A stretch of 64,000 bases of DNA. Source: an uncultured Bacilli bacterium. Its GTDB lineage: Bacteria; Bacillota_I; Bacilli_A; RF39; UBA660. The translations under genes and the position numbers were made by a program. Positions within the stretch are counted from its first letter, which is position 1; each line of letters begins with the position of its first letter. Under the pieces are notes generated by a model. It was not told the origin of the DNA. It saw only the letters and a list, made by a program, of their open reading frames with translations, and did no database searches. Positions 1 to 64,000 of this stretch are shown piece by piece. Where the stretch lies: contig CAKPOS010000001.1 of NCBI GenBank assembly GCA_934176955.1, positions 28,310 through 92,309 on the forward strand. The letters are read 5' to 3'.

Positions 1-23
1 AAGATAACTATCATTTAGAGAAT

Positions 24-848
24 ATGAAGATTTTAGCAGAAAATTATTCGATTAGTTATTATTTATATCCTTTAATGACTAAAAAAGAATATATTCAAGG
101 AAAATTTTATCGTGAAGAAATTCAAGCTTTAATCAAAGCAAATAGTAAATTAAAAGCAAGAGCAATTTATTATTACATTACAAATTGTTCTCTTTCTGTA
201 GAAGAACGAATGGATTTAGATAATGAATTATGGGACAATCAAGTTCCTTTTCGAGCAGTATGGCTTGGTAGAAGGGAAATAGATAATTCAGAAAAGGGGT
301 CTAAAAATCCTAAATATTTAGAAAATTTAGCTTTATTAAATTCTTTAGAAGATAAATATGTTCTTTTTATTGAACGATTATTATCAGATTCTCTTTTACG
401 GAAACAAAATTATCAAGAAAGAGATATTCAAACTTTACTTTCTTTAAATGATGATGAATTATTTTTCGATCTTTTTGAAGTCATGAGTGATAAGAATAGT
501 GCTGCTAGTATTTATCATTTAATGGATATTTCTTTAATTCAAAATACTTCTTCTTATTTTACCCGAAGAATGCTAATTTCTATGGCAACAAATCAAGAAA
601 ATTTAAATAGTAAAAATCATTGGTTTGATATGAATTATGTTGCTTCTCTTGATTTTGATTTGCTTGATTCTAAGATGCAAGCTTTATTACAATATTTATT
701 TTTAACTTCTGAAGGGATAAAAGATAAAGAGAGAATGTCTAAGTTAAAACAAATTCAACCAGAATTTTCGATGGAAAAAATAGATAAGAAAGGATTAAAA
801 CTACCTAAAGGAAAAGTTTTGATGAGAATTAAAAGGTATTTTTTATAA
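24..848 (+). CDS. hypothetical protein, possibly 5'-truncated (frame stays open to the window edge)
   Basis: 274-aa ORF with no stop upstream in frame back to base 3. No recognisable motif. Confidence 0.4.
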   Translation: MKILAENYSISYYLYPLMTKKEYIQGKFYREEIQALIKANSKLKARAIYYYITNCSLSVEERMDLDNELWDNQVPFRAVWLGRREIDNSEKGSKNPKYLENLALLNSLEDKYVLFIERLLSDSLLRKQNYQERDIQTLLSLNDDELFFDLFEVMSDKNSAASIYHLMDISLIQNTSSYFTRRMLISMATNQENLNSKNHWFDMNYVASLDFDLLDSKMQALLQYLFLTSEGIKDKERMSKLKQIQPEFSMEKIDKKGLKLPKGKVLMRIKRYFL

Positions 849-871
849 AAAATACTTAAGGGGAAGAGAGA

Positions 872-1057
872 ATGATTTTAAATATAAGTGGTAGGACAGA
901 TATTGTTTCTTTTATTGATGATTATCGGAATGTTAAAAAGAATGAAAAAACTTTAAAATTTAGACCATTTACGGAGAGAGATTACCAAGAAATAGGTAAA
1001 AATTTTAGTCGGAGTGCTAAAAATAATGGGATTGTTGTTCAGACTTGTTTTGAATAG
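872..1057 (+). CDS. small hypothetical protein (61 aa)
   Basis: ORF preceded by GGGGAAGAGAG RBS-like purine run. No homology recognised. Confidence 0.25.
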   Translation: MILNISGRTDIVSFIDDYRNVKKNEKTLKFRPFTERDYQEIGKNFSRSAKNNGIVVQTCFE

Positions 1058-1312
1058 AGAAATTTAGTGGGGTATGGTTTTGTTAAAGGAGAATGTTTAT
1101 CTCATGAATTTGCTTATCGTTTAACGTGAAAGAAATATCCTGATTGGACCGCTAGAAAAGAAGGAAAAAGTAAAAAATCATATTCAAAAACATATTCTTT
1201 CTTCTTCTTTGTTGGTTGGAAAGTTGGAAGATGATGATGTGATCAAGGTGAGATAATGAAAAGAACAGAATAGAAAGGGAAGCTGTCCACAAAATTCTGA
1301 TGGGATTAGTAG

Positions 1313-1642
1313 ATGGTAGTAAGATTGAACAATTTAGAATTTGATGATCATCAGACAAAAGAGGCAATGTTTGCTTTTCAATGTGATAAATTGGAATGTG
1401 ATTTGCAAAGTAAGTTGTATGATGAAGAAAAATGTGTTGATTTAACTCATCAAGAGGAAAATAAAGTAATGAATAATTCGATAGTTCATCGTTTGCTTGA
1501 TGAGGAAAGTTCATGGTCAGAGATGTGGTTAAAATTTGGACAAGAGATTTATCCTTATGATGAGAATTTTAAATCTGTTTCTGATTATGCTATTGAGCAT
1601 AAAATTCATGAAAAAAGAACCAAAAAACTAAATCATATATAA
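1313..1642 (+). CDS. hypothetical acidic protein (109 aa)
   Basis: More protein-like composition than the overlapping minus-strand ORF 1152..1514. Followed by a bidirectional terminator. Confidence 0.25.
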   Translation: MVVRLNNLEFDDHQTKEAMFAFQCDKLECDLQSKLYDEEKCVDLTHQEENKVMNNSIVHRLLDEESSWSEMWLKFGQEIYPYDENFKSVSDYAIEHKIHEKRTKKLNHI

Positions 1643-1650
1643 CTAAAAAA

Positions 1651-1681
1651 AGATATCATAAGTGGTATCTTTTATTTTGGT
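1651..1681. terminator. bidirectional intrinsic terminator
   Basis: AAGATATC..GGTATCTT stem flanked by an A-run and a T-run, between convergent genes. Confidence 0.5.
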
Positions 1682-2847
1682 TTCTTTTTAGAAAATCCAT
1701 TAAATTTGTATAGAAGGTCATTGATGACTAAATCAAAACTATTTGTATATTCTATAATATTGCCATTATATCCTGTTTTCGTAATTTGATTTTTTGCAAC
1801 AAAAATTGTTCCTAAGTCAAATCTAGAATATCCTTCCATAATTAATTTTTTCATAATCTCCCATTTTATCATAGGAATACTTCGAATACTTTTAAATTCA
1901 TTGGTATAACTTTCTTTAATAAAAGTCACTTCACGATCATTTTTGATAATGCCAACACCAGAGATAATTACACCTTTTGGATATTTTTTTAAAATTTCTG
2001 TTCCGGCAATAAGCTCATTATTATAAGTTGTTAATAAATGGTCAGAAGTCATTTTTCTTTCCAGTAAATTTTTTGTTTTTTGTATTCGTGGGTTTTTTAA
2101 TTTTTGATTTAATCTTTCATTGTTGATTTGTTCTTTCTTAATTAAATAGCGATAATTATTAATATAAGTTTCGGGCATGATTTTTGCTAAATAAAATTCA
2201 AATTGATTACTTTTAGAAGTAAATAATTCCATGATATTTTGATATCTTTCTTTATTCTCTACTAGATTTAAAAAGTCTTGTTTATCTTTTTCTGTTCCTT
2301 GATAAACGGTTATTCCTTTTTTTAAACAGTTATTAATATTTCTTCTTAAACTTCTTTTAAAATTTTGATAGGTAGATTTAATATTTGTTGCTTTTAATAC
2401 CATTTTATATTTTGCAGTATTTGGGATAAAATCATATTCTAATTTTTCAAATTCTTTAATAATTCCGCTGTTATTTTCTTTTAAGATAAAATCACTATCA
2501 TAAACTTGATAATTGATTAAGGGATTGATTCTTAAGTAAATATAATTTAATTTTTTTAAGTAAGATTTTAATTCAGTAGTAAAGCATTTTAATAAATCAA
2601 GATTATAATAATCTAATAAATATCCATTAGGGACATATCCATAGCGATGTTTATTATTAATCTTTTTTTCTAAGATTAAAGTAGCAGCGTGAACGTTATT
2701 CATCTCATCAATTAATCCTAAAAAAAGAGGGGTATATCCATTCATCATTTTTAATTTTGCATACTCAACACTTTGTTTATAATTTCTCTTACTATGTAGA
2801 GTAGAATAGTTCTTAAATTGTAATTCAGATAAGGTAATAATATGCAT
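1672..2847 (-). CDS. FemAB-family peptidoglycan interpeptide-bridge aminoacyltransferase
   Basis: 391 aa. C-terminal pattern YPKGVIISG...SYTNEFKS...YSRFDLG parallels FemX HPEGIYLSG...SSNEFRD...TYDFGG after a central coiled coil. Sits next to ddl. Confidence 0.6.
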   Translation of the reverse strand: MHIITLSELQFKNYSTLHSKRNYKQSVEYAKLKMMNGYTPLFLGLIDEMNNVHAATLILEKKINNKHRYGYVPNGYLLDYYNLDLLKCFTTELKSYLKKLNYIYLRINPLINYQVYDSDFILKENNSGIIKEFEKLEYDFIPNTAKYKMVLKATNIKSTYQNFKRSLRRNINNCLKKGITVYQGTEKDKQDFLNLVENKERYQNIMELFTSKSNQFEFYLAKIMPETYINNYRYLIKKEQINNERLNQKLKNPRIQKTKNLLERKMTSDHLLTTYNNELIAGTEILKKYPKGVIISGVGIIKNDREVTFIKESYTNEFKSIRSIPMIKWEIMKKLIMEGYSRFDLGTIFVAKNQITKTGYNGNIIEYTNSFDLVINDLLYKFNGFSKKKPK

Positions 2848-3019
2848 CTTATTCCTCCTTTGACTTCTTAATTATAGCAATTTTTTTTCTCTTTGTATAG
2901 TCTTTAAATTAACATTTAGTTATTGGTAAGTATTTTTGCTTAAGAAAAAATGTAAACTGAATTGTTTTTCCTTTTCAAAGAAATTTTTTTATATTATACT
3001 AGATTTGTAGGTGATAAAA

Positions 3020-4177
3020 ATGAAATTAAATGTTGGTGTAATTTTTGGGGGGAAAACCGTTGAACATGAGGCCTCTATTTTAACTGCAATTCAAGCTATT
3101 TCTCATATTGACAGTGAAAAATATGAAGTCATTCCCATTTATATTACAAAAGATTTAGAATGGTATACAGGAGGATGTTTAAAGTTTTTAGATACTTTTA
3201 AAGATTTTGATTTAATTAAAAGATATGCAAAAAAAGTAAGATTAATCAATAAAGAAGGAAGATATGTTTTACAGAAAGTTGGAGTAGTTAAGAGTGAGGT
3301 TTGTGAACTTCATTTAGCATTTCCTATGGTTCATGGAGCTAATATGGAAGATGGATCAATTCAAGGTTATTTAAATCTAATTGGTATTCCTTATGTAGGA
3401 AGTAATATTTATTCTTCTGTCATGGCACAAGATAAAGTATTTATGAAACAAGTACTGATAGCAAATGATATTCCTGTTACAAAATTTGTGTGGTTTGGAG
3501 AAAGATTCTATCGAAATAAGAAAGAAGAATTATTCAAACAAATTGATGAATTAAAATATCCTCTTATGATTAAACCTGCTACTTTAGGAGGAAGTGTAGG
3601 AGTAGAAACGATTACACAAAAAGAAGAAATTGATTCTACAATCGAAAGAACTTTTAAATTTGATAGCAAAGTTATTATCGAAGAAAAAATCTCTGATTTA
3701 GTAGAATATAACTGTTCCGTATTATTAACGCCAAATGGAAATATTACTAGTGAAATAGAAGAAATTAAAACCAGTAAAGAAATGATTGAATATGGAGATA
3801 AATTCTTAGTAGGAGAAGCTTTAGAAGATTCTAGTATTGTAAGAACTTGCCCTGCAGATATTTCTGAAAAATTAAGAAAAGAAATTGAAACTTATTCTTT
3901 AGCTGTATTTAAATTACTAAATATGCGAGGAACTGCTCGAATTGATTTCTTATATGATACAAAAAGTAAAAAGTTATACGTTGATGAGGTAAATAGTATT
4001 CCTTGGTGCTTTGCTCATCATTTATGGGAAGCTAGAAATATTTCTTATCGTGAACTTTTAAATGTCATGCTAAAAGATGCTATTTCTGTAGAAGTTAAAC
4101 ATCAAGAAATGACATTAACCCTTTCTTCTGATATTATTAAAAATACAACGAATGCAAAATTAAAGGAGATGAAGTAA
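3020..4177 (+). CDS. ddl: D-alanine--D-alanine ligase
   Basis: N-terminal VGVIFGGKTVEHEASILTA and C-terminal EVNSIPW...W.A..ISYRELL are classic Ddl motifs. AGGTGA RBS 6 nt before ATG 3020, so the GTG at 3011 is inside the RBS. Confidence 0.85.
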   Translation: MKLNVGVIFGGKTVEHEASILTAIQAISHIDSEKYEVIPIYITKDLEWYTGGCLKFLDTFKDFDLIKRYAKKVRLINKEGRYVLQKVGVVKSEVCELHLAFPMVHGANMEDGSIQGYLNLIGIPYVGSNIYSSVMAQDKVFMKQVLIANDIPVTKFVWFGERFYRNKKEELFKQIDELKYPLMIKPATLGGSVGVETITQKEEIDSTIERTFKFDSKVIIEEKISDLVEYNCSVLLTPNGNITSEIEEIKTSKEMIEYGDKFLVGEALEDSSIVRTCPADISEKLRKEIETYSLAVFKLLNMRGTARIDFLYDTKSKKLYVDEVNSIPWCFAHHLWEARNISYRELLNVMLKDAISVEVKHQEMTLTLSSDIIKNTTNAKLKEMK

Positions 4178-4737
4178 TGTACGGATATATTAAAGGGAAA
4201 ATTACAGAAATCGACAGCAATCATGTCATTTTAGAAAATCAAGATATTGGCTATTTAATTTATGTTCCTAATCCTTATTCTTATCGTTTAAATGAAATCG
4301 TAACCATTTATACTTATACTAAAGTAGGAGAAGAAGAGTATACTTTATATGGTTTTCAAACAAGAGAACAAAAAGAACTTTTCTTAAAACTAATCTCAGT
4401 AAAAGGATTAGGCCCTAAAATGGCTTTACCAATTATTGCTACAGGAAGTTTTACCTCTATTGCGGATGCTATTGAAAATAATCATCTAAGTTATTTGAAA
4501 AAATTTCCTAAGATTGGGGATAAAGTAGCAAAACAAATGGTTTTAGACTTAAAAGGAAAATTAAACACGGTCAATACTGGCTTATTTGCCAAAGAAGACT
4601 TTGCTGATGAATTAACAGAAGTATTACTAGGTCTTGGCTATAAACAAGCAGATGTTAAGAAAGTTGCCACAAAAGTAGATGGTAATTTATCTTTAGAAGA
4701 TCAAATTAAAGAAGCTTTAAAATTGATGTTAAAATAA
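4177..4737 (+). CDS. ruvA: Holliday junction DNA helicase subunit RuvA
   Basis: MYGYIKGKITEI... OB fold start. LISVKGLGPKMALPII helix-hairpin-helix. 186 aa. Confidence 0.85.
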   Translation: MYGYIKGKITEIDSNHVILENQDIGYLIYVPNPYSYRLNEIVTIYTYTKVGEEEYTLYGFQTREQKELFLKLISVKGLGPKMALPIIATGSFTSIADAIENNHLSYLKKFPKIGDKVAKQMVLDLKGKLNTVNTGLFAKEDFADELTEVLLGLGYKQADVKKVATKVDGNLSLEDQIKEALKLMLK

Positions 4738-4860
4738 TATTTTTTATTAAAAAAGTTTGTTATAAAAATAATGATAAACTTTTTTTCTTACTTTTTTGGT
4801 AATCCTTTGACACTAAAAAATTATATGCTATAATTGATATAGAATAAAGAGGTGGTTCTT

Positions 4861-6024
4861 TTGGGTAAGTATGATACAATTTTAAAAGTAAAAAAAGAAT
4901 ATCCCAAAAAAATACAGGAAGAACAAACTCATCATCGTCATTTTTCAAAATATGTAATCATTTATCTATTTTCTATTTTCCTTGTTTTAGGAATCAGTTA
5001 TATCGTTTACTATCAAACAGTATTATCTTTTGAAAGTGTATTACAAAATGATTTCTTCATTTTAAAAAAGCAATATACAAATGTTTTTCATCCTATTATT
5101 CCTAAAAATGTTATTTCTTCTTCTAGTTTAGAAGGAACATTTTCTTTAGAAAATACCGTTTATAATTATGGAATTCTAAAAGAAAAAGGAAAAATACAGT
5201 TAGAACTTTCTAACCAAGAAAATTATTTATATTCAAAAATTACTTCACAAGATTATTCTTTAAAATTAGAAAAATTTTCTTCTTATGGATTAGTTTTTGA
5301 ACAAGATATTTTGTATCAAGACTTAATTTCTCGGTTAAAAGCAAAAATCTCTCAAATAAAATCTGCTAAAAATTTATATTTAGAAGGAAATATTCCTATT
5401 GTAGAATTTGCTTTTTCTTTAAATGAAAAAGATATCAACGATGTTTTAGGAAGCAATATTTTAAAAGATCAATATAATATTATTGTCACCATAAAAAATA
5501 ATGCTTTAACCAATGAATTTATTTCTTTTAAAAGTGCAATAACAAACCAGAAAACAGGACAAAGAAGTATTTTAGAATATAAAGATAAAGAAATGATTTA
5601 TGAGGTTAATAAAGCAAAAACATATCGATTCAATATAAAAAATAAGGAAAAAGATTTCCAACTAAGAATTTATAAAAATGGGGAATTATACAGCACTTTC
5701 TTAGGAGAATCTTCAAAATATCAATATACTTATTCTTACCAAGTAATTAATAAAGTATATAATTTAAAATTTATGATTCAAGAAGAAAAAGGAGGATATT
5801 CTTATGAATTAAATTCTAGTATTGAAAAAGAGGGAGTAACTACAGAAAAAGCAGTTAAAGCTGTTTTAAGAAATGGACAAAATGACCTTTTAGAAGAAAG
5901 TACTGCTAAAAGAAGAAATTATCAAAATCTTTCTCAAGAAGAAAAAGAGAAATTTCAAAATGCTTTAAAAGACTTCCTTTCTCCATTAGAAAATCTTATT
6001 CATTATTACAAAAATGATATCTAG
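4861..6024 (+). CDS. hypothetical membrane-anchored protein
   Basis: AGAGGTGG RBS then TTG 4861. Single N-terminal TM helix (YVIIYLFSIFLVLGISYIVYY). No known domain. Confidence 0.45.
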   Translation: MGKYDTILKVKKEYPKKIQEEQTHHRHFSKYVIIYLFSIFLVLGISYIVYYQTVLSFESVLQNDFFILKKQYTNVFHPIIPKNVISSSSLEGTFSLENTVYNYGILKEKGKIQLELSNQENYLYSKITSQDYSLKLEKFSSYGLVFEQDILYQDLISRLKAKISQIKSAKNLYLEGNIPIVEFAFSLNEKDINDVLGSNILKDQYNIIVTIKNNALTNEFISFKSAITNQKTGQRSILEYKDKEMIYEVNKAKTYRFNIKNKEKDFQLRIYKNGELYSTFLGESSKYQYTYSYQVINKVYNLKFMIQEEKGGYSYELNSSIEKEGVTTEKAVKAVLRNGQNDLLEESTAKRRNYQNLSQEEKEKFQNALKDFLSPLENLIHYYKNDI

Positions 6025-6498
6025 TAATTGAATGCACATTACGATTATACTAAATTTTGGGGGGATTTTTCGAAGTAGGGGATCAAGAAGAGGTTTAATG
6101 AAATATAAGTAAAAGCAACCTAATATTCCCCAAATTATGGATAGCTCCAAACAAAGATAACGTCCTAGATGATAAGGCTTTTTAGAATAATCCCATAACC
6201 TTGTTTGAAAGATTTTATAAAGGATAATTCCTCCTAAAAATTCAATTAAACTCATTAAAATTGTACAAGAAATAAAGGTGATGAATAATTTTTTTCCTTT
6301 ATTTCCTTTTGTTTTAGACAAAAAATACTGATCGAGTACATTCAATCCTAAAATACCAAATCCATAAACATAGGTAACTGGTCCATAACAAATTCCGCTA
6401 TGTCTTTTACTTCCTTTTATTTTATAAATTGTACTTTCTAAAAGAAATCCAACTATAGAATAAAAAATTAAACAATTGTAAGAATACATAAATATCAC
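5986..6498 (-). CDS. small polytopic membrane protein (DUF1113 / putative ABC-transporter type IV-like)
   Basis: 170 aa with four hydrophobic segments. Pattern resembles the PF06541 family. Converges on and overlaps the previous gene's 3' end by 39 nt. Confidence 0.4.
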   Translation of the reverse strand: MIFMYSYNCLIFYSIVGFLLESTIYKIKGSKRHSGICYGPVTYVYGFGILGLNVLDQYFLSKTKGNKGKKLFITFISCTILMSLIEFLGGIILYKIFQTRLWDYSKKPYHLGRYLCLELSIIWGILGCFYLYFIKPLLDPLLRKIPPKFSIIVMCIQLLDIIFVIMNKIF

Positions 6499-6568
6499 CT
6501 AACAAAATATTGCGCAAAAAAGAAGAATAATATTCAAAAAATACTATTCTTCTTTTGATTTATTTTCT

Positions 6569-6790
6569 TTATTTTGTTTGATTATAATTAGAACCATTTA
6601 ATTGGTTTTCTCCTAATTTCACTAATCTTTTAGTGATTTCACCACCAACTGATCCGTTAGCTCTAGAAGTAGCATCTGGTCCAAGGTTAACACCAAATTC
6701 GTTAGCGATTTCATACTTCATTCTTTCGATAGCTTGCTTTGCACCTGGAACTACCATTTTGTTATTATTTTGGCTGTTCATTCTGTTCAC
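6569..6790 (-). CDS. alpha/beta-type small acid-soluble spore protein
   Basis: [10 protein letters not shown] and [12 protein letters not shown] are the two SASP alpha/beta signature blocks. 73 aa. Confidence 0.85.
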
Positions 6791-6854
6791 CTCCTACACT
6801 AATAGGTTGTGAACTTTTTACAATTTCATACGAAAAATTCTTTGGTAATTTTTA

Positions 6855-8042
6855 CTAAAATTGATATTTTTTATTTTCTTCGTTTTTATCAATTTTAATC
6901 GTATCTACAGTATCGACAGCTTCCTTTATCATTTCTGGATATGCAATATTTTTTTCATATTCTAAACATTTTTCTAAACTAGGATGAATGACTGGATGCT
7001 TTGGTAAGAAAATTGTACAACAATCTTCATAAGGTAAGATAGATATCTCATAAGTACCAATTTTTTTAGCAATTTCGATAATTTCTAATTTATCTAAACA
7101 AGCTACTGGACGAATAATTGGAACATTTGTTACCTGATTAATCACACACATACTTGGTAAAGTCTGACTCGCAACTTGTCCAACAGATTCTCCATTAATT
7201 AAAATATAAGAATTTGTTTTCTTAATCATTTCTTCCCCAATACGATACATCATTCTTCTCATAATAGTAATCATATAATCAGGATTAATATTTTTGTAAA
7301 TATTTTCTTGAATATTGGTAAAATTAATGATATGCAATTTAATATTAGGTTGATACTTCGAAAGTTCTTTTACTAAATCTTTTACTTTCTTTTTAGCAAG
7401 TTCTGATGTATGAGGAGGAGATTCAAAGTAAAGACATTCAATCTTAATTCCTCTTTTCATCGCCATATATCCAGCAACAGGAGAATCAATTCCTCCTGAT
7501 AGCATTAAAATTCCTTTTCCAGCAACACCAACTGGATATCCACCAGCACCTTCGTAAACTTCTCCATAGAGATAAGAAAATTCTTCACGAATTTCTATTT
7601 TAACGGTATAATCTGGATGATGAACATCTACAGAAATATTAGGAATGTTTTTTAAAATTAGTCCTCCAATTTCACGACTAAATTCCATACTAGAAATAGG
7701 AAAATTTTTATTGCTTCTTTTCGTTTCTACTTTAAAAGTTTTAAAAGAAATCGTTTTTACAATTGTTAAAATATTTTCTTTTAAACTTTCAATATTATTA
7801 TCACTCTGGTAAGCAATAACTATACGATGAATTCCAAAAACATTTTTTAATTTCTCGATTATATTTGGAATTCTCTTTTCATTGATTGGTTCAATAAACA
7901 TTCGAACACGAGTTGCAGTAATTTTTACTTCTTCTTCTTTTAAACTATTTTTAATATTATTTAGTAGAGTTTGAATAAATAAATTTCGATTTTGTTTTTT
8001 TGTAGTTAATTCTCCATATTGTATTAAGATCACTTTTTTCAT
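6855..8042 (-). CDS. thiI: tRNA 4-thiouridine(8) synthase ThiI
   Basis: N-terminal THUMP-type region and PP-loop LMLSGGIDSPVAGY. Confidence 0.9.
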   Translation of the reverse strand: MKKVILIQYGELTTKKQNRNLFIQTLLNNIKNSLKEEEVKITATRVRMFIEPINEKRIPNIIEKLKNVFGIHRIVIAYQSDNNIESLKENILTIVKTISFKTFKVETKRSNKNFPISSMEFSREIGGLILKNIPNISVDVHHPDYTVKIEIREEFSYLYGEVYEGAGGYPVGVAGKGILMLSGGIDSPVAGYMAMKRGIKIECLYFESPPHTSELAKKKVKDLVKELSKYQPNIKLHIINFTNIQENIYKNINPDYMITIMRRMMYRIGEEMIKKTNSYILINGESVGQVASQTLPSMCVINQVTNVPIIRPVACLDKLEIIEIAKKIGTYEISILPYEDCCTIFLPKHPVIHPSLEKCLEYEKNIAYPEMIKEAVDTVDTIKIDKNEENKKYQF

Positions 8043-8125
8043 GAATAAATTCCTTCTTTCGTATATTCATTATAAAAATAAAACAACTATCTGTCAATCA
8101 ATAAAAAAAGACTTTTAGTAAGACA

Positions 8126-8226
8126 AAAACAAAGAGACTGTTCCCCTGCGGACAGTCTCCCAAAAAGAATAAAAAGGGTTGGCTAGTGTGATACTAGCAC
8201 CAATTCATACAAAATTTGAATTGGTG
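8126..8226 (-). ncRNA. candidate small RNA or attenuator-type leader upstream of thiI
   Basis: Minus-strand TTGACA-17-TAGTAT promoter (plus coords 8233-8261), two hairpins, then a GAGACUGU/ACAGUCUC hairpin followed by UUUGUUUUUGUCU. It ends ~84 nt before the thiI start. Confidence 0.3.
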
Positions 8227-8380
8227 ATTTATATACTAATCGATTTGTAGTCATTTGTCAAGCATAAAATGAAAAAAATTTTAAATAGTAACTTTTAAGG
8301 GGGAACTTCTTTCTATATATATGGCTATTATTAATTGTAATAAAGAAAAACTTTTTGTATAATAATAAAGGAGGATGTTT

Positions 8381-8893
8381 ATGGAATTTAATCAAGTTAT
8401 TCAAAAAAGAACAGCAATTCGGAATTTTCAAGAAGACAAAAAAATAGAAAAAGATAAATTATTACAAATATTAGAAGCAGGAAGGATTGCTCCAACAGCT
8501 AAGAATTTGCAACCACAAAAAATTTTAGTTGTTTCGAACAAAAAAAGTCTTGATAAGATAGATAAAGCAACACCTTGCCGTTATCATGCCCCAACTGTTT
8601 TAATTGTTTGTGTAGATAAGAAAAAAGTTTTTTCTCAAAATGGATACTCTACCGCAGAAGTAGATGGCTCTATCGTAGCAACACATATGATGTTAGAAGC
8701 TACTAATTTAGGAATAGATAATATTTGGATTGAAATGTTTGATCGAGATGTTTTAAAAAAAGAATTTTCTTTAAAAGAAGAGTTTCTTCCTATATGTCTA
8801 TTACCAATAGGATATCGAGAAGTTGGCTGCTTAGAAAGTCCTAATCATAAAATAAGAAAAAGTTTAGAAGAAACAGTAATATATGTAGAATAA
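8381..8893 (+). CDS. nitroreductase-family oxidoreductase
   Basis: QKRTAIRNF...AGRIAPTAKNLQPQKILVV is a nitroreductase fold signature. GGAGG RBS is 8 nt from the ATG at 8384; start uncertain among three closely spaced in-frame ATGs (8375/8381/8384). Confidence 0.7.
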   Translation: MEFNQVIQKRTAIRNFQEDKKIEKDKLLQILEAGRIAPTAKNLQPQKILVVSNKKSLDKIDKATPCRYHAPTVLIVCVDKKKVFSQNGYSTAEVDGSIVATHMMLEATNLGIDNIWIEMFDRDVLKKEFSLKEEFLPICLLPIGYREVGCLESPNHKIRKSLEETVIYVE

Positions 8894-8988
8894 AATACAT
8901 CAATTTCTCTTCTCTAAAAAAAGAATAAGTATTTTAGGAAAAATAAAATGAAGTATTTTTTGAAACAAAAAGAAATCAAAATTAAGAA

Positions 8989-9017
8989 TTGACTTCTAGT
9001 ACTCTTTATACTATAAT
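8989..9017 (+). promoter_or_regulatory. sigma-A type promoter for the pheST leader
   Basis: TTGACT-17 nt-TATAAT. Confidence 0.6.
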
Positions 9018-9023
9018 ACTAAT

Positions 9024-9245
9024 TGTATTAAAGAAAGCGATAATAAAGAAAGTAGTAATATGAAAAAATAGAGATGCAAAGAGAGTTTATGTAGGTGAGA
9101 GTTAAACCATTTCTATCATATGAATTCACTCTTTTAGTTTTCTATGGATTACCTCATTATCGGTAAATAAGTGTATAGTTATTCTATAAAGAAAGGTGGT
9201 ACCACGGATTTATATTCGTCCTTTAGTCCCACCTTTCTTTTTTTT
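9024..9245 (+). promoter_or_regulatory. T-box riboswitch leader (Phe) with intrinsic terminator
   Basis: Conserved T-box AAAGAAAGGTGGTACCACGG at 9188-9207. Terminator stem GAAAGGTGG/CCACCTTTC plus a U8 run at 9191-9245. Confidence 0.75.
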
Positions 9246-9253
9246 AAGGAGGA

Positions 9254-9541
9254 ATGATGAAAAATCATGTCGAATATTTATTAAAGTATATTAGTAATGA
9301 TGCTTATCAAAAGCTTTTAAAGAAAAAAGGTTATCAAATAGAAGAGATAGCTCAGAATCGAAGAGATGTCGAACTAAATATTCGCTATTTAATAAGATTA
9401 GGCGTTAAAAATGTTGATTATGTTGTAATAGAAAGAATTGATGACTTACTTTTATCTCATCATGACTTTATCAAGAAGATCAATCAATATTTGGATAAGA
9501 CATCTAAAGAGGATTTTGTGAATATGTTAGAAAATAGTTAA
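9254..9541 (+). CDS. small hypothetical protein between the T-box and pheS
   Basis: 95-aa ORF with AAGGAGG RBS, inside the pheST leader-operon. Confidence 0.45.
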   Translation: MMKNHVEYLLKYISNDAYQKLLKKKGYQIEEIAQNRRDVELNIRYLIRLGVKNVDYVVIERIDDLLLSHHDFIKKINQYLDKTSKEDFVNMLENS

Positions 9542-9562
9542 GTAAAGATGGAGGATTTAAAA

Positions 9563-10609
9563 ATGGAGAAAATAGAAGAATTAAAAAAGAAAATTAATTA
9601 TGATTTTGAAACTGTTATTCATTTAGAGGAATTGAATGAATTGAAAGTAAAATACTTAGGGAAAAAAGGACTAATTAGTGAGCTTAATGCTACGATAAAA
9701 GATTTACCAAATGAAGAGAAAAAAAGTTTTGGTCAGGCAATGAATGAAGTAAAGACTCTTTTCCAAGAAAAATATCTTTCTTTAAAAGAAAAATTAGAAC
9801 AGGAAAGGATTAATGAAAAATTAGAAAGTGAAAGAATTGATATTACGCTTCCTTCTACTAAAGTAAGAAGAGGAAGTAAGCATCCAATGAGTCTTGCTAT
9901 TGAAGAAATCGAAGATTTATTTGTTTCTATGGGCTATGATGTTGTATCTGGACCAGAGTTAGAAAGTGATGAATATTGTTTTGAGCGATTAAACTTACCA
10001 AAAGGACATCCCGCTAGAGATATGCAAGATAGCTTTTATATTACTAAAGATTATTTACTTCGAACACAAACTTCTTCTGTTCAAGCAAGATATATGATGA
10101 AAAAGCAAGGGAAAGAACCTATTCGTATTATTGTTCCTGGAAAAACTTATCGTCGTGAAGATGACGCTACTCATGCTCCTCAATTTTCACAAATCGAAGG
10201 TCTAGTTATTGATAAGAAAGAAAACCATGTTTCTTTAGCAGACTTAAAAGGAACTTTAGAAGTATTTGCTAGACATATGCTAGGAGATAATTTGGAATTA
10301 AGGTTTAGGCCAAGTTATTTTCCATTTACGGAACCTTCTTATGAAGTAGATGTAACTTGCTTTAAATGTCATGGAAAGGGATGTAATTTATGTAAGCAAA
10401 TAGGTTGGATTGAAGTCTTTGCGGCTGGTATGGTTCATCCCAATGTTTTAAGAATGAATGGCTATGATCCTGATGTTTGGGGAGGATTTGCTTTTGGTCC
10501 TGGTTGGGATAGAATTACTATGTTTAGGTATGGAATTCCTGATATTCGTTTAATGTATCAAAATGATATTCGTTTTTTACAAGAATTTGATAGAAAGGAT
10601 GGGGAATAA
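9563..10609 (+). CDS. pheS: phenylalanine--tRNA ligase alpha subunit
   Basis: Class II aaRS motifs (FRPSYFPFTEPS, GWIEVFAAGMVHPNV). GGAGG RBS 8 nt before ATG 9563; alternative ATG at 9548. Confidence 0.9.
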   Translation: MEKIEELKKKINYDFETVIHLEELNELKVKYLGKKGLISELNATIKDLPNEEKKSFGQAMNEVKTLFQEKYLSLKEKLEQERINEKLESERIDITLPSTKVRRGSKHPMSLAIEEIEDLFVSMGYDVVSGPELESDEYCFERLNLPKGHPARDMQDSFYITKDYLLRTQTSSVQARYMMKKQGKEPIRIIVPGKTYRREDDATHAPQFSQIEGLVIDKKENHVSLADLKGTLEVFARHMLGDNLELRFRPSYFPFTEPSYEVDVTCFKCHGKGCNLCKQIGWIEVFAAGMVHPNVLRMNGYDPDVWGGFAFGPGWDRITMFRYGIPDIRLMYQNDIRFLQEFDRKDGE

Positions 10610-10610
10610 A

Positions 10611-12983
10611 ATGATATTATCTAGAAATTTTATTAAAGATTATATTGATCTTGATGAGAAGAAAACAATTCAAGAAATTGCTGAAGATATGGTAAGAGTA
10701 GGCAATGAATATGATTCTTGTGGTCCAGTTATTTCAGCTACTTCTTTAGTTATAGGTGAAGTACTAGAGGTAAAGATGCATCCTGATAGTGATCATTTAC
10801 ATTTATGTAAGGTAAATATAGGAAAAGAAGTTTTAGATATTGTTTGTGGTGCTCCTAATGTAAGAGAAGGGTTAAAAGTTATTGTTGCAAAAGATGGCGC
10901 TATATTACCTGGTGGAGTAATTAAAAAAGGAGTCATTCGTGGTTGTGTTTCTAATGGAATGCTTTGTTCTATTAAAGAATTAGGATTAGATAATAAATTT
11001 TTATTAAAAGAAGATATTGAAGGAATAGCAGAATTAGGAGAAGATGCTATAGTTGGAGAAGATCCTATTCATTATTTAGGATTAGATGATGAAGTTATTG
11101 ATTTTGAATTAACGGCTAATCGTGGTGATGAACTTAGTATGTTAGGTCTTGCTTATGAACTTGGAGCAATCTATTCTTTAAAAGTAAAAGATATTGATAC
11201 TTCTTATTCTCCTATTTTAGAGAAAGATAATAACTTTTCTATCGATATTAAAACTAACCGTTGTTCTCTTTATTTAGCTAAAAAAGTAAAAGATGTTCAA
11301 ATTAAAGAAAGTCCTAAATTCATTAAAAATAGACTAATTGCTTGTGGAATAAGACCAATTAATAATGTTGTTGATATTTCTAATTATGTTATGTTAGAAA
11401 CGGGACAACCTCTTCATTTTTATGATGCTACCTGTCTTGGAAATAAATTAATCGTTCGAGATGCAGTAGATGGTGAGCATTTAAAGACTTTAGATGGACA
11501 AGATAGAATATTAGCAAAAGAAGATATTGTGATTGCTAATGAAAAAGAAGTTGTTGGACTTGCTGGAGTCATGGGAGGATTTAATACAGAAGTTTCTAAT
11601 GACACAACTTCTATTATTATTGAATCTGCTATCTTTGATGCTGTTAGTGTAAGAAAAACTAGTAAGAAAATATTAAGGAGTGAAGCATCCAATCGTTTTG
11701 AAAAAGGACTTGACCCAAAGAGAACTTATATGGCAATGGATAGAGCTTGTCATTTATTAGAAAAATATGCAAATGGTAAAATTTATTCTTCTTCTTATTC
11801 TTATGATAAAACTACTTCTTTAGATAAAAAAATTACCATTACAACTTCCGACATTAATACTGTTCTTGGGACAGATATTTGTCAGAAAGAAATCATCGAT
11901 GTCTTCAATCGATTAGGATTTGTTACTAAAGTAGAAAACGATGCAATGATAGTATCTGTTCCTTCAAGAAGACTAGATATTACGATTAAAGAAGATTTAG
12001 TTGAAGAAGTAGGACGAATTTATGGGATTAATAATATTCAAGGAAAACTTCCTAATCTTCCCGTTAAAGCAGGAAGCTATGATAAAACCACTAGATTTAT
12101 TCGGAATAAAATGGTTGATTTAGGCCTTAATGAAGTATTAACGCAAATCTTTTTACCCGATAATATGACTCATCAATACACCACAGATACATTTGAAACC
12201 GTAATGTTACTTGATCCTTTATCTGTAGAAAAGAATGCTTTAAGATATTCTTTACTTCCTAGTTTAATGAAAGTTTATCAATATAATAAATCTAGAAATT
12301 TAAATGACATTTCTATCTTTGAAATGGCAAAAGGATTTTATTTAAAAAATAATACTTATGGAGAAGAATACAAATTAGCTATTGTTATGTCTGGAGAATA
12401 TTATCTTGGTTTAAATCAAACAAAAAAAGTTGATTTTTATATCATAAAAGGGCTTATTGAAGAATTATTACATTCTTTGGGTTATGAAAATCGCTATCGT
12501 TTTGTTAAGGGAGATTTCCCTGATGAATTTCATCCAGGTCAAAGTGCTTATATTGAAGTAGCTGGTAAAAGAATAGGTATCCTTGGGAAACTTCATCCAA
12601 ATGTTGTATTAGATGATGTTTATGTAGCAGAAATTTCTTTAGATAAATTATTTCAAAATAAAACAGGAAAAAATAAATATAAAGAATTAAATAAGTACCC
12701 AAGTATTAAGAAAGATTTTGCCGTTATTTTAGATAAAAGTATTTTAGCTGATGATATTGTTAAAGTGATTAAAAAGGCTGGAGGAAAAAAATTAACAGAT
12801 ATTCAAGTATTTGATGTTTATATTGGAAAAAATATTGAAGAAGATAAAAAATCAATTGCCTTTTCACTAACATTTGAAGATTATACTAAAACATTAACTG
12901 ATGAAGAAGTAACAATGTTATTTGAAAAAGTTATTCATGAGGTAATAGAAAAATATCATGCTGTTTTAAGAGACCATGATTAA
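10611..12983 (+). CDS. pheT: phenylalanine--tRNA ligase beta subunit
   Basis: 790 aa with tRNA-binding, B3/B4 and FDX-ACB-like regions. GGGGA RBS then ATG 10611, right after the pheS stop. Confidence 0.9.
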   Translation: MILSRNFIKDYIDLDEKKTIQEIAEDMVRVGNEYDSCGPVISATSLVIGEVLEVKMHPDSDHLHLCKVNIGKEVLDIVCGAPNVREGLKVIVAKDGAILPGGVIKKGVIRGCVSNGMLCSIKELGLDNKFLLKEDIEGIAELGEDAIVGEDPIHYLGLDDEVIDFELTANRGDELSMLGLAYELGAIYSLKVKDIDTSYSPILEKDNNFSIDIKTNRCSLYLAKKVKDVQIKESPKFIKNRLIACGIRPINNVVDISNYVMLETGQPLHFYDATCLGNKLIVRDAVDGEHLKTLDGQDRILAKEDIVIANEKEVVGLAGVMGGFNTEVSNDTTSIIIESAIFDAVSVRKTSKKILRSEASNRFEKGLDPKRTYMAMDRACHLLEKYANGKIYSSSYSYDKTTSLDKKITITTSDINTVLGTDICQKEIIDVFNRLGFVTKVENDAMIVSVPSRRLDITIKEDLVEEVGRIYGINNIQGKLPNLPVKAGSYDKTTRFIRNKMVDLGLNEVLTQIFLPDNMTHQYTTDTFETVMLLDPLSVEKNALRYSLLPSLMKVYQYNKSRNLNDISIFEMAKGFYLKNNTYGEEYKLAIVMSGEYYLGLNQTKKVDFYIIKGLIEELLHSLGYENRYRFVKGDFPDEFHPGQSAYIEVAGKRIGILGKLHPNVVLDDVYVAEISLDKLFQNKTGKNKYKELNKYPSIKKDFAVILDKSILADDIVKVIKKAGGKKLTDIQVFDVYIGKNIEEDKKSIAFSLTFEDYTKTLTDEEVTMLFEKVIHEVIEKYHAVLRDHD

Positions 12984-13003
12984 TGAAAAGAGGGAGAAGA
13001 AAA

Positions 13004-14092
13004 ATGAAAGAAATTATGTTAACAGGAGATAGGCCTACAGGGAGATTACATTTAGGACATTATGTTGGCTCTTTAAAAAGAAGAGTTGAATTACAAAATA
13101 GTGGGGAATTCTCTAAAATTTTTATTGAAATTGCAGATGCACAAGCAATTACGGATAATGCTTATCATATGGAAAAGGTTAGAGAAAACATTATCGAAGT
13201 TGCCTTAGACTATCTATCTGTTGGAATTGACCCTAAAAAAAGTACTATTTTTGTTCAGTCTCAAATTCCTGAACTTTGTGAATTTACTTTTTATTATTTA
13301 AATCTAGTGACATTATCTAGATTAGAGAGAAATCCTACAATTAAAGAAGAAATTAAATTAAGAAATTTTGAAAATAGTATTCCTGCAGGATTCTTAATTT
13401 ATCCTGTTAGTCAAGCTGCTGATATCACTGCTTTTAAAGCCAACATTATTCCTGTTGGAGAGGATCAATTGCCAATGATTGAGCAAACAAGAGAAATTGT
13501 TCGCAGCGTTAATCGCCTTTATGGAGAAGTTTTAGTTGAACCAAAAGCAGTTTTACCTGAAGTTGAGATTTGTAATCGCCTACCTGGTTTAGATGGTAAA
13601 GCTAAAATGAGTAAATCTTTGGGAAATTGTATTTATTTATCTGATGAGCCGAAAGTTATTGAAGAAAAAGTAATGAGTATGTATACCGATCCTACGCATA
13701 TTAAAATTACTGATCCAGGACACATAGAAGGAAATGTTGTCTTTACTTACTTAGATGCTTTTTGTAAATCAGATGATTTTTCAAAATATTTACCAGAATA
13801 TCAAGATTTAGATGATTTGAAAAAACATTATCAACAAGGTGGAGTAGGAGATAGAACAATTAAAAAATTCTTAAATGCTATTCTTCAAGCAGAACTTGCT
13901 CCTATTCGTGAAAGAAGAAAAGAATACGAAAAGAATATTGATGCAGTTTATCAAATATTGGAAGAAGGAAGTAAGAAAGCTAGAGAAGTCGCACAACAGA
14001 CAATGATGGAATTTAAAGAAGCTATGCGGATTTGCTATTTTTCCGATAAAGAATTAATTTCTCGTCAAAAAGAAAAGTATCAACAAAATTAG
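13004..14092 (+). CDS. trpS: tryptophan--tRNA ligase
   Basis: TGDRPTGRLHLGHYVGSLKRRVELQ parallels B. subtilis TrpS [25 protein letters not shown]. KMSKS motif present. GGGAG RBS before ATG 13004. Confidence 0.8.
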   Translation: MKEIMLTGDRPTGRLHLGHYVGSLKRRVELQNSGEFSKIFIEIADAQAITDNAYHMEKVRENIIEVALDYLSVGIDPKKSTIFVQSQIPELCEFTFYYLNLVTLSRLERNPTIKEEIKLRNFENSIPAGFLIYPVSQAADITAFKANIIPVGEDQLPMIEQTREIVRSVNRLYGEVLVEPKAVLPEVEICNRLPGLDGKAKMSKSLGNCIYLSDEPKVIEEKVMSMYTDPTHIKITDPGHIEGNVVFTYLDAFCKSDDFSKYLPEYQDLDDLKKHYQQGGVGDRTIKKFLNAILQAELAPIRERRKEYEKNIDAVYQILEEGSKKAREVAQQTMMEFKEAMRICYFSDKELISRQKEKYQQN

Positions 14093-14116
14093 GACATCAG
14101 TTTTAAGATAAAAAGT

Positions 14117-15597
14117 GGTTCTTCGAATTTGAGGGGACCTAGAAAAAATTAGTTCAAAATAATTGGACTAATTTTTTTGAGATAAAAAAAAGACATTGAT
14201 ACACTTCTTTGATACAATGTTTATAGACCAAAAAAATACAAAGTATGAGGTGTTGTCAATGTCTATAATTAATTCTATATTAAAAATGCTAAATATGAAA
14301 GATAAAAATTTCATTTTTAATGAAAATTTTATAACAGAAAGAAAAATTCAAGAAAAAAGATGTTTAGTAATATTAGGATATTTAAAAAATGAATTTGAAT
14401 GTTGTCCTTGTTGTGGTTGCTTAAATGAAAATACTATTATCAAAAAAGGAACTAAAAAATCTTTGATAAAAATTAATAAACATGCTGAATTAATAACATA
14501 TTTAAATTTAAGTAAACAACGATATCAATGTAAAAATTGCAATAAAAAATTTTACGCAAAAACTGATGAAGTAAATTATAGATGTCATATCAGTAATCAA
14601 GTAAAATTGGCTATTTTAAATTGCGCTAAGGAAATGATGCCTAAAAGTTTAATTGCTAGACTTTACAATGTTTCTGATAATACAGTTCAAAAAGTTTTTG
14701 ATAGTGTATTTTATAATGATACTGTTTATAAGACATTTTTACCTAAAGCAATTTGTATTGATGAATTCACCTTCAAGAAGAAAACGTATGCTTTTAATAT
14801 TTGTAATGCTAGAAATGGAAAAACTATCGATTTAGTATTAGACAGAACCACTAATAATTTAGATAAATATTTTTCTCATTGTACCGAAAAAGCAAGAAAA
14901 AGAGTTAAATTTGTTGTTATGGATATGTATAGTCCATATATTGATTTAATCAAAAAATGGTTTCCTAATGCTAAAATCATAATAGATTTATTTCATATAG
15001 TTCAACTACTTACCAAGAGTTTAAATAAAACTAGGATTAATGTAATGAATCAAAATAAAGATGACAGTACTAAATTTAAAAGATATTGGAGATTAATTTT
15101 GAAATCAAGATTTGATTTGGACACTAGTTGTTGGAAAAAATTTAGATGTTTTAAAAATTTAATGACAGAAGTAGATGTTGTCGACTATTTGTTGAGTAAA
15201 GATAAGTTCTTTGAAAATTCATATGATTTATATCAAGATATTTTGTATCATTTGCAACATCGAGATTATAAAGGTTTTAGTCAAGTTATTAATCAAAAAT
15301 ATAAAGATATTTCTAAGCAACTTCAAACCACATTAAATACATTGAGAAAATATTCTAAATACATAAAGAATACTTTAGAATATTCATACAGTAATGGTGT
15401 AATGGAAAGAAATAATAATACATGTAAACTAATAAAAAGAATATCATTTGGTTTTAGAAATTTTAGAAATATGAAATCACGAATAATGATAATAACAAAT
15501 ATATTTCGAAAAGATAAAAGGGAATATCATACAAAGTACAGTATTCCCAAATATACGTATAACTAATTATTCTAGGTCCCCTCAAATTCGAAGAACC
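14117..15597 (+). mobile_element. ISL3-family insertion sequence (1481 bp) with perfect 28-bp terminal inverted repeats
   Basis: IRL GGTTCTTCGAATTTGAGGGGACCTAGAA at 14117-14144 is the exact reverse complement of 15570-15597. No direct target duplication. Confidence 0.85.
14259..15566 (+). CDS. ISL3-family transposase
   Basis: N-terminal Cys-rich zinc ribbon (CCPCCGC...CKNCNK), ICIDEF, and C-terminal NGVMERNNNTCKLIKRISFGFRNFRN. GAGGTG RBS before ATG 14259; ORF-track start 14196 lies upstream. Confidence 0.85.
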   Translation: MSIINSILKMLNMKDKNFIFNENFITERKIQEKRCLVILGYLKNEFECCPCCGCLNENTIIKKGTKKSLIKINKHAELITYLNLSKQRYQCKNCNKKFYAKTDEVNYRCHISNQVKLAILNCAKEMMPKSLIARLYNVSDNTVQKVFDSVFYNDTVYKTFLPKAICIDEFTFKKKTYAFNICNARNGKTIDLVLDRTTNNLDKYFSHCTEKARKRVKFVVMDMYSPYIDLIKKWFPNAKIIIDLFHIVQLLTKSLNKTRINVMNQNKDDSTKFKRYWRLILKSRFDLDTSCWKKFRCFKNLMTEVDVVDYLLSKDKFFENSYDLYQDILYHLQHRDYKGFSQVINQKYKDISKQLQTTLNTLRKYSKYIKNTLEYSYSNGVMERNNNTCKLIKRISFGFRNFRNMKSRIMIITNIFRKDKREYHTKYSIPKYTYN

Positions 15598-15846
15598 GTT
15601 CTTTATCTTAAAAAAGCCAAGCAAGACGATGGGTTCCCTTCAAAGCTACTCCACAAAAAAACACCCAACGGGTGTTAAATTTTCAAATGGAGCGAATAAA
15701 CAGCAAGTTACGAACCAAGTTCTCTTTCTAAAATAATTATATATGAATTATTATTAAATTTCAATGGTAGTATAGAAAGATTTCAATATTTATTATATAA
15801 TATATACACATGAAGTCTTAAATATATAAATGATTGGAGGAACTTA

Positions 15847-16878
15847 ATGAGTAATGAATTAATAAATAATGATAACGAAATAAATAATATTTTTGATAAT
15901 ATCAAAGATTTAGTTATAAATAGTAGAAACAAAGTTTATCAGACTGTAAATACTGAAATGCTTAGCTTATACTGGAATATAGGAAAAGCAATTATGGAAA
16001 TACAACAAGGTGATGAAAGAGCAAGTTATGGGGATGCTGTTTTAGAAAAGTTATCAGAAAAATTAACTAATGAATTTGGAAAAGGATTTTCCAAGAAAAA
16101 TTTAGAAAGAATGAGAAAATTTTATATATGTTTTCCAATTGCGACAACACTGTCGTCGCAATTGAGTTGGTCACATTATTTAGAGTTAATTAAAATAGAA
16201 GAAGAACAAAAAAGAAATTTTTACTTAAATGAATGCATTAACTCTAGATGGAGTGTTAGAGAACTTCAAAGGTAAAGAGATTCACTACTTTATGAAAGAT
16301 TAACTTTATCTGCAGATAAGGAAAAAATATTAGAACTATCTGAAAAAGGACAAATATTAAAAACAAGTAAAGATTTAGTAAAAGATCCTTTTGTATTAGA
16401 ATTTTTAGATATAAAAGAAAATACTGATTATTTAGAATCAGATTTAGAAAAGAATATTATAGAGCATTTAAAAGAGTTTTTGTTAGAATTAGGAAAAGGA
16501 TTTAGCTATGTTGGAAATCAAGTAAGATTAACATTAGAAGAAGATCATTTTTATCCTGATTTAGTTTTTTATAATAGACTTTTAAAATGCTTTGTAATTC
16601 TTGATTTAAAAATAGGAAAAGTATCTCATCAAGATATAGGGCAAATGCAAATGTATGTTAATTATTATGATAGAGAAATAAAACAAAGTGATGAAAATTC
16701 AACAGTAGGAATATTGCTTTCGACAAATAAAAATGAAACTGTTGTAAAATATACATTACCTGAAGATAATAAGACAATCTTTTCCTCAGAATATAAATTA
16801 CATATGCCAACAGAACAAGAATTAATTAGTGCTGTTGAAGAAGAAAAGAAAAATTTTGAATTAAACGATGAAATTTAA
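15847..16878 (+). pseudogene. DUF1016/YhcG-family PD-(D/E)XK nuclease gene with an in-frame premature stop
   Basis: N-terminal part (YWNIGKAI...LSWSHY...WSVRELQR) and C-terminal part (SLLYERL...GKGFSYVGNQ...YPDLVFYNRLLKCFVILDLKIGK) are in the same reading frame. A single TAA at 16273-16275 separates them. Confidence 0.7.
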
Positions 16879-16961
16879 TTATGACGAATATGCCATAATT
16901 AACAGTCAAACATCTTTAATTAATTATATCAAAAAATGGTAGAAGAATGGAGTTAATGTAC

Positions 16962-18389
16962 ATGAAGATAGGAATAGATATAGATAATGTAATATCAAAC
17001 TTTAATGATACTTTATTAAATGAATATTTATTGCATGATAAAGATTTAAGAAATTCTGGCATTATAAATGAAAATGCTGAATATATAAGAAAAGGAATGT
17101 TTGAATGGACTGAAGATGAAGAAACAAATTTTTATAAAAGTAATATAGAAAGAATAGCAAAAAAATTAGAAGTTATTGCTGGTGCCAAAGAATATATAGA
17201 TAAACTTCATGAGGATGGTCATTTTATTTATATTATTACAGGTAGAGATAATGGAGAATATACAGAGCCTTATAATATGACAAAAAAGTGGCTTGATAAT
17301 AAAGGTATTTATTATGACGATTTAATTTTAACAGATGCTTATGATAAACATGCAAAAGCTGAAAAATGCATAGAACTTAATATTGATATTATGATTGATG
17401 ATTCTGTTCGTATATGTAGTGATTGTATTGAAAATGGAATAACAACAATTTTAATGGATACACCATATAATAGATATTCTAATATACAAAGAGTCAAAAG
17501 GTGGAAAGAGTTCTATGACTATGTTTCAAGTTATAAAAATAATAAACTTAATATAATATTAGATACAGATACATATAACGAATGTGATGATCAATTTGCG
17601 CTAACTTATTTATTAAAAAATCAAGACAAATTTAATATTGAGGCAATAACAGTAGCCCCTTATTCACATCAATCTAGGAATGTATCAGTAAGAGAAGGTC
17701 AGGAATTAAGTTATAATGAAATTTTAAAAATATGTAAATGGTTAAACCTTAATATAAGTAATAAAGTATTCAAAGGTTCAATGAATTATATACAAAATGG
17801 ATATAATGAAACTAATGATGCAGTAAACAAGATAATTGAAATCGCACTAAAAAATGACAAAACTTATATATTAGGAATAGGTGCTATTACCAATATTGCG
17901 CTAGCTTTAAAAAAGGAGCCTAAAATAATAAATAAAATAGAAATTATTTGGTTAGGTGGAAATGAACTAGGATATAAAGATAATTTGGAATATAATTTTA
18001 AACAAGATATTGAAGCAGTAAAAATAGTATTCAATTCAAAAGTAAAAATTACAATATTGCCATGCAAAAATGTTGTATCTAATTTGAAAATAGATATTAA
18101 TACTCTAAAAAATAATTTAGAAAACAAATCAGAATTGTGCAATTACTTAATTGAAAGATTTTATGATGATGGATATCATGGTGTACAAGAATCAAGAGTA
18201 ATTTGGGATATATCAGTAATAGCTTATATGATAAATAAAAATTGGTTTGAAACAAAAGAAATTAACTGTCCAAAAATAAATAATGATACTTCTTATAAAC
18301 CTACTAATAATAAACGTATGATTACTTTTGTTACTAAATTAGATAGAGATAAAATATATAAGGATTTATTTAAAAAGTCGGGAGAATAA
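16962..18389 (+). CDS. fusion protein: HAD-type 5'(3')-deoxyribonucleotidase domain plus inosine-uridine-preferring nucleoside hydrolase domain
   Basis: N-terminal KIGIDIDNVISNF (NT5C/HAD-like), paralogous to the gene at 24666. C-terminal ILDTDTYNECDDQFAL matches the IUNH DxDxxxDD N-terminal motif. Alternative start 16947. Confidence 0.6.
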   Translation: MKIGIDIDNVISNFNDTLLNEYLLHDKDLRNSGIINENAEYIRKGMFEWTEDEETNFYKSNIERIAKKLEVIAGAKEYIDKLHEDGHFIYIITGRDNGEYTEPYNMTKKWLDNKGIYYDDLILTDAYDKHAKAEKCIELNIDIMIDDSVRICSDCIENGITTILMDTPYNRYSNIQRVKRWKEFYDYVSSYKNNKLNIILDTDTYNECDDQFALTYLLKNQDKFNIEAITVAPYSHQSRNVSVREGQELSYNEILKICKWLNLNISNKVFKGSMNYIQNGYNETNDAVNKIIEIALKNDKTYILGIGAITNIALALKKEPKIINKIEIIWLGGNELGYKDNLEYNFKQDIEAVKIVFNSKVKITILPCKNVVSNLKIDINTLKNNLENKSELCNYLIERFYDDGYHGVQESRVIWDISVIAYMINKNWFETKEINCPKINNDTSYKPTNNKRMITFVTKLDRDKIYKDLFKKSGE

Positions 18390-18391
18390 AG

Positions 18392-19012
18392 ATGAAATTA
18401 ACAAGTATTGAAGCAAGGAAACTATTAGAGATAGAAAGACAAAAAACAAAAGATGATAGATGGATTGATCATTGTTTGTGTGTTGGAAATAGTGCTGGAA
18501 GAATTGCTGAAGCACTAAATAAAAAAGGTATTAATGTAGATATTGATAAAGCAATAGCGTTTGGATATATTCATGATATAGGTAAAAAATTTAATGAGCA
18601 TGGCGGTGTATTTCCTCATGCTATAAATGGTTATAATTATATAAAAAGTCTTGGGTATGATGAAGAATATGCAGGAATTTGTATTAAACATTCTTTTTTA
18701 AATAATGACATAGATTGTATATCAAATGATAGAGATGAAACAGATAAGTCTAATTCACATTACAATTTTGTAAAAGAATATATAAAAAATAAATATAGTT
18801 TAGAAGAAAAAATAATCAATCTTTGTGATTTAATGTGTACTACTAAAACATTAACTGTTGAAAAAAGAATGGTAGATTTATTACTAAGACATGGTGTATT
18901 TAAAAAAACATATTATCATATTGAAGAAACAATGAAATTAAAAGAATATTTTGATAATTTACTAGGATATAATTTGTATAACTTATTTCCAGAAATAAAA
19001 GAAAATTTATAA
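18392..19012 (+). CDS. HDIG-domain metal-dependent phosphohydrolase
   Basis: H..H...HDIGK signature (IDHCLCVGN...GYIHDIGKK). GGGAGA RBS. Start is 2 nt after the preceding stop. Confidence 0.6.
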   Translation: MKLTSIEARKLLEIERQKTKDDRWIDHCLCVGNSAGRIAEALNKKGINVDIDKAIAFGYIHDIGKKFNEHGGVFPHAINGYNYIKSLGYDEEYAGICIKHSFLNNDIDCISNDRDETDKSNSHYNFVKEYIKNKYSLEEKIINLCDLMCTTKTLTVEKRMVDLLLRHGVFKKTYYHIEETMKLKEYFDNLLGYNLYNLFPEIKENL

Positions 19013-19128
19013 AAGGGATTGGTAATTTCCCATAATCGAATTTGTACAGGAGTACAAATTCAGTGCTGGCTAGACAAAAATATTACTCCCAAATTAAGGA
19101 AAATATAAAAAGAGGATTAAATTATTTT

Positions 19129-19362
19129 GGTTCTTCGAATTTGAGGGGACCTAGAAAAAATTAGTTCAAAATAATTGGACTAATTTTTTTGAGATAAAAA
19201 AAAGACATTGATACACTTCTTTGATACAATGTTTATAGACCAAAAAAATACAAAGTATGAGGTGTTGTCAATGTCTATAATTAATTCTATATTAAAAATG
19301 CTAAATATGAAAGATAAAAATTTCATTTTTAATGAAAATTTTATAACAGAAAGAAAAATTCA
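19129..19362 (+). mobile_element. truncated second copy of the ISL3-family IS (left end only)
   Basis: 234 bp identical to 14117-14350 (IRL plus the transposase 5' region), then abrupt divergence. The left flank differs from the full copy's. Confidence 0.85.
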
Positions 19363-19480
19363 GTGAACACTCCAAGTTACGTGTTTGCTTTTTAATTTGC
19401 CAATTTATTTTATTTAAGAAAAAATAAAATGAAGTATTTTAATGGACTAAAGAAGAAAGAATTCTCATAATTTTTATTAG

Positions 19481-20557
19481 GTGATCATTTTGAGAAAAGT
19501 AGCTTTGTTTTGTATTCTATTTTTTTCTTTTTTAAACTTTAGTAATGCATCAACTTCAAGTGCCCATGAATATGTTCTAATGGATATGAAAAGTGGAAGA
19601 GTACTCAAAGGAAAAAATTATAACTCTCCCGTTTTAATTGCTTCGATAACGAAAATTATGTCATGTTTACTTGCTGTTGAATCGAAAAAATTAGATGAAA
19701 CTGTTATGGTTAGCGATATTATTAAAAAATCGTATGGTTCAGGAATTTATATTGAAGTAGGGGAAGAAATAACATTAAGAGATTTACTATATGGTTTGAT
19801 GCTTCGCTCTGGAAATGATGCTGCTTTGATGGTGGCAGAATATGTAGGAAAAGATGTTGATAATTTTGTTTCAATGATGAATAAAAAAGCGAAATCGATT
19901 GGTATGCTTCATACTACTTTTGTTAATCCTAGTGGATTAGATAATACCGATTCTGGAAATTATTCTACTGCATATGATATGGCTTTATTAACAAGATACG
20001 CTATGCAATATGAAGATTATCGAAAAATTGTAAGTACCAAAAAACATATCGTGAAAACTAATAAAAAGACCTATGTGTGGCATAATAAAAATAAACTTTT
20101 AAATGAAAAATATATAACAGGAGGAAAAACTGGTTATACAAAAAAGGCAAAAAGAACATTAGTTAGTACTGCTTCTTATCAAAATCAAGATATGATTGTT
20201 GTTACTTTAAATGACAGTGATGATTGGAATACACATAAAGGATTGTATCAATATGCTTTTGAGAATTATACTGCATACTTAATTTTAAAAAAGAAAAATT
20301 TTGCCGTCGTAGGAGAGAAATATTACCACAAAAGGGGAGAGTTATACATTAAGAATGATATTTATCTTCCCTTTAAAGAAGATGAATTAAAAAAAATTGT
20401 TGCTAGAATTGTGTTAAAGAAAAAAAGTAGGGTTAAGAATAATGAAAAAGTAGGAAAGTATTCTATTTATTTAGATCAAAAACTTTTATATCAAGAAGAT
20501 ATTTATTTAAGAAAAACGAAGAAAAATACTTCTCTTTTGAAAAGGAGTATGATTTAA
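19481..20557 (+). CDS. dacB: D-alanyl-D-alanine carboxypeptidase (PBP5*/DacB-type, sporulation)
   Basis: SxxK (ASITKIM), SGN (LRSGNDAAL) and KTG (GGKTGYT) motifs. Signal peptide. Followed by spmA and spmB. AGGTGA RBS favours TTG 19490 as the start. Confidence 0.8.
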   Translation: MIILRKVALFCILFFSFLNFSNASTSSAHEYVLMDMKSGRVLKGKNYNSPVLIASITKIMSCLLAVESKKLDETVMVSDIIKKSYGSGIYIEVGEEITLRDLLYGLMLRSGNDAALMVAEYVGKDVDNFVSMMNKKAKSIGMLHTTFVNPSGLDNTDSGNYSTAYDMALLTRYAMQYEDYRKIVSTKKHIVKTNKKTYVWHNKNKLLNEKYITGGKTGYTKKAKRTLVSTASYQNQDMIVVTLNDSDDWNTHKGLYQYAFENYTAYLILKKKNFAVVGEKYYHKRGELYIKNDIYLPFKEDELKKIVARIVLKKKSRVKNNEKVGKYSIYLDQKLLYQEDIYLRKTKKNTSLLKRSMI

Positions 20558-21135
20558 TGATTAACTTTATTTTTACTTTTTTTCTGTTAGGGGGAATTAT
20601 TTATTCTTTTTTTACTGGAAATACTTTAAGCGTTAATGAAAGTCTAATTCAGTCTGGAGAAACGGCGATTTCTATGATTCTTAAAATTATTCCTTTACTT
20701 TGTCTTTGGCTAGGGGTCATGAAAATTGCTTCCTTAAGTGGATTACTTTCTAAATTATCTTTAGTTGTTGCTAAGATTATTGGTCCTTTATTTCCTGAAT
20801 TAAAAAAAGGAGAAGAAGCATTATCTTATATTGCTACAAATATTGTGATGAATATTTTTGGATTAGGAAATGCGGCTACACCATTTGGGTTAAAAGCATT
20901 TGAAAGACTTCAAGAAATTAATCCCAAAAAAGAAGAAGCCTCAAGGAGTATGATTACTTTACTTGTGATGAATACTGCTTCTGTAACATTAATTCCTACT
21001 ACAGTAATTAGTTTTAGAAGAATGTATCATTCGAATCAACCAACAGAAATATTAATTCCTTGCATGATAGCCACTATTTTATCTTGTTTATTCGGTCTTT
21101 TAGTTGATCGAATCTTTGCTAAATATTGGAAATAG
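20557..21135 (+). CDS. spmA: spore maturation protein A
   Basis: Polytopic membrane protein of the nucleoside-recognition/Gate family, in the dacB-spmA-spmB arrangement. Confidence 0.7.
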   Translation: MINFIFTFFLLGGIIYSFFTGNTLSVNESLIQSGETAISMILKIIPLLCLWLGVMKIASLSGLLSKLSLVVAKIIGPLFPELKKGEEALSYIATNIVMNIFGLGNAATPFGLKAFERLQEINPKKEEASRSMITLLVMNTASVTLIPTTVISFRRMYHSNQPTEILIPCMIATILSCLFGLLVDRIFAKYWK

Positions 21136-21149
21136 GAAAGGAGAATATC

Positions 21150-21659
21150 ATGAATTTGATTATTCCAGGAATCGTTTTCTTTATTGTTTTTTATGGCTTT
21201 TGTAAGAAAATAAATATTTATGATGCCTTTATTGATGGGGTAAAAGAAGGATTATCCATGGCTTTAAAGATATTTCCTACTATGTTTGCGATGGTTGTAT
21301 CGATTGATGTTTTGATAAAAAGTAATGCTTTACAAGCTTTCGTTATTTTAATAGAACCTCTTTGCATTAAATTATCTATTCCCAAAGAGATATTACCATT
21401 AGCTTTCGTAAGACCAATTTCTGGAAGTTCTTCTTTAATCTTAATGGGTGATTTATTAAAAACTTATGGTCCAGACTCTTTTATTGGAAGAATTGCTTCT
21501 TTAATTCAAGGAAGTACAGATACAACCCTCTATATTATTGGACTATATTTTTCTTCTATTGGTATCAAAAAAATTAAATATTCTTTACTCGTTGGTCTTC
21601 TTGCTGATTTATTTGCTATTATTTTATCTATTTTAGTCATTTCTTTCTTTTTTTCCTGA
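21150..21659 (+). CDS. spmB: spore maturation protein B
   Basis: Paralogous membrane protein after spmA. AAAGGAGAA RBS then ATG 21150. Confidence 0.7.
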   Translation: MNLIIPGIVFFIVFYGFCKKINIYDAFIDGVKEGLSMALKIFPTMFAMVVSIDVLIKSNALQAFVILIEPLCIKLSIPKEILPLAFVRPISGSSSLILMGDLLKTYGPDSFIGRIASLIQGSTDTTLYIIGLYFSSIGIKKIKYSLLVGLLADLFAIILSILVISFFFS

Positions 21660-22075
21660 ACAATACTGATGATTAATTTTTCTTATCTTTATTGCTTGAA
21701 AATGGAGAAAAGAAAAAAAGCCTTAATTTAGACTTTTTTTGCATGAATTATTTTCATTCATATTGGAAGAATTCTCATTACAAGAATTAGCACCACTCAT
21801 ATTTTTCTGGCTATTATTCTTGTTGTTTGAGTTTTTAGAACTTTTGTTTTTTCCCATTTTTCATCACCCATTATTATTATGGAGAAGGAAAGAATAAATA
21901 TGTATTTTTTTCTTTGGTGTTATTTTCCAGTTTTAAGTATTTTAAAACAGTATGTTTTTCTTTCTTATGGATACAATAAAAATAAAAAAATTCTCTGATA
22001 AACAAGGAATAACGAAAAAAATTTAATTTTTTTCTTCAATTAGCATAAAAAGTTAAATTAAATTGAAAAAAATAC

Positions 22076-22104
22076 TTGAATAATAAAAAAAAGTGTTGTA
22101 TAAT
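22076..22104 (+). promoter_or_regulatory. promoter for tRNA-Arg
   Basis: TTGAAT-17 nt-TATAAT, about 29 nt upstream of the tRNA. Confidence 0.5.
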
Positions 22105-22132
22105 TAGTTTGCATTTGTTGAGAAGAAGTACT

Positions 22133-22209
22133 GTCTCCGTAGCTCAGTTGGATAGAGCAATCGCCTTCTAAGCGATCGGTCAGGTGTTCGAATCACCTCG
22201 GGGACACCA
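22133..22209 (+). tRNA. tRNA-Arg (anticodon TCT), CCA encoded
   Basis: Cloverleaf: acceptor GTCTCCG/CGGGGAC, D-arm GCTC-AGTTGGATA-GAGC, anticodon stem ATCGC/GCGAT with loop CTTCTAA, T-arm AGGTG-TTCGAAT-CACCT, then ACCA. Confidence 0.85.
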
Positions 22210-22219
22210 TGTTGAATTT

Positions 22220-22246
22220 AACCCTTATTAAATAAGGGTTTTTTTA
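22220..22246 (+). terminator. intrinsic terminator after tRNA-Arg
   Basis: AACCCTTATTAAATAAGGGTT hairpin followed by T7. Confidence 0.6.
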
Positions 22247-22651
22247 TGCTTAAATCATTTTTAACATCAATTTGATAAAATAACTGTTTTTTTTGCTTGA
22301 ATTTGGGGTTTAGAAATTGATTTTTCCTATGAATTGTGGTATATTTATGTCGAGAAAAGAAGGGAGAGTTATGGTTGAAAAAGTAATTACAGATAGAAAT
22401 TTAATTTATAAGATTACGAGGAGAAAAGATAAAAAATTAATTATTCACTATAATTTAAAAAATAAACGAGCTTGGTTCCAAACGGATAGTATGTTTAAAA
22501 GAAAAGCTATTGATATTAATCGAGTAATTTCCTTATAGAGGAAGAAATATCAATTCTATCATAATTCTAAGGAAAAGAGGTTAGTTTTTCTTCAGTATTT
22601 TTTAAAAGTAAATTTTCTGTTAATAATTCATAAGAAAAGGAATAAAAACGA

Positions 22652-22680
22652 TTGACAAGCAGTGATAAAAGTGCTAGAAT
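22652..22680 (+). promoter_or_regulatory. promoter of the surface-protein gene
   Basis: TTGACA-17 nt-TAGAAT. The ORF-track 'start' at 22652 is actually the -35 box. Confidence 0.55.
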
Positions 22681-22708
22681 ATACGGTCAAAAGAAGGGGG
22701 AATATGAA

Positions 22709-24559
22709 ATGAAAAATATTCTAAAAAATAAAATTTTAAAATTTTTCTTGGTATTTGTAGCTTGCTTTTCTATTCATTCTGTTTATGCAGAAAGTGTTGC
22801 TTCTAGTCTTAGAATGACTTATCGAAGTGCTAGTACACCAATAGCATTTCCTGCAACATTCCATGTTAAGAAAACTACTGGTGGAAAATATGCTTATTGT
22901 GCTCATTATGCTAAACACCCACCAGAAAAAAGTATTGCTTATACAAAAGGAAGTTTAATTAAAGATAATGGAATGAACTATATTTTAAATGAAGCGTACG
23001 ATGCAAATAGTGATAATTCATTCTTTGTCTATCAAACAGCTTTATGGATTTATATGATTGATAAAGGAATTATGCCTGGTCCATATTATGATATTACTGT
23101 TTTTAAAACAAATATTAATCATAATAATTCTGCTACTGCTACTAAGATAAAAAAATTAGTTGCTAACGCAAAAAAAGCCTCTGCTAATGATACATCTAAT
23201 CCTAGTATTTCAATGGATGCTACTGGTGTTAAATTTACTCTTAGCAGTGATGGAACAACTTATGTTTCTTCACCAATTACAGTAAAAAGTTCTACTGGTA
23301 GCTATAAAGTTACTTTAACTTCTGCTCCAAGTGGTTCTACTTATTCTAAAGACGGAAATAAGATTTATATCAAAGTTCCTAAAAGTTCTGTAACTTCTAC
23401 TAATACACCTGTTTACTTTAAAGTAAGTACTTCTAAAAATACTTATCGTTCTTATTACTATACTCCTAGCAATAATAGTTATCAAAAAATGATTATTACT
23501 TATAAAACTCCAGCAAAAGCTGAATCTTCTGCTAACTTATCTATTCGTAGCAATGCTTCTATCGAGGTTCTTAAGACTGATGCTGATGGTAAAGCTTTAA
23601 GTGGTGCAACTTTACAAGTAAAAAATTCTAGAGGTACAGTTATTGATACTTGGACTACTGATGGTCAAAAACATAAAATTTCTAATTTATCTAGTGGTAC
23701 TTATATTTTAAGTGAAACTGCTGCTCCTAAGGGATATAAATTAAGCACAGAAACAGTTAAATTCACAGTAGATGCTACTGGTAAAGTAAAAGATTCTTCT
23801 GGTAATGTCATTTCTCTTATTACTTTTAAGAATGAGAAAATGTCTGTAAAAATTAGTAAACAAGATGTTGCTAATAGTAGTGAAGTCCCTGGCGCTAAAT
23901 TAGTTATTAAAAATAGTGAAGGAAAAGAAATTATTCAATGGACTTCTTCAAATAAACCATATATTATTAGAGGACTTGCCGCTGGTACTTACACTTTAAC
24001 GGAAACAATGGCTCCAGATGGATACACAAAAAGTGAAGAATCTATTACTTTTAAAATTGGTACTGATGGAAAAGTTTATAATGCTGATGGAAAAGTAATT
24101 GATCAAGTGATTATGTACAATAAGAAAACTTCAACTCCTGGTGGAGTATCTATTAGCAAACAAGATGCTACTACAGGAAAAGAATTACCTGGTGCAACAT
24201 TAGTTGTTAAAGATTATGATGGAAAACAAATTGATACTTGGGTATCTACTGATACTCCTCACTTAATTGAAAACTTAAAAGCAGGTATTTATACTTTAAC
24301 AGAAACAATTGCTCCTAATGGATATATTTTATCTACAGAAACAGTAACCTTTACGGTTAAAGATGATGGTAGCGTTACTAAGGTAGTAATGTATAATTCT
24401 CCAAGCACTAAAGATCTTCCTTCAGGAAATGGAGGAGAAGAAGTTCCTGTAGAAAATACTGGTTCTTATAAAACAATTACCTCAACCGTTATTGGTTCAT
24501 TAATTATTCTAGCAGGAGGAATTACCTTATTTAAAACTTCAAAAAGAAAAGATAAATAA
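22709..24559 (+). CDS. cell-surface protein with signal peptide, three or more Cna-B/SpaA-type (prealbumin-like) repeats and a C-terminal sorting signal
   Basis: AAGGGGGA RBS then ATG 22709. Signal peptide ending SVYA. Repeated ...DADGKxLxGAxLxVKN..G..IDTWTS....H.I.NL..GTYxLTETxAP.GY.... C-terminus is LPSGN...VENTG followed by a hydrophobic helix and a KRKDK tail. Confidence 0.7.
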   Translation: MKNILKNKILKFFLVFVACFSIHSVYAESVASSLRMTYRSASTPIAFPATFHVKKTTGGKYAYCAHYAKHPPEKSIAYTKGSLIKDNGMNYILNEAYDANSDNSFFVYQTALWIYMIDKGIMPGPYYDITVFKTNINHNNSATATKIKKLVANAKKASANDTSNPSISMDATGVKFTLSSDGTTYVSSPITVKSSTGSYKVTLTSAPSGSTYSKDGNKIYIKVPKSSVTSTNTPVYFKVSTSKNTYRSYYYTPSNNSYQKMIITYKTPAKAESSANLSIRSNASIEVLKTDADGKALSGATLQVKNSRGTVIDTWTTDGQKHKISNLSSGTYILSETAAPKGYKLSTETVKFTVDATGKVKDSSGNVISLITFKNEKMSVKISKQDVANSSEVPGAKLVIKNSEGKEIIQWTSSNKPYIIRGLAAGTYTLTETMAPDGYTKSEESITFKIGTDGKVYNADGKVIDQVIMYNKKTSTPGGVSISKQDATTGKELPGATLVVKDYDGKQIDTWVSTDTPHLIENLKAGIYTLTETIAPNGYILSTETVTFTVKDDGSVTKVVMYNSPSTKDLPSGNGGEEVPVENTGSYKTITSTVIGSLIILAGGITLFKTSKRKDK

Positions 24560-24665
24560 AGATAAGAGTTGAAAAGACTTTTATCTTTTTCTTTTTTTTG
24601 TGTTAATTTTCTTTTCAAAGAAAATCATTTATGATACAATGATATAGATAGTAAAGGAGGATGTG

Positions 24666-25259
24666 ATGAGAATAGGTGTTGATATTGATGGAGTACTAAA
24701 TGATATTGGACAATGGCACTATTCCTGTGGTTTTAAATTTTGCATTGATAATCACATTCGAAGAGGATTTCATCCTCATGAATATATGATAGAGCATCAG
24801 TTTGAATTAACAGATGAAGAAAATTATAAATTTTGGAGAGAGTATATTTTTGATTTGATGGTTTCCATTCCTACTAGACCATATGCTGGGAATATTTTGA
24901 AACTTTTAAAAGAAATGGGACATGAAATTGTAATTTTAACTGCAAGAGATAATCGCTATTTAACCAATCAGTATGCCAATACAATGAATTTTTATGTTGA
25001 AGAATGGCTACATAAAAATAATATTCCTTATGATGAAATTATTGCAGGTCCTGGGAAAAAGAAAGATAAGTGTATAAAGCACAAACTAGATATTATGATT
25101 GAAGATAAGGCAAGCAATGTTTTAGAAATTAGTGATATTATTCCTGTATTATGTTTTGATGCGCCTTATAATTTAAAAATAGAAAAAAATCATGTTCATC
25201 GTGTATATAGTTGGTATCAAATTTATCAGTATTTTCTTGAAAATGGTAAAGAGGAGTAA
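24666..25259 (+). CDS. HAD-type 5'(3')-deoxyribonucleotidase-like protein
   Basis: MRIGVDIDGVLND start and overall NT5C-family pattern. Paralogous to the N-terminal domain of the 16962 fusion. Confidence 0.55.
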   Translation: MRIGVDIDGVLNDIGQWHYSCGFKFCIDNHIRRGFHPHEYMIEHQFELTDEENYKFWREYIFDLMVSIPTRPYAGNILKLLKEMGHEIVILTARDNRYLTNQYANTMNFYVEEWLHKNNIPYDEIIAGPGKKKDKCIKHKLDIMIEDKASNVLEISDIIPVLCFDAPYNLKIEKNHVHRVYSWYQIYQYFLENGKEE

Positions 25260-25690
25260 TGATGAGATACTTAGGACTAGATTTAGGAAGCAAAACATTA
25301 GGAATTGCGATTAGTGATCCTAGTAATACCATTGCTTCTGTACTAAAAACACTTCGTTTTTCTGATGAAGATTACCAATCTTTAATCGAACCATTAAAAG
25401 AAATTGTAAATGAAAATAAAATACAACAAATAGTTTTAGGATATCCCTTAAATATGAATGGTACTGTTGGTATGCGTGCAGAAATATGCCTAAACTTTAA
25501 AAAAATGCTAGAAGAACAATTAGATGTTTCTGTTGTTATGGAAGATGAACGATTAACTTCTGTTATTTCTAATCAAATATTAATTCAAGCAGATTTATCC
25601 AGAAAAAAAAGAAAAAAGAAAGTAGATGGATTAGCTGCTCAAATCATTTTACAAAGTTATTTAGATAGGAAAGGTGGAATAAAAAAATGA
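25259..25690 (+). CDS. ruvX: Holliday junction resolvase-like RNase RuvX (YqgF)
   Basis: MRYLGLDLGSKTLGIAISD is the canonical YqgF N-terminus. 143 aa. Confidence 0.85.
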   Translation: MMRYLGLDLGSKTLGIAISDPSNTIASVLKTLRFSDEDYQSLIEPLKEIVNENKIQQIVLGYPLNMNGTVGMRAEICLNFKKMLEEQLDVSVVMEDERLTSVISNQILIQADLSRKKRKKKVDGLAAQIILQSYLDRKGGIKK

Positions 25691-25959
25691 AAGATAAAAA
25701 TGTTTTTCAAGTTTTAGATGAAAATGGAAAGGAAGTTACCTGCGAAGTATTGTTTGTTTTTGATTCAGAAGAAACAAAGAAAAGTTATATTGTATATACC
25801 GATAATACAACGGATGATGCTGGAAATATTCGCGTATATGCCTCTATTTTCGATCCTAACGCTGAAAATATGGAACTTATGCCAATTGAATCCGATAGAG
25901 AATGGAAAATTGTAGAAACAATTTTAGAATCAATTCAAGAAGAAAATATGAATCAATAG
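25687..25959 (+). CDS. DUF1292 (YrzB-like) protein
   Basis: 90 aa, acidic. Conserved position downstream of ruvX in Firmicutes. Confidence 0.6.
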   Translation: MKDKNVFQVLDENGKEVTCEVLFVFDSEETKKSYIVYTDNTTDDAGNIRVYASIFDPNAENMELMPIESDREWKIVETILESIQEENMNQ

Positions 25960-25977
25960 ATAGTTGATGAATTTTTA

Positions 25978-27048
25978 ATGAAATTTTTTCATAATATTTA
26001 TCTAGCAATTCTTTTTTTCTTGTTCAGTTTATTTCTTTTTTCTTTTTCTATTTTTCATTATAATTTAGGTGCTGTTTCTAATCAACAAGAAAAGAAGAGG
26101 GTAGTTATTGAACAAGGAGGAATTGAAAAAATTGCAAATACTTTATATCAAGAAGGATTGATTCGCGATAAACTTTCTTTTATGATTTATATCAAGTTAT
26201 CAGGAAATAATAATTTAAAGGCGGCAACTTATTCTTTATCCCCAGATATGGGAGTTGAAAAAATCGTTCAACTTTTATCAGAAGGAAAAGGGGAAGATAC
26301 TAGTCAAAAAAAAGTTACCTTTAAAGAAGGATTAAATATTCGACAAATTGCTGAGGTTATTGCAGAAAATACTACTCATTCTACAGAAGAAGTTTATCAA
26401 ACATTAGAAGATGAAACTTATTTAAAGAGTTTAATTGATCGGTATTGGTTTTTAACTGATGATATTTTAAATCCAAATATTTATTACTCTTTAGAAGGGT
26501 ATTTATATCCAGATACTTATAACTTTTCATCAGAAAATGTCGAAGTAACGAAAATATTTGAAGTAATGCTATCAGAAACAGAGAAAAAGTTAGAAAAAAT
26601 AAAAGATAAAATTCAAGCTAGTGATTTATCTATTCATGAAATCTTTACATTAGCTTCTATCATAGAACTTGAAGGAAATACTTTAGAAGATAAAGAAGGT
26701 ATTGTTGGCGTATTTCGTAATCGCTTGAATAGTCAAATGAATTTAGGTAGTGATGTTACTACTTACTATGGATTAAAACTTAATATAGGTGAAAGAGATT
26801 TATATTCTAGTGAAGTAAGTGCTTGTAATTCCTATAATACGCGGTGTAGTACTTTTAAAACATTACCTGTTTCTCCTATTTGTAATCCTTCAATGGAGTC
26901 TTTTGAAGCAGTTGTCGAGGCTAAAAGCAATGATTATTTCTATTTTGTTGCTGATAAAAATAAGAAGATTTATTTTAGTAGGACTTTAAAAGAACACACG
27001 GCAATGATTAAAGAATTAAAAGAAAAGAAATTATGGCTAGAATACTAG
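25978..27048 (+). CDS. mltG: endolytic murein transglycosylase MltG (YceG family)
   Basis: N-terminal TM helix, YLYPDTY motif, C-terminal LPVSPICNP. Sits in the ruvX-DUF1292-mltG synteny. Confidence 0.8.
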   Translation: MKFFHNIYLAILFFLFSLFLFSFSIFHYNLGAVSNQQEKKRVVIEQGGIEKIANTLYQEGLIRDKLSFMIYIKLSGNNNLKAATYSLSPDMGVEKIVQLLSEGKGEDTSQKKVTFKEGLNIRQIAEVIAENTTHSTEEVYQTLEDETYLKSLIDRYWFLTDDILNPNIYYSLEGYLYPDTYNFSSENVEVTKIFEVMLSETEKKLEKIKDKIQASDLSIHEIFTLASIIELEGNTLEDKEGIVGVFRNRLNSQMNLGSDVTTYYGLKLNIGERDLYSSEVSACNSYNTRCSTFKTLPVSPICNPSMESFEAVVEAKSNDYFYFVADKNKKIYFSRTLKEHTAMIKELKEKKLWLEY

Positions 27049-27342
27049 CTTTTTTCTTTTGCTTTTTTTTACTAAAATACTTCTTTAGAATTTTTCTATA
27101 ATATTAAAACAATACTGCCTTTAAGAACTTTGTTTTTTGATAAGAATTTTTATTTTTTTCATTAAATTCTTTTCTATAGAAAAAATTTTAATCGTTAAAT
27201 TTCTGCTTCAGTATTAAAAGTATGAAAAATAAATTTATTGTCGTTTTTTGAAAATTTTTTTCTATTTCAAAGTAGTTAATTTTCTTGCTAGTCATTTTTA
27301 GATTTGCTATACTTAATTTGTAAAATAGAAGAGGTGATAATT

Positions 27343-29970
27343 TTGAAATATGTTTATGCTTTTCATGAAGGAAATAAAGACATGCGTGAATTACTAGGTG
27401 GTAAGGGTGCTAATCTTGCTGAAATGACGAAGATTGGTCTACCTGTTCCTCGTGGGTTTACCGTAACTACAGAAGCATGTAATCAGTATTATGCTGATGG
27501 AAAATGTATTAGTGAAGAAATCAAAAATGAAGTTTTTTCTCAACTAAAAGGATTAGAGGAAATTACAAATAAAAAAATAGGTGATTTAGAAAAACCGTTA
27601 TTGGTTTCTGTAAGAAGTGGAGCTAGAGCTTCTATGCCAGGAATGATGGATACAGTTCTTAATTTAGGAATTAATGATGAAGTAGCAGAAAGTATGGCTC
27701 GTCGTACAGGAAATAAGAGATTTGTATACGATTCTTATCGTCGTTTTATTATGATGTTTGCTGATGTTGTTAAAGGATATTCTAAAAATTCATTTGAAAG
27801 AGTTTTGGATGAATATAAAAAAGATAAAGGAGTTCGATATGATACTGATTTAGATGCAGAAGATATGTTTAAAATTACTGAAAAATTTAAATCAATCTAT
27901 CAGGAGCTTTCTTCTGAAGAATTTCCACAAGATCCTAAACTTCAATTAATTGAAGCTATTACTGCTGTTTTTCGTTCTTGGAATAATGAAAGAGCTATTA
28001 TTTATCGTAAAATGAATGATATTCCTTCTTCTTGGGGAACTGCTGTTAATGTTCAAGAAATGGTATATGGAAACATGGGAGATAATTGTGGTACTGGTGT
28101 TGCCTTTACTAGAAATCCTGCTACGGGAGAAAAGAAGTTATTTGGAGAATATTTAATTAATGCTCAAGGAGAAGATGTTGTTGCAGGAGTTCGTACACCA
28201 GAAGATATAGCTACTTTACAAGAAAAAATGCCTCATGTTTATGAAGAATTTGTTCAAACAACGCAAATACTAGAGAATCATTATAAAGATATGCAGGATA
28301 TGGAATTTACTATTGAAAATGGTAAGTTATATATGCTTCAAACGAGAAGTGGAAAGCGTACTGCAGAAGCAGCTATTCGTATTGCAGTAGAAATGGTAGA
28401 AGAAGGAAAAATCACGAAAGAAGAAGCCTTAATGCGAGTTGATGCTAAAAGTCTAGATCAATTATTACACAAAGCATTTGATCAAGAAGCGCTAAAGAAT
28501 GCTACTGTGATTGCTAGTGGTCTTGCTGCATCTCCTGGAGCAGGTGCTGGAGCAATTTATTTTAGTGCAGAAGATGTTTCAAAAGCACACAAAAACGGAA
28601 TTGATGCCATTTTAGTTCGTTTAGAAACTTCTCCAGAAGATATCCAAGGAATGAATGATGCTAGAGGTGTTTTAACGGTTCGAGGAGGAATGACTTCTCA
28701 CGCTGCTGTTGTTGCTCGCGGAATGGGAAGATGCTGTGTATGTGGCTGTGGAGAGTTAATCATTAATGAAACAGAAAAAACGTTAACTACAAAAGAAGGA
28801 AAAGTTTATCATGAAGGAGATTGTATCTCTTTAGATGGTAGTACAGGTAAAGTATATGAAGGAATAATTTCCTCTGTAGAACCTACTATTAGTGGTATTT
28901 TTGAAACCTTTATGAAATGGGCAGATAATACTAGAAAATTAGGGGTTAGAGCAAATGCTGACAATCCAAGAGATGCTATGCAAGCTATAAAGTTTGGCGC
29001 TGAAGGGATTGGATTATGTCGTACAGAACATATGTTCTTTGAAAAAAACAGAATTTTTGCTGTAAGGCAAATGATTGTTTCCCAAACTGTAGGGCAAAGA
29101 CAAAAAGCACTAGATAAAATTCTTCCTATGCAAAGAGATGATTTTGAAAAAATGTTTACAGTATTAGAAGGAAAACCAATGATTATTCGTTATTTGGACC
29201 CACCATTGCACGAATTTCTTCCTCATACGGATGAAGAGATTAAAGATTTAGCGCAAGAACTTGGAATGTCATTTGAAGCATTAAAAGATAGAGTAGTTTC
29301 TTTAAAGGAATTTAATCCCATGATGGGACACCGTGGCTGTCGATTAGCCATTACTTATCCAGAGATTGCCGAAATGCAAACAAGAGCAGTGATTGAAGCA
29401 GCAATTCATGTTGCTGAAAAAGGAATTCCTGTTCAACCAGAAATTATGATTCCTTTAGTAGGAGATATTAAAGAACTTCAATATGTCAAAGATATCGTTA
29501 ATAAAATAGCTAAGCAATTAATTGAAGAACATCATAGCAATGTTACTTATCAAGTTGGTACAATGATTGAAGTGCCAAGAGCAGCAATTCTTGCCGATGA
29601 AATTGCCAAAGAAGCAGAATTCTTCAGCTTTGGTACAAATGACTTAACACAGTTAACTTTCGGATTCTCAAGAGATGATGCTGGAAAATTCCTAAATGAT
29701 TATTATCAAAAACAAATCTTTGAAAATGATCCGTTTGCTAAAATTGATCAACACGGAGTTGGTCAATTGGTAGAAATTGCTGCAAATAAAGGAAGAAGCG
29801 TTAGAAAAGATATCTCCTTAGGAATTTGTGGAGAACATGGTGGAGACCCTAGTTCAATAGAATTTTGTCATCGTATTGGTTTAAATTATGTTTCTTGCTC
29901 ACCATTTAGAGTTCCTATTGCCAGATTAGCAGCAGCTCAAGCAGCAATCAAATCTGGGGATAGAAAGTAA
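27343..29970 (+). CDS. ppdK: pyruvate, phosphate dikinase
   Basis: N-terminal ATP-grasp (GGKGANLAEM), central phospho-His domain (GGMTSHAAVVARG), C-terminal PEP-utilising TIM barrel. GAGGTGA RBS then TTG 27343. Confidence 0.9.
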   Translation: MKYVYAFHEGNKDMRELLGGKGANLAEMTKIGLPVPRGFTVTTEACNQYYADGKCISEEIKNEVFSQLKGLEEITNKKIGDLEKPLLVSVRSGARASMPGMMDTVLNLGINDEVAESMARRTGNKRFVYDSYRRFIMMFADVVKGYSKNSFERVLDEYKKDKGVRYDTDLDAEDMFKITEKFKSIYQELSSEEFPQDPKLQLIEAITAVFRSWNNERAIIYRKMNDIPSSWGTAVNVQEMVYGNMGDNCGTGVAFTRNPATGEKKLFGEYLINAQGEDVVAGVRTPEDIATLQEKMPHVYEEFVQTTQILENHYKDMQDMEFTIENGKLYMLQTRSGKRTAEAAIRIAVEMVEEGKITKEEALMRVDAKSLDQLLHKAFDQEALKNATVIASGLAASPGAGAGAIYFSAEDVSKAHKNGIDAILVRLETSPEDIQGMNDARGVLTVRGGMTSHAAVVARGMGRCCVCGCGELIINETEKTLTTKEGKVYHEGDCISLDGSTGKVYEGIISSVEPTISGIFETFMKWADNTRKLGVRANADNPRDAMQAIKFGAEGIGLCRTEHMFFEKNRIFAVRQMIVSQTVGQRQKALDKILPMQRDDFEKMFTVLEGKPMIIRYLDPPLHEFLPHTDEEIKDLAQELGMSFEALKDRVVSLKEFNPMMGHRGCRLAITYPEIAEMQTRAVIEAAIHVAEKGIPVQPEIMIPLVGDIKELQYVKDIVNKIAKQLIEEHHSNVTYQVGTMIEVPRAAILADEIAKEAEFFSFGTNDLTQLTFGFSRDDAGKFLNDYYQKQIFENDPFAKIDQHGVGQLVEIAANKGRSVRKDISLGICGEHGGDPSSIEFCHRIGLNYVSCSPFRVPIARLAAAQAAIKSGDRK

Positions 29971-30238
29971 TTTTATCAAAAGTGATAATTAAGTTAAAAG
30001 TAAATATTTTAACATTAAAATTATTAATTAATTAAATATTAATAATTATAGTAAAAAGGCTTTTTAAAAGATTGGAATTAATACTATACCAGTATATTTC
30101 AATCTTTTTTAAAACAACCCAATAAAATAAAAATCGTTATAAATCATTCCAATTTATTCTTTCTATAGCTTTAAAAAAATGAATGACTTTTCGAAAAAAA
30201 ATTGATATAATAATAAGTAAAAAAAGCAGGAGAATAGC

Positions 30239-31177
30239 ATGACTAAACAAATCAATTTTGAAAATAACTTATCCAATGTTATATCAATTTTTGAAGGCAA
30301 GTTGCATTATAATAGTGAATTTTCTAGAATATATTCATTTACTACTGAAAATATAGCAGGATATATAGATTATTTCGATTTAAATAACAAAAATTTATTA
30401 ACTATAGGTTCTTCTGGTGACCAAATATTAAATGCTTTTTATAACGGTGCTAGAGACATTACTTTATTTGACATAAACGAATATGCTAAGTATTATGTTT
30501 ATTTAAAAATTTCAGCAATATCATCATTATCATATCAAGAATTTATTTTATTTTTCTTTCGACATAATCATCATCCTTTTAAAAAAAATAAATATATGTT
30601 TTCTCAAGAAATATTTAATAAAATAAAAAATAATCTAAGACAGTTTGACTATGAATCTTATTTGTTTTTTGATGAATTATTTTCTTTATATTCACCCGAT
30701 AAAATAAGAGATGAATTATTTAACGATGATGAAGATAGAACAGTTGTAATAAAGGGAATGAATAAATATTTACAAGATGAGCAATCTTATAACAAAATTA
30801 AAGCAATAATAAAAAAAATACACTTTGAATATCAATGTGGTAATATTTTTGAAGATAACATTAATGGTAATTTTGATAACATATTTCTATCCAATTTATG
30901 TTCTATAACCAGTTTAGAAAACTTAAAAACACTATTACAAAAATTAGATAAAAATAATTTAAATAGTAAAGGTAGTGTTCTATTTGGATATCTATGGAAC
31001 ATATCTTTTAATAGTAAAAATTATCAAAATAATTGGAAAGATATCTATAAAATACCAATTGTAAAAGAATTTTTTAGAGATTACATTAGTCAATATTATC
31101 CTATTGCAGGGCCAAGAGATATTTTACGAAAAGAGGATACAAAAAGTGATTTAATTTTAGTATATAGAAAAAAATAG
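30239..31177 (+). CDS. hypothetical protein, weak resemblance to DUF3419/BtaA-like SAM-dependent fold
   Basis: LLTIGSSGDQILNAFYNGARDITLFDINEYAKYYVYLKISAI resembles the DUF3419 N-terminal block. Flanked by long AT-rich intergenic regions. Confidence 0.3.
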   Translation: MTKQINFENNLSNVISIFEGKLHYNSEFSRIYSFTTENIAGYIDYFDLNNKNLLTIGSSGDQILNAFYNGARDITLFDINEYAKYYVYLKISAISSLSYQEFILFFFRHNHHPFKKNKYMFSQEIFNKIKNNLRQFDYESYLFFDELFSLYSPDKIRDELFNDDEDRTVVIKGMNKYLQDEQSYNKIKAIIKKIHFEYQCGNIFEDNINGNFDNIFLSNLCSITSLENLKTLLQKLDKNNLNSKGSVLFGYLWNISFNSKNYQNNWKDIYKIPIVKEFFRDYISQYYPIAGPRDILRKEDTKSDLILVYRKK

Positions 31178-31411
31178 TAAGATTCTAAACCATTTTTAAA
31201 GATATTAAAAAATATAAAGATGAATTGTTTTAATCTAAACATATCAAAATATTTCATAAACTAAATCAAATTCATATAAAAAGCTAAATTATTTTTTCCC
31301 AATGTTGTTTTAATCTTTTATTTCCTAATATAGCTTCACAAACCTAGTGTTAATATTTTTAATTATTCCTTTTATCTATAAGTATTTTATTTTCATAATT
31401 AACCATAGGTA

Positions 31412-31440
31412 TTGACAAAAACAAGGATAAGTGTTATAAT
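31412..31440 (+). promoter_or_regulatory. consensus sigma-A promoter
   Basis: TTGACA-17 nt-TATAAT about 45 nt upstream of the 31484 gene. Confidence 0.55.
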
Positions 31441-31483
31441 TTTGATACTGGTTGATGAATAGCATATAAAGGGGGAGAAAAAA

Positions 31484-31903
31484 ATGAAAAATTCTTATGT
31501 GATTGAATATTTAAATGAAAATGAATTTAGAAAAAAAGAAAGAGCAGTAAAAAAATATAACATGCTAGCGTATAAAAAATTAATTTTTGAATTTTATCCT
31601 AACTTTAGAGATGGTAAATTTGATGGAGTAATTAATTCAAAAAATACAGGAGAAGGAATTATTAAATACGATTTAAAATTACCTACAGATCCTACGTTTG
31701 CCAAAGTTTATCATGATATTGTCCTACATTATACGGTTTATGAAAAGCAAAAAATAGTGATGCTAAATAATATTACTCCTGAGGATATTTTAATGGAAGG
31801 ACATCAAAAAGAACTTAATACATATAAAGGAGTACCTATTTCAAAATCTCATGCTGAAAAAGATATGTTCAAGATTAATTTATTAAATATGTTAGGAAAA
31901 TAA
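31484..31903 (+). CDS. hypothetical protein (139 aa)
   Basis: GGGGGAGAAA RBS and a strong promoter. No recognisable domain. Confidence 0.4.
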   Translation: MKNSYVIEYLNENEFRKKERAVKKYNMLAYKKLIFEFYPNFRDGKFDGVINSKNTGEGIIKYDLKLPTDPTFAKVYHDIVLHYTVYEKQKIVMLNNITPEDILMEGHQKELNTYKGVPISKSHAEKDMFKINLLNMLGK

Positions 31904-31943
31904 TTTATTGCTTATCTTTTTGTTGATTGAGTAGTAGAAAAGA

Positions 31944-32471
31944 GTGAATAGTTTGAATAACAGTTTAGATAATATTTTTAATGATCGTGGTTATTTGTTT
32001 ATCGTTGAAGATATCTTAAATAATCAATATTTTACTGAAATAAAAAGATGTAAACATCATGGGATGAATCGTCTTGATCATTCCCTTAGAGTTTCTTATT
32101 ATTCTTATTTGTTAGCAAAAAAATTAGGACTTAATGCTGTAGAGATTGCAAGAGGGGGATTATTACATGACTTTTTTGTTACAGAAGATTTAAGTGCTAG
32201 AAAGCAAAGATTTAGTATGTTCTTTCATCCTTATGTTTCATTAAAGAATGCTTCTTATTATTTTGATTTAACGGATAGGGAGAAAGATATTATTATCACT
32301 CATATGTTTCCTAGTTTACCACATAGGATTCCTAGATATATGGAAAGTTGGATTGTCAGTTTGGTTGATAAAATAGTTGCTACTTATGAATTTTACTGTT
32401 CTTATGGCAAGAATTATGTTTATAAATTATCTAATATGTATGTTATATTACTAATATTATTTAGGTGGTAG
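31944..32471 (+). CDS. HD-domain phosphohydrolase
   Basis: HHGMNRLDHSLRV...GGLLHDF gives the H..H...HD metal-binding motif. Confidence 0.6.
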   Translation: MNSLNNSLDNIFNDRGYLFIVEDILNNQYFTEIKRCKHHGMNRLDHSLRVSYYSYLLAKKLGLNAVEIARGGLLHDFFVTEDLSARKQRFSMFFHPYVSLKNASYYFDLTDREKDIIITHMFPSLPHRIPRYMESWIVSLVDKIVATYEFYCSYGKNYVYKLSNMYVILLILFRW

Positions 32472-32520
32472 AGTTAACTATTTTTTTAGTTAATTCTTTT
32501 TTTATTAAGGAGGATTATGG

Positions 32521-33420
32521 ATGAAAGTTATTGTTATTACTGGTCCTACAGGAGTAGGAAAAACAAAATTATCAATTTCTATTGCCAAAAAATATCATGG
32601 AGAAATTATTAATGCTGATGCTATGCAAGTATATAAAGATTTAAATATAGGTACAGCAAAAATTACAGAAGAAGAAAAAGAAGGAGTTTTTCATCATTTA
32701 TTTGATATCAAGAATGTTTCGGAAGAATATTCAATTTATGATTATCAAAAAGATTGTCGAAAAAAAATAGAAGAAATTTTTCAAAGAGGACATGTCCCTA
32801 TTTTAGTTGGAGGAACAGGCTTATATATTAAATCTGCCCTTTATGACTATCATTTTTCTTCTCATGAACAAGAAAAAAGAGAAAAATATGAAGACAAATC
32901 TTTATCAGAGTTAAATCAAATTTTAAAAGAAATCGATCCAAAAGGTGCATCAAGTATTGATTGTTATAATAAAAGAAGAGTGATTAATGCTATTATTTAT
33001 TATCAAGAAAATGGAAAATCTATTGTAACTAACCAAACGAATCAACTTCTTTATGATAGTATCTTTATTGGCCTTACTACAAATCGAGAAAATTTATATC
33101 AAATCATTAACAAACGAGTAGATAAAATGATAGATAATGGTCTTATTGAAGAAGCAAAAAGTTTTTATGAAAAAAAGATTTTTTCTAAGCCTTTATTAGG
33201 AGGAATTGGTTATAAAGAGTTGTATTCTTATTTTGAAGGAAAAATTTCTGATGTGGAGGCAATTGATTTGATTAAAAGAAATTCTAGACGATATGCCAAG
33301 AGACAGTATACTTTTTTTAGAAATCAATTAGATATTCAGTGGTTTTCTACTAACTATGAAAACTTTTCAAAGACAGTAGAAGAAGTATCTTCTTATCTTA
33401 ATGATAGGATAGTAAAATAG
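32521..33420 (+). CDS. miaA: tRNA dimethylallyltransferase
   Basis: P-loop VIVITGPTGVGKT and the NADAMQVYKDLNIGTAKIT block. Confidence 0.9.
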   Translation: MKVIVITGPTGVGKTKLSISIAKKYHGEIINADAMQVYKDLNIGTAKITEEEKEGVFHHLFDIKNVSEEYSIYDYQKDCRKKIEEIFQRGHVPILVGGTGLYIKSALYDYHFSSHEQEKREKYEDKSLSELNQILKEIDPKGASSIDCYNKRRVINAIIYYQENGKSIVTNQTNQLLYDSIFIGLTTNRENLYQIINKRVDKMIDNGLIEEAKSFYEKKIFSKPLLGGIGYKELYSYFEGKISDVEAIDLIKRNSRRYAKRQYTFFRNQLDIQWFSTNYENFSKTVEEVSSYLNDRIVK

Positions 33421-33523
33421 TTATTTTTTTGTTATAATAGAGTTGATTTTTTACAAACTTAAAATACTTATTGAGATGGAAGTAAAATTTAAGTATTTTT
33501 GTAAATAAAGAAAAGAGGTTTTT

Positions 33524-34600
33524 ATGAAAAAGGTAGTTATTGGGATGAGTGGTGGCGTAGATAGTTCTGTTGCTGCTTTATTATTAAAAAAACAAGGTTA
33601 TGAAGTCATTGGTTTATTTATGCGAAACTGGGATAGTTCTATTAATAATGATTATTTAGGTAACCCTAATTTAGATCATTCTATTTGTCCTCAAGAAGAA
33701 GATTATAATGATGCTAAGGCTGTATGTGAAAAATTAGAAATTCCTTTACATCGTGTTGATTTTGTAAAAGAATATTGGGATTATGTTTTTACTTACTTCT
33801 TAGATGAATTAAAAAAGGGAAGAACGCCAAATCCTGATGTTATGTGTAATAAATATATTAAATTTGATTTATTTATCAAAGAAGCTTTGAAGTTGGGGGC
33901 TGATTATATTGCTACAGGACATTATGCTAGAATAAAAGATGGAAAGTTACTTAGAGCGGTAGATTTAAATAAAGATCAAACTTATTTTTTAGCTTATGTT
34001 AATCGTGAAAAATTCTCTAATGTATTATTCCCTATTGGAGATTTAGAAAAACCTATGGTAAGAAAAATAGCTGAAGAGAATGGATTGATTACTGCAAAAA
34101 AGAAGGACTCTACAGGAATATGTTTTATTGGAGAAAGAAACTTTACCCAGTTTTTAGAGAATTATTTACCTAATCAACCTGGAGATATTATTGATATTGA
34201 TACAAAAGAAAAGGTTGGAGAACATATTGGTTTAATGTATTATACCATTGGACAGAGAAGGGGACTTCATTTAGGAGGACATCATGAAAAAAGCTATGTT
34301 GCATTAAAAGATTTAGAACATAATATTTTATATGTTGCTAGTGGAAATGAAAATTGCTATTTATATTCTAATAAAGCAATTATTGAAGATTTTAACTTTT
34401 TAACAGATGATCGTCCCAAAAAATGTACATGTAAGTTTAGATATCGTTCTCATGATGTAGAAATTCAAGTTACTTATTTAGAAAATGGTGATTTAGAGTT
34501 ACATTATGACCAGGCAAAGGCTGTAACTCCAGGACAATTTTGTTGTTTATATCAAAATGATGTATGTTTAGGTGGGGGAATTATTAAAGAAGTATTTTAA
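33524..34600 (+). CDS. mnmA: tRNA-specific 2-thiouridylase MnmA
   Basis: PP-loop VVIGMSGGVDSSVAA and catalytic cysteines in conserved context. Confidence 0.9.
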   Translation: MKKVVIGMSGGVDSSVAALLLKKQGYEVIGLFMRNWDSSINNDYLGNPNLDHSICPQEEDYNDAKAVCEKLEIPLHRVDFVKEYWDYVFTYFLDELKKGRTPNPDVMCNKYIKFDLFIKEALKLGADYIATGHYARIKDGKLLRAVDLNKDQTYFLAYVNREKFSNVLFPIGDLEKPMVRKIAEENGLITAKKKDSTGICFIGERNFTQFLENYLPNQPGDIIDIDTKEKVGEHIGLMYYTIGQRRGLHLGGHHEKSYVALKDLEHNILYVASGNENCYLYSNKAIIEDFNFLTDDRPKKCTCKFRYRSHDVEIQVTYLENGDLELHYDQAKAVTPGQFCCLYQNDVCLGGGIIKEVF

Positions 34601-34667
34601 TTTTACTTGACATTTTACTTGACATAATCTGTAAACATGATAAAATAGAATTAGAGAGGGATGGAAT

Positions 34668-35450
34668 ATGAATACTGTTGATAAAATTAATTTAATTTTA
34701 AAAAAAACAAATATCTCTAAAGTTAATTTGGCAAAATATTTAGGCGTTTCTAGACAAATGGTATATAATTATTTAGATAGTGATGATTTAAATAAGATGC
34801 CTGCTGAAAAGTGTCAATTGTTGTTTAATTTATTAGAAGTAAGAAGCTGTGAAGATATTGTAAATAAAGAACTTACTGATGAATATTTACAATCTGTTTC
34901 TAATAAAGTTTTTAATTATAAAAAAATTCCTTCAAAGAAAGAAGAAGTGATTGAACTTTCTGGATTAAAGAAAGAAGAACAAGAAATTATATCTGATATT
35001 GTTTTTCTTTTAAAAGAAATGTTAAATGAAAATAAAACGAAAGAGAGTTATATTACTTTAAAGTATTTATATCATTTTATTCAGTCATTGGCAAATATGA
35101 AGGAAGCAAAATATATATTAGGATACATTGCCAAAAATAATGGTTATTTAAAATATAATGTGTATGATTTTAATGAAGAAAATCAATTTATTTTTGAAAG
35201 CATTATGTATTCTGCAATGACTTTATATACAAATGGTGGCGCTTCAAGAAGTAAGTTAGCCGAATCACATCGTAGATGGGAAGCAGAATTAGAGAGAAAA
35301 AATGAAGAGAAATTAAGTCGTACACAGGAATTGAATACTGCTAAAGTACAAGCACTAAGAGAACTTGGATATACAGAGATTAATGAAAGAAATGCTAGTG
35401 AAGTGTTTGATAAGATAGCAGAAATTCAATCTAGAAATGATAAGTATTAA
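34668..35450 (+). CDS. XRE-family helix-turn-helix protein with a long C-terminal extension
   Basis: HTH ISKVNLAKYLGVSRQMVYNY near the N-terminus. 260 aa. Sits immediately upstream of the cas locus. Confidence 0.55.
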   Translation: MNTVDKINLILKKTNISKVNLAKYLGVSRQMVYNYLDSDDLNKMPAEKCQLLFNLLEVRSCEDIVNKELTDEYLQSVSNKVFNYKKIPSKKEEVIELSGLKKEEQEIISDIVFLLKEMLNENKTKESYITLKYLYHFIQSLANMKEAKYILGYIAKNNGYLKYNVYDFNEENQFIFESIMYSAMTLYTNGGASRSKLAESHRRWEAELERKNEEKLSRTQELNTAKVQALRELGYTEINERNASEVFDKIAEIQSRNDKY

Positions 35451-36054
35451 ATCGTTAGGATGATATTATTCATGAATCTTATTTTCTTACCATTTAAAAT
35501 TTTATTTGCTATTATCTTTTTTCCTTTTAAGATTGTTTTTAAACTGCTTGGAATTCGATGATAACATTGAGCAAATACTGATTCTTCGAAATTCAGTAGA
35601 CCTAACAAAAAGTATTCGTTATAAATTAACTTAATATTTATTTGAATTTTTTTAAAAATGATTTAGTTTTTTTAAATTTTAAGAAATAAAATATGATAAA
35701 ATCATGTCTAAAATTTAGATGTGATTTTTTAAACTCACCGAATTTCAAAGAACCCAAATACTGAAAACCATATCTAATTTTTTAGGTGTGGTTTTTGATT
35801 CCTTTGTATTAAAAATTTATCATTATTTCTTTATTTTGATTTTAATAAATTTATTATCAGATAAAAATAATTAAGTATTTTAAATAAGAAATAATATAAT
35901 GTTTAGTTTTTTAATACAAAGTTCTCTTTTTTGTACAATCAAAATATTTTACGCGATCAATTTTAAATGAAGAGAAGACTTTTCGATAGAAATTTGGTAC
36001 AATGAATTTAGGTAGTAAAAATATAATAAATTAATTAAGAAAGTAGGAAAAATA

Positions 36055-39000
36055 GTGAAAAAAGAAAATTATATTTTAGGATTAGATATTGGAATATCGT
36101 CTGTAGGTTGGGGATTATTAGCTTTAGATGAGAAAAATCAACCTTATAAGATTATTGATGTAGGAAGTCGAATCTTTTCTCCTGGAGAAGTAGAAAAAAC
36201 AGGAGATAGCAGGGCTAAAGAAAGAAGAGAAAAAAGAGGAATTAGGAGAAATATTAGAAGAAAAGAATTTCGACTTGATCGGGTAAGAAATCTATTATAT
36301 GAAGAAGGCTATTTAAAGGGAAATGTAACTAGTAATATTGTTTCAATAAAAAATGAAGAATTATCATTGTTATTTAATCATATGATTTGTCAATATTATC
36401 TTAATAAGAATACTAATCCTTATCGTTTGAAAGTAGAAGCGTTAGATAGAAAGCTAACAAATGAAGAATTATCAATAATATTAGTACATTATGCAAAGAA
36501 GAGAGGATATAAATCTAATCGTGAAGAAGCATCGGAAAATGATTCTGGGAAGGTATTAAGCGCTATTAAAGAAAATGAGAAAATAATGAATGAACATCAT
36601 TATCGTACTATTTCTGAAATGTACATAAAAGATGAAAAATTTAAAAATAAAATCAAAAATAGTCCTGGAGATTATAAGATTTCTGTAACGAATGAAATGT
36701 ATTTAGAAGAAATCAACAAAGTACTCGACAGTCAAATAAAATTTGGAGTAATTACTGATACTTTTAAAGATAAATACTTAGAAATATATAATTCTAGAAG
36801 AAGTTATGCTAAAGGACCTGGAGGCAATTCTCCTTATGGTGGGGATTTAATTGAAAGAATGACTGGAAAATGTAATTTTGATGGGAATCTGAGGGCACCT
36901 AAAAGAGCTTTTTCTTCAGAATTATATGTTGCATTAACAAAGTTAGTTAATCTAAAGTATAAAATTAATGATGGAGAATATAAAAGATTATCTAAAGAAG
37001 AAATCAGTTATATGATAGAAAAAGCTAAAGAAAAGAAAACAACAACATATAAGGATTTGATAAAAGTAATTGGAGAGGAAAATATAGAATTTAAAGAGTT
37101 ATCTCTATCTAAAAAAGAATATGGGAAATTAATTGAAAATTTAAAGAAAAAATTAAATATTGGAAAAGATAAAAAAGTGATTATTCATGAATTATCTAAT
37201 GAAGAGAAAGAGATTTACAATCAATTATATCATAATCAATTATATGATAAAACGTTAATAGAATTAAAAGGTTATCATGTATTAAAAGATAGTATAATAA
37301 AAGCTTATAGTAAAGATATTTGGGAAAAGGTTAAAGATAATGTAGAATTATTAGATGAACTTGCATTATATTGTACAAATTATAAAGTTGATGAAGACAT
37401 ACTAAATAAAATTAAAGAATCAGAAAATATAGATAATATATTTGAAGATATTCACTTTGTAGAATTGTTACCTAACTTTAAAGATCATTTAATGTTATCT
37501 ACAGAATTAATAAGAAAATTAATTCCTATTATGCTTGAAGGTAGTACATATGATAAGGCTATGGAAGAAATTGGATACAATCATTCTGATATAAACGGTG
37601 ATAAGGAAAAGAAAGATTTGTTAGTCCCTGTATGCGTTGATAGTAATATTACTAACCAAAGAGTAATTCGTTCTCTTACTCAAACTAGAAAAGTAATTAA
37701 TTCAATTATTAAAAAGTATGGAACTCCTAAAATTATTAATATAGAAACAGCTAGAGAACTTGCTAAAACTAGACAAGAAAGAAATGAAATAGCAAAAAAC
37801 AATGTAGAAAAGCAAGCTGAAAATGATAAAATTAAAAACCAATTAGTAGAATTAGGTTTATTTTCAAATCTTGATAAGATATCGAGTAATGACTTATTAA
37901 AGTATAAATTATGGAAAGAGCAAAATGAATTTTGTGGTTATAGCATGAAAAAAATATCGATTGAAGATTTATTTCAAAATAATATAGTTCAAATTGACCA
38001 CATATTACCTTATTCAAGAACTTATAATGATAGTTATTTTAACAAAACATTAGTATATACCAAAGAAAATCAAGAAAAAGGAAATAAGACACCATTTGAA
38101 TGGTTTGGTAAAACAGAAAAATGGGATGCATATGAAACATATATTAATCATTTGATGATATCTCAAAAGAAAAAAGATAATTATTTATTAAAGAAATTAG
38201 ATTTTGAGATGGAAAGAGAAATGAGAAATCAGAATCTTAATGATACTAAATATATTAGTAGAGAGTTATCTTCTTTAATTAAAGCATATTTAAATGTTGA
38301 AAAAGTAAATATGTATCCAGGTGCTATTACTTCTAAATTAAGAGCAAGATGGGGATTTAATCGACTTACTCATAGTTATTTATCAAAAACTTATAGATTA
38401 CCGGATGAGATGAAAAAAGATATTAATAAAGATAGAGATAATCATCTACATCATGCAATGGATGCTTTAGTAATCGCTTCTATAACACCATCATTACAAC
38501 AAAAGATAACGTTATATGAGAAGTTTAGTAGATATATTGATGGATTAACTGAATTACAAATTAAAAATATTCCATATATAAAGATAGATGATTCTGAAGG
38601 TCAATATTATAATGATAATACTGGTGAAATAGAAACTATTGATATAAAGGACTACATTAAAGAACAATTAGCAAATAATAATATATATTATAATAAGCAT
38701 AATATTAGTAAGTTAGAATTTCCACTTCCATATGAGGGATTTGATGAAGAAGCAAAGTTAAGAGTATACGAACAAGATTTAGACACTTTAAAATGGAATC
38801 TTCAATCATATAACACATACACAAAAAAAGATATAGAATCATTACATACATTAATACCATCTATTGCAAAATCTAAAATATCAGGTAAAATGCATGAAGA
38901 AACTTACTATGGAATAAAAGAATTTGGTAAAAATGAAGATAAAAAAGTATATAAGACTTTAAGGACACCTATTGAAAAGGTTAAAAGAAAAGACTTAGAA

Positions 39001-39690
39001 AATATTCCAGATAAATCGGGAGGTTCTAAAGAAATTTATGAAACTTTAGTAGAATGGTTTGGTGATTATGAAGTAGGAGAAGAAGTACTTAAAGCTAATG
39101 GAAATAAATATCCAGTATCTAAAAATGATAAAGAGCATAAAGAAATTAGAAAATTAAAATTATATAGTGAATATAAAAATACTGGCCACATGATTAATCA
39201 TAGTAATGTAGAAAAAGGTGGAATATATAGAGTTGATATATTTAAATCTAAAGATCAAGATGATGATAAATTATACTTTGCTGCTTATGATATATTGGAA
39301 ATAAAAAAAATTAATACATTAAGAGAAAAAAAGATGACAGATGATACCTTTACTATAAAATTAGATTATGGTCAAGGAAAAAATAATAGAATAATTTCGT
39401 ATACTGATATTGTAAATCATTATGATTTGTATCTTATTTTAAATAAAAATGATTTAATAAAAGTGATTACAAAGGATGGAAAAGAAAGCGTTGCTTATGT
39501 TGTTGGATGTTCTAGTGGAATGTTTGAAGTAAAAAGTAAATTAGGTGATGGATATGATATTATCGTTAATAGTTTTAATGAAAATAATATATTTAATAAG
39601 CAAAGAAAGCAATATGCAATAACTGTTTCTACAATTAAAAAAGTTAAAAAATTATCCATTAGTGTACTAGGAGAGATAAGTGGGTTATAG
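36055..39690 (+). CDS. cas9: type II CRISPR-associated endonuclease Cas9 (1211 aa)
   Basis: RuvC-I ILGLDIGISSVGWGLL, HNH block IDHILPYSRTYNDSYFNKTLVYTKENQEKGNKTPFEW, RuvC-III HHAMDALVIA. AGGAAAAATA RBS then GTG start. Confidence 0.92.
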   Translation: MKKENYILGLDIGISSVGWGLLALDEKNQPYKIIDVGSRIFSPGEVEKTGDSRAKERREKRGIRRNIRRKEFRLDRVRNLLYEEGYLKGNVTSNIVSIKNEELSLLFNHMICQYYLNKNTNPYRLKVEALDRKLTNEELSIILVHYAKKRGYKSNREEASENDSGKVLSAIKENEKIMNEHHYRTISEMYIKDEKFKNKIKNSPGDYKISVTNEMYLEEINKVLDSQIKFGVITDTFKDKYLEIYNSRRSYAKGPGGNSPYGGDLIERMTGKCNFDGNLRAPKRAFSSELYVALTKLVNLKYKINDGEYKRLSKEEISYMIEKAKEKKTTTYKDLIKVIGEENIEFKELSLSKKEYGKLIENLKKKLNIGKDKKVIIHELSNEEKEIYNQLYHNQLYDKTLIELKGYHVLKDSIIKAYSKDIWEKVKDNVELLDELALYCTNYKVDEDILNKIKESENIDNIFEDIHFVELLPNFKDHLMLSTELIRKLIPIMLEGSTYDKAMEEIGYNHSDINGDKEKKDLLVPVCVDSNITNQRVIRSLTQTRKVINSIIKKYGTPKIINIETARELAKTRQERNEIAKNNVEKQAENDKIKNQLVELGLFSNLDKISSNDLLKYKLWKEQNEFCGYSMKKISIEDLFQNNIVQIDHILPYSRTYNDSYFNKTLVYTKENQEKGNKTPFEWFGKTEKWDAYETYINHLMISQKKKDNYLLKKLDFEMEREMRNQNLNDTKYISRELSSLIKAYLNVEKVNMYPGAITSKLRARWGFNRLTHSYLSKTYRLPDEMKKDINKDRDNHLHHAMDALVIASITPSLQQKITLYEKFSRYIDGLTELQIKNIPYIKIDDSEGQYYNDNTGEIETIDIKDYIKEQLANNNIYYNKHNISKLEFPLPYEGFDEEAKLRVYEQDLDTLKWNLQSYNTYTKKDIESLHTLIPSIAKSKISGKMHEETYYGIKEFGKNEDKKVYKTLRTPIEKVKRKDLENIPDKSGGSKEIYETLVEWFGDYEVGEEVLKANGNKYPVSKNDKEHKEIRKLKLYSEYKNTGHMINHSNVEKGGIYRVDIFKSKDQDDDKLYFAAYDILEIKKINTLREKKMTDDTFTIKLDYGQGKNNRIISYTDIVNHYDLYLILNKNDLIKVITKDGKESVAYVVGCSSGMFEVKSKLGDGYDIIVNSFNENNIFNKQRKQYAITVSTIKKVKKLSISVLGEISGL

Positions 39691-40570
39691 GCAGGTTATT
39701 ATCAAAAAAAGTGAAAAATTACACTTTAAAGACAATCAATTAGTTATTGATAAAGAAGAAAATAGTACTAAAGTGCCTTTGGAAGATATAAGTTATATTT
39801 TAATTGAAGATTCAACAACTATTCTTACGACTAGATTACTTGCTGAATTAGGAAAAAATGCCATATCATTAATTGTATGTGATGAAAAATTTGAACCTAC
39901 GTCGATAATGTATCCCTATAATTATCATTTTAAACAATTAGATGTTTTTACCAATCAATTAGAAATTGATGATAGCATTAAAAATGAATTTTGGAATCAA
40001 ATAGTTAAGAGAAAAATTGAAAATAGTATTAGAGTATTGGAAATGACTTCCAAAGAAGAGTTTCCAATCTCTAAACTAAATGAATATATTAATGAAGTAA
40101 TAGATGGTGATTCAAAAAATAGGGAAGGATTAGCTGCAAAAATGTATTTTCGTAGTTTATTTGGAAGTGATTTTATAAGATTTTATGATGATAATATAAA
40201 TGCTGCTTTAAATTATGGATATACTATAATTGCAAGTGCTATTATCAGAAATTTAGCTGTATATGGACTAAATACTTATTTAGGAATTCATCATAGTTCT
40301 AAGATAAATAATTTTAATTTAGCATATGATTTTTTAGAACCATATCGATCTGTAGTTGATAAATTTATATATGATAATAAAGATGATATTGTATTACCAT
40401 TGTCTTTTGAATTTAGAAAGAAATTAATAAATTTACTAAATAAAGAAGTATTACACCAAAATAAAAAATATACTATTGAATATAGTATAGGATTATTAAT
40501 AAAAAGCTATATAAAATCTTTTTCTACTGGTGAAATAAAATTAGATTTACCTAGTATTATATATGAATAA
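39680..40570 (+). CDS. cas1: CRISPR-associated endonuclease Cas1 (type II)
   Basis: GYRQVIIKKSEKLHFKDNQLVI parallels type II Cas1 [22 protein letters not shown]. GTG start overlaps the cas9 stop by 11 nt. Confidence 0.85.
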   Translation: MGYRQVIIKKSEKLHFKDNQLVIDKEENSTKVPLEDISYILIEDSTTILTTRLLAELGKNAISLIVCDEKFEPTSIMYPYNYHFKQLDVFTNQLEIDDSIKNEFWNQIVKRKIENSIRVLEMTSKEEFPISKLNEYINEVIDGDSKNREGLAAKMYFRSLFGSDFIRFYDDNINAALNYGYTIIASAIIRNLAVYGLNTYLGIHHSSKINNFNLAYDFLEPYRSVVDKFIYDNKDDIVLPLSFEFRKKLINLLNKEVLHQNKKYTIEYSIGLLIKSYIKSFSTGEIKLDLPSIIYE

Positions 40571-40886
40571 TAGATTTATGAGAGTAATTGTAATGTTTGA
40601 TTTACCAGTAATTACAGAAAAAGAGAAAAAAATAGCTACTAAATTTAGAAAATATTTATTAGATGATGGTTTTGTCATGATGCAATATTCTGTTTATTCT
40701 AGAATCTGTAAAAATAATGACGATTTAAATAAGCATATAAAAAGATTAAAAATAAACGCTCCTAAAACTGGGAATATTCGACTACTTCAAATAACAGAAA
40801 ATCAATATAACAATATGATTATGTTTTCAGGTACAAAGTCGGTGGAAGAAGAAATTTCTATAGAAAATTTATTGATATTTGAATAA
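40563..40886 (+). CDS. cas2: CRISPR-associated endoribonuclease Cas2
   Basis: 107 aa, MRVIVMFDLPV...QYSVYSRI pattern. Overlaps the cas1 end by 8 nt. Confidence 0.8.
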   Translation: MNNRFMRVIVMFDLPVITEKEKKIATKFRKYLLDDGFVMMQYSVYSRICKNNDDLNKHIKRLKINAPKTGNIRLLQITENQYNNMIMFSGTKSVEEEISIENLLIFE

Positions 40887-40912
40887 AAAAAACAGGTATA
40901 AACCTGTTTTTT
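40887..40912. terminator. bidirectional intrinsic terminator shared by cas2 and the minus-strand tracrRNA
   Basis: AAAAAACAGGT-ATA-AACCTGTTTTTTT: perfect hairpin with an A-run on one side and a T-run on the other. Confidence 0.65.
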
Positions 40913-41001
40913 TGATCTTTAAGGTTAGATCAAACCTAAGGCATTATGCCTTATTACAGAAACCTGTAAACTTTTAGTAATGTATGTCCAATCTTTCAGG
41001 A
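40887..41001 (-). ncRNA. tracrRNA (about 115 nt) encoded antisense to the cas operon
   Basis: Minus-strand anti-repeat ACAUACAUUACUAAAAGUUUACAGGUUUCUGUAA is complementary, with a few mismatches and wobbles, to the array repeat. It is followed by UAAGGCAUAAUGCCUUA (nexus-like hairpin), a second hairpin, and the terminator. A TTGACT-17-TACAAT promoter sits just upstream. Confidence 0.65.
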
Positions 41002-41008
41002 CAATTTA

Positions 41009-41037
41009 ATTGTATCGTATTTTATTCTTTTAGTCAA
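41009..41037 (-). promoter_or_regulatory. tracrRNA promoter embedded in the 3' end of the csn2-like gene
   Basis: Minus strand TTGACT(41032-41037)-17 nt-TACAAT(41009-41014). The -35 overlaps the last codons and stop (ATT GAC TAA) of the csn2-like ORF. Confidence 0.55.
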
Positions 41038-42079
41038 TGAATTTATTTAATATTTCTAAAAAAAGATTTTGAGTTTCTTTGTTGTCACAAATAATATATT
41101 CACAAGTAATATTTTTAGGTTTATGTAATACAATTTTAATACTATCAGAATTTAATATTTTACTAATTTGATTAGAATATTTATTAATAATATTTTCTTT
41201 AATTTTTATTATTTCTTCAGTAGTGATTAATGATTCATTATTTATATAAAAATCATCAAATAATATAGTACTATTGCTTTTATTATATTCTGTTTTTAAT
41301 ATGTAATTTTTAATTGCTTCATCGATGATATTAAAGTTAATTATTTTGTCTGTTATTTTATATATATTATAATTATTGATATTAATATACTCAAATATAT
41401 TATTACAACTGCTTAATATGAAATGACAATTTTCGTTAGATAGATTATCAATAGTATTTAGTAAATTAATAATTTCATTAGTATTCAAATATACATCGAA
41501 ATTATTAATAATAATTATTGTTGGTTGGTTATCAATTTTTTTAATATCTAAAAAATATAATTGATATAATAGTTTTCTTTTCATTGATTTAGAAATAATA
41601 CTATCATTAAGCAAAACATCATCAATATAAATATTAGTAAATTTATCTATAATAGAATTAATATCAGGTATCTCTATTTGAAATGATATATTACTATCAC
41701 TTTTTTTATTTATTTTTCTATCTAGTAAATTATTTACTTTTTCATCTATTACATCAAATATTTCGTTGGTATATTTAACAATTTTTTCTTCATTAATTTT
41801 ATTAATAACATCATTGTAAATTATTTGTTTTAAAGTATTATTTTTAGTAAATTTAAATTCATTAGTAAAATCATTTTCTTCATTAATACTTATAATATTA
41901 AAATTTTTACTATTATAAGTATTTCCATTTATTAATATATTTTTATTTTTCCCAAGCAAACAATTATTTAATGTATTAATTACTTTATTTTTGTAATTGC
42001 TATTTTTCCCGAAGAAAATTAAGTTTTTATCTAATTTAATTATATTTGGTTGATTATCAATGCTTATAACAATTTCCAT
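41030..42079 (-). CDS. Csn2-like protein (long Csn2 subfamily?), in inverted orientation relative to cas9-cas1-cas2
   Basis: 349 aa, within the ~350-aa range of long Csn2. N-terminal IFFGKNSNYKNKVINTLNNCLLGKNK and C-proximal IIIINNFDVYL...CHFILSSCNNIFEYI follow the Csn2 pattern (from memory: IVGQNNELKYY..GGKK and LIVLKNIDGF...LTFILFPSDQGYL). Sits between cas2 and the array. A 1-kb ORF is highly non-random in ~25% GC DNA. Confidence 0.5.
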   Translation of the reverse strand: MEIVISIDNQPNIIKLDKNLIFFGKNSNYKNKVINTLNNCLLGKNKNILINGNTYNSKNFNIISINEENDFTNEFKFTKNNTLKQIIYNDVINKINEEKIVKYTNEIFDVIDEKVNNLLDRKINKKSDSNISFQIEIPDINSIIDKFTNIYIDDVLLNDSIISKSMKRKLLYQLYFLDIKKIDNQPTIIIINNFDVYLNTNEIINLLNTIDNLSNENCHFILSSCNNIFEYININNYNIYKITDKIINFNIIDEAIKNYILKTEYNKSNSTILFDDFYINNESLITTEEIIKIKENIINKYSNQISKILNSDSIKIVLHKPKNITCEYIICDNKETQNLFLEILNKFID

Positions 42080-42200
42080 TTTTATTATTACCTCAACACA
42101 ATTGTATCAAATATATTTAAAATAATCTATATGTTGGTGTTAATATTTTTTTAAATTCAATATTGTATATTTTTTCTATAAATGATATAATTTATTTGAG
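42080..42200 (+). promoter_or_regulatory. CRISPR leader with extended -10 promoter
   Basis: AT-rich. TGATATAAT at 42183-42191 about 10 nt before the first repeat. Also holds the divergent promoter/RBS of the csn2-like gene. Confidence 0.5.
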
Positions 42201-42968
42201 GTTACAGGACCCTGTTAATTTTTAGTAATGTATAACAAGTTATTATAGTAAATGTTATTATACTACGTTACAGGACCCTGTTAATTTTTAGTAATGTATA
42301 ACAGGAACATGTTGAGTTATATCAACAAGTAAGTTACAGGACCCTGTTAATTTTTAGTAATGTATAACTAAACTAAATGAATTCAAGGGTTTACAAAGGT
42401 TACAGGACCCTGTTAATTTTTAGTAATGTATAACAGCTTGTTTAACTATCTCTTTTGATAATGGTTACAGGACCCTGTTAATTTTTAGTAATGTATAACT
42501 TAAAATGAACGAAAAAAGAGAAAGAATAGGTTACAGGACCCTGTTAATTTTTAGTAATGTATAACTGTTCACAACGTTTTACAATATACACAGCAGTTAC
42601 AGGACCCTGTTAATTTTTAGTAATGTATAACTAGAAGAAATTTAAAAGATAGGTAATTTACGTTACAGGACCCTGTTAATTTTTAGTAATGTATAACATG
42701 GGGTAAAAGTGGAGAATTTGTAAGCAAGTTACAGGACCCTGTTAATTTTTAGTAATGTATAACCACTTCAATTAAAATTGAAAGAGAGGTAAAGTTACAG
42801 GACCCTGTTAATTTTTAGTAATGTATAACTTTTGATAATATAAGTGATTATTTGTATAAGTTACAGGACCCTGTTAATTTTTAGTAATGTATAACTATCA
42901 CAAATAAGGCTAGTAATGTAAGTAAGTTACAGGACCCTGTTAATTTTTAGTAATTAGTAATGTATAAC
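42201..42968 (+). CRISPR. CRISPR array, 12 repeats / 11 spacers, repeat GTTACAGGACCCTGTTAATTTTTAGTAATGTATAAC (36 nt)
   Basis: Eleven identical repeats start at 42201, 42267, 42333, 42399, 42464, 42530, 42596, 42662, 42728, 42794, 42860. Spacers are 30 nt except spacer 4 (29 nt). The terminal repeat 42926-42968 carries a 7-nt TAGTAAT duplication. Confidence 0.95.
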
Positions 42969-43447
42969 ATAATGACAAGATTAATACAAAAAAACTTAAA
43001 TTTTAACGAAATATCAAGATGAACTAAAGAAAATGCAAATAACACACCCACCTATATTACCAAAACAAAAGTTAAAACAGAAATAAGTGTAAACTTAATT
43101 TTTAATAGAGAAGGGGAGAGTGAAAAAAATTCAAGTCCCCTATTTTATATAATAAAAAGTAATTATTTATTGTTATCAAAGTTATCAAAATATAAAATAT
43201 ATTTACCTATATAAAATATTCTATAATAAAATAACGTTATTTATTAAATAAAATTAAAATTATTTAATTCATTTAATTTATAATTTTTTGAATTTATATT
43301 TAATTTTATTTTGAATTATTGTTATTTAAATTCTTTTTAAAAGCTTTAAATTTATCAAAAAAGTTTTATATATAATTAGTTAGATTTTAAATAAAAAAAT
43401 AAACTAAAATTAAAGTTTAGATTTTAAAATTTAATTTGAAATTAAAA

Positions 43448-43650
43448 AGTTGGATAATTATCCATCTCAAGTTAAATTTTAGAGAAATAAAAATGGAATC
43501 GAAAATCAAAAAGATGAATGATTGTACAACTCAAGTTAAATTTAAGTCAAGTAAAATTTAACTTGAGAATTAAAAAATTGGATAACTATCCATCTCAATT
43601 TAAATTTTTTTTAATTTAGATCTCTAAATTTAATTTGAGTTGATGAATGA
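43448..43650. repeat. cluster of nested direct/inverted repeats with DnaA-box-like palindromes in an ORF-free region
   Basis: TTGGATAATTATCCATCTCAAGTTAAATTT (43450-43479) and TTGGATAACTATCCATCTCAATTTAAATTT (43578-43607). Between them is the palindrome CTCAAGTTAAATTT...AAATTTAACTTGAG. CAACTCAAGTTAAATTT (43527) and its inverted partner (43627-43645) are flanked by direct GATGAATGAT copies. Confidence 0.5.
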
Positions 43651-43978
43651 TGATGATTTATTCAATTCAAACTTTATTAATTTATGTAATTATGTAATAA
43701 TGTATTAATTAATTGAAAATAATATATAGTAGTTTATAATTTATAAAACTTATATATTGATTAATTCATTCATTATAAACTTTGAAAAAAATGTTTAGTA
43801 TAGCTATAAATTTATCTTAAAAATTCTATTTTTGTTAGTTCCTATAATTTATATTATGTAAACTTCTGTATCTAAAATAGAAAGAAAACCCTTATATTAT
43901 AAGGGCCTATTCCATTATTTTAGTTTCATTTTTAATTCTTAAATCTTAATTCAATATCAGTATTTTTTGTTCATCATT

Positions 43979-46528
43979 TTATTTTAATTTTTCTTTTAAC
44001 TCATATAATAAATTTAAAGCTTTTAAAGGGGTTAATTCTAGAACGTTTGTTTGTTTTAAGATTTCTTCAACTTCGCTTTTTTCAGTTATTTTTTGAGAAA
44101 TAACATCTAGTGGTAAACTTGTTTGAATAGCAATTTCTTTTTTACTTGGATCGTTATTTTCATAAGCTGCTAATATTTCAGATGCTCTACTTAACACTTC
44201 GTTTGGTAATCCTGCTAATTTAGCAACATTAATTCCATAACTTTTGTCGACACTACCATCTTTTACTTTGTGTAAAAAGATGATATTTTCTCCATCTTCT
44301 GACGCAGATACATGTTTATTTTTTAAGTGCTTTAACTCTTTTTCTAATTTAGTTAATTCATGATAATGCGTTGAAAATAACGTTTTACAACCAATTGTAT
44401 TGTTTACATATTCTAATATTGCTTGTGCTAGACTCATTCCATCATAAGTAGCAGTTCCCCTACCCAATTCATCGAATAAAATCAGACTACTTTTGGTAGC
44501 ATTTTTTAAAGCGTGTGTAGCCTCAATCATCTCAACCATGAAAGTAGATTCTCCACTGACTAAGTCATCACTGGCACCTATTCTTGTGAATATTTGGTCG
44601 AATATTGGCATTTTTGCTTCTTTTGCAGGGACAAAACATCCTATTTGGGACATAATAGCAATTATTCCTAATTGTCTCATATAAGTACTTTTTCCAGCCA
44701 TATTAGGGCCTGTAATTAATAGTGTATATACACCGTTATCCATTACAATATCATTAGGAACATATTCTCCTTTAATTACTCTTTCTACTACAGGATGTCT
44801 TGATTCTATTAATTTTAAGCTATGATCTAATGTTAAAGTTGGTCTTACATAATTATATCTTTCACTCACTGAGGCAAAGCTTTGTAAAACATCTATTTCG
44901 CTAATTGTTTTAGCAATTTTTTGTAATTTAGGAATATATTTTTTGATTTTATCTCTAATTTCGATAAATAGTTCATATTCTAAATTAATGATTTTTTCTT
45001 CTGCACTTAGAATTAAATCTTCTTTTTCTTTTAAAAGAGGAGTAATAAATCTTTCACAATTTGTTAAAGTTTGCTTTCTAATATAACCCATATCCTCTCG
45101 AATTAGTCCTAAGTTACTTTTAGATATTTCAATGTAATAACCAAATACTTTATTAAATCCTATTTTTAAATTTTTTATTCCTGTTCTTTCTTTTTCTTCT
45201 AATTCGAATTTGCTGATGAAGTCCTTTCCCCCACTTCTTAATTCTTTTAGTTCATCTAATTCACTGGAGTAACCTTTTTTGATTAAATATCCTTCTTTTA
45301 AGGTAATAGGGGGTTCTTCATAAATGGCTGCTTCTAGGAGGTCATATAAGTCTGATAAGGGGTTGATGTCACTATAAAACTTTATTTCTTTTAACATTTC
45401 TGCAATGATAGGTAATACTTTTAGGGAATTTTTTAATTGAATTAAATCTCTTCCATTGGCATTTCCTAAAGCTATTCTTCCACTTAATCTTTCTAAGTCA
45501 TAAATTTCATATAAATTTTTTCTTAAATCTTCTGCTAAGATAAATTCTTCGATTAATTTGCTGACAACTTCATGCCTTTTTTCAATGGGTTTCTTTTCTT
45601 TTAATGGAGCTTCAATCCATTGTTTTAATTTTCGACTTCCCATGGCTGTTTTAGTATTATCCAAAAGCCATAGTAAAGAGTAATTTCTATCTTTTAAACG
45701 AAGACTTTCTGTTAATTCTAGATTTCTTTTGGTATGAATATCCATCTTTAAGAAATTGTCAGTTTCATTAATGATTACTTTTTGTAAGTGACCTAAGCTT
45801 CTTTTTTGATTGATAACTAAATAATATAGTAAATGTTTAATCGAATTGATATAGCGACTATCGGTAATCCCCTTATAGCAGAATTTATATTCTTCTGTTT
45901 CAAGAATGTTATTTACCAATGTTACAGTTAAGTGATATTGTTCTTTTAGTAAATGAATAATATTAGAATTTACTAATTTGTTAATAATTACTTCTCTTAA
46001 TCCAAAAGATAAGATATCGTTAATTAATTTATCATCATCATGAGGAATGATTTCAGCATATAATTCTCCAGTTGTAATATCTGTATAGACAATAGAATAG
46101 CAATATTCATAATCATAGATGCTCCCAATATAATTATTTGTTTTTTCATCTAAGCTATTAGAACTAATAATGGTTCCTGAAGAAATCACTTCTGTAACAT
46201 CTCTTTTAACAATTCCTTTGGCAGATTTTGGATCTTCTAATTGTTCACAAATAGCCACTTTAAATCCTTGTTTAATTAGTTTATCAACATAAATATCTAC
46301 TGCGTGATGAGGAACGCCACACATGGGTACTCTTTCTTCTAAGCCAGCATTTCTTCCTGTTAGTGTTAATTCTAGGGCATGAGAGACGACTTCAGCATCT
46401 TCAAAGAACATTTCATAGAAATCTCCTAAGCGATATAATAAGATTACATCGGGATATTTGTCCTTTAATTCAACATAATGCCTCATCATAGGGGCTAATT
46501 TTGTTCTATCAATTTCACTTATTTTCAT
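43979..46528 (-). CDS. mutS: DNA mismatch repair protein MutS
   Basis: N-terminal mismatch-binding MMRHYVELKDKYPDVILLYRLGDFYEMF. Walker A GPNMAGKSTYMRQ. 849 aa. A CCCTTATATTATAAGGG terminator lies downstream on the minus strand. Confidence 0.9.
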   Translation of the reverse strand: MKISEIDRTKLAPMMRHYVELKDKYPDVILLYRLGDFYEMFFEDAEVVSHALELTLTGRNAGLEERVPMCGVPHHAVDIYVDKLIKQGFKVAICEQLEDPKSAKGIVKRDVTEVISSGTIISSNSLDEKTNNYIGSIYDYEYCYSIVYTDITTGELYAEIIPHDDDKLINDILSFGLREVIINKLVNSNIIHLLKEQYHLTVTLVNNILETEEYKFCYKGITDSRYINSIKHLLYYLVINQKRSLGHLQKVIINETDNFLKMDIHTKRNLELTESLRLKDRNYSLLWLLDNTKTAMGSRKLKQWIEAPLKEKKPIEKRHEVVSKLIEEFILAEDLRKNLYEIYDLERLSGRIALGNANGRDLIQLKNSLKVLPIIAEMLKEIKFYSDINPLSDLYDLLEAAIYEEPPITLKEGYLIKKGYSSELDELKELRSGGKDFISKFELEEKERTGIKNLKIGFNKVFGYYIEISKSNLGLIREDMGYIRKQTLTNCERFITPLLKEKEDLILSAEEKIINLEYELFIEIRDKIKKYIPKLQKIAKTISEIDVLQSFASVSERYNYVRPTLTLDHSLKLIESRHPVVERVIKGEYVPNDIVMDNGVYTLLITGPNMAGKSTYMRQLGIIAIMSQIGCFVPAKEAKMPIFDQIFTRIGASDDLVSGESTFMVEMIEATHALKNATKSSLILFDELGRGTATYDGMSLAQAILEYVNNTIGCKTLFSTHYHELTKLEKELKHLKNKHVSASEDGENIIFLHKVKDGSVDKSYGINVAKLAGLPNEVLSRASEILAAYENNDPSKKEIAIQTSLPLDVISQKITEKSEVEEILKQTNVLELTPLKALNLLYELKEKLK

Positions 46529-46678
46529 TTTACTTCACCTTTTCTTGCTTAATAAGTATACCAAAAAAAATAGGAATTCGTGATGTTTTTAATTTGTTGT
46601 TTACAAAAAATACTGATAGAATTCTTTTCTATTGACCAAGAAAAAAGCTTGGGATATGATTCCTAAGCTTTTCACCAT

Positions 46679-47911
46679 TTATTTCATTAAATCAATTGCT
46701 TTTCTTACTTTAATATCATATTTAACAGAGTCTTCTCCACCAAGTGAAGATTTTACATCTTCTTCTGTCATATTGTATTTCTTTGCTAAGTCTTTGATTT
46801 GTTCGTCAGCTTCTTTTTCATCAGCTTCAATTTGTTCTTCCCTGATGATAGCGTTTAATAAGTAACTATTTTTAAGTCTTGTTTCTGCTTCTTTTTTCAT
46901 GTGGTCAACAATATCTTCTTTCGTTGTTCCTGCATATTTTAAGTATAATTCTTCTGTAATTCCTTGAGCAGACATATGACTCATGAAATCATTGTACATT
47001 GCTTCTGCTTCCGCTTCGATGATTTCTTCATCTAATTCGATAGTCATATTACTAACAGCTTTTTCTAATAAAGCATCAACATATTTCTTTTCTGCTTCTT
47101 CTTCTTTTTGTGCTTTGATTTCTTCTTTCATTTTCTTTTCTAAATCTTCTTTAGTTTTTACTTCTTCCATACCTAAATCTTCAAAGAAATTTTTATCTAA
47201 TTCTGGTACTTCTTTTGTTTTGATTTCATTTACTTTTACTTTGAATACAACTTCTTTACCTGCTAGAGATTTTTCTTGGTATTCTTCTGGGAAAGTTAGG
47301 GTTAAATCTTTTTCTTCTCCTTTTTTCATTCCAATAATTCCTTCTTCAAATCCAGGAATGAAAGAATGGCTTCCAATTTCTAGAGAATAATTTTCTCCTT
47401 TTCCTCCGTCGAAAGCAACATCGTCTTTAAATCCTTCAAAGTCGATAACTGCGATATCTCCTTCTTCCACTGTTCCTTCTTCTTTGATAACAAGTTCAGT
47501 ATAATTCTTTAATAATTCATTAATTTTTTGTTGTACTTCTTCTTTTGATACTTTAACATTTTCTTTTTTTACTTCTAGGTTTTTATATTCTCCTAATGTT
47601 ACAGTTGGTTCTAAGATGAAAGAGAAATTTACTTCTAATTCATCGTCATTTACTTTTACTACATCAATTTTTGGTTCTAAAATAGGTAAGATTTTTCCTT
47701 CGGTTAAGATTCTTTTGTATTCTTGATCAATTAAGATATCTGCTGCTTCCATAACAATTTGACCAGGGAAATTTCTTTCAAAGATATTTCTTGGTGCTTT
47801 TCCTTTACGGAATCCATCTACTTTATATTTTGGACTAATTTTTTTGAAAGCTTGATCTTTTGCTTTTTCCCAATCTTCTTTTTGTGCTTTGTAATTTACT
47901 ACTTTTTTCAT
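46679..47911 (-). CDS. tig: trigger factor
   Basis: GFRKGKAPRNIFE ribosome-binding motif, FKBP-like central domain, acidic C-terminus. 410 aa. Confidence 0.85.
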   Translation of the reverse strand: MKKVVNYKAQKEDWEKAKDQAFKKISPKYKVDGFRKGKAPRNIFERNFPGQIVMEAADILIDQEYKRILTEGKILPILEPKIDVVKVNDDELEVNFSFILEPTVTLGEYKNLEVKKENVKVSKEEVQQKINELLKNYTELVIKEEGTVEEGDIAVIDFEGFKDDVAFDGGKGENYSLEIGSHSFIPGFEEGIIGMKKGEEKDLTLTFPEEYQEKSLAGKEVVFKVKVNEIKTKEVPELDKNFFEDLGMEEVKTKEDLEKKMKEEIKAQKEEEAEKKYVDALLEKAVSNMTIELDEEIIEAEAEAMYNDFMSHMSAQGITEELYLKYAGTTKEDIVDHMKKEAETRLKNSYLLNAIIREEQIEADEKEADEQIKDLAKKYNMTEEDVKSSLGGEDSVKYDIKVRKAIDLMK

Positions 47912-47931
47912 TTTTTCCTCCTAAGTATTTT

Positions 47932-48408
47932 TTATAATATTTCTACTACTTTTACATTGTACGTTCCGTTTGGACTTTCTACAGCACGAACATCTCCTGC
48001 TTTAGCATTCATAATTGCTTTAGCAAGTGGAGATTCGTTTGAAATTTTATTATTGGATGGATCAGCTTCTTTTGATCCAACAATCATGTATTCTTCTGTA
48101 TCGTCGTCATCTTCTTCGATATATTCGATTTTTACTGTAGAACCAAGACATACAGCATCTGTTGAATTTTTTTCAATGATGTGTGCGTTTTCCATTATCT
48201 TTTCTAGTTCTTGTATTCTTCCTTCTACTTGTGCTTGTTCATTTCTAGCCGCATCATAATCAGCGTTTTCGGATAAATCTCCTAATGCTCTTGCTTCTTT
48301 TAATGCCTTAATGACAGCGGGTCTTTTGACATTTTTTAAATCATTTAATTCTGTTTCTAATTCTAAAAAACCTTGATCGGTTAAATATACTTTTTCACTA
48401 TTTTTCAT
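47932..48408 (-). CDS. greA: transcription elongation factor GreA
   Basis: 158 aa. YLTDQGFLELETELNDLK...GDLSENADYDAARNEQA coiled-coil plus FKBP-like C-terminus. Confidence 0.85.
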   Translation of the reverse strand: MKNSEKVYLTDQGFLELETELNDLKNVKRPAVIKALKEARALGDLSENADYDAARNEQAQVEGRIQELEKIMENAHIIEKNSTDAVCLGSTVKIEYIEEDDDDTEEYMIVGSKEADPSNNKISNESPLAKAIMNAKAGDVRAVESPNGTYNVKVVEIL

Positions 48409-48480
48409 TATGTAATCCTCCTCAACTATTTCAAAATTTTACTATAAAATACATCTTTTGTCAAGAAAAAAATAGAGATT

Positions 48481-49869
48481 CTATTCGGTTATATCATTGA
48501 CAATTTTTTTAAAAATATCCCCTCTTTGGTAAGCATTTTTGAACATATCAAAACTAGCGCTTGCAGGGGAAAATAATACGACTTCTCCTTTTACTGATAT
48601 GCGATTGGCAACATCAATAGCACTTTCTAAATCATCTAGGACATAGATTTGTAAAGTATTATTTCCTTGTTTCTTTTTTTCTTCCATTACAGCATCATAA
48701 ATTTTATCTTTAGTTTGGCCAAATAATACTAATTTAGAAACTTTCTCTAAGATTGGTTTTGCTAATGGAGTATAAGGAATATTTTTGTCACTTCCTCCAG
48801 CGATTAAGACAATTTTTTCAGAGAAAGCATATAAGCCTCCTAAACATTTGTCTGGTGTTGTGCTAGCAGAATCATTATACCATTTTACTCCATTTATCTC
48901 TCTTACAAATTCTAGTCTATGTGGTACACTTTTAATTGTTTTTACTAAAGTTTCGATTTTAGTTAAGTCTGGTAAAAATTCTTTGGTGGCATTTAAGGCA
49001 GCACAAATGTTTAAATAGTTGTGTTTTCCTTTTAACATTAAATTATTAGTATCTATTACTTTTTCTTCATTATAGTAGATTTTATCTTCTTTTAAATAAA
49101 AGCCATCTTTTATTTCTTGATTGCTAAAGAAAGATACTTGACTTTTTGCTTCTTTGGAAAAGTTTTTCACGATTTCATCATCATGATTTAAAACTAATTT
49201 ATTGTTTATTCTTTGATTTTTAAAGATATATTTTTTGGCATGAATATATTCTTCATAACTTCCGTGTACATCTAAATGATCAGGAGAAATATTGGTAATT
49301 ACTGCAATATCAGGAGAAACTGGCATTTCCATTAATTGAAAGCTAGATAATTCTAGAACAACAATATCTTCTTTTTTCATGTTTTCAATTTGATTAAAGA
49401 GAGGTGTGCCTATGTTTCCTCCAGTAAAGACATGATAACCTAATTCTTTTAATATATGGGTAATGATAGTTGTTGTTGTTGTTTTTCCTTTGCTACCCGT
49501 GATTCCTATTGTTTTACATGGGGCATAGCGAATGACTTCTTCTATTTCACTAGTAATAATAGCCCCCCTACTTTTTTCTTTTCTTAGGTAAGGATTATTA
49601 GGTAGAAAGCTTGGACTTCTGAAGATGATGTCAAAGTGGTTTAATCTTTCTAAGTATTCTTTGCCTAAAGATGTTTTTAAAATTCCTTTTTGAATTAACT
49701 TTTGAATTTCTTCATTTAAATTTTCTTCTTCTTTTTGGTCAAATAAAGTCAAATCACAGTTCAGTGATACTAATTTTTGAATTAAAGGAATATTGCTGAC
49801 GCCTGCCCCAATGATGGCAATTTTTTGTTTGGTTAAATTTTTTAAAAATTCTTGGAATGTTTCGTTCAT
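48481..49869 (-). CDS. murD: UDP-N-acetylmuramoylalanine--D-glutamate ligase
   Basis: IAIIGAGVSN Rossmann start. Mur-ligase P-loop GITGSKGKTTTTTII. 462 aa. Confidence 0.85.
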   Translation of the reverse strand: MNETFQEFLKNLTKQKIAIIGAGVSNIPLIQKLVSLNCDLTLFDQKEEENLNEEIQKLIQKGILKTSLGKEYLERLNHFDIIFRSPSFLPNNPYLRKEKSRGAIITSEIEEVIRYAPCKTIGITGSKGKTTTTTIITHILKELGYHVFTGGNIGTPLFNQIENMKKEDIVVLELSSFQLMEMPVSPDIAVITNISPDHLDVHGSYEEYIHAKKYIFKNQRINNKLVLNHDDEIVKNFSKEAKSQVSFFSNQEIKDGFYLKEDKIYYNEEKVIDTNNLMLKGKHNYLNICAALNATKEFLPDLTKIETLVKTIKSVPHRLEFVREINGVKWYNDSASTTPDKCLGGLYAFSEKIVLIAGGSDKNIPYTPLAKPILEKVSKLVLFGQTKDKIYDAVMEEKKKQGNNTLQIYVLDDLESAIDVANRISVKGEVVLFSPASASFDMFKNAYQRGDIFKKIVNDITE

Positions 49870-49903
49870 TTTTGCACTTCCGTTTCTATAATACTTAATT
49901 TTT

Positions 49904-50227
49904 TTAAACTTTATATATATCTCTTATGATGGAGATAGGGATATATTCATTGTCAATAGTAATTAAATTATTTTGATTTCTAGCCACAATTCTTTTTTTG
50001 ATGGTTTCTGTATCTGTAATAATTTCTACATCTGCTTTATAGACAAAATCTTTTTCTTTAAAAATCTGCTCAATTTTTTGATCAATAGAAATTGAAGAAT
50101 ACTTATTTTGTCTTAATTCATTATTTTTATGATTTTCCATACTATTATAAACTTTTTGTATACTATTTACGGTTTTATTTATTTTATTGTGATACATTTT
50201 GGGTAATTCTTTATTCATGTTTTTCAC
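49904..50227 (-). CDS. hypothetical small protein (107 aa) downstream of the AAA+ gene
   Basis: ORF 54 nt after the AAA+ gene stop, possibly cotranscribed. No recognisable domain. Confidence 0.35.
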   Translation of the reverse strand: MKNMNKELPKMYHNKINKTVNSIQKVYNSMENHKNNELRQNKYSSISIDQKIEQIFKEKDFVYKADVEIITDTETIKKRIVARNQNNLITIDNEYIPISIIRDIYKV

Positions 50228-50281
50228 CTCATTTCATTTTATGAGGATTTCTATTGAATATACATGAAAAAGAAATATCTG

Positions 50282-51697
50282 CTAGATAATTTCTTTCTTT
50301 TCTAGAATATATCCTTTAGGATTTTCTTGATTCTTTTTCTTTAATGTTAGACTTTTATATGCTGCTGGTTCTTGACTAATTTTAGCAAATGGTTCAATAA
50401 AAAGACTATCTACACAGCCAATTAAAGCTCTTGCTCCTGTATCTTTTTTGATAGCTTCTTTGGCTAAATCTTGATAAACTTCTTCATCAATTTGTAATTT
50501 TATTTTTAGTTCATTTAAGATTTTTGTTTTAGATTGAATTGTTGTATTATGAGGATTTTTTAAAATTTGAATTAAATTTTTTTCTGTTAATGGATTTAGT
50601 TCAATGATATTAGGAAGTCTACCAATTAATTCTTTTTTGATTCCATATTGATATAAATCTTCTGTGGTAATTGGTTCTTTCTGTTTTATTAATGATTCTT
50701 TTTGTTGAAATCCTATTGTTTTTTTCTTTTCTTCTTTCTTTTTCCGTAGTCCAGTGAAAGCTCCTGAAGCAATTACGGTAATGTTTTTAGTACTTAAGGT
50801 AACATAATTAGGAAATAAAACATCTCCTAAATTAATTCTGTATTCTCCATCTTCTAAAAGTTTTAAGAGTTCATCTTGGATAGATGCTGTTCCTATTTGG
50901 GCATTAGCTTCTATGGTTGTACTAGCTTTTTTATCAATTTCATCTACAAAAATAATTCCTCTACTAGCTTTTGCAATATTATTATTTGCTTTTTCAATGA
51001 GTTGCTTTAAAATATCTTCGATATTTCCTCCTTGATATCCTGATGCTGTTAGTGATGTAGCATCTGTGATTACGGTAGGAACATTCAAACTTTTAGCAAT
51101 ATTTCTAATAATCTCTGTTTTTCCTACTCCTGTTGGTCCAATCAGTAAAATATTATTTTTTACTTCACTTTTAGAATTTTGCCATAGGATAGAAATAATA
51201 TCATCAATTGCTTTATCTTGACCAATGATTTTATCTTTTAGCTTAGTAACTAATTTTTTTGCATCAAATAATTCATTTCTTTTTAAAATTCTTTTGGCAA
51301 GATCAATATCTGGTTCTGTTATACAATAAGAATTAGACGATGTTAAAATATGTAACTCAACATTTTCATAATCTCCAACTTTAGGAATACAAAATCGATA
51401 TTTAAAATTTGATGTCGTTTCAAAATAGCTAAGAGCATAGTTTTTAATATATTCTTTGGGATATTTTTTGATTAATTTTTGATCTTCTTTTGGGATAACA
51501 ATATTTTGTCGAAGTCCATAACCATAGTTTTGTTCTAAATCTAACATGTAATTATATTTTTTTCCACTTATTGTAATGAATTCTTCTGTTGTTTCATCTT
51601 TTCTTCCAACAACAACATGATGAGGAGTATAAATAAATATTCCATTAGCATTTTTCTTCTTCTTAAAAATAATAGCTACTTCTAAATTAGTTTTCAT
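50282..51697 (-). CDS. ClpX/HslU-clade AAA+ ATPase with an unrecognised ~180-aa N-terminal domain
   Basis: Walker A ILLIGPTGVGKTEIIRNIAK (HslU-like GVGKTEI). DATSLTASGYQGGNIEDIL and Walker B GIIFVDEIDKK present. No ClpX zinc-ribbon. Overlaps the aspS stop by 11 nt. Confidence 0.6.
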   Translation of the reverse strand: MKTNLEVAIIFKKKKNANGIFIYTPHHVVVGRKDETTEEFITISGKKYNYMLDLEQNYGYGLRQNIVIPKEDQKLIKKYPKEYIKNYALSYFETTSNFKYRFCIPKVGDYENVELHILTSSNSYCITEPDIDLAKRILKRNELFDAKKLVTKLKDKIIGQDKAIDDIISILWQNSKSEVKNNILLIGPTGVGKTEIIRNIAKSLNVPTVITDATSLTASGYQGGNIEDILKQLIEKANNNIAKASRGIIFVDEIDKKASTTIEANAQIGTASIQDELLKLLEDGEYRINLGDVLFPNYVTLSTKNITVIASGAFTGLRKKKEEKKKTIGFQQKESLIKQKEPITTEDLYQYGIKKELIGRLPNIIELNPLTEKNLIQILKNPHNTTIQSKTKILNELKIKLQIDEEVYQDLAKEAIKKDTGARALIGCVDSLFIEPFAKISQEPAAYKSLTLKKKNQENPKGYILEKKEII

Positions 51698-53447
51698 TTT
51701 TCTTCTCTTCTTTCAACTGTAACCCTAATTCTTCTAATTGTTTTTCTGATACAACATTTGGAGCTTCTGTTAATAGACATGAGGCACTTGCTGTTTTAGG
51801 GAATGCTATAACATCTCTGATGTTGTCTGTTTCAGTGAGTAACATAGTTAATCTATCTAATCCTAAAGCAAATCCTCCATGTGGTGGTGTTCCATATTTG
51901 AATGCTTCCATTAGAAATCCAAATTTTTCTTTGGCTTCTTCATCAGTAAAGCCTAGTGCTTCAAACATAATTTTTTGGGTATCTTGATTATGAATACGAA
52001 TTGAGCCTCCTCCTGCTTCATAACCATTGATAACAATATCATATGCCTTAGCGTAGCAATTGGCTTTGTCTGTTAGTAATTTATCAATATCTTCATCTTT
52101 TGGTGCCGTAAATGGATGATGACAAGCTACATATCTATTTTCTTGTTCACTATATTCAAATACTGGGAAATCAGTTATAAATAACATCTGATATTCTTTA
52201 TTGTTAATCATTTGATTATCTTTTGCTAATTTACATCTAAGGGCACCTAAGCTTGTTTTTACTATGTTGTATACTCCACTAATGATAAATACAATATCAT
52301 TCTTTTCTAAATTTAATTGACTTTTTAAAGTACTGATTTCTTCTTCGTTTAAGTTTTTAACAATGCTTCCTGATAAAGTATCTTCTACTTTAATGTAAGC
52401 AAGACCAGTTGCTTTATAAGTTTTTACGAAGTCTGTTAATTTATCAATTTCTTTTCTTGAATATTTATCGGCTTTATTTTTTAATACTAAAGCATTAATG
52501 ATTCCTTTTTCTTCGATTACTTTTTTTAAGAATTCTATGGAAGTATTGTTAAAAATAGAAGTAATCTCTTGAATTGGCATTTCATATCTTAGATCTGGTT
52601 TATCACTACCATAATTTTTTATTGCATCATTGTATTTCATTCTTTTTAGTGGTAATTTGATTTCTACTTGTTTCATTTCTTTAAATACTTTTGCAATTAA
52701 TTTTTCAATTACATTCATGACATCAAATTCATCAACGAAGCTTAGTTCAACATCAACTTGAGTAAATTCTGGTTGGCGGTCTGCTCTTAAGTCTTCATCA
52801 CGGAAACATTTCGCAATTTGATAATACTTTTCGAAGCCACTTACCATTAATAATTGTTTTAAAATTTGAGGAGATTGTGGTAAGGCATAAAAGTTTCCTT
52901 TATTGATACGACTAGGGACTAAGTAGTCTCTTGCTCCTTCTGGAGTTGAACGACATAAAACTGGAGTTTCTATATCAATAAATCCTTCTGTATCCAAAAA
53001 ATTTCTAATACATCTTGTAATTTTTGCTCTTGTCATTATTTTATCTTTCAAGCTTTGTCTTCTTAAATCTAAGTAACGATATTTTAATCTAGTATCTTCT
53101 AGAGCATTGGTATCATCTTTAATTTCAAAAGGAGTTTCTATAGAAGTATTAATTATCTCTAATTCTTGAATATCGATTTCTATTTCTCCTGTTTTGATAT
53201 TAGGGTTAACTTTTTCTCTTTTTTGAACTGTACCAATTACTTTAATGACATATTCATTTTTTAAACGACTTGCTATTTCATATGCCTTATTTTCTGGACG
53301 AATGGTTAATTGAATAATTCCACTTCTATCTCTTAAATCGATGAATATGACTCCTCCTAGGTCTCTTTTCTTTTGAACCCAGCCATATAATTCTAGGGTT
53401 TGTCCAATATTTTCTTTAGTAATGGTATTGTTTTCTATTGTTTTCAT
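51687..53447 (-). CDS. aspS: aspartate--tRNA ligase
   Basis: N-terminal OB fold (TLELYGWVQKKRDLGGVIFIDLRD), class II motifs, bacterial insertion domain. AAGGAAAATA RBS before ATG at 53447. Confidence 0.9.
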   Translation of the reverse strand: MKTIENNTITKENIGQTLELYGWVQKKRDLGGVIFIDLRDRSGIIQLTIRPENKAYEIASRLKNEYVIKVIGTVQKREKVNPNIKTGEIEIDIQELEIINTSIETPFEIKDDTNALEDTRLKYRYLDLRRQSLKDKIMTRAKITRCIRNFLDTEGFIDIETPVLCRSTPEGARDYLVPSRINKGNFYALPQSPQILKQLLMVSGFEKYYQIAKCFRDEDLRADRQPEFTQVDVELSFVDEFDVMNVIEKLIAKVFKEMKQVEIKLPLKRMKYNDAIKNYGSDKPDLRYEMPIQEITSIFNNTSIEFLKKVIEEKGIINALVLKNKADKYSRKEIDKLTDFVKTYKATGLAYIKVEDTLSGSIVKNLNEEEISTLKSQLNLEKNDIVFIISGVYNIVKTSLGALRCKLAKDNQMINNKEYQMLFITDFPVFEYSEQENRYVACHHPFTAPKDEDIDKLLTDKANCYAKAYDIVINGYEAGGGSIRIHNQDTQKIMFEALGFTDEEAKEKFGFLMEAFKYGTPPHGGFALGLDRLTMLLTETDNIRDVIAFPKTASASCLLTEAPNVVSEKQLEELGLQLKEEKKNEN

Positions 53448-53459
53448 TATTTTCCTTCT

Positions 53460-53650
53460 TTCTAATAAAAAGCGCACAAAAGAAATAAAGATAAAGACGA
53501 GATTTCTCCCGCGGTGCCACTTTATTTCACTTATTGTGCTCTTTTTTTGATAACGGGACTGTCCCCGATTTGTTTTAATTTCCTATCTTGTCACATTATA
53601 GGTCAACAAATAAATATATATGCATTATAGCATAAAATGAAATAGATAGT
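53460..53650 (-). promoter_or_regulatory. T-box riboswitch leader upstream of aspS
   Basis: Minus-strand AAAGTGGCACCGCGGGAG T-box core (plus coords 53503-53520). Terminator arms AGAGCACAA/TTGTGCGCT followed by a U-run. Extended -10 TGCTATAAT around 53637-53645. Confidence 0.6.
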
Positions 53651-53695
53651 TTGTTTTTAACATAGAAGTAATTTATTCTCTTAGCAGATAATAAA

Positions 53696-54931
53696 CTATG
53701 TTTTATCTATTAAAGCCATTATTGCGTTTTTAATCGCAATCTTTCCATAGTTATAAGTTAGAGAACCTTGCTGATAGGCAATGTATGGTTCTCTTAATGG
53801 ACCATCACAAGATAATTCAATTGATGAACCTTGAGTAAATGTTCCTGCTGCCATAATCACTTGATCTTGATATCCTGGCATATCCCAAGGAATTGGTTTT
53901 ACATTAGCATCTATTGGACTTGATGCTTGGATTGCTTGGCAGTAGGCAATTAATTTTTCTTTATCGTGAAAAATAATATTTTGAACAATATCGGCTCTTT
54001 TTTCTTGATATTTTGGTTCTGTTTCATAACCTATTTTTTCTAGTAGATAGCTTGTTAAAATGGCTGTTTTTATTGCTGAATTTACAACTGATGGTGCTAA
54101 ATATAATCCTAGTAAAAATTGTTTATTTAGTCCTAAAGATGGTCCTACTTCTCTTCCCTCTCCTGGTACATTTAATCTTTCAGCACATAACTTAATTAAA
54201 TCTTTTCTTCCTGTAATATAAGCTCCGTTTGATGCCATTCCTGCTCCTAAATTTTTGATTAATGATCCTACTGCTAAGTCTGCTCCTACTTCGATTGGTT
54301 CTTTGGTATCAACAAATTCACAGTAGCAATTATCGACCATAATAATGACTTCTTGATCAACTTCTCTAATTTGTTTAATTCCTTCTTCTAAATCTTCAAT
54401 TAAAATACTTTTTCTAGTGGAGTATCCTTTACTTCTTTGAATTTCAATTAATTTTATTTTTTTCTCTTTCAGTACTTTTTTGATTTCTGGAATATTAAAA
54501 TGATTATCGATTAAATCAATTTGCTGATAGTTTATTCCATAAGATTTTAAAGAACTATCATTTTCTTGAATGCCTATTACCTCTTCTAGGGTATCATATG
54601 GTTTTCCTGTTATAGATAATAAAGTATCTCCTGGTCTTAGGCAAGCAAATAATGCTGTCGTTAAGGCGTGAGTACCAGAGATGAATTGGCTTCTGACTAA
54701 AGAATCTTCACTTTTAAAAATATCAGAATATACTTTTTCAATGGTATCTCTTCCTAAATCACTATACCCATATCCTGTTGTCATATTAAAACAAGTTTCA
54801 TTAACATTATTTTCTTTAAATGCTTTTAATACTTTTATAGAATTTTCTTCTTCTATTTTGTCATATTTGTAGTAAATATCTTTTAAATTCATTTCTGCTT
54901 CTTGCATTAAGTTTTCTATTTTTTCTTTCAT
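53696..54931 (-). CDS. PLP-dependent YnbB-family (aluminium-resistance / Cys-Met-metabolism-like) protein
   Basis: GYGYSDLGRDTIEKVYSDIF...VRSQFISGTHALTTALFACLRPGDTLLSITGKPYDTLEEVIG matches the YnbB/PF06838 conserved block. Confidence 0.6.
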   Translation of the reverse strand: MKEKIENLMQEAEMNLKDIYYKYDKIEEENSIKVLKAFKENNVNETCFNMTTGYGYSDLGRDTIEKVYSDIFKSEDSLVRSQFISGTHALTTALFACLRPGDTLLSITGKPYDTLEEVIGIQENDSSLKSYGINYQQIDLIDNHFNIPEIKKVLKEKKIKLIEIQRSKGYSTRKSILIEDLEEGIKQIREVDQEVIIMVDNCYCEFVDTKEPIEVGADLAVGSLIKNLGAGMASNGAYITGRKDLIKLCAERLNVPGEGREVGPSLGLNKQFLLGLYLAPSVVNSAIKTAILTSYLLEKIGYETEPKYQEKRADIVQNIIFHDKEKLIAYCQAIQASSPIDANVKPIPWDMPGYQDQVIMAAGTFTQGSSIELSCDGPLREPYIAYQQGSLTYNYGKIAIKNAIMALIDKT

Positions 54932-54944
54932 ATTGTGACCTTCT

Positions 54945-55214
54945 TTATAAAATATTTGTAAATAAGTAATATAAAATTATTCCTCCTAGAACAATTCCTA
55001 GGGCTACTTCTATTAAAGTTGAAGTAAGAAGACTAAGAATAATATAGAGAATTAGTGATATTAAAGAAATTGGTGTTAGATAATTTAAGCAAGTAATTAA
55101 TATATTTAATATACTAGGGATATTAATAGAAAATAATTGTATTGCTAAAGTGAGGATAATTAGCATAGTTTCAACAATAATGATTTTTTTTAAAATAAAT
55201 TTTGCTGTTTTCAT
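54945..55214 (-). CDS. small hydrophobic membrane protein (89 aa)
   Basis: Two or three TM segments. Abuts proS. Confidence 0.3.
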   Translation of the reverse strand: MKTAKFILKKIIIVETMLIILTLAIQLFSINIPSILNILITCLNYLTPISLISLILYIILSLLTSTLIEVALGIVLGGIILYYLFTNIL

Positions 55215-56644
55215 TAATATTGGATTCCCCAGATAACGAGATGTTTAGCTGGTTTACCACAGCATACACAAACTTCATCAATAGGTTTTTCTTCTTCCAT
55301 GATACATCTAGATTTACAGCCCTTTATTTCTTTGATTTTTTCTTCACATTTCTCTTCCCCACACCACATGGCTTTAATAAAACCTGGTTGTGTATTTAGA
55401 ATATTTTCGATATCTTTTAAGTTATGCGCTTCAAAAGTTAAACTTTTTCTTCTTTCTAATGCTTTTTTATACATATCATTTTGGATTGTTTCTAATAGAG
55501 TTTTTGTATATTTAACGATATCCATTTCGGATAAGGTTTCGGTTAATTTTTCTCTTGTATCTCTTCTTGCAAATGTGATTTGATTATTTTCTAAGTCTCT
55601 CTCCCCTATTTCAATACGAATAGGGATTCCATTTACTTCTGCTTCTGCAAATTTGAATCCAGGAGATTTTTCCGTATTATCGATATAAGTTATAATATCG
55701 TTTTGCTGTAATTTTTCTTGAATTTCTAATGCTAAGTTTGTTACTTTTTCATTTTTTCCAATAGGAATAATTACCACTTGTTTCGGTGCAATTCTTGGTG
55801 GTAAAACTAATCCATAATCATCAGAATGAACCATAATTAGTCCACCTATCATTCTTGTTGTTGTTCCCCAAGAGGTTTGGTAAGGATATTCCTCTTTGTT
55901 TTCTTTGTTGGTAAATTTAACATTATATGCTTTGGTAAATTTTTGTCCGAAATAATGGCTAGTTCCTGATTGTAGAGCAACGCCATTATACATTAAGGCT
56001 TCGTTGGTTAAAGTATATTCTGCTCCTGCAAATTTTTCTTTTTCTGTTTTTTTTCCTTTTATGGAAGGAATCGCTAAAATTTCATTATGGAACCAATGAT
56101 AAACATCCATCATTTTTGCTGTTTCTGCTTCTGCTTCTTCTTTTGTAGAATGAATCGTATGTCCTTCTTGCCATAAAAATTCACGACTTCTTAAAAATGG
56201 TCTTGTTTCTTTCTCCCATCTTAATACATTACACCACTGATTATATAGTTTTGGTAAATCTCGATGAGAAGATATATGTGTTGCATAATAGTCACAAAAT
56301 AATGTTTCACTAGTTGGTCTTATACATAATCTTTCTTCTAGTTTCTTTTGTCCTCCTTCTGTTACCCAAGCAACTTCTGGTGCAAAGCCATTTACTAAAT
56401 CACTTTCCTTTTTTAGTAAATTTTCTGGAATAAGTAGGGGCATTTGACAGTTAATGTGTCCTAATTTTTTAAATTCTTTATCTAATATAGATTGCATTTT
56501 CTCCCATATTGCATATCCGTTTGGTTCGATTACTATACATCCTTTTACTGATGAATAATCTGCTAAGTGAGCTGCTCTAACAACGTCTGTATACCATTTG
56601 GCAAAATCGATATCTCTACTAGTAATTGCTTTATTTTTTGGCAT
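55214..56644 (-). CDS. proS: proline--tRNA ligase (archaeal/eukaryote-like type)
   Basis: 476 aa. N-terminal DFAKWYTDVV. Class II motifs. C-terminal zinc-binding CxxC...CxxC. Confidence 0.9.
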   Translation of the reverse strand: MPKNKAITSRDIDFAKWYTDVVRAAHLADYSSVKGCIVIEPNGYAIWEKMQSILDKEFKKLGHINCQMPLLIPENLLKKESDLVNGFAPEVAWVTEGGQKKLEERLCIRPTSETLFCDYYATHISSHRDLPKLYNQWCNVLRWEKETRPFLRSREFLWQEGHTIHSTKEEAEAETAKMMDVYHWFHNEILAIPSIKGKKTEKEKFAGAEYTLTNEALMYNGVALQSGTSHYFGQKFTKAYNVKFTNKENKEEYPYQTSWGTTTRMIGGLIMVHSDDYGLVLPPRIAPKQVVIIPIGKNEKVTNLALEIQEKLQQNDIITYIDNTEKSPGFKFAEAEVNGIPIRIEIGERDLENNQITFARRDTREKLTETLSEMDIVKYTKTLLETIQNDMYKKALERRKSLTFEAHNLKDIENILNTQPGFIKAMWCGEEKCEEKIKEIKGCKSRCIMEEEKPIDEVCVCCGKPAKHLVIWGIQY

Positions 56645-56757
56645 TTTATCTCCTCTTTTCTTTATGTGTTTTTATTATACTATAAAAGAATCAAAAAAAA
56701 AAGAGTTTCTCTTCCTTTTAAATTACTGATAATACAAAACTTATGATATACCAGTTC

Positions 56758-58272
56758 TTAATCTTTTTTCTTTTTTAAAACTATAGAAGAATCAACCGCT
56801 ATCTCAATAGCTTCATCAAGCATTTGATTAATATTTTCTTTATAAATTAATAATGCCTTTTTAGTAATCTCCCTAACTTCATCTAATTCTATTCCTAAAA
56901 AGTTAGCTATTGCTTCAGTAGTAAAGTATTTTTCATCTACATATCCTAACTTCAAACAAACTATTATTGCCTCTTTAGGAGTAAACAATTTTAATATTTC
57001 ATCAAATTTTGGAGATCTCATTAATTTTAAAACATTTAAATAATCTTCTTTTTCCATCTTAGTCCCCTCATTACCTAAATTTATTTTTGATTCTTTCGCA
57101 ATTTGCGAACTAGAACTTAATTGAACAATTTCTGCATCTGTTCTTTCTTCTACCATAGAAGAGATATTTATATTTGAATCTTCCTGTTGCTTTTTATCAT
57201 ATTCTTTTCCTTTTTTCCTTGAATTAAAAAGTAACTTTTTCATTTTAGGAATTAAACTATTATAAAATTTTCTTGTTTCCTCTTTTCCCCATGTTGAGGA
57301 AATAATCGGATTATCTAAATCCTTACCATACCTTAATTCAATTAAATTCTTTTCATCTTCTGTTAACTTGACTAACATAACATCAATTTCATCTCTAGAA
57401 TATTCTTTCAAATATTCATATATTGTTTTTATTTTTCTCTGTTTCATTTTTTTAACAGACCTTTCTTCAATAATTTTATTTTTTCGATACCTCATCATTT
57501 CACTTTGACCAACAGATTCCTTTTCCTGTTGAAAATCTATTGTAGAAGAAGTCGTAGATACTTGTAATGGAAGTTGACCAGACACCTCATCTATCAAATG
57601 ATTACTAGATAATCCATTAATCTCTATTATGCCACTTTTCCTTAACTGTTCCCCTATCTTTGATATATTCTTTGTTATTATTCTTGATACATATGATTGA
57701 GAAATATTAAACTTTTCTGCAATTTCTTTTTGATTATATGCATGATCCCCAATAAATCCAAAATAAAGCAAAACAATATCCCTATTTGGAAGTGGTAATT
57801 GATAAACAACTTCTCTTATTTCAGCAAAAAATTCCCTTTTTTCATAATCTGAGACAAAATCAGAACCTTCATCTGCTAAAACATCTTCCAACTTTAGTTG
57901 ATTTCCCGATTGATCTGTTGTAATTAGACTCTCTAAACTTTTATCTAAAGTAAACTTTTTTGTTTTCTTTAAAAACATTAATATTTCATTATCAATGCAC
58001 TTAGCTGCATAAGTAGAAAATTTAAATTTTAAATCAATATTAAATGTATCCACACTCTTGATTAATCCTATTAATCCAACCGAAAACAATTCCTCTAAAT
58101 CCGTATAATGAGAAAATTTTGTATTTACTTCGTTTAAAACTAAAAGAATATTATGATAAATGATTTTCTCTCTTGCTTTCACATCTCCATTATTCATTTC
58201 CTTAAAATAATGATATAATTCTTCCTTTTCAAATGACTTTGGAAATCTTGAACTAATATATAATTTTCCCAA
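56758..58272 (-). CDS. SigE/SigK-family sigma factor with a ~270-aa C-terminal extension containing two extra region-4-like repeats
   Basis: Region 2 STYAAKCIDNEILMFLKK. First region 4 LPLPNRDIVLLYFGF...QKEIAEKFNISQSYVSRI. Extra modules LTEDEKNLIELRYG and FTPKEAIIVCLKLGY...EAIANFLGIELDEVREITKKAL. Confidence 0.7.
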   Translation of the reverse strand: MGKLYISSRFPKSFEKEELYHYFKEMNNGDVKAREKIIYHNILLVLNEVNTKFSHYTDLEELFSVGLIGLIKSVDTFNIDLKFKFSTYAAKCIDNEILMFLKKTKKFTLDKSLESLITTDQSGNQLKLEDVLADEGSDFVSDYEKREFFAEIREVVYQLPLPNRDIVLLYFGFIGDHAYNQKEIAEKFNISQSYVSRIITKNISKIGEQLRKSGIIEINGLSSNHLIDEVSGQLPLQVSTTSSTIDFQQEKESVGQSEMMRYRKNKIIEERSVKKMKQRKIKTIYEYLKEYSRDEIDVMLVKLTEDEKNLIELRYGKDLDNPIISSTWGKEETRKFYNSLIPKMKKLLFNSRKKGKEYDKKQQEDSNINISSMVEERTDAEIVQLSSSSQIAKESKINLGNEGTKMEKEDYLNVLKLMRSPKFDEILKLFTPKEAIIVCLKLGYVDEKYFTTEAIANFLGIELDEVREITKKALLIYKENINQMLDEAIEIAVDSSIVLKKKKD

Positions 58273-58394
58273 TTATCTCTCCTACTTTCTAAAAGTAACT
58301 TTTAATTTTTTTCAATAAAGAAAATACTTATTTAAATCACTAGTAATGTTAAATAACAAAACTAGCACAAAGCAATTATATTACTAAATTATTC

Positions 58395-59249
58395 TCATAA
58401 TTTCTTACTTTTTCTTTTAGCAACTATTCTTTCCTCTATTATACAATTATCTTGAACACCATTATTCTGATAACCAGATTCCATTTCTTGTTGAACATTC
58501 ACCACTGAAACACCAGACGATAATTGACTAGACTCTATGTTTTCTATGTTCCCATTAATCATTCCTGTTGTCTCTATCAAGCCAAATTTCTTTAATTGTA
58601 ATTCTATTTTTTTCACATTTCTTATGATCACTCTCGATATATATGATTGAGAAACATTAAACTTTTCTGCAATTTCTTTTTGCATATATGTATGATCATC
58701 GATAAACCCAAAATAAAGCAAAATAATTTCTCTATCACGTTCTGGTAACTGATAAACAATTTTTCTAATTTCATCACAAACAACTTTTTTCTCATATTCT
58801 GAAGCAATATCAGTTTTCTTATCTACTAAAACATCCATTAATATTTGCACATTTCCAAATTTATCTTCCATTCCTACTGGCACATCCAAACTTTCATCTA
58901 AAATAAACTTTTTCCTTTTTTTCAAAAACATTAAAATTTCATTATCAATGCACTTAGCTGCATAAGTAGAAAATTTAAAATTTAAATCAATATTAAATGT
59001 ATCCACACTTTTGATTAATCCTACTAATCCGACAGAAACTAATTCTTCTAAATCAGAATTTTGAGAAAATTTTAATCTCACCTCATTTAAAACTAATCGA
59101 ATATTATGCTGGATAAAATTATCTCTTGCTTGTTCTCTACAATATCTTCCCTCTCTAAAATAATATTCAATCTCTTCATCACTTAACGGTTCCAATAAGT
59201 CCGAAGTAATAAATATGTTTTTCATTTGAAATTTATTTAATATTTTCAT
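58395..59249 (-). CDS. SigE/SigK-family sporulation-type sigma factor (284 aa)
   Basis: LVGLIKSVDTFNIDLNFKFSTYAAKCIDNEILMFLKK is near-identical to the neighbouring gene. Region 4 LPERDREIILLYFGF...QKEIAEKFNVSQSYISRV. Confidence 0.75.
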   Translation of the reverse strand: MKILNKFQMKNIFITSDLLEPLSDEEIEYYFREGRYCREQARDNFIQHNIRLVLNEVRLKFSQNSDLEELVSVGLVGLIKSVDTFNIDLNFKFSTYAAKCIDNEILMFLKKRKKFILDESLDVPVGMEDKFGNVQILMDVLVDKKTDIASEYEKKVVCDEIRKIVYQLPERDREIILLYFGFIDDHTYMQKEIAEKFNVSQSYISRVIIRNVKKIELQLKKFGLIETTGMINGNIENIESSQLSSGVSVVNVQQEMESGYQNNGVQDNCIIEERIVAKRKSKKL

Positions 59250-59406
59250 TATTTCCCCCCTCTTTTAAAACTAAATTTTAAAAAGTATACTTATAATACC
59301 ACCTTTTCCTATGATTTACAACTCTTTTTTTAAATTCATAACTAAAAAAAGAGTTGAATACTCTATCCAGAATATGCAACTCTTTATAACAAAAAATATT
59401 TCTTCC

Positions 59407-59838
59407 TCAAGATAAATAATTATCTTTAATAATTCTTACAAACTTTGGTCCCGTCTTAAGTACTAGAATAATTCCTAAAACAGTAGCAATATATCCAATA
59501 TATCCACTTCTTTTATTTCCTACAGATTCTGGAGATAGAAAATCATAATACAAAGTCATTTTATCTCCTATATTTACATCTTTTTCATAATTATCAATTG
59601 TAGCATTATAATTATTATTATTAGCAATATAAGATAAATTTACAGCTCTTTTTTCAACATTTCCATCAGCCGTTTTAGCAATAGTTACCCCTGCTACGGT
59701 TCCTTCTGCACTAATAACTTTTAATTTAAAATTTTCTGTTTTTAAAAGTAATATTCCAAATACTGTTAATACAGTTCCTACAATACAAAGAACCATAATA
59801 GGAATATTTAATTCTTCTTTTTTTCTCTGTTTTCCCAT
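59407..59838 (-). CDS. DUF3592-like membrane protein
   Basis: N- and C-terminal TM helices flank a soluble beta-rich segment. 143 aa. Confidence 0.4.
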   Translation of the reverse strand: MGKQRKKEELNIPIMVLCIVGTVLTVFGILLLKTENFKLKVISAEGTVAGVTIAKTADGNVEKRAVNLSYIANNNNYNATIDNYEKDVNIGDKMTLYYDFLSPESVGNKRSGYIGYIATVLGIILVLKTGPKFVRIIKDNYLS

Positions 59839-59958
59839 CTTATTCTCCTCCTATTTTAAGTATAGCAAAACTTAAGAAAAAAAACAATCTAATTTTTAGT
59901 TTTCTTCCATAATTTTAGGATTAATTCTATAGAAGTATTTTTCGTTCATAAAAAAACT

Positions 59959-61008
59959 TTATGAATTGGTAGGAATTTTTAATGTTTGCCCTATTTGTAA
60001 TAGATTTGTGTTTAAATTGTTTAAATTTTTAATTTTATCTACTGTTGTGTTATATTTTTTGGCAATACTGTATAAACTATCTCCACTTACTACTTTATAA
60101 TTTATTGTGTTATTGGAAGAATTACTTTTAATTTTTAGAATCTGTCCTATTTGCAGTAAGTTAGAATTTAAGTTATTTAATTTTTTTAAGCTGTCTACTG
60201 TAGTGTTATATTTCTTGGCAATACTATATAGACTATCTCCTTTTTGTACAGTATAAGAAATATTTTTAATTGAATCAGTTGTTGAAGTATTTTTAGGTAG
60301 TTTTAATACTTGACCAATACTTAGATTATTGGTAGAAAGATTATTTAATGTTTTTAAATCATTTACACTAGTGTTATATTTTTTAGCAATACTATACAAA
60401 CTATCTCCTTTTTTAACGATATAATAATTATTATTAATTGGAGTATAAGGTACTTTTAGGTAAGTTGCTAAGGCAATAACAATTGCTTCTCCTATATTTT
60501 CTAGATTATTTTTTAAATAAGAGGCTTCTTTTTCATTATCAATATTTCCATAATAGATAATTATACTTTCATTATTAGCAGTATCTCTAATTAATTTATT
60601 ATAATCTTTTGATGTATCACTAGGTAACCTTCTTTGATAGTATTTTTCTACTTTTAAACCAATTTTTTCAAGATTTTCTTGAACTAATTTAGCAAGAGTA
60701 TTGCTATTTCTTAAGGAATAGATAATTTCAGCATTTTTTCCCCCTGTCGTTAAGGCATTTGAAATAACAATAACATTATTTCCTTTTCCATAAGTGGATT
60801 GAATTTTTTTTACCCGATCATCAATTGAAAGAGTATCATCTTTATCTCTTGTTAGATAAGTTTTAATATTTAAGTCTTTTAATCTTTTATAAATATATTT
60901 ACTTAAGTCTAGGTTATAGTTTTTTTCAATGATGCCATGAATATTACTTCCAATGTCCTCTCCTCCTCGATAAGGATCGATGATTACTTTCTTTTCTATT
61001 CTTTCCAT
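59959..61008 (-). CDS. N-acetylmuramoyl-L-alanine amidase (Amidase_3) with three C-terminal LysM repeats
   Basis: IDPYRGGEDIGS...LTRDKDDTLSIDDRVKKIQS amidase_3 N-terminus. Three copies of Y.V..GDSLYSIAKKYNT.V..LK.LNNL..N.L.IGQ.LK.P, which also appear as three ~130-bp tandem DNA repeats. Confidence 0.8.
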   Translation of the reverse strand: MERIEKKVIIDPYRGGEDIGSNIHGIIEKNYNLDLSKYIYKRLKDLNIKTYLTRDKDDTLSIDDRVKKIQSTYGKGNNVIVISNALTTGGKNAEIIYSLRNSNTLAKLVQENLEKIGLKVEKYYQRRLPSDTSKDYNKLIRDTANNESIIIYYGNIDNEKEASYLKNNLENIGEAIVIALATYLKVPYTPINNNYYIVKKGDSLYSIAKKYNTSVNDLKTLNNLSTNNLSIGQVLKLPKNTSTTDSIKNISYTVQKGDSLYSIAKKYNTTVDSLKKLNNLNSNLLQIGQILKIKSNSSNNTINYKVVSGDSLYSIAKKYNTTVDKIKNLNNLNTNLLQIGQTLKIPTNS

Positions 61009-61056
61009 AAAATATCACCTAGTTTATTTTATGTTTTTTAGTTAATTTTGGTTTGT

Positions 61057-61998
61057 TTATTCTATTTTAAAACTAGTTTCATCTAAAAAAAGATAGTTTT
61101 CGTGATATTTCAATTCTCTTACTAAACGAAATAGAGCATCATCTTTGGCTTTGGCCTCTAACATAATATCAACATCTTGATTTTTTTGTTTTAGAATGTT
61201 TAAAAATTGAATAAAAGAATTGGTATCAATATAGTCATTATGGGCTCGGTATTCTCTTTTGTTTTTAGGAGAACTAAAATGTATTTTTGGTGTCATTCCT
61301 TTTTTCTTCCAAGTGAGAAAGATATCGTTTAAGTAAGTGAACAATTCTTTGGATGTGGGATTGCATTGATGATGATGATAGTCTAAGACAACTGGAATAT
61401 TTAACTTTTTAGCTAGAAATAAACAATCTTCTATGTTAAATACTTTATCATCATTTTCTATGGCGATAATTTCTTTTAAATGATTGGGAAGGTTTTCAAA
61501 GGTATGAATAAAACGGGATAAAGAATTAGTTTTACCAAATGCATTACTTCCTATGTGAAGGAGAATAATTTTATCTTGAATATCTAATATTTTGAGTAAT
61601 TGGTAATGATATTCTAATATGTTAATTGTTGATGTGATTACTTCTTTTTTTACACTATTTAAGACACAATACTGATTGGGATGGAAATCTACTCTTATTT
61701 TACTTTTCTGAAGAATTGAAGTTATTTTTTTATAGTAAGGAAGGAATTTTTCTAAATAATCAAAAGAAACATTGGGATGTGTTGCTAAGGGGATTATATT
61801 AGAAGAGATTCGATAAAAATGAATATGATTTTTATCGTTATAGATTAATGTTTGATAAAGAGCTTCTAAATTAGAAATAATAATTCTCTCTAATTTTTCT
61901 TGGTCTTTTTCTTGTACCCATGTAGTATAAGAATAAGGAGTTGAAGTAGATTCCTTTATCGATTTACTTATTGCAACGTAGCCTAATCTTATTATCAT
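61057..61998 (-). CDS. uvsE: UV damage endonuclease UvdE
   Basis: MIIRLGYVAISKSI start and TIM-barrel UVDE pattern. 313 aa. Confidence 0.7.
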   Translation of the reverse strand: MIIRLGYVAISKSIKESTSTPYSYTTWVQEKDQEKLERIIISNLEALYQTLIYNDKNHIHFYRISSNIIPLATHPNVSFDYLEKFLPYYKKITSILQKSKIRVDFHPNQYCVLNSVKKEVITSTINILEYHYQLLKILDIQDKIILLHIGSNAFGKTNSLSRFIHTFENLPNHLKEIIAIENDDKVFNIEDCLFLAKKLNIPVVLDYHHHQCNPTSKELFTYLNDIFLTWKKKGMTPKIHFSSPKNKREYRAHNDYIDTNSFIQFLNILKQKNQDVDIMLEAKAKDDALFRLVRELKYHENYLFLDETSFKIE

Positions 61999-62123
61999 TT
62001 TTTCTTCACCTATATTTATTATGATAATCTTTTTTTCTCTCTATGCTAAAAATTCGCGTAATTTAATACTACTAATTAAGACTAAAAAAAGCATAGATTT
62101 ATCTATAATCCTATAGACTAAAT

Positions 62124-62420
62124 CTATACTAAAAACTTTATTTTTTTACTCTTACTTTCTTTTTTTTGTTTCAATATTGAATCTAAAGAACAATTTATTT
62201 TTTCTTTACATTGTGATATTTCATTATTACAAGTATTATTAACAACTTGAACTTGACTAAAATTATCTCTCTTTTTAAAAGCCTTAAATTTTTTTTGATA
62301 AAAACTATTTTTACTTTTTCTAATAATTTTCCCATGTTTTTTAATATCTGCATCCGAATATCCAAACTGCTGTAATCGCTTTATTTCTCTAATAACTACT
62401 TTTTCATTATCATTCATCAA
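62124..62420 (-). CDS. hypothetical basic protein (98 aa)
   Basis: Lys-rich ORF, no domain recognised. Confidence 0.3.
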   Translation of the reverse strand: MMNDNEKVVIREIKRLQQFGYSDADIKKHGKIIRKSKNSFYQKKFKAFKKRDNFSQVQVVNNTCNNEISQCKEKINCSLDSILKQKKESKSKKIKFLV

Positions 62421-62494
62421 AAAACCTCATTTCTTCATTTCCTTTTATTATATCTTAATTTTTCTTTATTGCAACAAAAAAGAAATACGTCTTA

Positions 62495-63394
62495 TTATTT
62501 CTTTTGGTCTTCTTTAGGAAAATAATCTAATATTAATTTATCAGTGATAAATAGATAATCATAAAAAGTTCTAATTTTTTGGCATAGTTCTAATTCATTA
62601 GTATTAAAATCAATTTTTTGAGGAATGGAGATAAGAGCAGAGAAAAGTATTTTTTCTTCTTTTAACATAGGATAATGCATTTCATAAGTATGAAGAAGAC
62701 TACAAAAATCAAAGATTTGATAATAATTTTGATAAAAATTGACTAAGTCATAGATAGGGATATCTTTTTTACTTTTATTCCAGCTAATTAAGTAAGGCTT
62801 TTGTTCAAGTAAGTAATGTTCTAATTTTAGATTGTTATGAATTTGCGTTATACGAACTCTTTTCTTTTCAGAAATGATTTGATACCATTTATCGATTTGA
62901 TTTTTGGAATAATTTAGCGCTAAAAATAGTTTAGAGATATTTCTAATAAAAAGATAAGAAGCTGGAGACATATACTCTTCTCTTTCGATAAGTTCTGTAA
63001 TATCTTGATAATAATTTATTAAATATTCAATTCTATTCTTTGTATTTTCATAAAGTTCTTTGTAAGTATTTTCGTCAATTTCTTTATAAAAAGTTGTTTT
63101 GCTGTGAAGAAGTGTAATTAATTTCATGATATCATTAGCTTTTTCTTCTTGTTGTAAGGGAACATCTTCGATATAACGATAAATATCATAGTTTTTGGTT
63201 TGATAAAGAATTTCTGGGAAATAATCAAAAGATCTAGACTTTAAATATTTATATAAAGGGCCTAGATCATGTTCTTTTTTTTTGATGACAAATATTTCTT
63301 TCTCAGTTTCTATCATGCGAATATTGTTTTTGATGGTTATTTTTTTTGTGATGATATGATTATTTGTGAATAATTCTCGAATTTCTTTATTCAT
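62495..63394 (-). CDS. CotS/YsxE-family spore-coat kinase-like protein
   Basis: IHNNLKLEHYLL resembles the CotS-family catalytic-loop region. Sits downstream of a SpoVID-like gene, as in B. subtilis spoVID-ysxE. Confidence 0.5.
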   Translation of the reverse strand: MNKEIRELFTNNHIITKKITIKNNIRMIETEKEIFVIKKKEHDLGPLYKYLKSRSFDYFPEILYQTKNYDIYRYIEDVPLQQEEKANDIMKLITLLHSKTTFYKEIDENTYKELYENTKNRIEYLINYYQDITELIEREEYMSPASYLFIRNISKLFLALNYSKNQIDKWYQIISEKKRVRITQIHNNLKLEHYLLEQKPYLISWNKSKKDIPIYDLVNFYQNYYQIFDFCSLLHTYEMHYPMLKEEKILFSALISIPQKIDFNTNELELCQKIRTFYDYLFITDKLILDYFPKEDQKK

Positions 63395-63995
63395 TTTTAT
63401 TGGGAATAATTAGTTTAGTACCAGGTTTTATTTCTTCTAAATTGTTATATAAGCTTATGGTTTCTTTGTCAATATGATATTTTTCCATAATACTATCAAT
63501 CGTATCTTGTTCTTTTACAATATAGACATAATAAGTAATATAAGTATCAGAATTATCAATATTTTCAAATAAATTAAATTCTTGTTTAGTCATTTGCTTT
63601 TGATGATTATCTTCAAAAATTATAGTATCTTTTGGAGGAGGCATAATCTCAGGAATGATTTTCTCTTCTCTTTCTTCTTTTTCTTGTGGTTTATTTTCTG
63701 GTTCTGGGAAGAAAGAAGTATCTATTTTTTCTTCATCAAGAGAAGGAATTTCAATGGTCATTTCTTCTTTTTCTTTCTCTTCTTCTTTTAGAGGTAAAAC
63801 AATTTCTTCTTCTTTCTCTTTTTCTCCTTCGATATAAAGATCGATATTGACTTGGAGAGATTCATTATTGACTACTTCATAATAAAAATTATCAATATCA
63901 ATACTTAAAGTAGAAGGAATATATTTGCTATCTAGTTCAATATCAAAGGGAATCTTGAAGTTAAAATTCTCCCTGTTGATGGAAGCTTCTGTCAT
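63387..63995 (-). CDS. SpoVID-like sporulation protein with a C-terminal LysM domain
   Basis: C-terminal LysM YIVKEQDTIDSIMEKYHIDKETISLYNNLEEIKPGTKLIIP. Glu/Lys-rich middle. N-terminal block TLSIDIDNFYYEV. Start ATG at 63995, close to the window edge. Confidence 0.4.
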   Translation of the reverse strand: MTEASINRENFNFKIPFDIELDSKYIPSTLSIDIDNFYYEVVNNESLQVNIDLYIEGEKEKEEEIVLPLKEEEKEKEEMTIEIPSLDEEKIDTSFFPEPENKPQEKEEREEKIIPEIMPPPKDTIIFEDNHQKQMTKQEFNLFENIDNSDTYITYYVYIVKEQDTIDSIMEKYHIDKETISLYNNLEEIKPGTKLIIPNKNE

Positions 63996-64000
63996 TTTAT

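Follow-up and report, generated by a model that had tools for sequence, protein, structure and literature searches.

A type II-A CRISPR-Cas9 locus with a non-canonical gene order in an uncultured Bacilli lineage of the gut

Genes and signals of the locus

In the window, the whole 64,000-nucleotide stretch of DNA analysed here, an overlapping operon of cas9, cas1 and cas2 on the plus strand converges with csn2 and a tracrRNA on the minus strand, the two units meeting at one symmetric terminator. A 121-nt intergenic region is common to the divergent csn2 and CRISPR array. An earlier note on this DNA had described a convergent type II locus with these parts, and every element was found in the sequence. 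The source lineage is tagged "Tenericutes" or "Bacilli bacterium" in sequence records. The features are as follows.

35995-36003, plus strand: candidate cas9-cas1-cas2 promoter, extended -10 TGGTACAAT, read from the sequence
36042-36048, plus strand: candidate ribosome-binding site AGTAGGA, read from the sequence
36055-39690, plus strand: cas9, 1211 aa, GTG start (TIGR01865, E=2.7e-184; Pfam HNH_4 and RuvC_III)
39680-40570, plus strand: cas1 (type II), 296 aa, GTG start (TIGR03639 cas1_NMENI, E=2.5e-84)
40563-40886, plus strand: cas2, 107 aa, ATG start (TIGR01573, E=3.5e-28)
40885-40913, both strands: symmetric intrinsic terminator A8-CAGGT-ATAA-ACCTG-T7, read from the sequence, common to the cas operon and the tracrRNA
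40885-41003, minus strand: predicted tracrRNA, about 117-120 nt (fold, covariation, anti-repeat), its exact 5' end placed from the -10 box
41003-40985, minus strand: 5' hairpin of the tracrRNA
40985-40953, minus strand: anti-repeat, a degenerate repeat copy (complementarity to the repeat)
40953-40937, minus strand: nexus-like hairpin UAAGGCAUAAUGCCUUA of the tracrRNA
40932-40913, minus strand: tracrRNA hairpin UGAUCU..AGAUCA
40913-40885, minus strand: terminator hairpin of the tracrRNA
41009-41037, minus strand: predicted tracrRNA promoter, -35 TTGACT (41037-41032), 17-nt spacer, -10 TACAAT (41014-41009), from sequence and conservation
41030-42079, minus strand: csn2 (long form), 349 aa, both Walker motifs (A and B) degenerate (profile match, fold)
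42090-42109, minus strand: candidate csn2 promoter (extended -10 TGATACAAT, 42109-42101) and ribosome-binding site GAGGT (42094-42090), from sequence
42080-42200, plus strand: leader, 121 nt, overlapping the divergent csn2 promoter region (conservation)
42183-42191, plus strand: predicted array promoter TGATATAAT in the leader, a conserved TGnTATAAT
42194-42200, plus strand: leader-end motif ATTTGAG, followed by GTTACAGG
42201-42968, plus strand: CRISPR array of 12 repeats of GTTACAGGACCCTGTTAATTTTTAGTAATGTATAAC (36 nt) and 11 spacers (29-30 nt)

The coupling of the three plus-strand genes proposed earlier was verified as overlaps of 11 nt between cas9 and cas1 and 8 nt between cas1 and cas2, and profile searches recovered all three proteins at the E-values listed. 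The non-ATG starts attributed to the operon hold for cas9 and cas1 (both GTG) but not for cas2, which starts with ATG and whose protein has an N-terminus kept from residue 1-3 in relatives. Automatic gene callers elsewhere give a 97-aa version of cas2. The catalytic motifs of Cas9 are intact (LDIG with D12, INIETAR with E564, DHILP with H649, and HHAMDA at 799-804), so that the type II signature of RuvC-I, RuvC-II, RuvC-III and HNH is present, with cas1 and cas2 adjoining cas9 and an array in the same locus. By sequence comparison, the closest solved Cas9s are of the Nme/Geo type and the SaCas9 type, not SpCas9. TGnTATAAT-like boxes occur upstream of cas9 in relatives at a distance similar to that of the candidate promoter.

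The element described as a perfect bidirectional terminator closing the operon is indeed a palindrome, whose helix carries compensatory changes in relatives and which would fold into the 3' hairpin of the minus-strand RNA. A consensus promoter/terminator scanner did not list this shared terminator, presumably because the A and T runs can lengthen the stem.

The left boundary of the locus had been placed too far upstream: position 34668 belongs to an unrelated 260-aa HTH gene (34668-35450), separated from cas9 by 600 nt. In relatives this gene adjoins mnmA and is found on either side of the CRISPR cassette; because the mnmA neighbourhood is kept while the cassette side varies, we dropped it as a CRISPR regulator. 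A longer cas9 starting at 34668, or one read in an alternative genetic code, was also rejected. Translation tables 4 and 25 leave 162 stops between 34668 and 39690; no alternative genetic code is required, and the first ORF encodes an HTH protein of its own.

Csn2, tracrRNA and the array

The identity of the 349-aa protein, which had been called Csn2-like subject to an HMM check, is supported by a profile match and by the predicted fold, although the Pfam and NCBIfam models were silent: against both collections (including TIGR01866) no family was returned at E<=0.1. Likewise, a profile of 21 Csn2 homologues found none of the PDB sequences at E<=10, and ten distant relatives gave only weak, sub-threshold AAA-type matches in Pfam. 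Of the comparisons with PDB entries only that by fold succeeded, in which a model of the monomer matched 3zth_B over 279 residues. Its Walker A motif reads GKNSNYKN where GxxxxGK[ST] is expected, and its Walker B motif IIIINNFD where hhhhD is expected. The protein thus agrees with a long Csn2 in size (about 320-350 aa for the class), in its P-loop fold of the ABC/SMC type and in the inactivation of its ATPase motifs. More distant members of this family, found in loci of the same kind, have both motifs in canonical form, GxxxSGK[ST] for Walker A and hhhhDxFD for Walker B. Stu0660-like long Csn2 proteins assemble as tetrameric rings; these bind the ends of double-stranded DNA and associate with Cas1-Cas2 and Cas9 when spacers are captured. 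At the same place relative to csn2, relatives also have a -10-like box followed by a ribosome-binding site.

Beyond the terminator, the minus-strand tracrRNA proposed by the earlier note is supported, at the level of sequence, by a conserved promoter, four covarying helices and the anti-repeat, behind which come the 3' hairpins and a terminator, as in other type II tracrRNAs. The minimum free energy of the predicted RNA is -35.8 kcal/mol (z=-5.1 against shuffles). Imposed on an alignment of 14 relatives, the named structure has 95.7% of its cells paired and compensatory changes in five pairs, a result reached by 0 of 500 shuffles. When RNAalifold was given all 18 tracrRNA sequences, misalignment of the distant ones left just two hairpins and no covariation, and Rfam searches at permissive and gathering thresholds returned no tracrRNA or CRISPR-DR family. 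The duplex of repeat and anti-repeat comprises 29 Watson-Crick and three G-U pairs of 36, and the anti-repeat co-varies with the repeat in relatives. The final codons of csn2, together with the first base of its stop, make up the -35 box of the promoter, and TTGAC(T/C/A)-17/18-TAnnAT overlaps the csn2 stop in related loci in the same way. The promoter scan found 84 sites where shuffles predicted 75, which is no enrichment in this AT-rich DNA, and the promoter/terminator scanner is uninformative at 20-25% GC; the promoter calls made here therefore rest on conservation and not on the scan.

The leader and the 12-repeat plus-strand array were both present beyond csn2, as the earlier note had it. 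Directly 5' of repeat 1, TGnTATAAT and (A/T)TTTGAG are near-invariant in the related loci examined, with one exception that reads TTTAAG. ATTTGAG is the leader-end motif of group 1 type II-A systems and is needed for adaptation in Streptococcus thermophilus CRISPR1 (PMC5382924); here it likewise abuts a repeat starting with GTT. Within repeat 12 a stretch of 7 nt is duplicated, and this degenerate repeat marks the far end of the array. Contigs that encode an identical Csn2 fall into two kinds, some with the same set of 11 spacers and others whose array is without the four csn2-proximal spacers; these four, which are also leader-proximal, are thus absent from sister strains. Strains with a 99% identical Csn2 have no spacer in common with the window. 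Spacer 8 (42698-42727) matches a phage contig at 30 of 30 positions, inside an ssb gene. It was the only one of six spacer patterns scanned to find a protospacer in IMG/VR, the other five giving nothing, and comparison of the spacers with GenBank phages gave only chance-level matches. The 3' flank of the single protospacer is ATATTTT, one match being insufficient for a PAM.

Orientation, subtype and activity

The arrangement supports transcription of the crRNA from the plus strand and of the tracrRNA from the minus strand. The plus-strand orientation of the array claimed earlier is borne out by four agreeing cues in the sequence: the leader promoter and (A/T)TTTGAG motif 5' of repeat 1, the degenerate repeat at the far end, the polar gain of csn2-proximal spacers, and the order of parts in the tracrRNA. 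The opposite assignment, in which the array is read from the minus strand and the tracrRNA is a plus-strand transcript of the DNA that follows cas2, draws on the fact that complementarity of repeat and anti-repeat cannot by itself settle the strand, that the symmetric terminator fits either, and that the arrays of Neisseria meningitidis and Campylobacter jejuni run contrary to the degenerate-repeat cue (PMC3737331). It would, however, yield an RNA with the hairpins 5' and the anti-repeat 3' and no terminator behind, while the conserved -35/-10 tracrRNA promoter faces the minus strand, the conserved array promoter and ATTTGAG abut repeat 1 in the plus-strand sense, and new spacers gather at the repeat-1 end. 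We consider this assignment extremely unlikely.

The canonical II-A order is cas9-cas1-cas2-csn2-leader-array (PMC3737331, PMC5382924, PMC10734277), and type II organisation has been called "nearly uniform" (PMC10734277). The locus departs from the canonical pattern of co-oriented genes with leader and array downstream of csn2: its leader lies upstream of, and divergent from, an inverted csn2, as it does in 15 of 16 related loci. The convergent layout is shared by 15 of the 16 related genomes in which both csn2 and cas9 are visible, which marks it as a feature of the lineage rather than an error of assembly, and it recurs in more than ten independent metagenome assemblies of the same strain, which is among those carried in Hadza gut samples. 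Clostridium sp. CAG:433 is another example of a locus with an inverted csn2. The orientation that the earlier note found unusual is thus unusual against the canonical order, yet the rule in its own lineage. A full-text literature search on csn2 orientation and Walker A/P-loop terms, which did not cover the major catalogues of type II loci, found no account of an inverted csn2. Subtype II-A is defined by gene content, the canonical order being typical but not defining (PMC3737331, PMC10734277); the II-A call therefore stands on its csn2 signature, by profile match and fold, and not on gene order.

Could the locus really be type II-C, with the 349-aa gene an adjacent and unrelated defence gene for an ABC/OLD-type ATPase? 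The cas9-cas1-cas2 core operon is shared with the II-C systems of N. meningitidis, C. jejuni and Geobacillus, Cas9 is most similar to solved II-C structures, and Cas1 matches the NMENI-type model. Unlike II-C systems, which are without csn2, the locus has a conserved csn2, and its array is preceded by a classical leader that contains a promoter and the II-A anchoring motif; a II-C identity is scarcely credible. A further reading, that the locus is a silent, intact-looking relic or its inverted arrangement an artefact of assembly, might appeal to the many spacers (most of them) without a known target. It is nevertheless very improbable, given an arrangement seen in 15 related genomes and many independent assemblies, open reading frames and motifs that are all intact, polar spacer differences between near-identical strains of the kind expected of ongoing acquisition, and a spacer with an exact phage match.

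We conclude with high confidence that the locus encodes a functional CRISPR-Cas9 system of type II-A, carried by an uncultured Bacilli lineage of the gut that is low in GC, and that its gene order is specific to that lineage. Of the two outcomes that the earlier note said would overturn its reading, a II-C typing of a locus whose 349-aa ORF has no Csn2 match and an array read from the minus strand, neither emerged from the sequence analysis. That the system is probably active, as suggested previously, is consistent with the intact catalytic motifs and with the strain-specific csn2-proximal spacers and the exact ssb protospacer, which make the system look active. By analogy with S. pyogenes and S. 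thermophilus, the array would be transcribed from the TGnTATAAT promoter ending three bases upstream of repeat 1, and the anti-repeat of the tracrRNA would pair with each repeat, the duplex then being processed by RNase III and Cas9. Cas9, with its RuvC and HNH sites intact, would cut matching PAM-adjacent phage DNA, and Cas1-Cas2, together with a ring-forming, ATPase-dead Csn2 and Cas9, would add spacers at the ATTTGAG/repeat-1 junction. Inversion of csn2 would alter the transcription units and leave the mechanism unchanged.

Relation to known systems and significance

Among the closest parallels is the S. thermophilus CRISPR1-type II-A system (St1Cas9, group 1 leader). Both have the same four cas genes, and in both Csn2 is of the long type (~350 aa) and adopts the Stu0660 fold. 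Their repeats measure 36 nt and their spacers 30 nt, ATTTGAG closes the leader immediately ahead of a repeat beginning with GTT (PMC5382924), and in the tracrRNA a 5' anti-repeat precedes the 3' hairpins. The locus described here differs in that csn2 is inverted between cas2 and the array, that the tracrRNA follows csn2 immediately instead of lying in another part of the locus, and that the leader is upstream and not downstream of csn2. The structural alignment of Csn2 with Stu0660 shows an identity of only 14%, and neither Pfam nor NCBIfam recognises this Csn2; Cas9 matches Nme/Geo- and Sa-type structures at E=1e-116 to 1e-57, as against 1e-43 for St1Cas9. The canonical II-A system of S. pyogenes has the same components and presumably works in the same way, with a dual-RNA-guided Cas9 and with adaptation that depends on Cas1, Cas2, Csn2 and Cas9. 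S. pyogenes differs, however, in its short Csn2 (~220 aa) and ACGAG-type leader end (PMC5382924), its uniformly co-oriented genes and its tracrRNA upstream of cas9, and SpCas9 was absent among the Cas9 sequence matches at E<=1e-5.

The locus is a non-canonical gene order within a known kind of system, and the known mechanism of type II-A immunity is unchanged by these findings. They do bear on how such loci are annotated. Pipelines that expect a co-oriented csn2 with the leader behind it (as in PMC5382924) would mis-orient the array or call the locus II-C, and those relying on the Csn2 models of Pfam and NCBIfam run the same risk; the correct orientation can be read from the conserved promoter, the ATTTGAG junction and the tracrRNA. 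The analysis also defines a predicted crRNA:tracrRNA pair for the Cas9 of this uncultured lineage of human-gut Bacilli; the 1211-aa protein is a candidate editing enzyme once its PAM is known.

The block in which csn2 and the tracrRNA diverge from the leader and array is found on either side of cas9-cas1-cas2 and in either orientation to it (loci of the window type differ in this from L016). In L003, L004 and L006 it is only the array that is flipped. These placements of the block, the Walker-intact relatives and the II-C-like Cas9 could together mean that an early II-A stage has been kept, one at which a II-C-like core gained as its neighbour an ABC-type ATPase that was still active and formed a transcription unit of its own, the ATPase activity being lost later. 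That this block and not the cas operon is the conserved unit, and that the lineage preserves such a stage, is a speculative reading which we regard as rather unlikely. On the same speculative footing, read-through of csn2 could be coupled to tracrRNA output by way of the tracrRNA promoter that overlaps its stop codon. The type II organisation tolerates inversion of the csn2/tracrRNA/array block, and the relatives whose ATPase motifs are intact offer a route to asking whether the ancestral Csn2 hydrolysed ATP.

A csn2 gene facing the cas operon

Judged by profile evidence, the 349-aa protein encoded beyond the cas terminator is classed as a divergent Csn2 of the long form, which makes the locus type II-A; the earlier note had proposed a Csn2-like gene and type II-A. 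PADLOC profile PDLC01597 ('Csn2; CAS-II-A; acquisition_associated') matches the protein at E=5.1e-104, with residues 1-349 aligned to profile positions 1-338, and a second Csn2 model matches weakly (2.3e-4), though Pfam and NCBIfam gave no match at E<=0.1 and a search of PDB sequences with a profile of 21 homologues found none. Both Walker motifs are degenerate (Walker A, GKNSNYKN; Walker B, IIIINNFD), in keeping with the description of Csn2 as a P-loop ATPase that has been inactivated (PMC10734277). The family is small, since an exhaustive profile search of 1.84 billion proteins gave only 91 clusters at 50% identity, and it is already catalogued, given that PADLOC has a dedicated Csn2 profile.

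Features of the locus and its upstream neighbours
33524-34600, plus strand: mnmA
34668-35450, plus strand: HTH gene, 260 aa
between the HTH gene and cas9: AT-rich spacer, 600 nt
36055-39690, plus strand: cas9, GTG start, 1211 aa (TIGR01865, E=2.7e-184)
39680-40570, plus strand: cas1, GTG start (type II model TIGR03639, E=2.5e-84)
40563-40886, plus strand: cas2, ATG start (TIGR01573, E=3.5e-28)
40885-40913: symmetric terminator A8-CAGGT-ATAA-ACCTG-T7, into which the cas2 stop codon runs
~41003 to 40885, minus strand: predicted tracrRNA (fold)
41037-41032 (-35 TTGACT), 17-nt spacer, 41014-41009 (-10 TACAAT), minus strand: predicted tracrRNA promoter
41030-42079, minus strand: csn2, 349-aa ORF
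between csn2 and the array: intergenic region, 121 nt
42183-42191 and 42194-42200: leader elements (extended -10 box; ATTTGAG)
42201-42968: CRISPR array, 12 repeats of 36 nt and 11 spacers of 29-30 nt

The window has about 25% GC and the standard bacterial code fits. The catalytic motifs of Cas9 are all intact: LDIG (D12), INIETAR (E564), DHILP (H649) and HHAMDA. Overlaps of 11 nt (cas9/cas1) and 8 nt (cas1/cas2) are as the earlier note gave them, as is the terminator closing the operon; the non-ATG starts claimed for all three genes hold for cas9 and cas1 and fail for cas2. The left edge that it drew at 34668 has to be abandoned: this is the start of the HTH gene, which in relatives always lies beside mnmA, to one or the other side of the cassette, and is therefore not part of the CRISPR system. 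The whole cassette sits between mnmA-HTH and mutS in an orientation that varies by genome (window flanks 33524-35450 and 43979-46528, compared with related loci L001, L007, L008, L009 and L017).

A scan that took one genome for each species yielded 23 related loci, which belong to uncultured gut MAGs labelled 'Tenericutes' or 'Bacilli bacterium' and to Clostridium sp. CAG:433 and have Csn2 identities of 34-77%. Where both csn2 and cas9 are seen, csn2 converges with cas9-cas1-cas2 in 15 of 16 loci, and more than 10 independent metagenome assemblies with identical or 96-99% identical Csn2 have the layout of the window. Because the layout recurs in this way, the inversion of csn2 beyond the cas2 terminator, as first read from the window, is a trait of the lineage and not a misassembly. 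L016 is the sole exception, with cas9-cas1-cas2 followed by the array and then by csn2 co-directional with cas9; at L016:4050-11059 array, csn2 and tracrRNA are turned round as one block with respect to cas9-cas1-cas2. The array lies directly upstream of csn2 and divergent from it, as in the window, in 18 of the 21 related loci with an array found; array and leader are flipped, reading towards csn2, in L003 (7955-9243), L004 (29-328) and L006 (8136-8699). What remains linked is a block of tracrRNA and csn2, read in one direction, with leader and array diverging from them.

Leader, array and predicted tracrRNA

A TGnTATAAT-type extended -10 box, in the crRNA sense, is present at every related locus examined, and (A/T)TTTGAG (TTTAAG in one) then abuts the first repeat directly; both elements also precede the first repeat in the three flipped arrays. 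The same region of 65-121 nt also contains a putative promoter and RBS for csn2, pointing the opposite way. Type II-A leaders of 'group 1' end in ATTTGAG, a motif that S. thermophilus CRISPR1 needs for adaptation and that goes together with long Csn2 (PMC5382924). The final repeat of the array contains a 7-nt internal duplication.

The predicted tracrRNA promoter overlaps the end of csn2, its -35 box consisting of the final codons of that gene plus the first stop-codon base, and this overlap is conserved in related loci. A degenerate repeat copy at 40953-40985 is the anti-repeat, which matches the 36-nt repeat with 29 Watson-Crick and 3 G-U pairs and co-changes with it in divergent loci (e.g. 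L010, L019, L023). The predicted RNA folds (MFE -35.8 kcal/mol, z=-5.1 against shuffles) into a 5' hairpin, a nexus-like hairpin UAAGGCAUAAUGCCUUA, a UGAUCU/AGAUCA hairpin and the terminator. Across 14 relatives 95.7% of cells in these four helices are paired, against only 31-53% in slid controls, and 5 pairs are changed on both sides, a number reached by 0 of 500 shuffles. No Rfam family matches. A plus-strand tracrRNA was rejected, as its hairpins would fall 5' of the anti-repeat, with neither promoter nor terminator. Thus both the plus-strand leader and 12-repeat array and the minus-strand tracrRNA beside csn2, as earlier proposed, agree with these conserved, putative signals.

Several further observations concern these RNAs. 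The 5' stem-loop (UGUCC...GGACA, 41003-40985, minus strand) lies directly upstream of the anti-repeat, outside the repeat duplex; G-U and compensatory changes preserve it in the 14 close relatives, and more distant loci carry a hairpin of different sequence at its position (ACAUC/GAUGU in L019, GUGUUCA/UGAACAC in L017). In L023 (2100-2313), the tracrRNA gene downstream of csn2 seems to be partly duplicated, since one more degenerate segment resembling the repeat separates the promoter and 5' hairpin from the anti-repeat. Each repeat is palindromic in its 5' half (positions 2-18; window 42201-42218: UUACAG-GACC-CUGUUAA, in which one U is in excess), so that a local hairpin can form there in crRNA and tracrRNA alike; to our knowledge, this is not a feature associated with type II repeats.

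Spacer content and the terminus region

The array of L033, with identical Csn2, has the same 11 spacers as the window, and four samples with identical Csn2 carry the series W5 W6 n6 n7 W9 W10 W11 (W, spacers of the window; n, spacers of other arrays). By this comparison the window has four extra csn2-proximal spacers and shares those at the trailer end. Strains with 99% identical Csn2 have zero spacers in common with it. Spacer 8 matches an IMG/VR contig at 30/30 positions, inside ssb; this contig encodes SSB, a replication initiator, a Holliday-junction resolvase and an endolysin. Nothing significant came from five further spacer patterns or from a search of GenBank phages. Intact Cas9 motifs, spacer differences between strains and the phage match of spacer 8 point, as the earlier note had supposed, to a system that is probably active.

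Spacer 11 (42896-42925) and spacer n3 of the related locus L025 are near-identical (TATCACAAATAAGGCTAGTAATGTAAGTAA and AACACAAATAAAGTTAATAATGTAAGTAA) in otherwise unrelated arrays, which suggests that the two were acquired independently from variant forms of a single protospacer; the pair has no match in IMG/VR. Downstream, the plus-strand segment 43837-43864, AGTTCCTATAATTTATATTATGTAAACT, agrees with the B. subtilis dif site at all but 3 of 28 positions (chance expectation, 0 matches), and near 44 kb the GC skew changes sign and gene orientation converges; the array probably adjoins the replication terminus. The interval from the array trailer to the dif-like site holds a non-coding 64-nt unit in about three tandem copies (43419-43650), which contains the palindrome TTGGATAATTATCCA and CTCAAGTTAAATTT motifs, direct and inverted.

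Known systems and distant Csn2 relatives

Its gene content, its leader motif, the fold of its Csn2 and the lengths of repeats and spacers make this a II-A system of the St1-CRISPR1 kind. Unlike in St1-CRISPR1, csn2 is inverted, the tracrRNA lies directly behind csn2 and the leader is upstream of csn2, and the Cas9 scores higher on Nme/Geo- and Sa-type solved structures than on St1Cas9; SpCas9 gave no match at E<=1e-5. Type II organisation has been termed 'nearly uniform' (PMC10734277), and searches of the accessible literature, Chylinski et al. 2014 and the Makarova classifications excepted, turned up no account of such a layout. The gene order is non-canonical yet conserved in the lineage.

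Canonical Walker A (GxxxS/A/C-G-K-S/T) and Walker B (hhhhDxFD, x = N/D) motifs are kept in distant members of the Csn2 family; in the subclade of the window's Csn2 both are lost. The motif-keeping members comprise several library representatives and five from the same kind of locus (genes L016:10001-11056, L017:114-1067, L019:10001-11065, L022:9962-10909 and L023:1018-2046; proteins P0157, P0163, P0176, P0199 and P0181), at 20-41% identity, each with Csn2 PDLC01597 as its best PADLOC match. If these Walker-intact proteins are active ATPases, the textbook view of Csn2 as an inactivated ATPase would need qualifying.

Follow-up and report, generated by a model that had tools for sequence, protein, structure and literature searches.

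TracrRNAs of described type II CRISPR-Cas systems obey a few general rules: the lower stem starts on a G:U pair, a GG-based nexus comes after an AA, and the RNA has a terminator (Faure et al. 2018, PMC6546382). At the sequence level, the RNA predicted in the locus described here displays all of these, namely the G:U start, the AA with a GG-based nexus, and 3' hairpins with a Rho-independent terminator, together with a promoter of its own; moreover, it would be transcribed opposite to cas9 from a place flanked by the adaptation genes and the array, a class of position and orientation listed in PMC6546382. Like the tracrRNAs of compact Cas9 proteins, it would form an imperfect anti-repeat:repeat duplex of ~36 bp and have a Rho-independent terminator as well as additional hairpins in its 3' part, but it differs from them in being flanked by cas2 and a convergent csn2, its terminator head-to-head with the cas operon, in having a conserved 5'-terminal hairpin and possibly a GGU/ACC pseudoknot, and in showing, at repeat position 10, a conserved C·U mismatch where the classical duplex has a bulge. 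The layout of cas2, tracrRNA and convergent csn2 is not among the typical positions given by Chylinski et al. (PMC3737331) and Faure et al. (PMC6546382).

The type II-A systems of S. pyogenes and S. thermophilus share with this locus the set of Cas9, Cas1, Cas2 and Csn2, 36-nt repeats separated by spacers of ~30 nt, and the addition of spacers at the leader end. They differ from it in csn2, which is here on the opposite strand and divergent from leader and array, and whose product here lacks a match in Pfam, NCBIfam or among solved structures. The Cas9 and Cas1 sequences of the locus are nearest to type II-C-type proteins (AtCas9 and the cas1_NMENI model), and the other nearest Cas9 entries are presumably GeoCas9 and NmeCas9. 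The nexus AAGGCAUAAUGCC resembles the AAGGCAAAAUGCC of SaCas9, the type II-A protein of S. aureus, whose sgRNA scaffold contains ...AAAACAAGGCAAAAUGCCG....

Gene content and direction of the array

The window, a stretch of 64 kb (64,000 nucleotides), derives from a gut bacterium that is AT-rich, uncultured and represented solely by metagenome-assembled genomes, and contains the following genes and array elements:

36055..39690, plus strand: cas9, 1211 aa (TIGR01865, E = 2.7e-184; Pfam HNH_4 and RuvC_III)
39680..40570, plus strand: cas1 (TIGR03639 cas1_NMENI, E = 2.5e-84)
40563..40886, plus strand: cas2 (TIGR01573, E = 3.5e-28), stop codon at 40884-40886
41030..42079, minus strand: csn2, 349 aa (PADLOC PDLC01597, E = 5e-104, full length), stop codon at 41032-41030
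42183..42200, plus strand: leader end, with an extended -10 TGaTATAAT and then ...ATTTGAG abutting the first repeat
42201..42968, plus strand: CRISPR array, 12 repeats of GTTACAGGACCCTGTTAATTTTTAGTAATGTATAAC and 11 spacers

The presence of csn2 alongside cas9, cas1 and cas2 points to a type II-A CRISPR-Cas locus. The gene that an initial annotation had called csn2-like is identified as Csn2 by the PADLOC model; searches with the 349-aa protein returned no Pfam or NCBIfam family match and no PDB relative, and this Csn2 belongs to a divergent Csn2 family matched by the PADLOC model alone. The gene converges with cas9-cas1-cas2 and its orientation is kept in relatives; a csn2 on the opposite strand is atypical for type II-A, yet conserved. 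The Cas9 is widespread in metagenomes of the human gut, where 345 relatives were found at E <= 1e-50, with identities of 81-93% among the matches listed (120 of 345), and no description of the Cas9 lineage of the window was found in the literature.

The array lies ~1.2 kb from the tracrRNA element and its reading direction is established by three independent features. Specifically, the leader end, with its extended -10 box and the ATTTGAG that agrees with the leader-anchoring motif reported from S. pyogenes, is kept before the first repeat in all lineages, inverted arrays included; the last repeat is degenerate and carries a 7-nt duplication; and the spacers are polarized, with strain-unique ones at the leader end and shared ones at the far end. 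Because leader motif, degenerate last repeat and spacer polarity agree, the array is assigned to the plus strand, and the tracrRNA is therefore placed on the minus strand. New spacers join the array at its leader end. One array spacer is an exact match to the SSB gene of a phage contig (three spacers scanned against viral contigs). A BLAST search of 632 spacers of the clade against 40 related phage contigs yielded four distinct protospacers, with the 3' flanks ATATTTTA, ATAATATT, GTGAAGTA and TCATTACT; no PAM was called since four protospacers are too few and come from different Cas9 variants, and this set gave no second test of orientation.

The minus-strand RNA element and its conservation

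The interval between cas2 and csn2 very probably encodes the tracrRNA of this type II-A CRISPR-Cas9 locus. The elements recognized in it and at its borders are:

41032..41037, minus strand: -35 box TTGACT, spanning GAC, the final Asp codon of csn2, and base 1 of its stop codon
41009..41014, minus strand: -10 box TACAAT, 17 nt past the -35 box; TATAAT in most relatives
40885..41002, minus strand: predicted primary tracrRNA of ~116-118 nt, from about G41002 to the U-run at 40892-40885
40986..41002, minus strand: 5'-terminal hairpin, GUCC-UGAAAGAUU-GGAC, starting at the predicted +1
40953..40988, minus strand: anti-repeat, complementary to the CRISPR repeat
40937..40953, minus strand: nexus or stem-loop 1, UAAGGCAUAAUGCCUUA, pairing as U-AA-GGCA-UAA-UGCC-UUA
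40934..40936, minus strand: GGU linker between nexus and hairpin 2, with an invariant GG
40912..40933, minus strand: hairpin 2, UUGAUCU-AACCUUAA-AGAUCAA
40885..40913, both strands: bidirectional intrinsic terminator, AAAAAAACAGGUUUAUACCUGUUUUUUUU on the minus strand, with the core CAGGU-UUAU-ACCUG

On the plus strand, positions 40953-40988 are identical to the 36-nt repeat at 29/36 nucleotides, while no repeat match in 100 shuffled versions of the window exceeded 25/36 identities (mean of the best matches 22.9). A degenerate repeat copy had been annotated at 40955-40990; the copy is present, and its borders were 1-2 bases off. The duplex of repeat and anti-repeat contains 29 Watson-Crick pairs, 3 G·U pairs and 4 mismatches and is energetically favourable, as had been anticipated, with -36.5 kcal/mol against -8.4 +/- 2.5 kcal/mol for shuffled anti-repeats, and the G1·U pair at the start of the lower stem is found in 18/18 species compared. 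A scan of both strands of the 64 kb, upstream of cas9 included, found no other anti-repeat or strong duplex partner outside the array. Repeat and anti-repeat co-vary from species to species: a G30-to-A change in the repeat is matched by a C-to-U change in the tracrRNA in lineages L026 and L040, and several paired changes occur in L044 and L051.

The 119-nt minus-strand RNA folds at -35.8 kcal/mol (z = -5.07; 0/200 shuffles as good), and a covariance model (R1) scores 146.7 bits at the element of the window. In 41 related loci, whose Cas9 proteins are 61-88% identical to that of the window, this model scores above 100 bits, with place and strand unchanged, and it gives 51 bits in L044, where Cas9 identity is 52%; in all 41 loci and in L044 the element lies opposite to the cas9 strand between cas2 and csn2. 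The core of the element is invariant across the species with a 61-88% identical Cas9, and the repeat copy and its flanks surpass the adjacent protein genes in conservation. Compensatory changes affect 15/29 pairs, a count that none of 500 shuffles reaches and that falls to 2-5 in slid controls, with 94.4% of the cells of the structural alignment being paired; this alignment was fitted to the model and is thus biased toward structure, which is partly offset by the slid controls and by RNAalifold, which recovers the same helices unaided.

The individual hairpins are constrained in different ways. The 5'-terminal hairpin shows compensatory changes in 4/5 pairs and is found independently by RNAalifold, and distant lineages have other 5' stems at the same place (GUAUC/GAUAC, GUACAG/CUGUAC). 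This conserved hairpin was absent from the initial annotation. The nexus-like hairpin that had been proposed to follow the anti-repeat is present as UAAGGCAUAAUGCCUUA at 40953-40937 of the minus strand, where the junction reads ...CUGUAAU-AA-GGCAUAAUGCC..., and its stem is invariant in 24 distinct sequences, with changes in the loop only. Conversely, the second hairpin had been drawn as AGGUU/AACCU, a pairing that can be formed on the sequence as a plain hairpin but is rejected by the comparative data, with 0 compensatory changes and 11 broken cells in 24 distinct sequences; only its GGU/ACC core is kept, as a possible pseudoknot. Hairpin 2 is instead formed by UUGAUCU/AGAUCAA, in which 3 pairs show compensatory changes and one changes from C-G to U-G, in agreement with RNAalifold; its stems are wholly different in distant lineages.

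When 35000-44000 was scanned against Rfam (cmscan, E <= 10), the tracrRNA family was not hit, the single match being weak and unrelated. The RNA of the window is within the functional class of tracrRNAs and outside the Rfam tracrRNA sequence family, and the miss is no argument against the assignment because that family is too narrow and includes few Firmicutes lineages. A literature search with the repeat and tracrRNA sequences returned unrelated chance matches only, and a scan of the tracrRNA region found no tRNA or tmRNA. A 32-aa ORF on the plus strand (40879-40977), which overlaps the tracrRNA element, is regarded as spurious.

Predicted transcription, shared terminator and alternative readings

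A sigma-70-type promoter, with the -35 box within the last csn2 codons, would drive minus-strand transcription from about G41002, a start deduced from the position of the -10 box. The resulting RNA would carry, from 5' to 3', the 5' hairpin, the 36-nt anti-repeat, AA and nexus, the GGU linker, hairpin 2 and the terminator. The TTGACT-17-TACAAT promoter proposed earlier at the end of csn2 is found at 41037-41009, its -35 box overlapping the csn2 stop codon by one base, and is backed by relatives: the TTGAC and TAnAAT boxes keep their register in 23/25 distinct upstream sequences (21 of the 23 with TTGAC) around a spacer that varies, and the last Asp codon of csn2 is kept as GAC, the rare one of the two (GAT:GAC = 113:12 over four cas genes). 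Across this AT-rich region as a whole, hexamers resembling promoter boxes show no enrichment (85 found against 77 +/- 11 expected), so that the promoter call relies on conservation and not on the scan. An internal TTTACA-16-CATAAT (40970-40943) would produce an RNA lacking the anti-repeat and is regarded as a by-product of the conserved RNA sequence.

At the other end, the U-run of the tracrRNA terminator extends into the cas2 stop codon (40884-40886), sharing its AA. In the window, 8 T residues follow the stem on the minus strand and 7 on the plus strand; over 24 distinct terminators, the T-runs count 3-8 residues on the strand of the tracrRNA and 2-7 on that of cas2, and the hairpin shows compensatory changes in 8/10 pairs. 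The earlier proposal of a terminator common to tracrRNA and cas2 agrees with these data, and a single terminator is predicted to end both the tracrRNA on the minus strand and the converging cas9-cas1-cas2 operon on the plus strand. By analogy with other type II systems, the anti-repeat would pair with each repeat of the plus-strand pre-crRNA, starting from the usual G·U beside the spacer, host RNase III would cut the duplex when Cas9 is present, and the processed crRNA:tracrRNA would then guide Cas9.

The tracrRNA could be real and still derive for the most part from csn2 mRNAs that read through and are processed to release it from their 3' end, with TTGACT/TACAAT not being its main source. 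Since the tracrRNA follows the csn2 stop (41030) with no terminator in between, transcripts of csn2 must continue into it and stop at its terminator; moreover, the tracrRNA stays directly 3' of csn2 on the same strand even in the inverted blocks of L047, L051 and L063. Such an origin is nonetheless unlikely, given that the promoter boxes are in register (23/25) across a variable spacer with the rare GAC kept in the -35 box, that the conserved 5' hairpin starts exactly at the predicted +1, and that in the L049 lineage, where the tracrRNA has moved upstream of cas9, a TTGAC-17-TAAGAT promoter of its own is retained. The own-promoter and csn2 read-through routes are not mutually exclusive.

Two further readings place the functional copy on the plus strand. 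If the array were read from the minus strand, the tracrRNA would consist of the plus-strand copy at 40953-40989 and a following hairpin, GUCCAAUCUUUCAGGAC, an arrangement with experimental precedent in some type II-C systems; direction calls based on degenerate repeats were wrong for N. meningitidis and C. jejuni (Chylinski et al., PMC3737331). Among solved structures, the Cas9 of the window is indeed nearest to type II-C Cas9s. This orientation is extremely improbable, since its duplex is weaker (-29.8 vs -36.5 kcal/mol) and the differences between repeat and anti-repeat, which form 2-5 G·U pairs with the tracrRNA on the minus strand, turn into mismatches with 0-1 G·U in 17/18 species (18 compared; the L044 row needs a gap and is uninformative). 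Moreover, the plus strand lacks AA and nexus, a terminator before csn2 and a promoter, and the copy there sits just past the cas2 terminator; the helices hold G-U variants that would read A-C, and hence be broken, on that strand; and leader motif and spacer polarity put the leader 5' of GTTAC. The G·U asymmetry and the duplex energy, together with the leader motif and the polarity of the spacers, led to the rejection of a tracrRNA on the opposite strand, and the minus strand named in the initial annotation is upheld by the three tests of array direction, the G·U asymmetry and the conserved element. The crRNAs of an array on the plus strand would carry the repeat as GUUACAGG.... The plus-strand copy could otherwise be a decayed orphan or a stand-alone "cr-like" regulatory repeat, a relic of array rearrangement flanked by hairpins that merely terminate cas2 and csn2; regulatory stand-alone repeats occur in CRISPR loci (bioRxiv 10.1101/2023.03.03.530964), and array rearrangements clearly happened in the clade. 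It is nevertheless very improbable: the locus would be left without a tracrRNA, there being no other anti-repeat in the 64 kb, the copy and its flanks exceed the neighbouring protein genes in conservation and have an invariant core, the non-terminator helices co-vary, and the nexus motif is exactly where a tracrRNA needs one.

Predicted guide scaffold and its possible pseudoknot

The scaffold of this tracrRNA family may, as a tentative reading of the alignment, hold an H-type pseudoknot in which the GGN that follows the nexus pairs with an N'CC on the 5' side of the hairpin 2 loop. In the window, the candidate partners on the minus strand are GGU at 40934-40936 and ACC at 40925-40923. Throughout the lineages, GG and CC are invariant and the third pair is lineage-dependent (U-A, G-C or C-G), with GGU/ACC in the window clade, GGG/CCC in the L044 and L051 lineages and GGC/GCC in the L049 lineage, among which the hairpin 2 stems are completely different; the third position is C/C in L040. 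The tracrRNA also appears to move together with csn2 as a single cassette, which one lineage has inverted in block. The C. jejuni scaffold provides a precedent for tertiary pairing 3' of the nexus that is relevant only to this tentative GGU/ACC pairing, and it differs in topology and sequence from the 3-bp H-type interaction proposed here between the post-nexus linker and the loop of hairpin 2. If true, the GGU/ACC pairing would give Cas9 guide scaffolds a tertiary motif that is new apart from the C. jejuni case, and would limit how an sgRNA can be truncated; the correction of hairpin 2 likewise matters for scaffold truncation.

The predicted tracrRNA is a standard component, expected in a type II system of the known kind, and brings no new mechanism. 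With its strand, limits and covariation-backed structure, it fills in the RNA that was missing for an uncharacterised 1211-aa Cas9, for which a dual guide or an sgRNA can now be built, the predicted sgRNA being 5'-N22-GUUACAGGACCCUGUUAAUUUUUAGUAAUG-GAAA-CAUUACUAAAAGUUUACAGGUUUCUGUAAUAAGGCAUAAUGCCUUAGGUUUGAUCUAACCUUAAAGAUCAAAAAAACAGGUUUAUACCUGUUUUUUUU.

Gene content and reading direction of the locus

The AT-rich window (26.7% G+C) holds a complete type II CRISPR-Cas locus at 36055-42968.

Genes, promoter and array of the CRISPR-Cas locus (positions in the window)
36055-39690, plus strand: cas9, 1211 aa, TIGR01865 (E = 2.7e-184), with HNH and RuvC domains
39680-40570, plus strand: cas1, matching the type II model cas1_NMENI
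40563-40886, plus strand: cas2
41037-41009, minus strand: predicted promoter TTGACT-17-TACAAT, the -35 box sharing one base with the csn2 stop codon
41030-42079, minus strand: csn2, 349-aa ORF
42201-42968, plus strand: CRISPR array, 12 repeats GTTACAGGACCCTGTTAATTTTTAGTAATGTATAAC, spacers of 29-30 nt
42926-42968, plus strand: last repeat, with an internal 7-nt duplication (TAGTAAT TAGTAAT)

The PADLOC Csn2 model PDLC01597 spans the whole product of the gene called csn2-like in the initial annotation (E = 5e-104), for which Pfam, NCBIfam and solved Csn2 structures give no match. Because csn2 accompanies cas9, cas1 and cas2, the system is type II-A by gene content; yet its Cas9 is nearest, among solved structures, to type II-C proteins, with Alicyclobacillus tengchongensis AtCas9 as the top match (21dz/9wad; bioRxiv 10.64898/2026.01.30.702744), and its Cas1 fits cas1_NMENI. 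Related loci (L handles) were gathered by a Cas9-alignment scan, which yielded 8 genome loci and 56 metagenome loci with Cas9 37%-88% identical to that of the window; the nearest genomes are MAGs labelled uncultured Bacilli or Tenericutes, and the human gut is named in two metagenome contig names. The csn2 gene converges on cas9-cas1-cas2 and diverges from leader and array in the window, in L001-L007 and in L044, and its orientation is kept in every clade locus extending that far.

A tracrRNA is necessarily antisense to the repeat of the crRNA, so its strand follows from the direction in which the array is read, and three independent lines of evidence point to plus-strand transcription of the array. 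Specifically, the leader end comprises an extended -10 box (TGaTATAAT) and then ATTTGAG immediately 5' of repeat 1 (42183-42200), a motif conserved clade-wide even in loci with the array flipped with respect to cas9; the terminal repeat far from the leader is degenerate, through the duplication in the window and through substitutions in L005; and the arrays of close strains (L010/L034, L032/L042, L052/L061) have far-end spacers in common and differ in leader-end spacers. ATTTGAG resembles the sequence that reportedly anchors the leader in the type II-A system of S. pyogenes. The predicted start of the pre-crRNA lies only a few bases 5' of repeat 1.

The spacer at 42698-42727 exactly matches an IMG/VR viral contig (L065, 6488-6517) inside a phage SSB gene; genes for an endolysin, a replication initiator and a resolvase also lie on this contig. 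Two spacers of L026 match the same phage with 2-3 mismatches. No PAM is proposed, because the protospacer search collected only four. The array and mutS are separated by ~1 kb of non-coding, very AT-rich sequence (42969-43978), including a 64-nt tandem repeat in 2.7 copies with TTGGATAAnTATCCA palindromes (43439-43608).

Strand, anti-repeat and fold of the predicted tracrRNA

The degenerate repeat copy on which a minus-strand tracrRNA had been proposed is present on the plus strand at 40953-40988, with 29 of 36 identities and no gaps, one or two bases away from the coordinates first assigned to it, and all the sequence elements quoted with it occur in the window. Outside the array, no other site on either strand of the 64 kb reaches 22/36 repeat identities, while the best match in shuffled windows is 25/36 at most. 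The duplex of the repeat RNA with the minus-strand copy is favourable, at -36.5 kcal/mol versus -8.4 +/- 2.5 for shuffled partners, and an energy scan of both strands of the window returned no second duplex partner for the repeat; the 119-nt minus-strand RNA has a folding z-score of -5.07. The opposite orientation gives a weaker duplex (-29.8 kcal/mol). Moreover, in ungapped alignments of the 18 species having both array and element, differences between repeat and copy form 2-5 G·U pairs in 17 of 18 when the tracrRNA is read from the minus strand, against 0-1 in the opposite orientation, L044 being uninformative here because it needs a gap. Array direction, G·U asymmetry and duplex energy thus agree on the minus strand.

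The two partners also change together: in L026 and L040 a G30-to-A change in the repeat is paired with C-to-U in the tracrRNA, in L055 a U19-to-C change converts a U·G pair to C-G, and several changes in L044 and L051 are likewise matched. As judged from these substitutions, repeat and anti-repeat co-evolve. A G·U pair at repeat position 1 and a C·U mismatch at position 10 are retained in all lineages. This mismatch lies at the centre of a small palindrome present in each repeat (ACAGG-ACC-CUGU; e.g. 42201-42236) and mirrored in the anti-repeat as ACAGG-UUU-CUGU, an unusual feature, as palindromes are generally absent from type II repeats.

Predicted elements of the tracrRNA, 5' to 3'
From the predicted +1, minus strand: 5' hairpin, GUCC/GGAC in the window; 4 of 5 pairs co-vary
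40953-40988, minus strand: anti-repeat, 3' of the 5' hairpin and 5' of the nexus
3' of the anti-repeat, minus strand: nexus hairpin, UAAGGCA/UGCCUUA; the loop alone varies
3' of the nexus, minus strand: hairpin 2, UUGAUCU/AGAUCAA, loop AACCUUAA
40934-40936 with 40923-40925, minus strand: candidate 3-bp pseudoknot, GGU with ACC; third pair U-A, G-C or C-G by lineage
3' end of the tracrRNA, both strands: terminator hairpin; 8 of 10 pairs co-vary

Over 24 distinct sequences, 94.4% of cells are paired and 15 of 29 pairs show compensatory changes, values reached by 0 of 500 shuffles; sliding the partners by 1-3 columns lowers the pairs with compensatory changes to 2-5, and RNAalifold, run without a supplied structure, gives the same helices. 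The nexus-like hairpin already recognised has an invariant stem in all 24. Conversely, the second hairpin originally drawn, AGGUU/AACCU, is ruled out by the lack of any compensatory change and by 11 broken cells; its place is taken by UUGAUCU/AGAUCAA, where G-C changes to A-U, A-U to G-C, U-A to A-U or C-G, and C-G to U-G. The guide scaffold proposed from the earlier drawing is unchanged, because the RNA sequence is the same, and the conserved 5' hairpin predicted from the alignment is an addition to that drawing.

In all four lineages a GGN triplet follows the nexus and the loop of hairpin 2 has N'CC on its 5' side: GGU with ACC in the window clade, GGG with CCC in L044 and L051, and GGC with GCC in L049. 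Between these lineages the stems of hairpin 2 show no sequence relationship; L040 has GGC/CCC, a mismatch at the third pair. We judge the loop lengths compatible with an H-type pseudoknot, which could form and, with few independent events, is only a lead.

Synteny, promoter and terminator among relatives

A covariance model of the element, built on seven species, scores 146.7 bits in the window and above 100 bits in 41 loci (that of the window included), always opposite to the cas9 strand; L044 (Cas9 52% identical) scores 51 bits, and the other weak matches are CRISPR arrays themselves. In the closer clade, every locus reaching far enough has cas9, cas1 and cas2 on one strand, and the element, then csn2, on the other. 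In L006, L025, L026, L029, L030, L040 and L043 the array alone is inverted, so that array, csn2 and tracrRNA are co-directional. In L047, L051 and L063 (Cas9 ~49% identical) the array-leader-csn2-tracrRNA block is inverted as a unit, the tracrRNA being still 3' of csn2 on the same strand. In L049, L052, L054 and L059 the tracrRNA is relocated upstream of cas9 with its own promoter, TTGAC-17-TAAGAT, and L048 and L053 carry the same anti-repeat copy upstream of cas9.

A promoter scan by itself proves nothing here, because this AT-rich DNA shows no excess of promoter-like hexamers (85 versus 77 +/- 11 expected). The promoter noted at the end of csn2 is upheld by comparison: TTGAC and TA(T/C/A)(A/G)AT stand in register, 17 nt apart and four bases 5' of TTGTCC, in 23 of 25 distinct upstream sequences, while the spacer between the boxes varies freely. 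In L025 and L027 the -10 box and the start are unchanged, and a ~40-nt insertion lies 3' of the 5' hairpin. The -35 box falls in the last two csn2 codons (Ile-Asp-stop), and its Asp codon is the rare GAC where the four cas genes prefer GAT (113 GAT, 12 GAC), which points to selection at the nucleotide level. Another promoter-like sequence, TTTACA-16-CATAAT (40943-40970, minus strand), lies inside the tracrRNA and is made up of anti-repeat and nexus-loop bases; it is probably a side effect of RNA sequence conservation.

The terminator said to be shared with cas2 is supported by its T-runs on both strands, which in the window count 8 on the tracrRNA strand and 7 on that of cas2. Across 24 distinct terminators these runs are 3-8 (mean 5.7) and 2-7 (mean 4.3), respectively; by these lengths, the hairpin plausibly works in both directions, with the more consistent constraint on the side of the tracrRNA.

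Expected role and significance

Complementarity, strand, synteny, conservation, covariation, and promoter and terminator conservation are established here at the sequence level. [quoted passage not shown] The RNA fits the tracrRNA rules of Faure et al. (PMC6546382): its lower stem opens with G:U, AA leads into a GG-based nexus, and a terminator is present. Among the positions given by the same authors is one that lies, in either orientation, between array and adaptation genes. The four typical positions of Chylinski et al. (PMC3737331) do not include the one between cas2 and csn2; both papers stress that tracrRNA position and orientation vary even in close relatives. The repeat and tracrRNA sequences occur in no searchable paper, and Rfam has no family matching the RNA.

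The initial interpretation is supported, with its second hairpin corrected, a 5' hairpin added and its coordinates slightly shifted, and the RNA is just what a type II locus would be expected to contain. Two small curiosities accompany it: a csn2-tracrRNA cassette whose terminator is head-to-head, and a pseudoknot that may form. Its practical value lies in providing a guide scaffold for a gut Cas9 that is so far uncharacterised.

Follow-up and report, generated by a model that had tools for sequence, protein, structure and literature searches.

A real and conserved Csn2 in an unusual opposite-strand layout within type II-A CRISPR-Cas loci of uncultured gut Bacilli

Csn2, a helper of spacer acquisition, is the fourth protein of type II-A CRISPR-Cas systems and their signature, and in the systems with a long, St-type Csn2 its gene is the last of the operon. 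Five Csn2 subfamilies (I-V) are said to have been distinguished by Chylinski et al. in 2014, and II-C style loci with tracrRNA between cas2 and the array, such as that of C. jejuni, were reportedly described by Chylinski et al. in 2013. Csn2 forms a tetrameric ring on the ends of double-stranded DNA (dsDNA) and bridges Cas1-Cas2 (PMC6620040); it binds and slides on dsDNA ends and also binds Cas1-Cas2 (PMC6620040, PMC3695520). The operon order is likewise assumed for csn2 in PMC5382924. In the same study ATTTGAG marks the leader end in Group 1 of the type II-A systems, a motif that S. thermophilus CRISPR1 needs for adaptation, and short-Csn2 systems belong to a different leader motif group. Here we report that an open reading frame (ORF) between cas2 and the CRISPR array of an uncultured Bacilli bacterium is a real, conserved Csn2 in an unusual layout.

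The window, the whole 64,000-nucleotide stretch of contig CAKPOS010000001.1 that was analysed, carries on its plus strand cas9 (36055-39690, 1211 aa; TIGR01865 cas_Csn1, E=2.7e-184; Pfam HNH_4 and RuvC_III), a type II cas1 (39680-40570, 296 aa; TIGR03639 cas1_NMENI, E=2.5e-84; PF01867) and cas2 (40563-40886, 107 aa; TIGR01573, E=3.5e-28; PF09827), and further downstream a CRISPR array (42201-42968, plus strand) of 12 repeats of 36 nt (GTTACAGGACCCTGTTAATTTTTAGTAATGTATAAC) and 11 spacers of 29-30 nt. The ORF occupies positions 41030-42079 of the minus strand and encodes 349 aa from an ATG start. Because cas9-cas1-cas2 lie upstream on the plus strand and the array starts at 42201, the ORF is convergent with cas2 and divergent from the CRISPR leader, as the original prediction had placed it. 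The canonical II-A order, with co-directional cas9-cas1-cas2-csn2 and with leader and array after csn2, is not found in the window.

The leader lies directly against the 5' end of csn2 rather than against the 3' end. Its last part (42163-42200, plus strand), as read from the sequence, holds a putative pre-crRNA promoter composed of TTGTAT (42163-42168), 17 nt and TGATATAAT (42183-42191), and ends with the anchoring motif ATTTGAG (42194-42200), which abuts the first repeat and is followed by GTTACAGG. This junction has the Group 1 form ATTTGAG|GTT; the motif is kept in related loci, as is ATGATATAATTnATTTGAGG beside the first repeat. The terminal repeat of the array is degenerate, with a 7-nt duplication of TTAGTAA, and we rejected an array read towards csn2, since the degenerate terminal repeat and ATTTGAG both place the leader at the csn2 side. 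One spacer (42698-42727) matches an IMG/VR viral contig at 30/30 positions; an exact match in IMG/VR was absent for three of the four spacers searched, and megablast of the array found nothing among 50,697 phage records. The arrays of related loci vary in length and content, and a spacer is shared in only 6 of 406 locus pairs.

At 15.5%, the G+C of the ORF region is the lowest in the locus, so that the value of about 25% initially given for this DNA holds for the surrounding region and not for the ORF itself. With the base composition of the ORF a stop is expected every ~9 codons, and the chance of 349 open codons is ~6e-19 with this composition and 4e-15 with the regional one, which bears out the earlier argument that the frame is too long to be random. 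Comparison with five homologues gave a dN/dS of 0.12-0.16, and the ORF is under purifying selection; 188 full-length homologues of the protein were found. A chance ORF is ruled out by the open-frame probability together with dN/dS, and a pseudogene by the conservation. Upstream of the ORF on the same strand we read a ribosome-binding site, GAGGT (42090-42094), at a distance of 10 nt, and a candidate extended -10 element, TGATACAAT (42101-42109), which probably serves csn2; the block from TTTGATACAAT to TTGAGGTAA upstream of csn2 is kept in close loci.

The inverted layout is a property of the lineage. We fetched 45 related loci via csn2; 41 of them hold both csn2 and cas2, and the remaining four are contigs without cas2. 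The two genes are adjacent in 41/41 loci, convergent in 38 and co-directional in three, where the array lies between cas2 and csn2. An intact convergent ORF was likewise found in 8/8 loci that were seeded by Cas1 instead of the ORF. The survey of related genomes that had been proposed thus recovered the same arrangement in 38/41 loci, and in none of the cas9-cas1-cas2 loci inspected, the Cas1-seeded ones included, was the ORF absent or disrupted, not even in one with a split cas9. The module had been described beforehand as a rearranged II-A adaptation module; it is rearranged, but as a lineage-wide conserved architecture and not as a strain-specific inversion. A one-off inversion was also rejected, as the orientation is kept down to a locus (L052) whose Cas9 is 36% identical to that of the window. 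A csn2 on the opposite strand, together with tracrRNA, is routine in this whole lineage of uncultured gut Bacilli. Outside Chylinski et al. 2014 and Makarova 2015, a keyword search of the literature returned no mention of the inverted layout or of an intact Walker A in Csn2.

These data also bear on the idea that the gene is a decaying, non-functional remnant of an inversion that cut csn2 off the cas operon. The low G+C, the degenerate ATPase motifs described below and the strand opposite to the cas operon could be read in this way, but the low dN/dS, the full-length homologues, the intact gene in all loci examined, its own conserved ribosome-binding site and promoter block and the orientation kept as far as L052 contradict it, and selection and conservation together leave this reading as good as refuted.

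The Csn2 identity that had been proposed by eye is supported by profile searches. The PADLOC Csn2 profile PDLC01597 (CAS-II-A) matches residues 1-349 across all 338 of its positions with E=5.1e-104, and a second one, PDLC01379, with E=2.3e-4. In contrast, scans of Pfam and NCBIfam as a whole, their Csn2 models (PF09711 and PF16813 in Pfam) included, give no match to the ORF at E<=1, the score against Pfam Cas_St_Csn2 (PF16813) stays below its gathering threshold, and neither phmmer nor the close-family profile finds anything meaningful among PDB sequences. Cluster look-ups and GenBank name the family members 'hypothetical protein'. A search of 1.84 billion representative sequences with the family profile retrieved two proteins, P0214 (E=5.5e-4) and P0216 (E=8.2e-4), which are members of Pfam Cas_St_Csn2 (3e-29 and 5e-55, respectively). 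The hhalign program aligned the family alignment A1 to P0216 with a probability of 93.6% (E=2e-7) and the broader alignment A3 with 97.7% (E=1.4e-12), over ~225 columns in both cases; the C-terminal ~115 residues are not aligned to St-type Csn2. The best PDB match of a broad profile (A2) was Stu0660 (3ZTH) with E=4.6e-11, a result with some circularity, since two St-type sequences are part of A2. The relation to the PF16813 subfamily is visible only from profile to profile, and the window protein is a remote relative in a separate family. As for the long Csn2 subfamily of ~350 aa to which the ORF had been compared, the length class stands, with 349 aa and the long Csn2 Stu0660 as the best structural neighbour, whereas membership in the Pfam St subfamily, or in any Pfam or NCBIfam Csn2 model, does not.

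The structure comparison proposed at the outset agrees with this assignment. The AlphaFold model of the window protein (pLDDT 81.7, pTM 0.74) shows an alpha/beta ATPase-like head with an inserted helical leg domain, that is, a fold of the Csn2/ABC-ATPase kind, and its lack can no longer be held against the Csn2 identity. The top Foldseek match in the PDB is 3ZTH_A, the long Csn2 Stu0660 (E=1.2e-6), followed by the Csn2 chains 6QXF_B, 3TOC_A and 3S5U, which stand ahead of or interleaved with ABC-type ATPases. The global likeness of the model to 3ZTH is weak (TM 0.42, rmsd 11 A), and generic ABC ATPases (GajA, retron ATPases and transporter nucleotide-binding domains) score only 100-fold worse.

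The nucleotide-binding motifs of the window protein are degenerate, as in an inactivated P-loop protein and not as in one competent for ATP. In place of the Walker A consensus GxxxxGK[ST] it has GKNSNYKN (G24-K-N-S-N-Y-K30-N), and in place of the Walker B consensus hhhhD[DE] it has IINNFD (I191-N192-N-F-D195), in which the Walker B aspartate is replaced by Asn. The motifs that had been picked out by eye hold approximately: G24.N26...K30 falls on the degenerate Walker A and the FIL.S pattern on HFILSS (219-224), the strand that follows Walker B, and each of the two aligns to its counterpart in St-type Csn2/Stu0660. The motifs EFKFTK and SKSMKRK are invariant. A canonical Walker A is present in 47 of 59 family representatives. 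Members with an intact site (for example P0125-P0143; loci L023, L040, L045-L047 and L052) match the profile of the window clade with E-values of 1e-66 to 1e-39 and 30-40% identity, and have the same cas9-cas1-cas2, array and downstream tracrRNA link in a mostly convergent layout; their Walker A reads GxNxSGK[ST] and their Walker B retains the Asp (hhhID[ND]FD), where the window clade has GKNSNYKN and IINNFD. In a rough neighbor-joining tree the window clade is nested among these members, and the loss of Walker A in this clade is accordingly secondary.

The intact sites and the shared fold raise the alternative of an active ABC- or SMC-type ATPase of another defence system (GajA-, PtuA/retron-ATPase- or AbiL-like) that happens to lie beside a CRISPR locus. 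Gabija GajA and the PtuA-like ATPases of retrons Eco8, Ec78 and Ec83 have an ABC-ATPase-like core in common with the window protein, with Walker A, a signature-like S-x-S-x-K-R and Walker B in the same order; Foldseek and profile searches find GajA, retron ATPases, SMC proteins and ABC transporter domains, and wider relatives weakly match AAA_21, SMC_N and ABC_tran as well as PADLOC mad8, AriA and PtuA. However, the defence ATPases are active and are fused to or partnered with nucleases, whereas the window protein lacks the nucleotide-binding residues, matches none of the ATPase families of Pfam and has no adjacent nuclease or other partner gene of those systems. It is linked instead to Cas genes: across genomic contexts the only constant neighbours are cas9-cas1-cas2, tracrRNA and the array. 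The Csn2 profile, moreover, is the best match by 100 orders of magnitude, and we regard a foreign defence ATPase as very improbable.

Between cas2 and csn2 we predict a tracrRNA of ~118 nt (40885-41002, minus strand). It would comprise a 5' hairpin (GUCC..GGAC), the anti-repeat (40953-40988), a nexus-like hairpin, UAAGGCAUAAUGCCUUA (40937-40953), a further hairpin (40914-40931) and a terminator, and it has a predicted promoter of its own; the repeat-like copy in the gene has the same DNA orientation as the array repeats. The duplex of the crRNA repeat with the tracrRNA has a free energy of -37.2 kcal/mol, compared with -11.8+/-2.8 for shuffled repeats, the fold of the RNA has a z-score of -4.0, and 29 distinct sequences from related loci carry the conserved element in the same position. 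A search of Rfam at E<=1 over 35400-43980 returned no tracrRNA or other RNA family. A tracrRNA on the plus strand was rejected, as no promoter, nexus or terminator follows the anti-repeat there. The tracrRNA promoter (41009-41037, minus strand), found by a consensus scan with 10/12 matches, consists of a -35 box TTGACT (41037-41032), a 17-nt spacer and a -10 box TACAAT (41014-41009), and the -35 box overlaps the stop codon of csn2 (41032-41030). The pattern TTGAC(T/C)-N17-TAyAAT is kept at the 3' end of csn2 across close loci, and distant loci have TTGACA or TTGATA inside this end of the gene. A candidate bidirectional intrinsic terminator (40885-40913), read from the sequence as an A-run, a CAGGT-TTAT-ACCTG hairpin and a T-run, would serve cas2 on the plus strand and tracrRNA on the minus strand, its hairpin being the 3' hairpin of the predicted RNA fold; by eye in the alignment its stem varies between loci yet stays self-complementary, while the consensus fold has no pairs there. 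No terminator was found between csn2 and tracrRNA on their common strand, and a single terminator would thus serve the csn2 mRNA, the tracrRNA and, on the other strand, cas2.

Taken together, we favour, with a probability of roughly 0.85, the reading that the ORF encodes a Csn2 of the long family that acts as a prespacer-capture ring, is transcribed from its own promoter and is followed on the same strand by tracrRNA. By analogy with characterized Csn2 proteins, the product would assemble into a ring-shaped oligomer with a degenerate ABC-ATPase-like head and a helical insertion, and the ring would thread onto dsDNA ends and take part in prespacer capture with Cas1-Cas2 and Cas9. New spacers would be integrated at the junction of ATTTGAG and the first repeat, about 120 bp upstream of the csn2 start codon. 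Instead of being the last gene of the cas9-cas1-cas2 operon, csn2 would be driven by its own promoter, divergent from the pre-crRNA promoter; outside the cas operon, its co-expression with cas1 and cas2 is therefore not guaranteed.

The conserved unit in the related loci is array <- leader | csn2 -> tracrRNA ->, and it stays together where its orientation to the cas genes flips. In the same loci csn2 evolves faster than its partners, with 60-65% identity as compared with 83-86% for Cas1 and Cas2. Both observations, along with the uncoupling of csn2 transcription from cas9-cas1-cas2, its tight tie to leader, array and tracrRNA and a C-terminal domain unrelated in sequence to that of St-type Csn2, could point to a protein that is Csn2 by descent but was co-opted for the control of tracrRNA or pre-crRNA expression at the divergent promoters beside it, or for DNA repair or end protection, rather than for prespacer capture. 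Yet the Pfam scan found no DNA-binding regulator domain, the alignment with Csn2 takes in ~225 residues of the head and insertion domains, and the canonical II-A leader-anchoring motif and the spacer turnover fit a working II-A adaptation machinery, which in the studied systems needs Csn2 (PMC6620040). We consider such a co-option unlikely and retain the prespacer-capture reading.

A more tentative extension of the prespacer-capture reading, which we consider possible though rather doubtful, is that array, leader, csn2 and tracrRNA form a memory module with read-through from csn2 into tracrRNA, and that the Csn2 family was ancestrally Walker-A-intact. The conserved unit would then be this module and not the cas operon, and the csn2 mRNA would read into tracrRNA because the terminator is absent and the tracrRNA -35 box lies on the csn2 stop codon. 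If so, every csn2 transcript would carry an anti-repeat open to pairing with pre-crRNA and to cleavage by RNase III, and the dosage of Csn2, as the adaptation protein, would be coupled to the supply of crRNA and tracrRNA. Some Csn2 proteins would also be nucleotide-binding, and not the 'inactivated ATPases' of textbooks, with the site lost repeatedly and independently.

The Csn2 family described here is missed by general annotation (Pfam, NCBIfam/PGAP and GenBank names), so that very common Cas9 loci of gut Bacilli, in which csn2 would stay an unexplained 'hypothetical protein', would be assigned wrongly to II-C; a single Cas1 variant is indexed in 3203 blocks of the assembly collection. Recognition of csn2 fixes the subtype as II-A. 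The analysis also defines the array direction and supplies a tracrRNA and a leader for use of the window Cas9 or of its adaptation machinery. The layout shows that csn2 need not belong to the cas operon, its constant partners here being leader, array and tracrRNA. The natural pairs of Walker-A-intact and degenerate Csn2 could be used to test if nucleotide binding is of any importance to Csn2 and by what route the protein evolved from ABC-type ATPases.

Among the known systems, long St-type Csn2 (S. thermophilus CRISPR1 Stu0660, 3ZTH, PF16813) is the best structural neighbour and the best PDB sequence-profile match of the window family. It belongs to the same length class of ~350 aa and has the same domain order, with a degenerate Walker A/B head, a helical insertion and an extra C-terminal domain; hhalign gives 94-98% over the first ~235 residues, the aligned part being about 25% identical, and the leader end of S. 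thermophilus CRISPR1 shares ATTTGAG with the window leader. In contrast to the St-type loci, the window csn2 is on the strand opposite to cas9-cas1-cas2 and is followed by tracrRNA, and the window Cas9 resembles the Nme/Geo-like enzymes more than St1Cas9. The head and leg fold of short canonical Csn2 (S. pyogenes 3TOC, E. faecalis 3S5U and 6QXF, the last being S. thermophilus CRISPR3 Csn2 in a Cas1-Cas2-Csn2-DNA complex) was recovered by Foldseek with E-values of 3e-5 to 1e-3 and a TM to target of 0.38-0.45. These proteins are about 130 residues shorter, lack the C-terminal domain and have no similarity to the window protein detectable by HMMER, and by analogy a common role is presumed. The II-C style loci have the same order of cas9-cas1-cas2, tracrRNA and array as the window, whose Cas9 is most similar to the solved Cas9s of II-C type; unlike them, the window has csn2 between tracrRNA and the array, and the II-A leader motif ATTTGAG. 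By gene content the window locus is II-A, and the ORF that had been correctly spotted there is essentially an ordinary cas gene in an unusual layout.

The open reading frame at 41030-42079 on the minus strand spans 1050 nt, starts with ATG, encodes a 349-aa protein and has a GAGGT Shine-Dalgarno sequence 10 nt upstream. Its G+C content of 15.5% is the minimum of the locus (neighbours, 23-27%), and a frame so composed should meet a stop about once in nine codons, which puts the chance of 349 codons staying open at about 6e-19. A total of 188 homologues were found at E<=0.01, and among the best 120 listed most are full length and a few are truncated fragments. The dN/dS ratio (Nei-Gojobori) against five homologues at dS of 0.2-1.0 was 0.12-0.16, a signature of purifying selection. 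On the evidence of the homologues and this ratio the frame is a real gene, and it is unlikely to be a decaying remnant. The neighbouring cas9 (36055-39690; TIGR01865, E=2.7e-184), cas1 (39680-40570; cas1_NMENI, E=2.5e-84) and cas2 (40563-40886) all lie on the plus strand and the CRISPR array occupies 42201-42968; the original prediction was correct in placing the gene convergent with cas2 and divergent from the leader. Within the same loci of relatives (L001-L019), Csn2 and Cas9 share 60-65% and 63-68% identity, respectively, versus 83-88% for Cas1 and Cas2, and thus diverge far faster; the G+C content of csn2 there is markedly below that of the cas operon.

Scans of the protein against Pfam and NCBIfam gave no match at E<=1, PDB sequence searches gave no match, and the public names of all family members are 'hypothetical protein'. 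In the CRISPR-aware PADLOC library, the Csn2 model PDLC01597 matches from end to end (residues 1-349 on 1-338 of 338, E=5.1e-104), and another of its Csn2 models gives E=2.3e-4; at the sequence level, we take this to settle the identity of the protein as Csn2. Three lines of evidence are independent of the PADLOC label, namely a sequence bridge, profile-profile comparison and structure. A profile of the close-family alignment searched against 1.84 billion representatives retrieved 98 proteins, including P0214 (E=5.5e-4) and P0216 (E=8.2e-4), which are members of the Pfam family Cas_St_Csn2 (3e-29 and 5e-55, respectively). In hhalign comparisons, P0216 aligned with the close-family alignment at 93.6% probability (E=2e-7) and with a broader one at 97.7% (E=1.4e-12), over about 225 columns (residues 1-234). 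The best PDB match of another broad profile was 3ZTH, the long Csn2 Stu0660 of Streptococcus thermophilus (E=4.6e-11), a result that is partly circular because this profile includes both St-type sequences. The window protein is itself not a member of the Pfam St subfamily.

The AlphaFold2 model (pLDDT 81.7, pTM 0.74) comprises an N-terminal sheet with the P-loop helix (residues 2-65), an inserted helical region (67-181), the strand of Walker B together with the remaining sheet (187-248) and an additional domain at the C terminus (249-349), the same domain order as in long Csn2. Together with the PADLOC profile and the hhalign match to Cas_St_Csn2, this order bears out the Csn2 reading, and by the tests run the window protein is Csn2. 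Its Walker A motif is degenerate (G24-K-N-S-N-Y-K30-N), and in Walker B the aspartate is replaced by N192 (I-I-N-N-F-D195). Csn2 has been described as 'an inactivated P-loop ATPase' (PMC10734277), and the degenerate nucleotide-binding motifs fit it as expected; an unrelated active ATPase is unlikely. An ABC-signature-like sequence, S165-K-S-M-K-R-K, lies ahead of Walker B; the close family shows no variation in it.

The interval from csn2 to cas2 contains, at 40953-40988, a repeat copy that is oriented in the DNA as the array repeats are. It forms part of a predicted tracrRNA that, with its promoter, covers 40885-41037 on the minus strand. The -35 element TTGACT (41037-41032) overlaps the csn2 stop codon (41032-41030) and is separated by a 17-nt spacer from the -10 element TACAAT (41014-41009). 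After the promoter come a small hairpin at the 5' end, an anti-repeat of 34 nt, a nexus-like hairpin that is invariant (UAAGGCAUAAUGCCUUA), another hairpin and an intrinsic terminator. The T-run of this terminator adjoins the stop codon of cas2, and the terminator is predicted to serve cas2 as well. The repeat:anti-repeat duplex has an energy of -37.2 kcal/mol versus -11.8 +/- 2.8 for shuffled repeats. Every close locus has the element at this position, as do the further loci L023, L040 and L045-L048, and in all of these the anti-repeat covaries with the local repeat; the terminator stems vary between loci yet stay self-complementary, as judged by eye from the alignment. In L052 and L053, the two most distant loci, the csn2-cas2 gap contains only a terminator. 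Rfam contained no match to the predicted tracrRNA. A plus-strand tracrRNA was rejected because nothing nexus- or terminator-like follows the anti-repeat on that strand. The gap from the csn2 stop codon to the predicted start of the tracrRNA is only about 28 nt and contains no terminator, so that the mRNA of csn2 should read through to the shared terminator and, judging from the sequence, should have the complete tracrRNA at its 3' end.

The 121-nt region between csn2 and the array contains two putative divergent extended -10 promoters, one for csn2 (TGATACAAT, 42101-42109, minus strand) and one for pre-crRNA (TTGTAT, 17 nt, TGATATAAT; 42163-42191, plus strand), and ends in ATTTGAG (42194-42200, plus strand) directly 5' of the first repeat; the promoter blocks and ATTTGAG are kept in the close loci. 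The putative pre-crRNA extended -10 lies only about 10 nt from repeat 1, so that transcription would include just a few nucleotides of leader. ATTTGAG is the leader-end (leader-anchoring) motif of Group 1 type II-A systems; S. thermophilus CRISPR1 cannot adapt without it, and it is considered ancestral within II-A (PMC5382924). The array (42201-42968) has twelve 36-nt repeats, the last degenerate, and eleven spacers of 29-30 nt. The motif and the degenerate terminal repeat fix the direction of the array and support a working II-A integration site. The terminal repeat (42926-42968) carries a 7-nt tandem duplication (TTAGTAA twice, 42947-42961), and the spacer at 42435-42463 is 29 nt rather than 30 nt.

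Arrays in relatives have up to 49 spacers. The window array has no spacer in common with any other locus compared, a common spacer was found in only 6 of 406 locus pairs, and array length varies among otherwise identical loci from a Cas1-seeded search. Spacer 7 (42698-42727) matches the IMG/VR contig UViG_3300031867_004873 exactly (30/30), with the protospacer on its minus strand (L062:6488-6517) flanked at the 3' side by ATATTTTA; three other window spacers had no exact viral match in IMG/VR, and megablast of the array against cultured-phage records gave none. By its spacer turnover and viral match the CRISPR system appears alive. Public gene calls of 99, 110 and 142 aa inside the array of the closest relative (L001:5874-7654) are almost certainly false genes.

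The inversion of csn2 is real and lineage-wide rather than a one-off, as established in three locus sets. The csn2 homologue is convergent with cas2 in 19/19 close-relative loci containing cas genes, which span 57-96% Csn2 identity, several unrelated chromosomal contexts and 13 GTDB species titled 'uncultured Tenericutes/Bacilli bacterium' or 'Clostridium sp. CAG:433'. The layout recurs in the distant metagenomic loci L023, L040, L052 and L053, a set that includes Walker-A-intact members with Cas9 only 36-51% identical. The Cas1-seeded search recovered an intact 349-aa frame, convergent with cas2 at identical spacing, in 8/8 places, including L061, where cas9 is split in two (62 + 1101 aa) and csn2 is intact. 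The survey of related genomes proposed with the original prediction thus found the inverted arrangement throughout the lineage, and the loss or disruption of the frame that would have spoken against it was not seen in close relatives. In a subgroup (L045-L047; L045:5834-8150), the genes are co-directional, cas9 > cas1 > cas2 > csn2, and cas2 and csn2 are separated by the array, the leader of which adjoins the csn2 5' end, giving the full order cas9 > cas1 > cas2 > [array <- leader] csn2 > tracrRNA >. The conserved unit is therefore the module array <- leader, csn2 -> tracrRNA ->, whose orientation relative to cas9-cas1-cas2 can flip.

For the window Csn2 the analysis shows homology, the class of fold, degenerate motifs, purifying selection and synteny, along with the RNA and leader elements of the locus; its oligomeric state, its binding to DNA, the need for it in adaptation and the structure of the transcripts are inferred. 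By homology with studied Csn2 proteins (PMC6620040, PMC3695520), it most likely forms a ring oligomer that would be loaded onto the ends of dsDNA and, together with Cas1-Cas2, would hold the prespacer, with Cas9 choosing the PAM; integration would follow at the ATTTGAG/repeat junction. Co-option of the protein for another function is unlikely.

The window Cas9 (36055-39690) is by far closest in sequence to solved Cas9s of about 1082-1154 aa (E of about 1e-108 to 1e-116), which we take to be of the Nme/Geo-type II-C, whereas Sa-type entries (about 1e-57 to 1e-62) and St1Cas9 (1e-43) match more weakly. The locus is II-A by gene content, csn2 being present, and the similarity pattern of Cas9 sequences is a hint that this II-A may be basal or may have arisen independently. 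Just 5' of cas9, across a 600-nt gap (35451-36054), a gene at 34668-35450 encodes a 260-aa protein with a weak N-terminal HTH; it is present in L001 and replaced by other genes in L003 and L006, and so probably lies outside the CRISPR system. The interval from the array to mutS (42969-43978; about 16% G+C) is about 1 kb long, is free of ORFs and is conserved at 98% in L001 and 69% in L017. It includes 2.7 tandem copies of a 64-nt unit (43439-43608), of which the first and third have the palindrome TGGATAA(T/C)TATCCA and the middle one is degenerate at that site. The Cas1-seeded loci (L054-L061; e.g., L061:1382-5011, L054:10254-10769) represent a very prevalent relative, with Cas1 indexed in 3203 collection blocks, and their CRISPR locus has SHMT on one side and a gene for the toxin ToxN plus an integrase on the other; the length of the array differs from sample to sample.

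In the textbook view Csn2 is an inactivated ATPase, with which the intact Walker A of most relatives fits poorly: 47 of 59 wider-family representatives have both the canonical motif (GxNxSGK[ST]) and the aspartate of Walker B. A rough NJ tree places the window clade within such members and shows separate losses of the motif in this clade, in St-type Csn2 and in several other branches. At least five Walker-A-intact lineages adjoin cas9-cas1-cas2 and/or arrays. The relatives concerned are proteins P0125-P0143 and P0157-P0189 and loci L023, L040, L045-L047, L052 and L022/L038. This retention may merit more attention than the inversion of csn2. The family is already covered by a Csn2 HMM in PADLOC-DB (2023), so that the window protein adds a member to a known family and no new kind. 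No description of the convergent csn2-tracrRNA layout was found in the literature searched, and an earlier description may exist. The finding is ordinary in kind; its layout, which departs from the co-directional order of the canonical II-A operon, is unusual, tidy and conserved.

Follow-up and report, generated by a model that had tools for sequence, protein, structure and literature searches.

A dif site and a palindromic repeat array at the probable replication terminus of an uncultured Bacilli bacterium

Between a CRISPR array and mutS, in a contig of an uncultured gut Bacilli lineage, lies about 1 kb of repeat-rich DNA (42969-43978; coordinates refer to the window, the whole 64,000-nucleotide stretch that was analysed). 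What does this interval do? The original prediction took it for an ORF-free segment bracketed by terminators and holding a protein-binding or recombination element, such as an invertible switch, a MITE, an origin-like region or a DnaA-titration site, or else structured RNA. The results point elsewhere. In all likelihood the interval is the replication terminus, and it contains a dif site that also serves as attB for an inovirus. The repeats form a separate array beside dif, for which any particular role can be proposed only tentatively.

The replication terminus and its dif site

The expectation of an ORF-free interval was borne out, as the longest ORF within it is 41 aa. This ORF and the next largest (33 aa) both lie inside the repeats and carry frameshifting indels among alleles, and a small-protein coding function was rejected on these grounds. 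No gap between ORFs of at least 100 aa in the window is larger than that from 42080 to 43978, in which the CRISPR array also lies, and the GC content of the region is 16.6%, compared with 26.7% across the window. Both flanking terminators exist and are convergent (Table 1). The first, on the plus strand, has the predicted arms, AGGGGA (43112) and TCCCCT (43135-43140), with ATTTTAT after them, while that of mutS was found slightly to the left of the expected 43896-43925. In a related species lacking CRISPR at this position (L001), the AGGGGA/TCCCCT stem arms and an ATTTTA tail of the first terminator are kept and its loop has diverged. The CRISPR array itself is transcribed on the plus strand, as a minus-strand tracrRNA anti-repeat at 40953-40988 pairs with the plus-strand repeat at 32 of 36 positions. 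Homology between strains breaks at about 43082-43085.

Table 1. Features of the interval between the CRISPR array and mutS (window coordinates).
Feature	Position	Strand	Details
CRISPR trailer	42969-43104	+	Downstream of the degenerate last repeat (42926-42968)
Intrinsic terminator ending transcription of the left (+) replichore	43112-43148	+	Fold -14.6 kcal/mol, z -3.3
AT-rich spacer	43149-43418		8.5% GC; poorly conserved, rich in indels; 67% identity with many gaps to L001/L173
Tandem array of dyad-symmetric units	43419-43651	+	3.5 copies of 62-64 bp; about 190 bp from the XerC arm
Hairpin (I23)	43529-43568		Perfect 14-bp stem (X of unit B with X' of unit C); -13.8 kcal/mol, z -4.9
Array-to-dif spacer	43652-43836		94% identity to species L001; not conserved in the species with 90% MutS identity
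dif	43837-43864	+	XerC arm AGTTCCTATAA (43837-43847), centre TTTATA (43848-43853), XerD arm TTATGTAAACT (43854-43864)
mutS intrinsic terminator	43886-43908	-	10-pair stem, then T-rich tail; -10.7 kcal/mol
mutS	43979-46528	-	Neighbour of the interval

The cumulative G-C curve of the window reaches its maximum at 43,000-44,000 (about 43.5 kb). As far as 40886, nearly all ORFs of at least 100 aa lie on the plus strand; from 43979 onwards, the minus strand has nearly all of them. A skew peak coinciding with converging gene orientation indicates a replication terminus, not an origin, and the transcription units of both replichores would end here, at the convergent terminators. The proposal of an origin-like or DnaA-titrating region is thus corrected to its opposite. 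TTATCCA half-sites do occur in the interval, but no DnaA box (TTATCCACA) with one mismatch or fewer is found in 42000-44500, boxes with up to two mismatches are at background density (5 vs 4.7 per kb), and the neighbours of the interval are mutS and CRISPR-Cas rather than dnaA and dnaN.

Close to the mutS terminator lies a 28 bp sequence that matches the dif site of Bacillus subtilis (ACTTCCTAGAATATATATTATGTAAACT; reference sequence confirmed in PMC3025954) at 25 of 28 positions. It has the expected architecture of two 11 bp arms in imperfect dyad symmetry around a 6 bp centre. None of 100 shuffles gave any match to B. subtilis dif, and the site is unique within the 64 kb window, where the next best candidates have 8 mismatches. 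Across species whose MutS proteins are 96%, 90% and 81-83% identical (loci L001, L189, L181-188 and L190-195), it is retained at 26-28 of 28 positions, and nearly all changes fall in the central hexamer (TATAAA, TATAGA, TATACA or TATATA). The original prediction overlooked this site, the palindromes that it flagged being a separate feature; its notion of a recombination element was right in spirit but misplaced, as the element is dif and not the palindromes. An inverted dif-like sequence at 43180-43207 (20/28) lies in DNA of 8.5% GC, is not conserved, and was treated as a chance match.

We infer Xer catalysis at dif. Host XerC and XerD would bind the two arms of the site after replication, and strand exchange across the 6 bp centre would turn chromosome dimers into monomers. 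Genes for XerC, XerD and FtsK/SpoIIIE are absent among the 21 window proteins identified (20 against Pfam, and MutS from precomputed domains). Relatives with MutS identity of 80% or lower (L002-L160) have neither dif nor the array beside mutS; the linkage of mutS and dif is limited to this genus-level clade, so that the comparisons draw their power from six species-level groups alone. A terminus and a dimer-resolution site are now fixed for an uncultured gut Bacilli lineage that is known only from metagenomes.

Inovirus integration at dif

In four sibling strains with identical MutS (L174, L176, L177 and L178), the sequence departs from that of the window within dif, and an 8.2 kb prophage is found inserted exactly within the site. 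On the side of mutS, attL is a hybrid (AGTTTACATAA-TATAAA-CTAAATGAATT), and on the other side attR is a perfect dif, after which the window sequence resumes, running from 43912 to 43082, so that the regenerated dif adjoins the array. The site is empty in the window and in L171-173, L175, L179 and L180. The prophage encodes Zot, a G2P-type Rep and an HTH_3 repressor, its recorded domains include no integrase or recombinase, and its closest matches are fecal inoviruses. An integrase-less insert in dif, dif-like flanks and alleles with empty sites are what is seen in phages of the Xer-exploiting type (IMEX).

The attP of the phage has the same XerD arm and centre as the host site, together with a degenerate XerC arm (7/11), and its flank mimics about 45 bp of the mutS-terminator side of the host. 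In all four contigs the junctions lie within the XerD arm and centre, giving the hybrid attL and the perfect attR. This pairing of a hybrid site with a regenerated dif is the signature of a mobile element exploiting Xer recombination, and the junctions give indirect evidence of site-specific strand exchange within dif. The crossover maps to a 20 bp stretch common to phage and host, a resolution at which short-homology recombination is formally possible as well. The phage, in which no recombinase domain was detected, integrates at dif, using it as attB; because every cell keeps dif, the site doubles as an attachment site.

Exact-pattern scans of IMG/VR for the phage attP gave no match, and a scan of the same resource with the prophage Rep protein found no relative. 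Dulem virus 59 was considered as a guide to attP, its Zot being 72% identical to that of the prophage, but it encodes its own recombinase and so offers no guidance. The slot between mutS, dif and the gene for a neighbouring conserved 260-aa helix-turn-helix protein (HTH260) has variable cargo, including two different Cas9 systems, helicase/DUF2726 genes and small ORFs, and is a proven integration hot spot. In this lineage, natural differences between sibling strains demonstrate the exploitation of dif by an inovirus. A 2017 review of dif-exploiting elements gives examples from Proteobacteria only (PMC5357621), whereas the host here belongs to the class Bacilli.

The palindromic array beside dif

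The repeats noticed originally are copies of one 64 bp unit, whose tandem nature had been missed. Each unit consists, in order, of X' (AAAATTTAAnTTGAGA), an A-rich 10-nt linker, the palindrome P (TGGAyAAyTATCCA) and X (TCTCAAnTTAAATTT). The units start at 43419 (A), 43483 (B, degenerate), 43547 (C) and 43611 (D, partial), and a repeat family (D14) of three copies at 64 bp spacing with 75% identity describes the same periodicity. A 15-mer, TCTCAAGTTAAATTT, has all six of its window copies (up to two mismatches) within 43427-43640, while 2.4 would be expected by chance in 64 kb.

Most of the individual repeats were located as predicted. The 30 bp direct repeats are at 43449-43479 and 43577-43607, the 17 bp inverted repeats at 43527-43543 and 43626-43642 (one mismatch), the flanking direct copies of GATGAATGAT at 43513 and 43642, and the TTAGATTTTAAA iterons at 43380 and 43417. 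Of the two palindromes described as perfect, TGGATAATTATCCA (43451-43464) is so, and TGGATAACTATCCA (43579-43592) is not, having arms of 6+6 around a non-symmetric AC. On either strand, the folding of the cluster is far stronger than that of shuffled sequences (z -5.1 and -6.7). The 10-nt loop of the hairpin with the perfect 14-bp stem (Table 1), 43544-43553, reads AAGTCAAGTA in the window and is reverse-complemented in L001, L189 and L172, where it reads TACTTGACTT or TACTTGACCT. The spacer between the array and dif contains two tandem copies of TTATGTAAT, at 43682 and 43690.

Four related species have the array at the orthologous locus, always on the XerC-arm side and 100-300 bp from dif; in two others (L190 and L194) it has decayed to remnants beside an intact dif. 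Its copy number differs between strains and species, its alleles are mosaic, most alleles have imperfect palindromes, and in L195 the whole array is inverted. The units are 82-86% conserved compared with about 66% in the flanks, and in the species with 90% MutS identity X'/X shows a compensatory change from T:A to C:G. Identity to L001 across 43425-43836 is 87-96%, while mutS fourfold sites are only 58% identical; this high identity may reflect gene flow rather than selection. An old CRISPR array or leader remnant was rejected as the source, given that the whole 64-nt unit recurs, as opposed to a repeat alone between unique spacers, that it has no similarity to the CRISPR repeat, and that the array is also present in strains and species devoid of CRISPR.

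On balance, we lean towards the array being a non-essential protein-binding or cruciform element. Its dyad symmetry is equal on both strands, which suggests that it acts at the DNA level, and since two related species keep an intact dif beside mere remnants of the array, it is not required for dif function. Most likely the array would bind a dimeric protein or extrude as a cruciform. Recombination between its inverted copies, or template switching between them, probably drives the expansion, contraction and flipping of the units.

Several other readings deserve consideration. Tentatively, the array may be a functionless relic or a self-propagating hairpin minisatellite, for example the remnant of an older dif-integrated element; the source could be the origin or packaging hairpins of a satellite phage, reshuffled by slippage and gene conversion. 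The variation in copy number, the flipped loop, the inversion of the whole array and the mosaic alleles all suit such a history, as do the loss of the array from two lineages and its residence in an integration hot spot. A phage source sits less easily with the results of database comparison: the array has no similarity to the resident inovirus, BLAST of 43400-43870 found no match in 50,697 phage records or 72,556 plasmids, and an exact-pattern scan of IMG/VR contigs for the P-X junction was also negative. Moreover, the inovirus is found between the regenerated dif and mutS, on the XerD-arm side and away from the array, and the architecture of the units is held across species with near-saturated synonymous sites.

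The array could also be a functional terminus module, in which the units are sites for a dimeric helix-turn-helix protein that aids or topologically filters Xer recombination, in the manner of the cer and psi accessory sequences, or form a Ter-like fork barrier, a reading that we consider rather doubtful. The constant side relative to dif at a distance of 100-300 bp, the conservation of the units above that of their flanks and the compensatory change in X'/X argue for it. P also matches the ARG-box core, TGAATwwwwATTCA, at 12 of 14 positions; ArgR is an accessory factor at cer; and the neighbouring HTH260 has a weakly ArgR-N-like C-terminus. All similarities of HTH260 to ArgR fall below significance, however (NCBIfam E 0.029; PDB 1aoy E 0.61; hhalign probability 56%), and its structure is poorly predicted (pLDDT 68, pTM 0.37). 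The species represented by L190 and L194 retain dif and the HTH protein and have let the array decay, the palindromes are degraded in several alleles, and the inverted orientation relative to dif in L195 argues against a strictly polar or geometric role. Chromosomal dif sites, too, are not known to depend on accessory sequences. A more specific form of this proposal is improbable, namely that the array is an undescribed cis-acting terminus module bound by a dimeric protein, with HTH260 as the candidate, and acting with dif in a lineage without Tus or RTP. Such a module would supply accessory sequences for resolution selectivity, or a site of fork pausing or terminus organisation.

Similarly unlikely are two further readings, in which the cluster would be the source of at least one small structured RNA, or a set of reserve terminators, working in both directions, that keep read-through transcription away from dif. 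The hairpins are stable (-13 to -14 kcal/mol each, z -4 to -5), a T8 tract follows unit C on the plus strand, and the cluster lies between convergent transcription units. The stems, however, are almost pure A-T, and the folding signal is the same on both strands, with a wobble and mismatch pattern that favours neither. A permissive Rfam scan of 42900-44050 gave best matches with E values of 0.4-4.9, far under the gathering scores, and at gathering thresholds the whole window yielded only a tRNA at 22133; the structured RNA of the original prediction thus gained no Rfam match. Promoter-like sites are not enriched (32 found, 36.6 expected). The sole strong one (TTGAAA-16-TATAAT, 43713-43740) is downstream of the array; L001 does not conserve it, and some loci of the species with 90% MutS identity have lost it by deletion. 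An sRNA starting from this site was rejected.

A programmed invertible switch, a MITE with a GATGAATGAT target duplication and the origin-like or DnaA-titrating region dealt with above are together very improbable, even though the inverted and direct repeats are real and strains differ in the orientation of the 10-nt loop: the 43544-43626 segment was never inverted in about 20 distinct contigs and is collinear in all alleles, the flips seen being those of the loop and of the whole array in L195; no invertase was found nearby (ORFs partly scanned against Pfam) and no internal promoter is conserved; and, 17 bp terminal repeats notwithstanding, neither the 64 kb nor the 2.25 Mb of related loci yielded a further copy of the units, no empty-site allele was seen, and the left GATGAATGAT is not flush with the inverted repeat but 4 bp off it, belonging to degenerate unit B and hence to the 64 bp periodicity.

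Should the array bind a protein, it would offer a possible route to terminus organisation in Firmicutes without RTP; a dispensable hairpin minisatellite is an equally plausible reading of the present evidence.

Comparison with known systems

The dif site described here resembles that of B. subtilis, which is of the Firmicutes type, in its length (28 bp), its 11-6-11 layout and its identical XerD arm, in its position at the GC-skew switch, and in having conserved arms and a variable centre among relatives; being unique within the 64 kb window, it may likewise be single copy. The recombinases of the B. subtilis site are CodV (XerC) and RipX (XerD), whereas those of the present site are putative. 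It differs also in belonging to an uncultured low-GC gut lineage of Bacilli and in lying immediately downstream of mutS.

The prophage behaves like other IMEX phages, being inserted exactly at dif between one hybrid and one regenerated site, with sibling strains whose sites are empty. Its attP is unusual. TLCphi and the gonococcal island carry a degenerate XerD arm (PMC5357621), but here it is the XerC arm that is degenerate, and, unlike in IMEX phages, the attP flank copies about 45 bp of the mutS-terminator side of the host.

The array has partial parallels in three systems. The accessory sequences of the plasmid sites cer and psi bind ArgR/PepA or ArcA/PepA. As with these, the array is non-coding, spans about 200 bp and lies on the XerC side of an Xer core; two weak leads extend the parallel, namely its ARG-box-like palindrome and the ArgR-N-like domain of a protein encoded nearby. 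In contrast to cer and psi, the site is chromosomal, the segment is a tandem palindromic array lying 100-300 bp from the core rather than abutting it, some relatives have lost or inverted this segment, and protein binding is putative. Enterobacterial BIME-2/REP arrays likewise consist of tandem, alternately inverted palindromes between convergent genes and vary in copy number, but are dispersed in hundreds of copies per genome, whereas the present unit was found at one locus only. Lastly, the flip-flop of the loop between the arms of a perfect stem resembles the small inversions of chloroplast spacers.

Replication terminus and dif site

The ORF-free region at 42969–43978 is the replication terminus and not an origin, as judged from the sign change of windowed GC skew within it, the cumulative G-C maximum at 43,000–44,000, and the convergence of ORFs of at least 100 aa, almost every one of which is on the + strand as far as 40886 and on the - strand beyond 43979. 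The option of DnaA boxes or an origin-like region in the original prediction does not hold: no box with one or fewer mismatches occurs in 42000–44500, boxes with up to two mismatches are found at background density, and the GC skew is of the wrong sign for an origin. The window, with a GC content of 26.7%, contains 12 copies of the motif TTATCCA. Protein coding in the region was rejected, as its ORFs are 30–41 aa at most and are disrupted by indels in other alleles.

The terminus carries a XerC/XerD site (dif), AGTTCCTATAA-TTTATA-TTATGTAAACT, that shares 25 of its 28 positions, including the entire XerD arm, with the dif of B. subtilis (ACTTCCTAGAATATATATTATGTAAACT; Kono et al. 2011, PMC3025954). 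None of 100 shuffles gave a match with three or fewer mismatches, and the second-best sites in the 64 kb window have at least eight. This conserved, Firmicutes-type dif lies downstream of mutS in the window species, and likewise in five other groups at species level: L001 and L189 (MutS identity 96%, dif match 27/28), L181–188 (90%, 27–28/28), L190–193 (81%, 27/28), L194 (83%, 27/28) and L195 (82%, 26/28). Differences between groups are nearly all within the central hexamer. No dif adjoining mutS was found in more distant MutS relatives. By established Xer biology, its two arms would serve as binding sites for XerC and XerD in the resolution of chromosome dimers. The organism belongs to a MAG lineage of uncultured Bacilli; its closest genome record is 'Bacilli bacterium SUG1421' (MutS 96% identical), and some relatives are labelled Erysipelotrichaceae.

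Two other motifs resemble dif or its arms. An inverted site at 43180–43207 (20/28), within a spacer of 8.5% GC, is one of just two non-self sites within eight mismatches of dif in the window; it is unconserved, partly deleted in L177, and probably due to chance. At 43682–43705, TTATGTAAT occurs twice in tandem, 150–170 bp from dif and in the same orientation, with the XerD arm's first 8 nt in common. Three of the eight occurrences of TTATGTAA in the window fall in 43682–43861. The copy number of the 43682–43705 motif varies between alleles, and it is unconserved in L181–188.

Features of the terminus and its surroundings (window positions unless stated)
Feature	Position	Strand	Remarks
HTH260 gene	34668–35450	+	260-aa protein, N-terminal HTH
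cas9	36055–39690
cas1, cas2	end at 40886
tracrRNA	40888–40988	-	between cas2 and CRISPR array
349-aa ORF	41030–42079	-	adjoins tracrRNA
CRISPR array	42201–42968		12 repeats, final repeat degenerate
Repeat unit A	from 43419		intact
Repeat unit B	from 43483		degenerate; P position reads GATGAATGATTGTACAAC
Repeat unit C	from 43547		intact
Repeat unit D			partial; GATGAATGAT present again
dif	43837–43864		28 bp
mutS	43979–46528	-	right of terminus region
tig, greA, Mur ligase gene		-	right of terminus region
Prophage	12665–20888 of L174		8.2 kb, inovirus-like, inside dif; also in L176, L177, L178

Palindromic repeat array beside dif

The features listed in the original prediction are all present within a few bases of where it placed them, with two corrections: TGGATAACTATCCA is an imperfect palindrome, and the mutS terminator lies at 43886–43908. 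The repeats are not due to chance, since the 15-mer X has six copies, each of them inside the same 215 bp, against 2.4 expected over the whole window, and the two strands of the cluster fold at z-scores of -5.1 and -6.7. Repeat finding, motif mapping and an nhmmer profile resolve them into 3.5 tandem copies of a 64 bp unit, composed of X' (AAAATTTAAnTTGAGA), a 10-nt A-rich linker, P (TGGAyAAyTATCCA) and X (TCTCAAnTTAAATTT). The proposed target duplication is part of this periodicity, because GATGAATGAT recurs within units B and D. The 17 bp 'terminal inverted repeats' are real, and are made up of unit B's X and unit D's X'. No further units were found elsewhere in the window or in 2.25 Mb of related loci, prophage included. 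A MITE is contradicted by the lack of further copies or an empty site and by a duplication that is not flush. An invertible switch fares no better: the 85 bp segment is collinear in every allele, no invertase was found among the 20 window proteins scanned against Pfam, and no conserved internal promoter was seen.

The array is variable, locus-specific and palindromic. The window species, the L001 species, L181–188 and L195 all have it at the orthologous position, 100–300 bp away from dif beside the XerC arm; in L190 and L194 it is reduced to remnants. L182 and L188 have one unit more and L183 has one less, an additional unit is seen at the left in L173 and L189, and L195 has four 62-nt units. 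The perfect hairpin at 43529–43568 has a 10-nt loop that reads AAGTCAAGTA in the window and its reverse complement in L001, L189 and L172, and the L195 array is inverted as a whole with respect to dif and mutS. L181–188 show a compensatory joint change in X' and X (TTGAGA/TCTCAA to TCGAGA/TCTCGA). Most alleles have imperfect palindromes. Among strains with identical MutS, intergenic alleles (43085–43640) are mosaic, L001-like in the left part of L173 and the middle part of L172, which implies that different lineages have recently recombined around the terminus. Identity to L001 is 87–96% over 43425–43836, against 58% at mutS fourfold sites, and could reflect selection or gene flow; some of it, at least, is due to gene flow, as the spacer 43652–43836 is unconserved in L181–188.

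We take the array to be a DNA-level element whose units rearrange via inverted copies, and think that dif can do without it. It may be a relic or a hairpin minisatellite devoid of function, at less than even odds, or, slightly less probably, a protein-binding array. ArgR is an accessory factor in Xer recombination at plasmid cer sites, and there is one speculative lead: P matches the ARG-box core at 12 of 14 positions, and the conserved neighbouring protein HTH260 has an ArgR-N-like C-terminus below threshold. Against this, some relatives that retain dif as well as HTH260 have lost the array or carry it inverted. An RNA or terminator role is distinctly unlikely, more so than either of these, and the suggested structured RNA has no Rfam match, folds alike on both strands and shows no enrichment of promoter-like sites. 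Overall, this is an ordinary yet well-supported terminus with a dif site, plus one repeat array.

Variable cargo between HTH260 and dif

The left neighbour of the terminus region is a type II CRISPR-Cas locus in which csn2 and cas4 are absent. The CRISPR array is transcribed from left to right, as the tracrRNA anti-repeat (40953–40988) pairs with the + strand repeat at 32 of 36 positions and the degenerate repeat comes last; the ORF-free region starts in its trailer. The anti-repeat is followed by a nexus-like hairpin (TAAGGCATAATGCCTTA) and a terminator (AACAGGTTTATACCTGTTTTTTTT). The 349-aa ORF, with no match in Pfam or NCBIfam, accompanies cas9-cas1-cas2 in every CRISPR-positive strain.

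L177, a sibling strain, lacks this Cas9 island (35451–43085), as do two related species. The slot it occupies extends between the HTH260 gene and the repeat array with dif; in L190–192 it holds a different II-A system (csn2, 1366-aa Cas9), and in L194 a DUF2726 protein and a UvrD-like helicase. It is a terminus-proximal hot spot of variable cargo. HTH260 is highly conserved (5843 homologues, the best 120 at 81% identity or more) and has no family assignment. Its residues 213–258 weakly resemble the ArgR N-terminal DNA-binding domain (NCBIfam E 0.029; PDB 1aoy E 0.61, hhalign probability 56%), and its AlphaFold model is poor (pLDDT 68).

In L179 (7802–10320), L175 (13444–15600) and L174 (21644–22550), a lone CRISPR repeat directly follows the boundary at window position 43082, and is followed by ORFs of 99, 117 and 281 aa (or 110 and 142 aa). 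A second trailer copy (window 42978–43102), 75–78% identical, precedes the main array. The arrangement resembles the outcome of an insertion or duplication in which CRISPR repeats took part.

Inovirus-like prophage within dif

Among 22 metagenomic contigs with MutS exactly as in the window, four (L174, L176, L177 and L178) lose their homology to the window inside dif. From the mutS side, these carry a hybrid site (AGTTTACATAA-TATAAA-CTAAATGAATT), an 8.2 kb insert, a perfect dif, and finally the window sequence from 43912 to 43082. The insert has many small ORFs besides genes for an HTH_3 repressor, a 450-aa protein, Zot (PF05707) and a G2P-type rolling-circle Rep (PF23343), and no recombinase or integrase domain is on record for it. 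Its closest matches are uncultured fecal inoviruses (Rep, 46% to bajarodino virus 42; Zot, 72% to Dulem virus 59). The L177 prophage is a variant with a DUF2726 gene.

The phage integrates within dif and, by established Xer biology, probably hijacks XerC/XerD to do so. Unusually, the attP flank resembles about 45 bp of the host XerD side (the mutS-terminator side), terminator hairpin included. The prophage is a natural example of an IMEX, a mobile element integrating by host Xer recombination. Also unusual is that its divergent arm is the XerC arm (7/11 match), whereas in TLCphi and the gonococcal island it is the XerD arm (PMC5357621).
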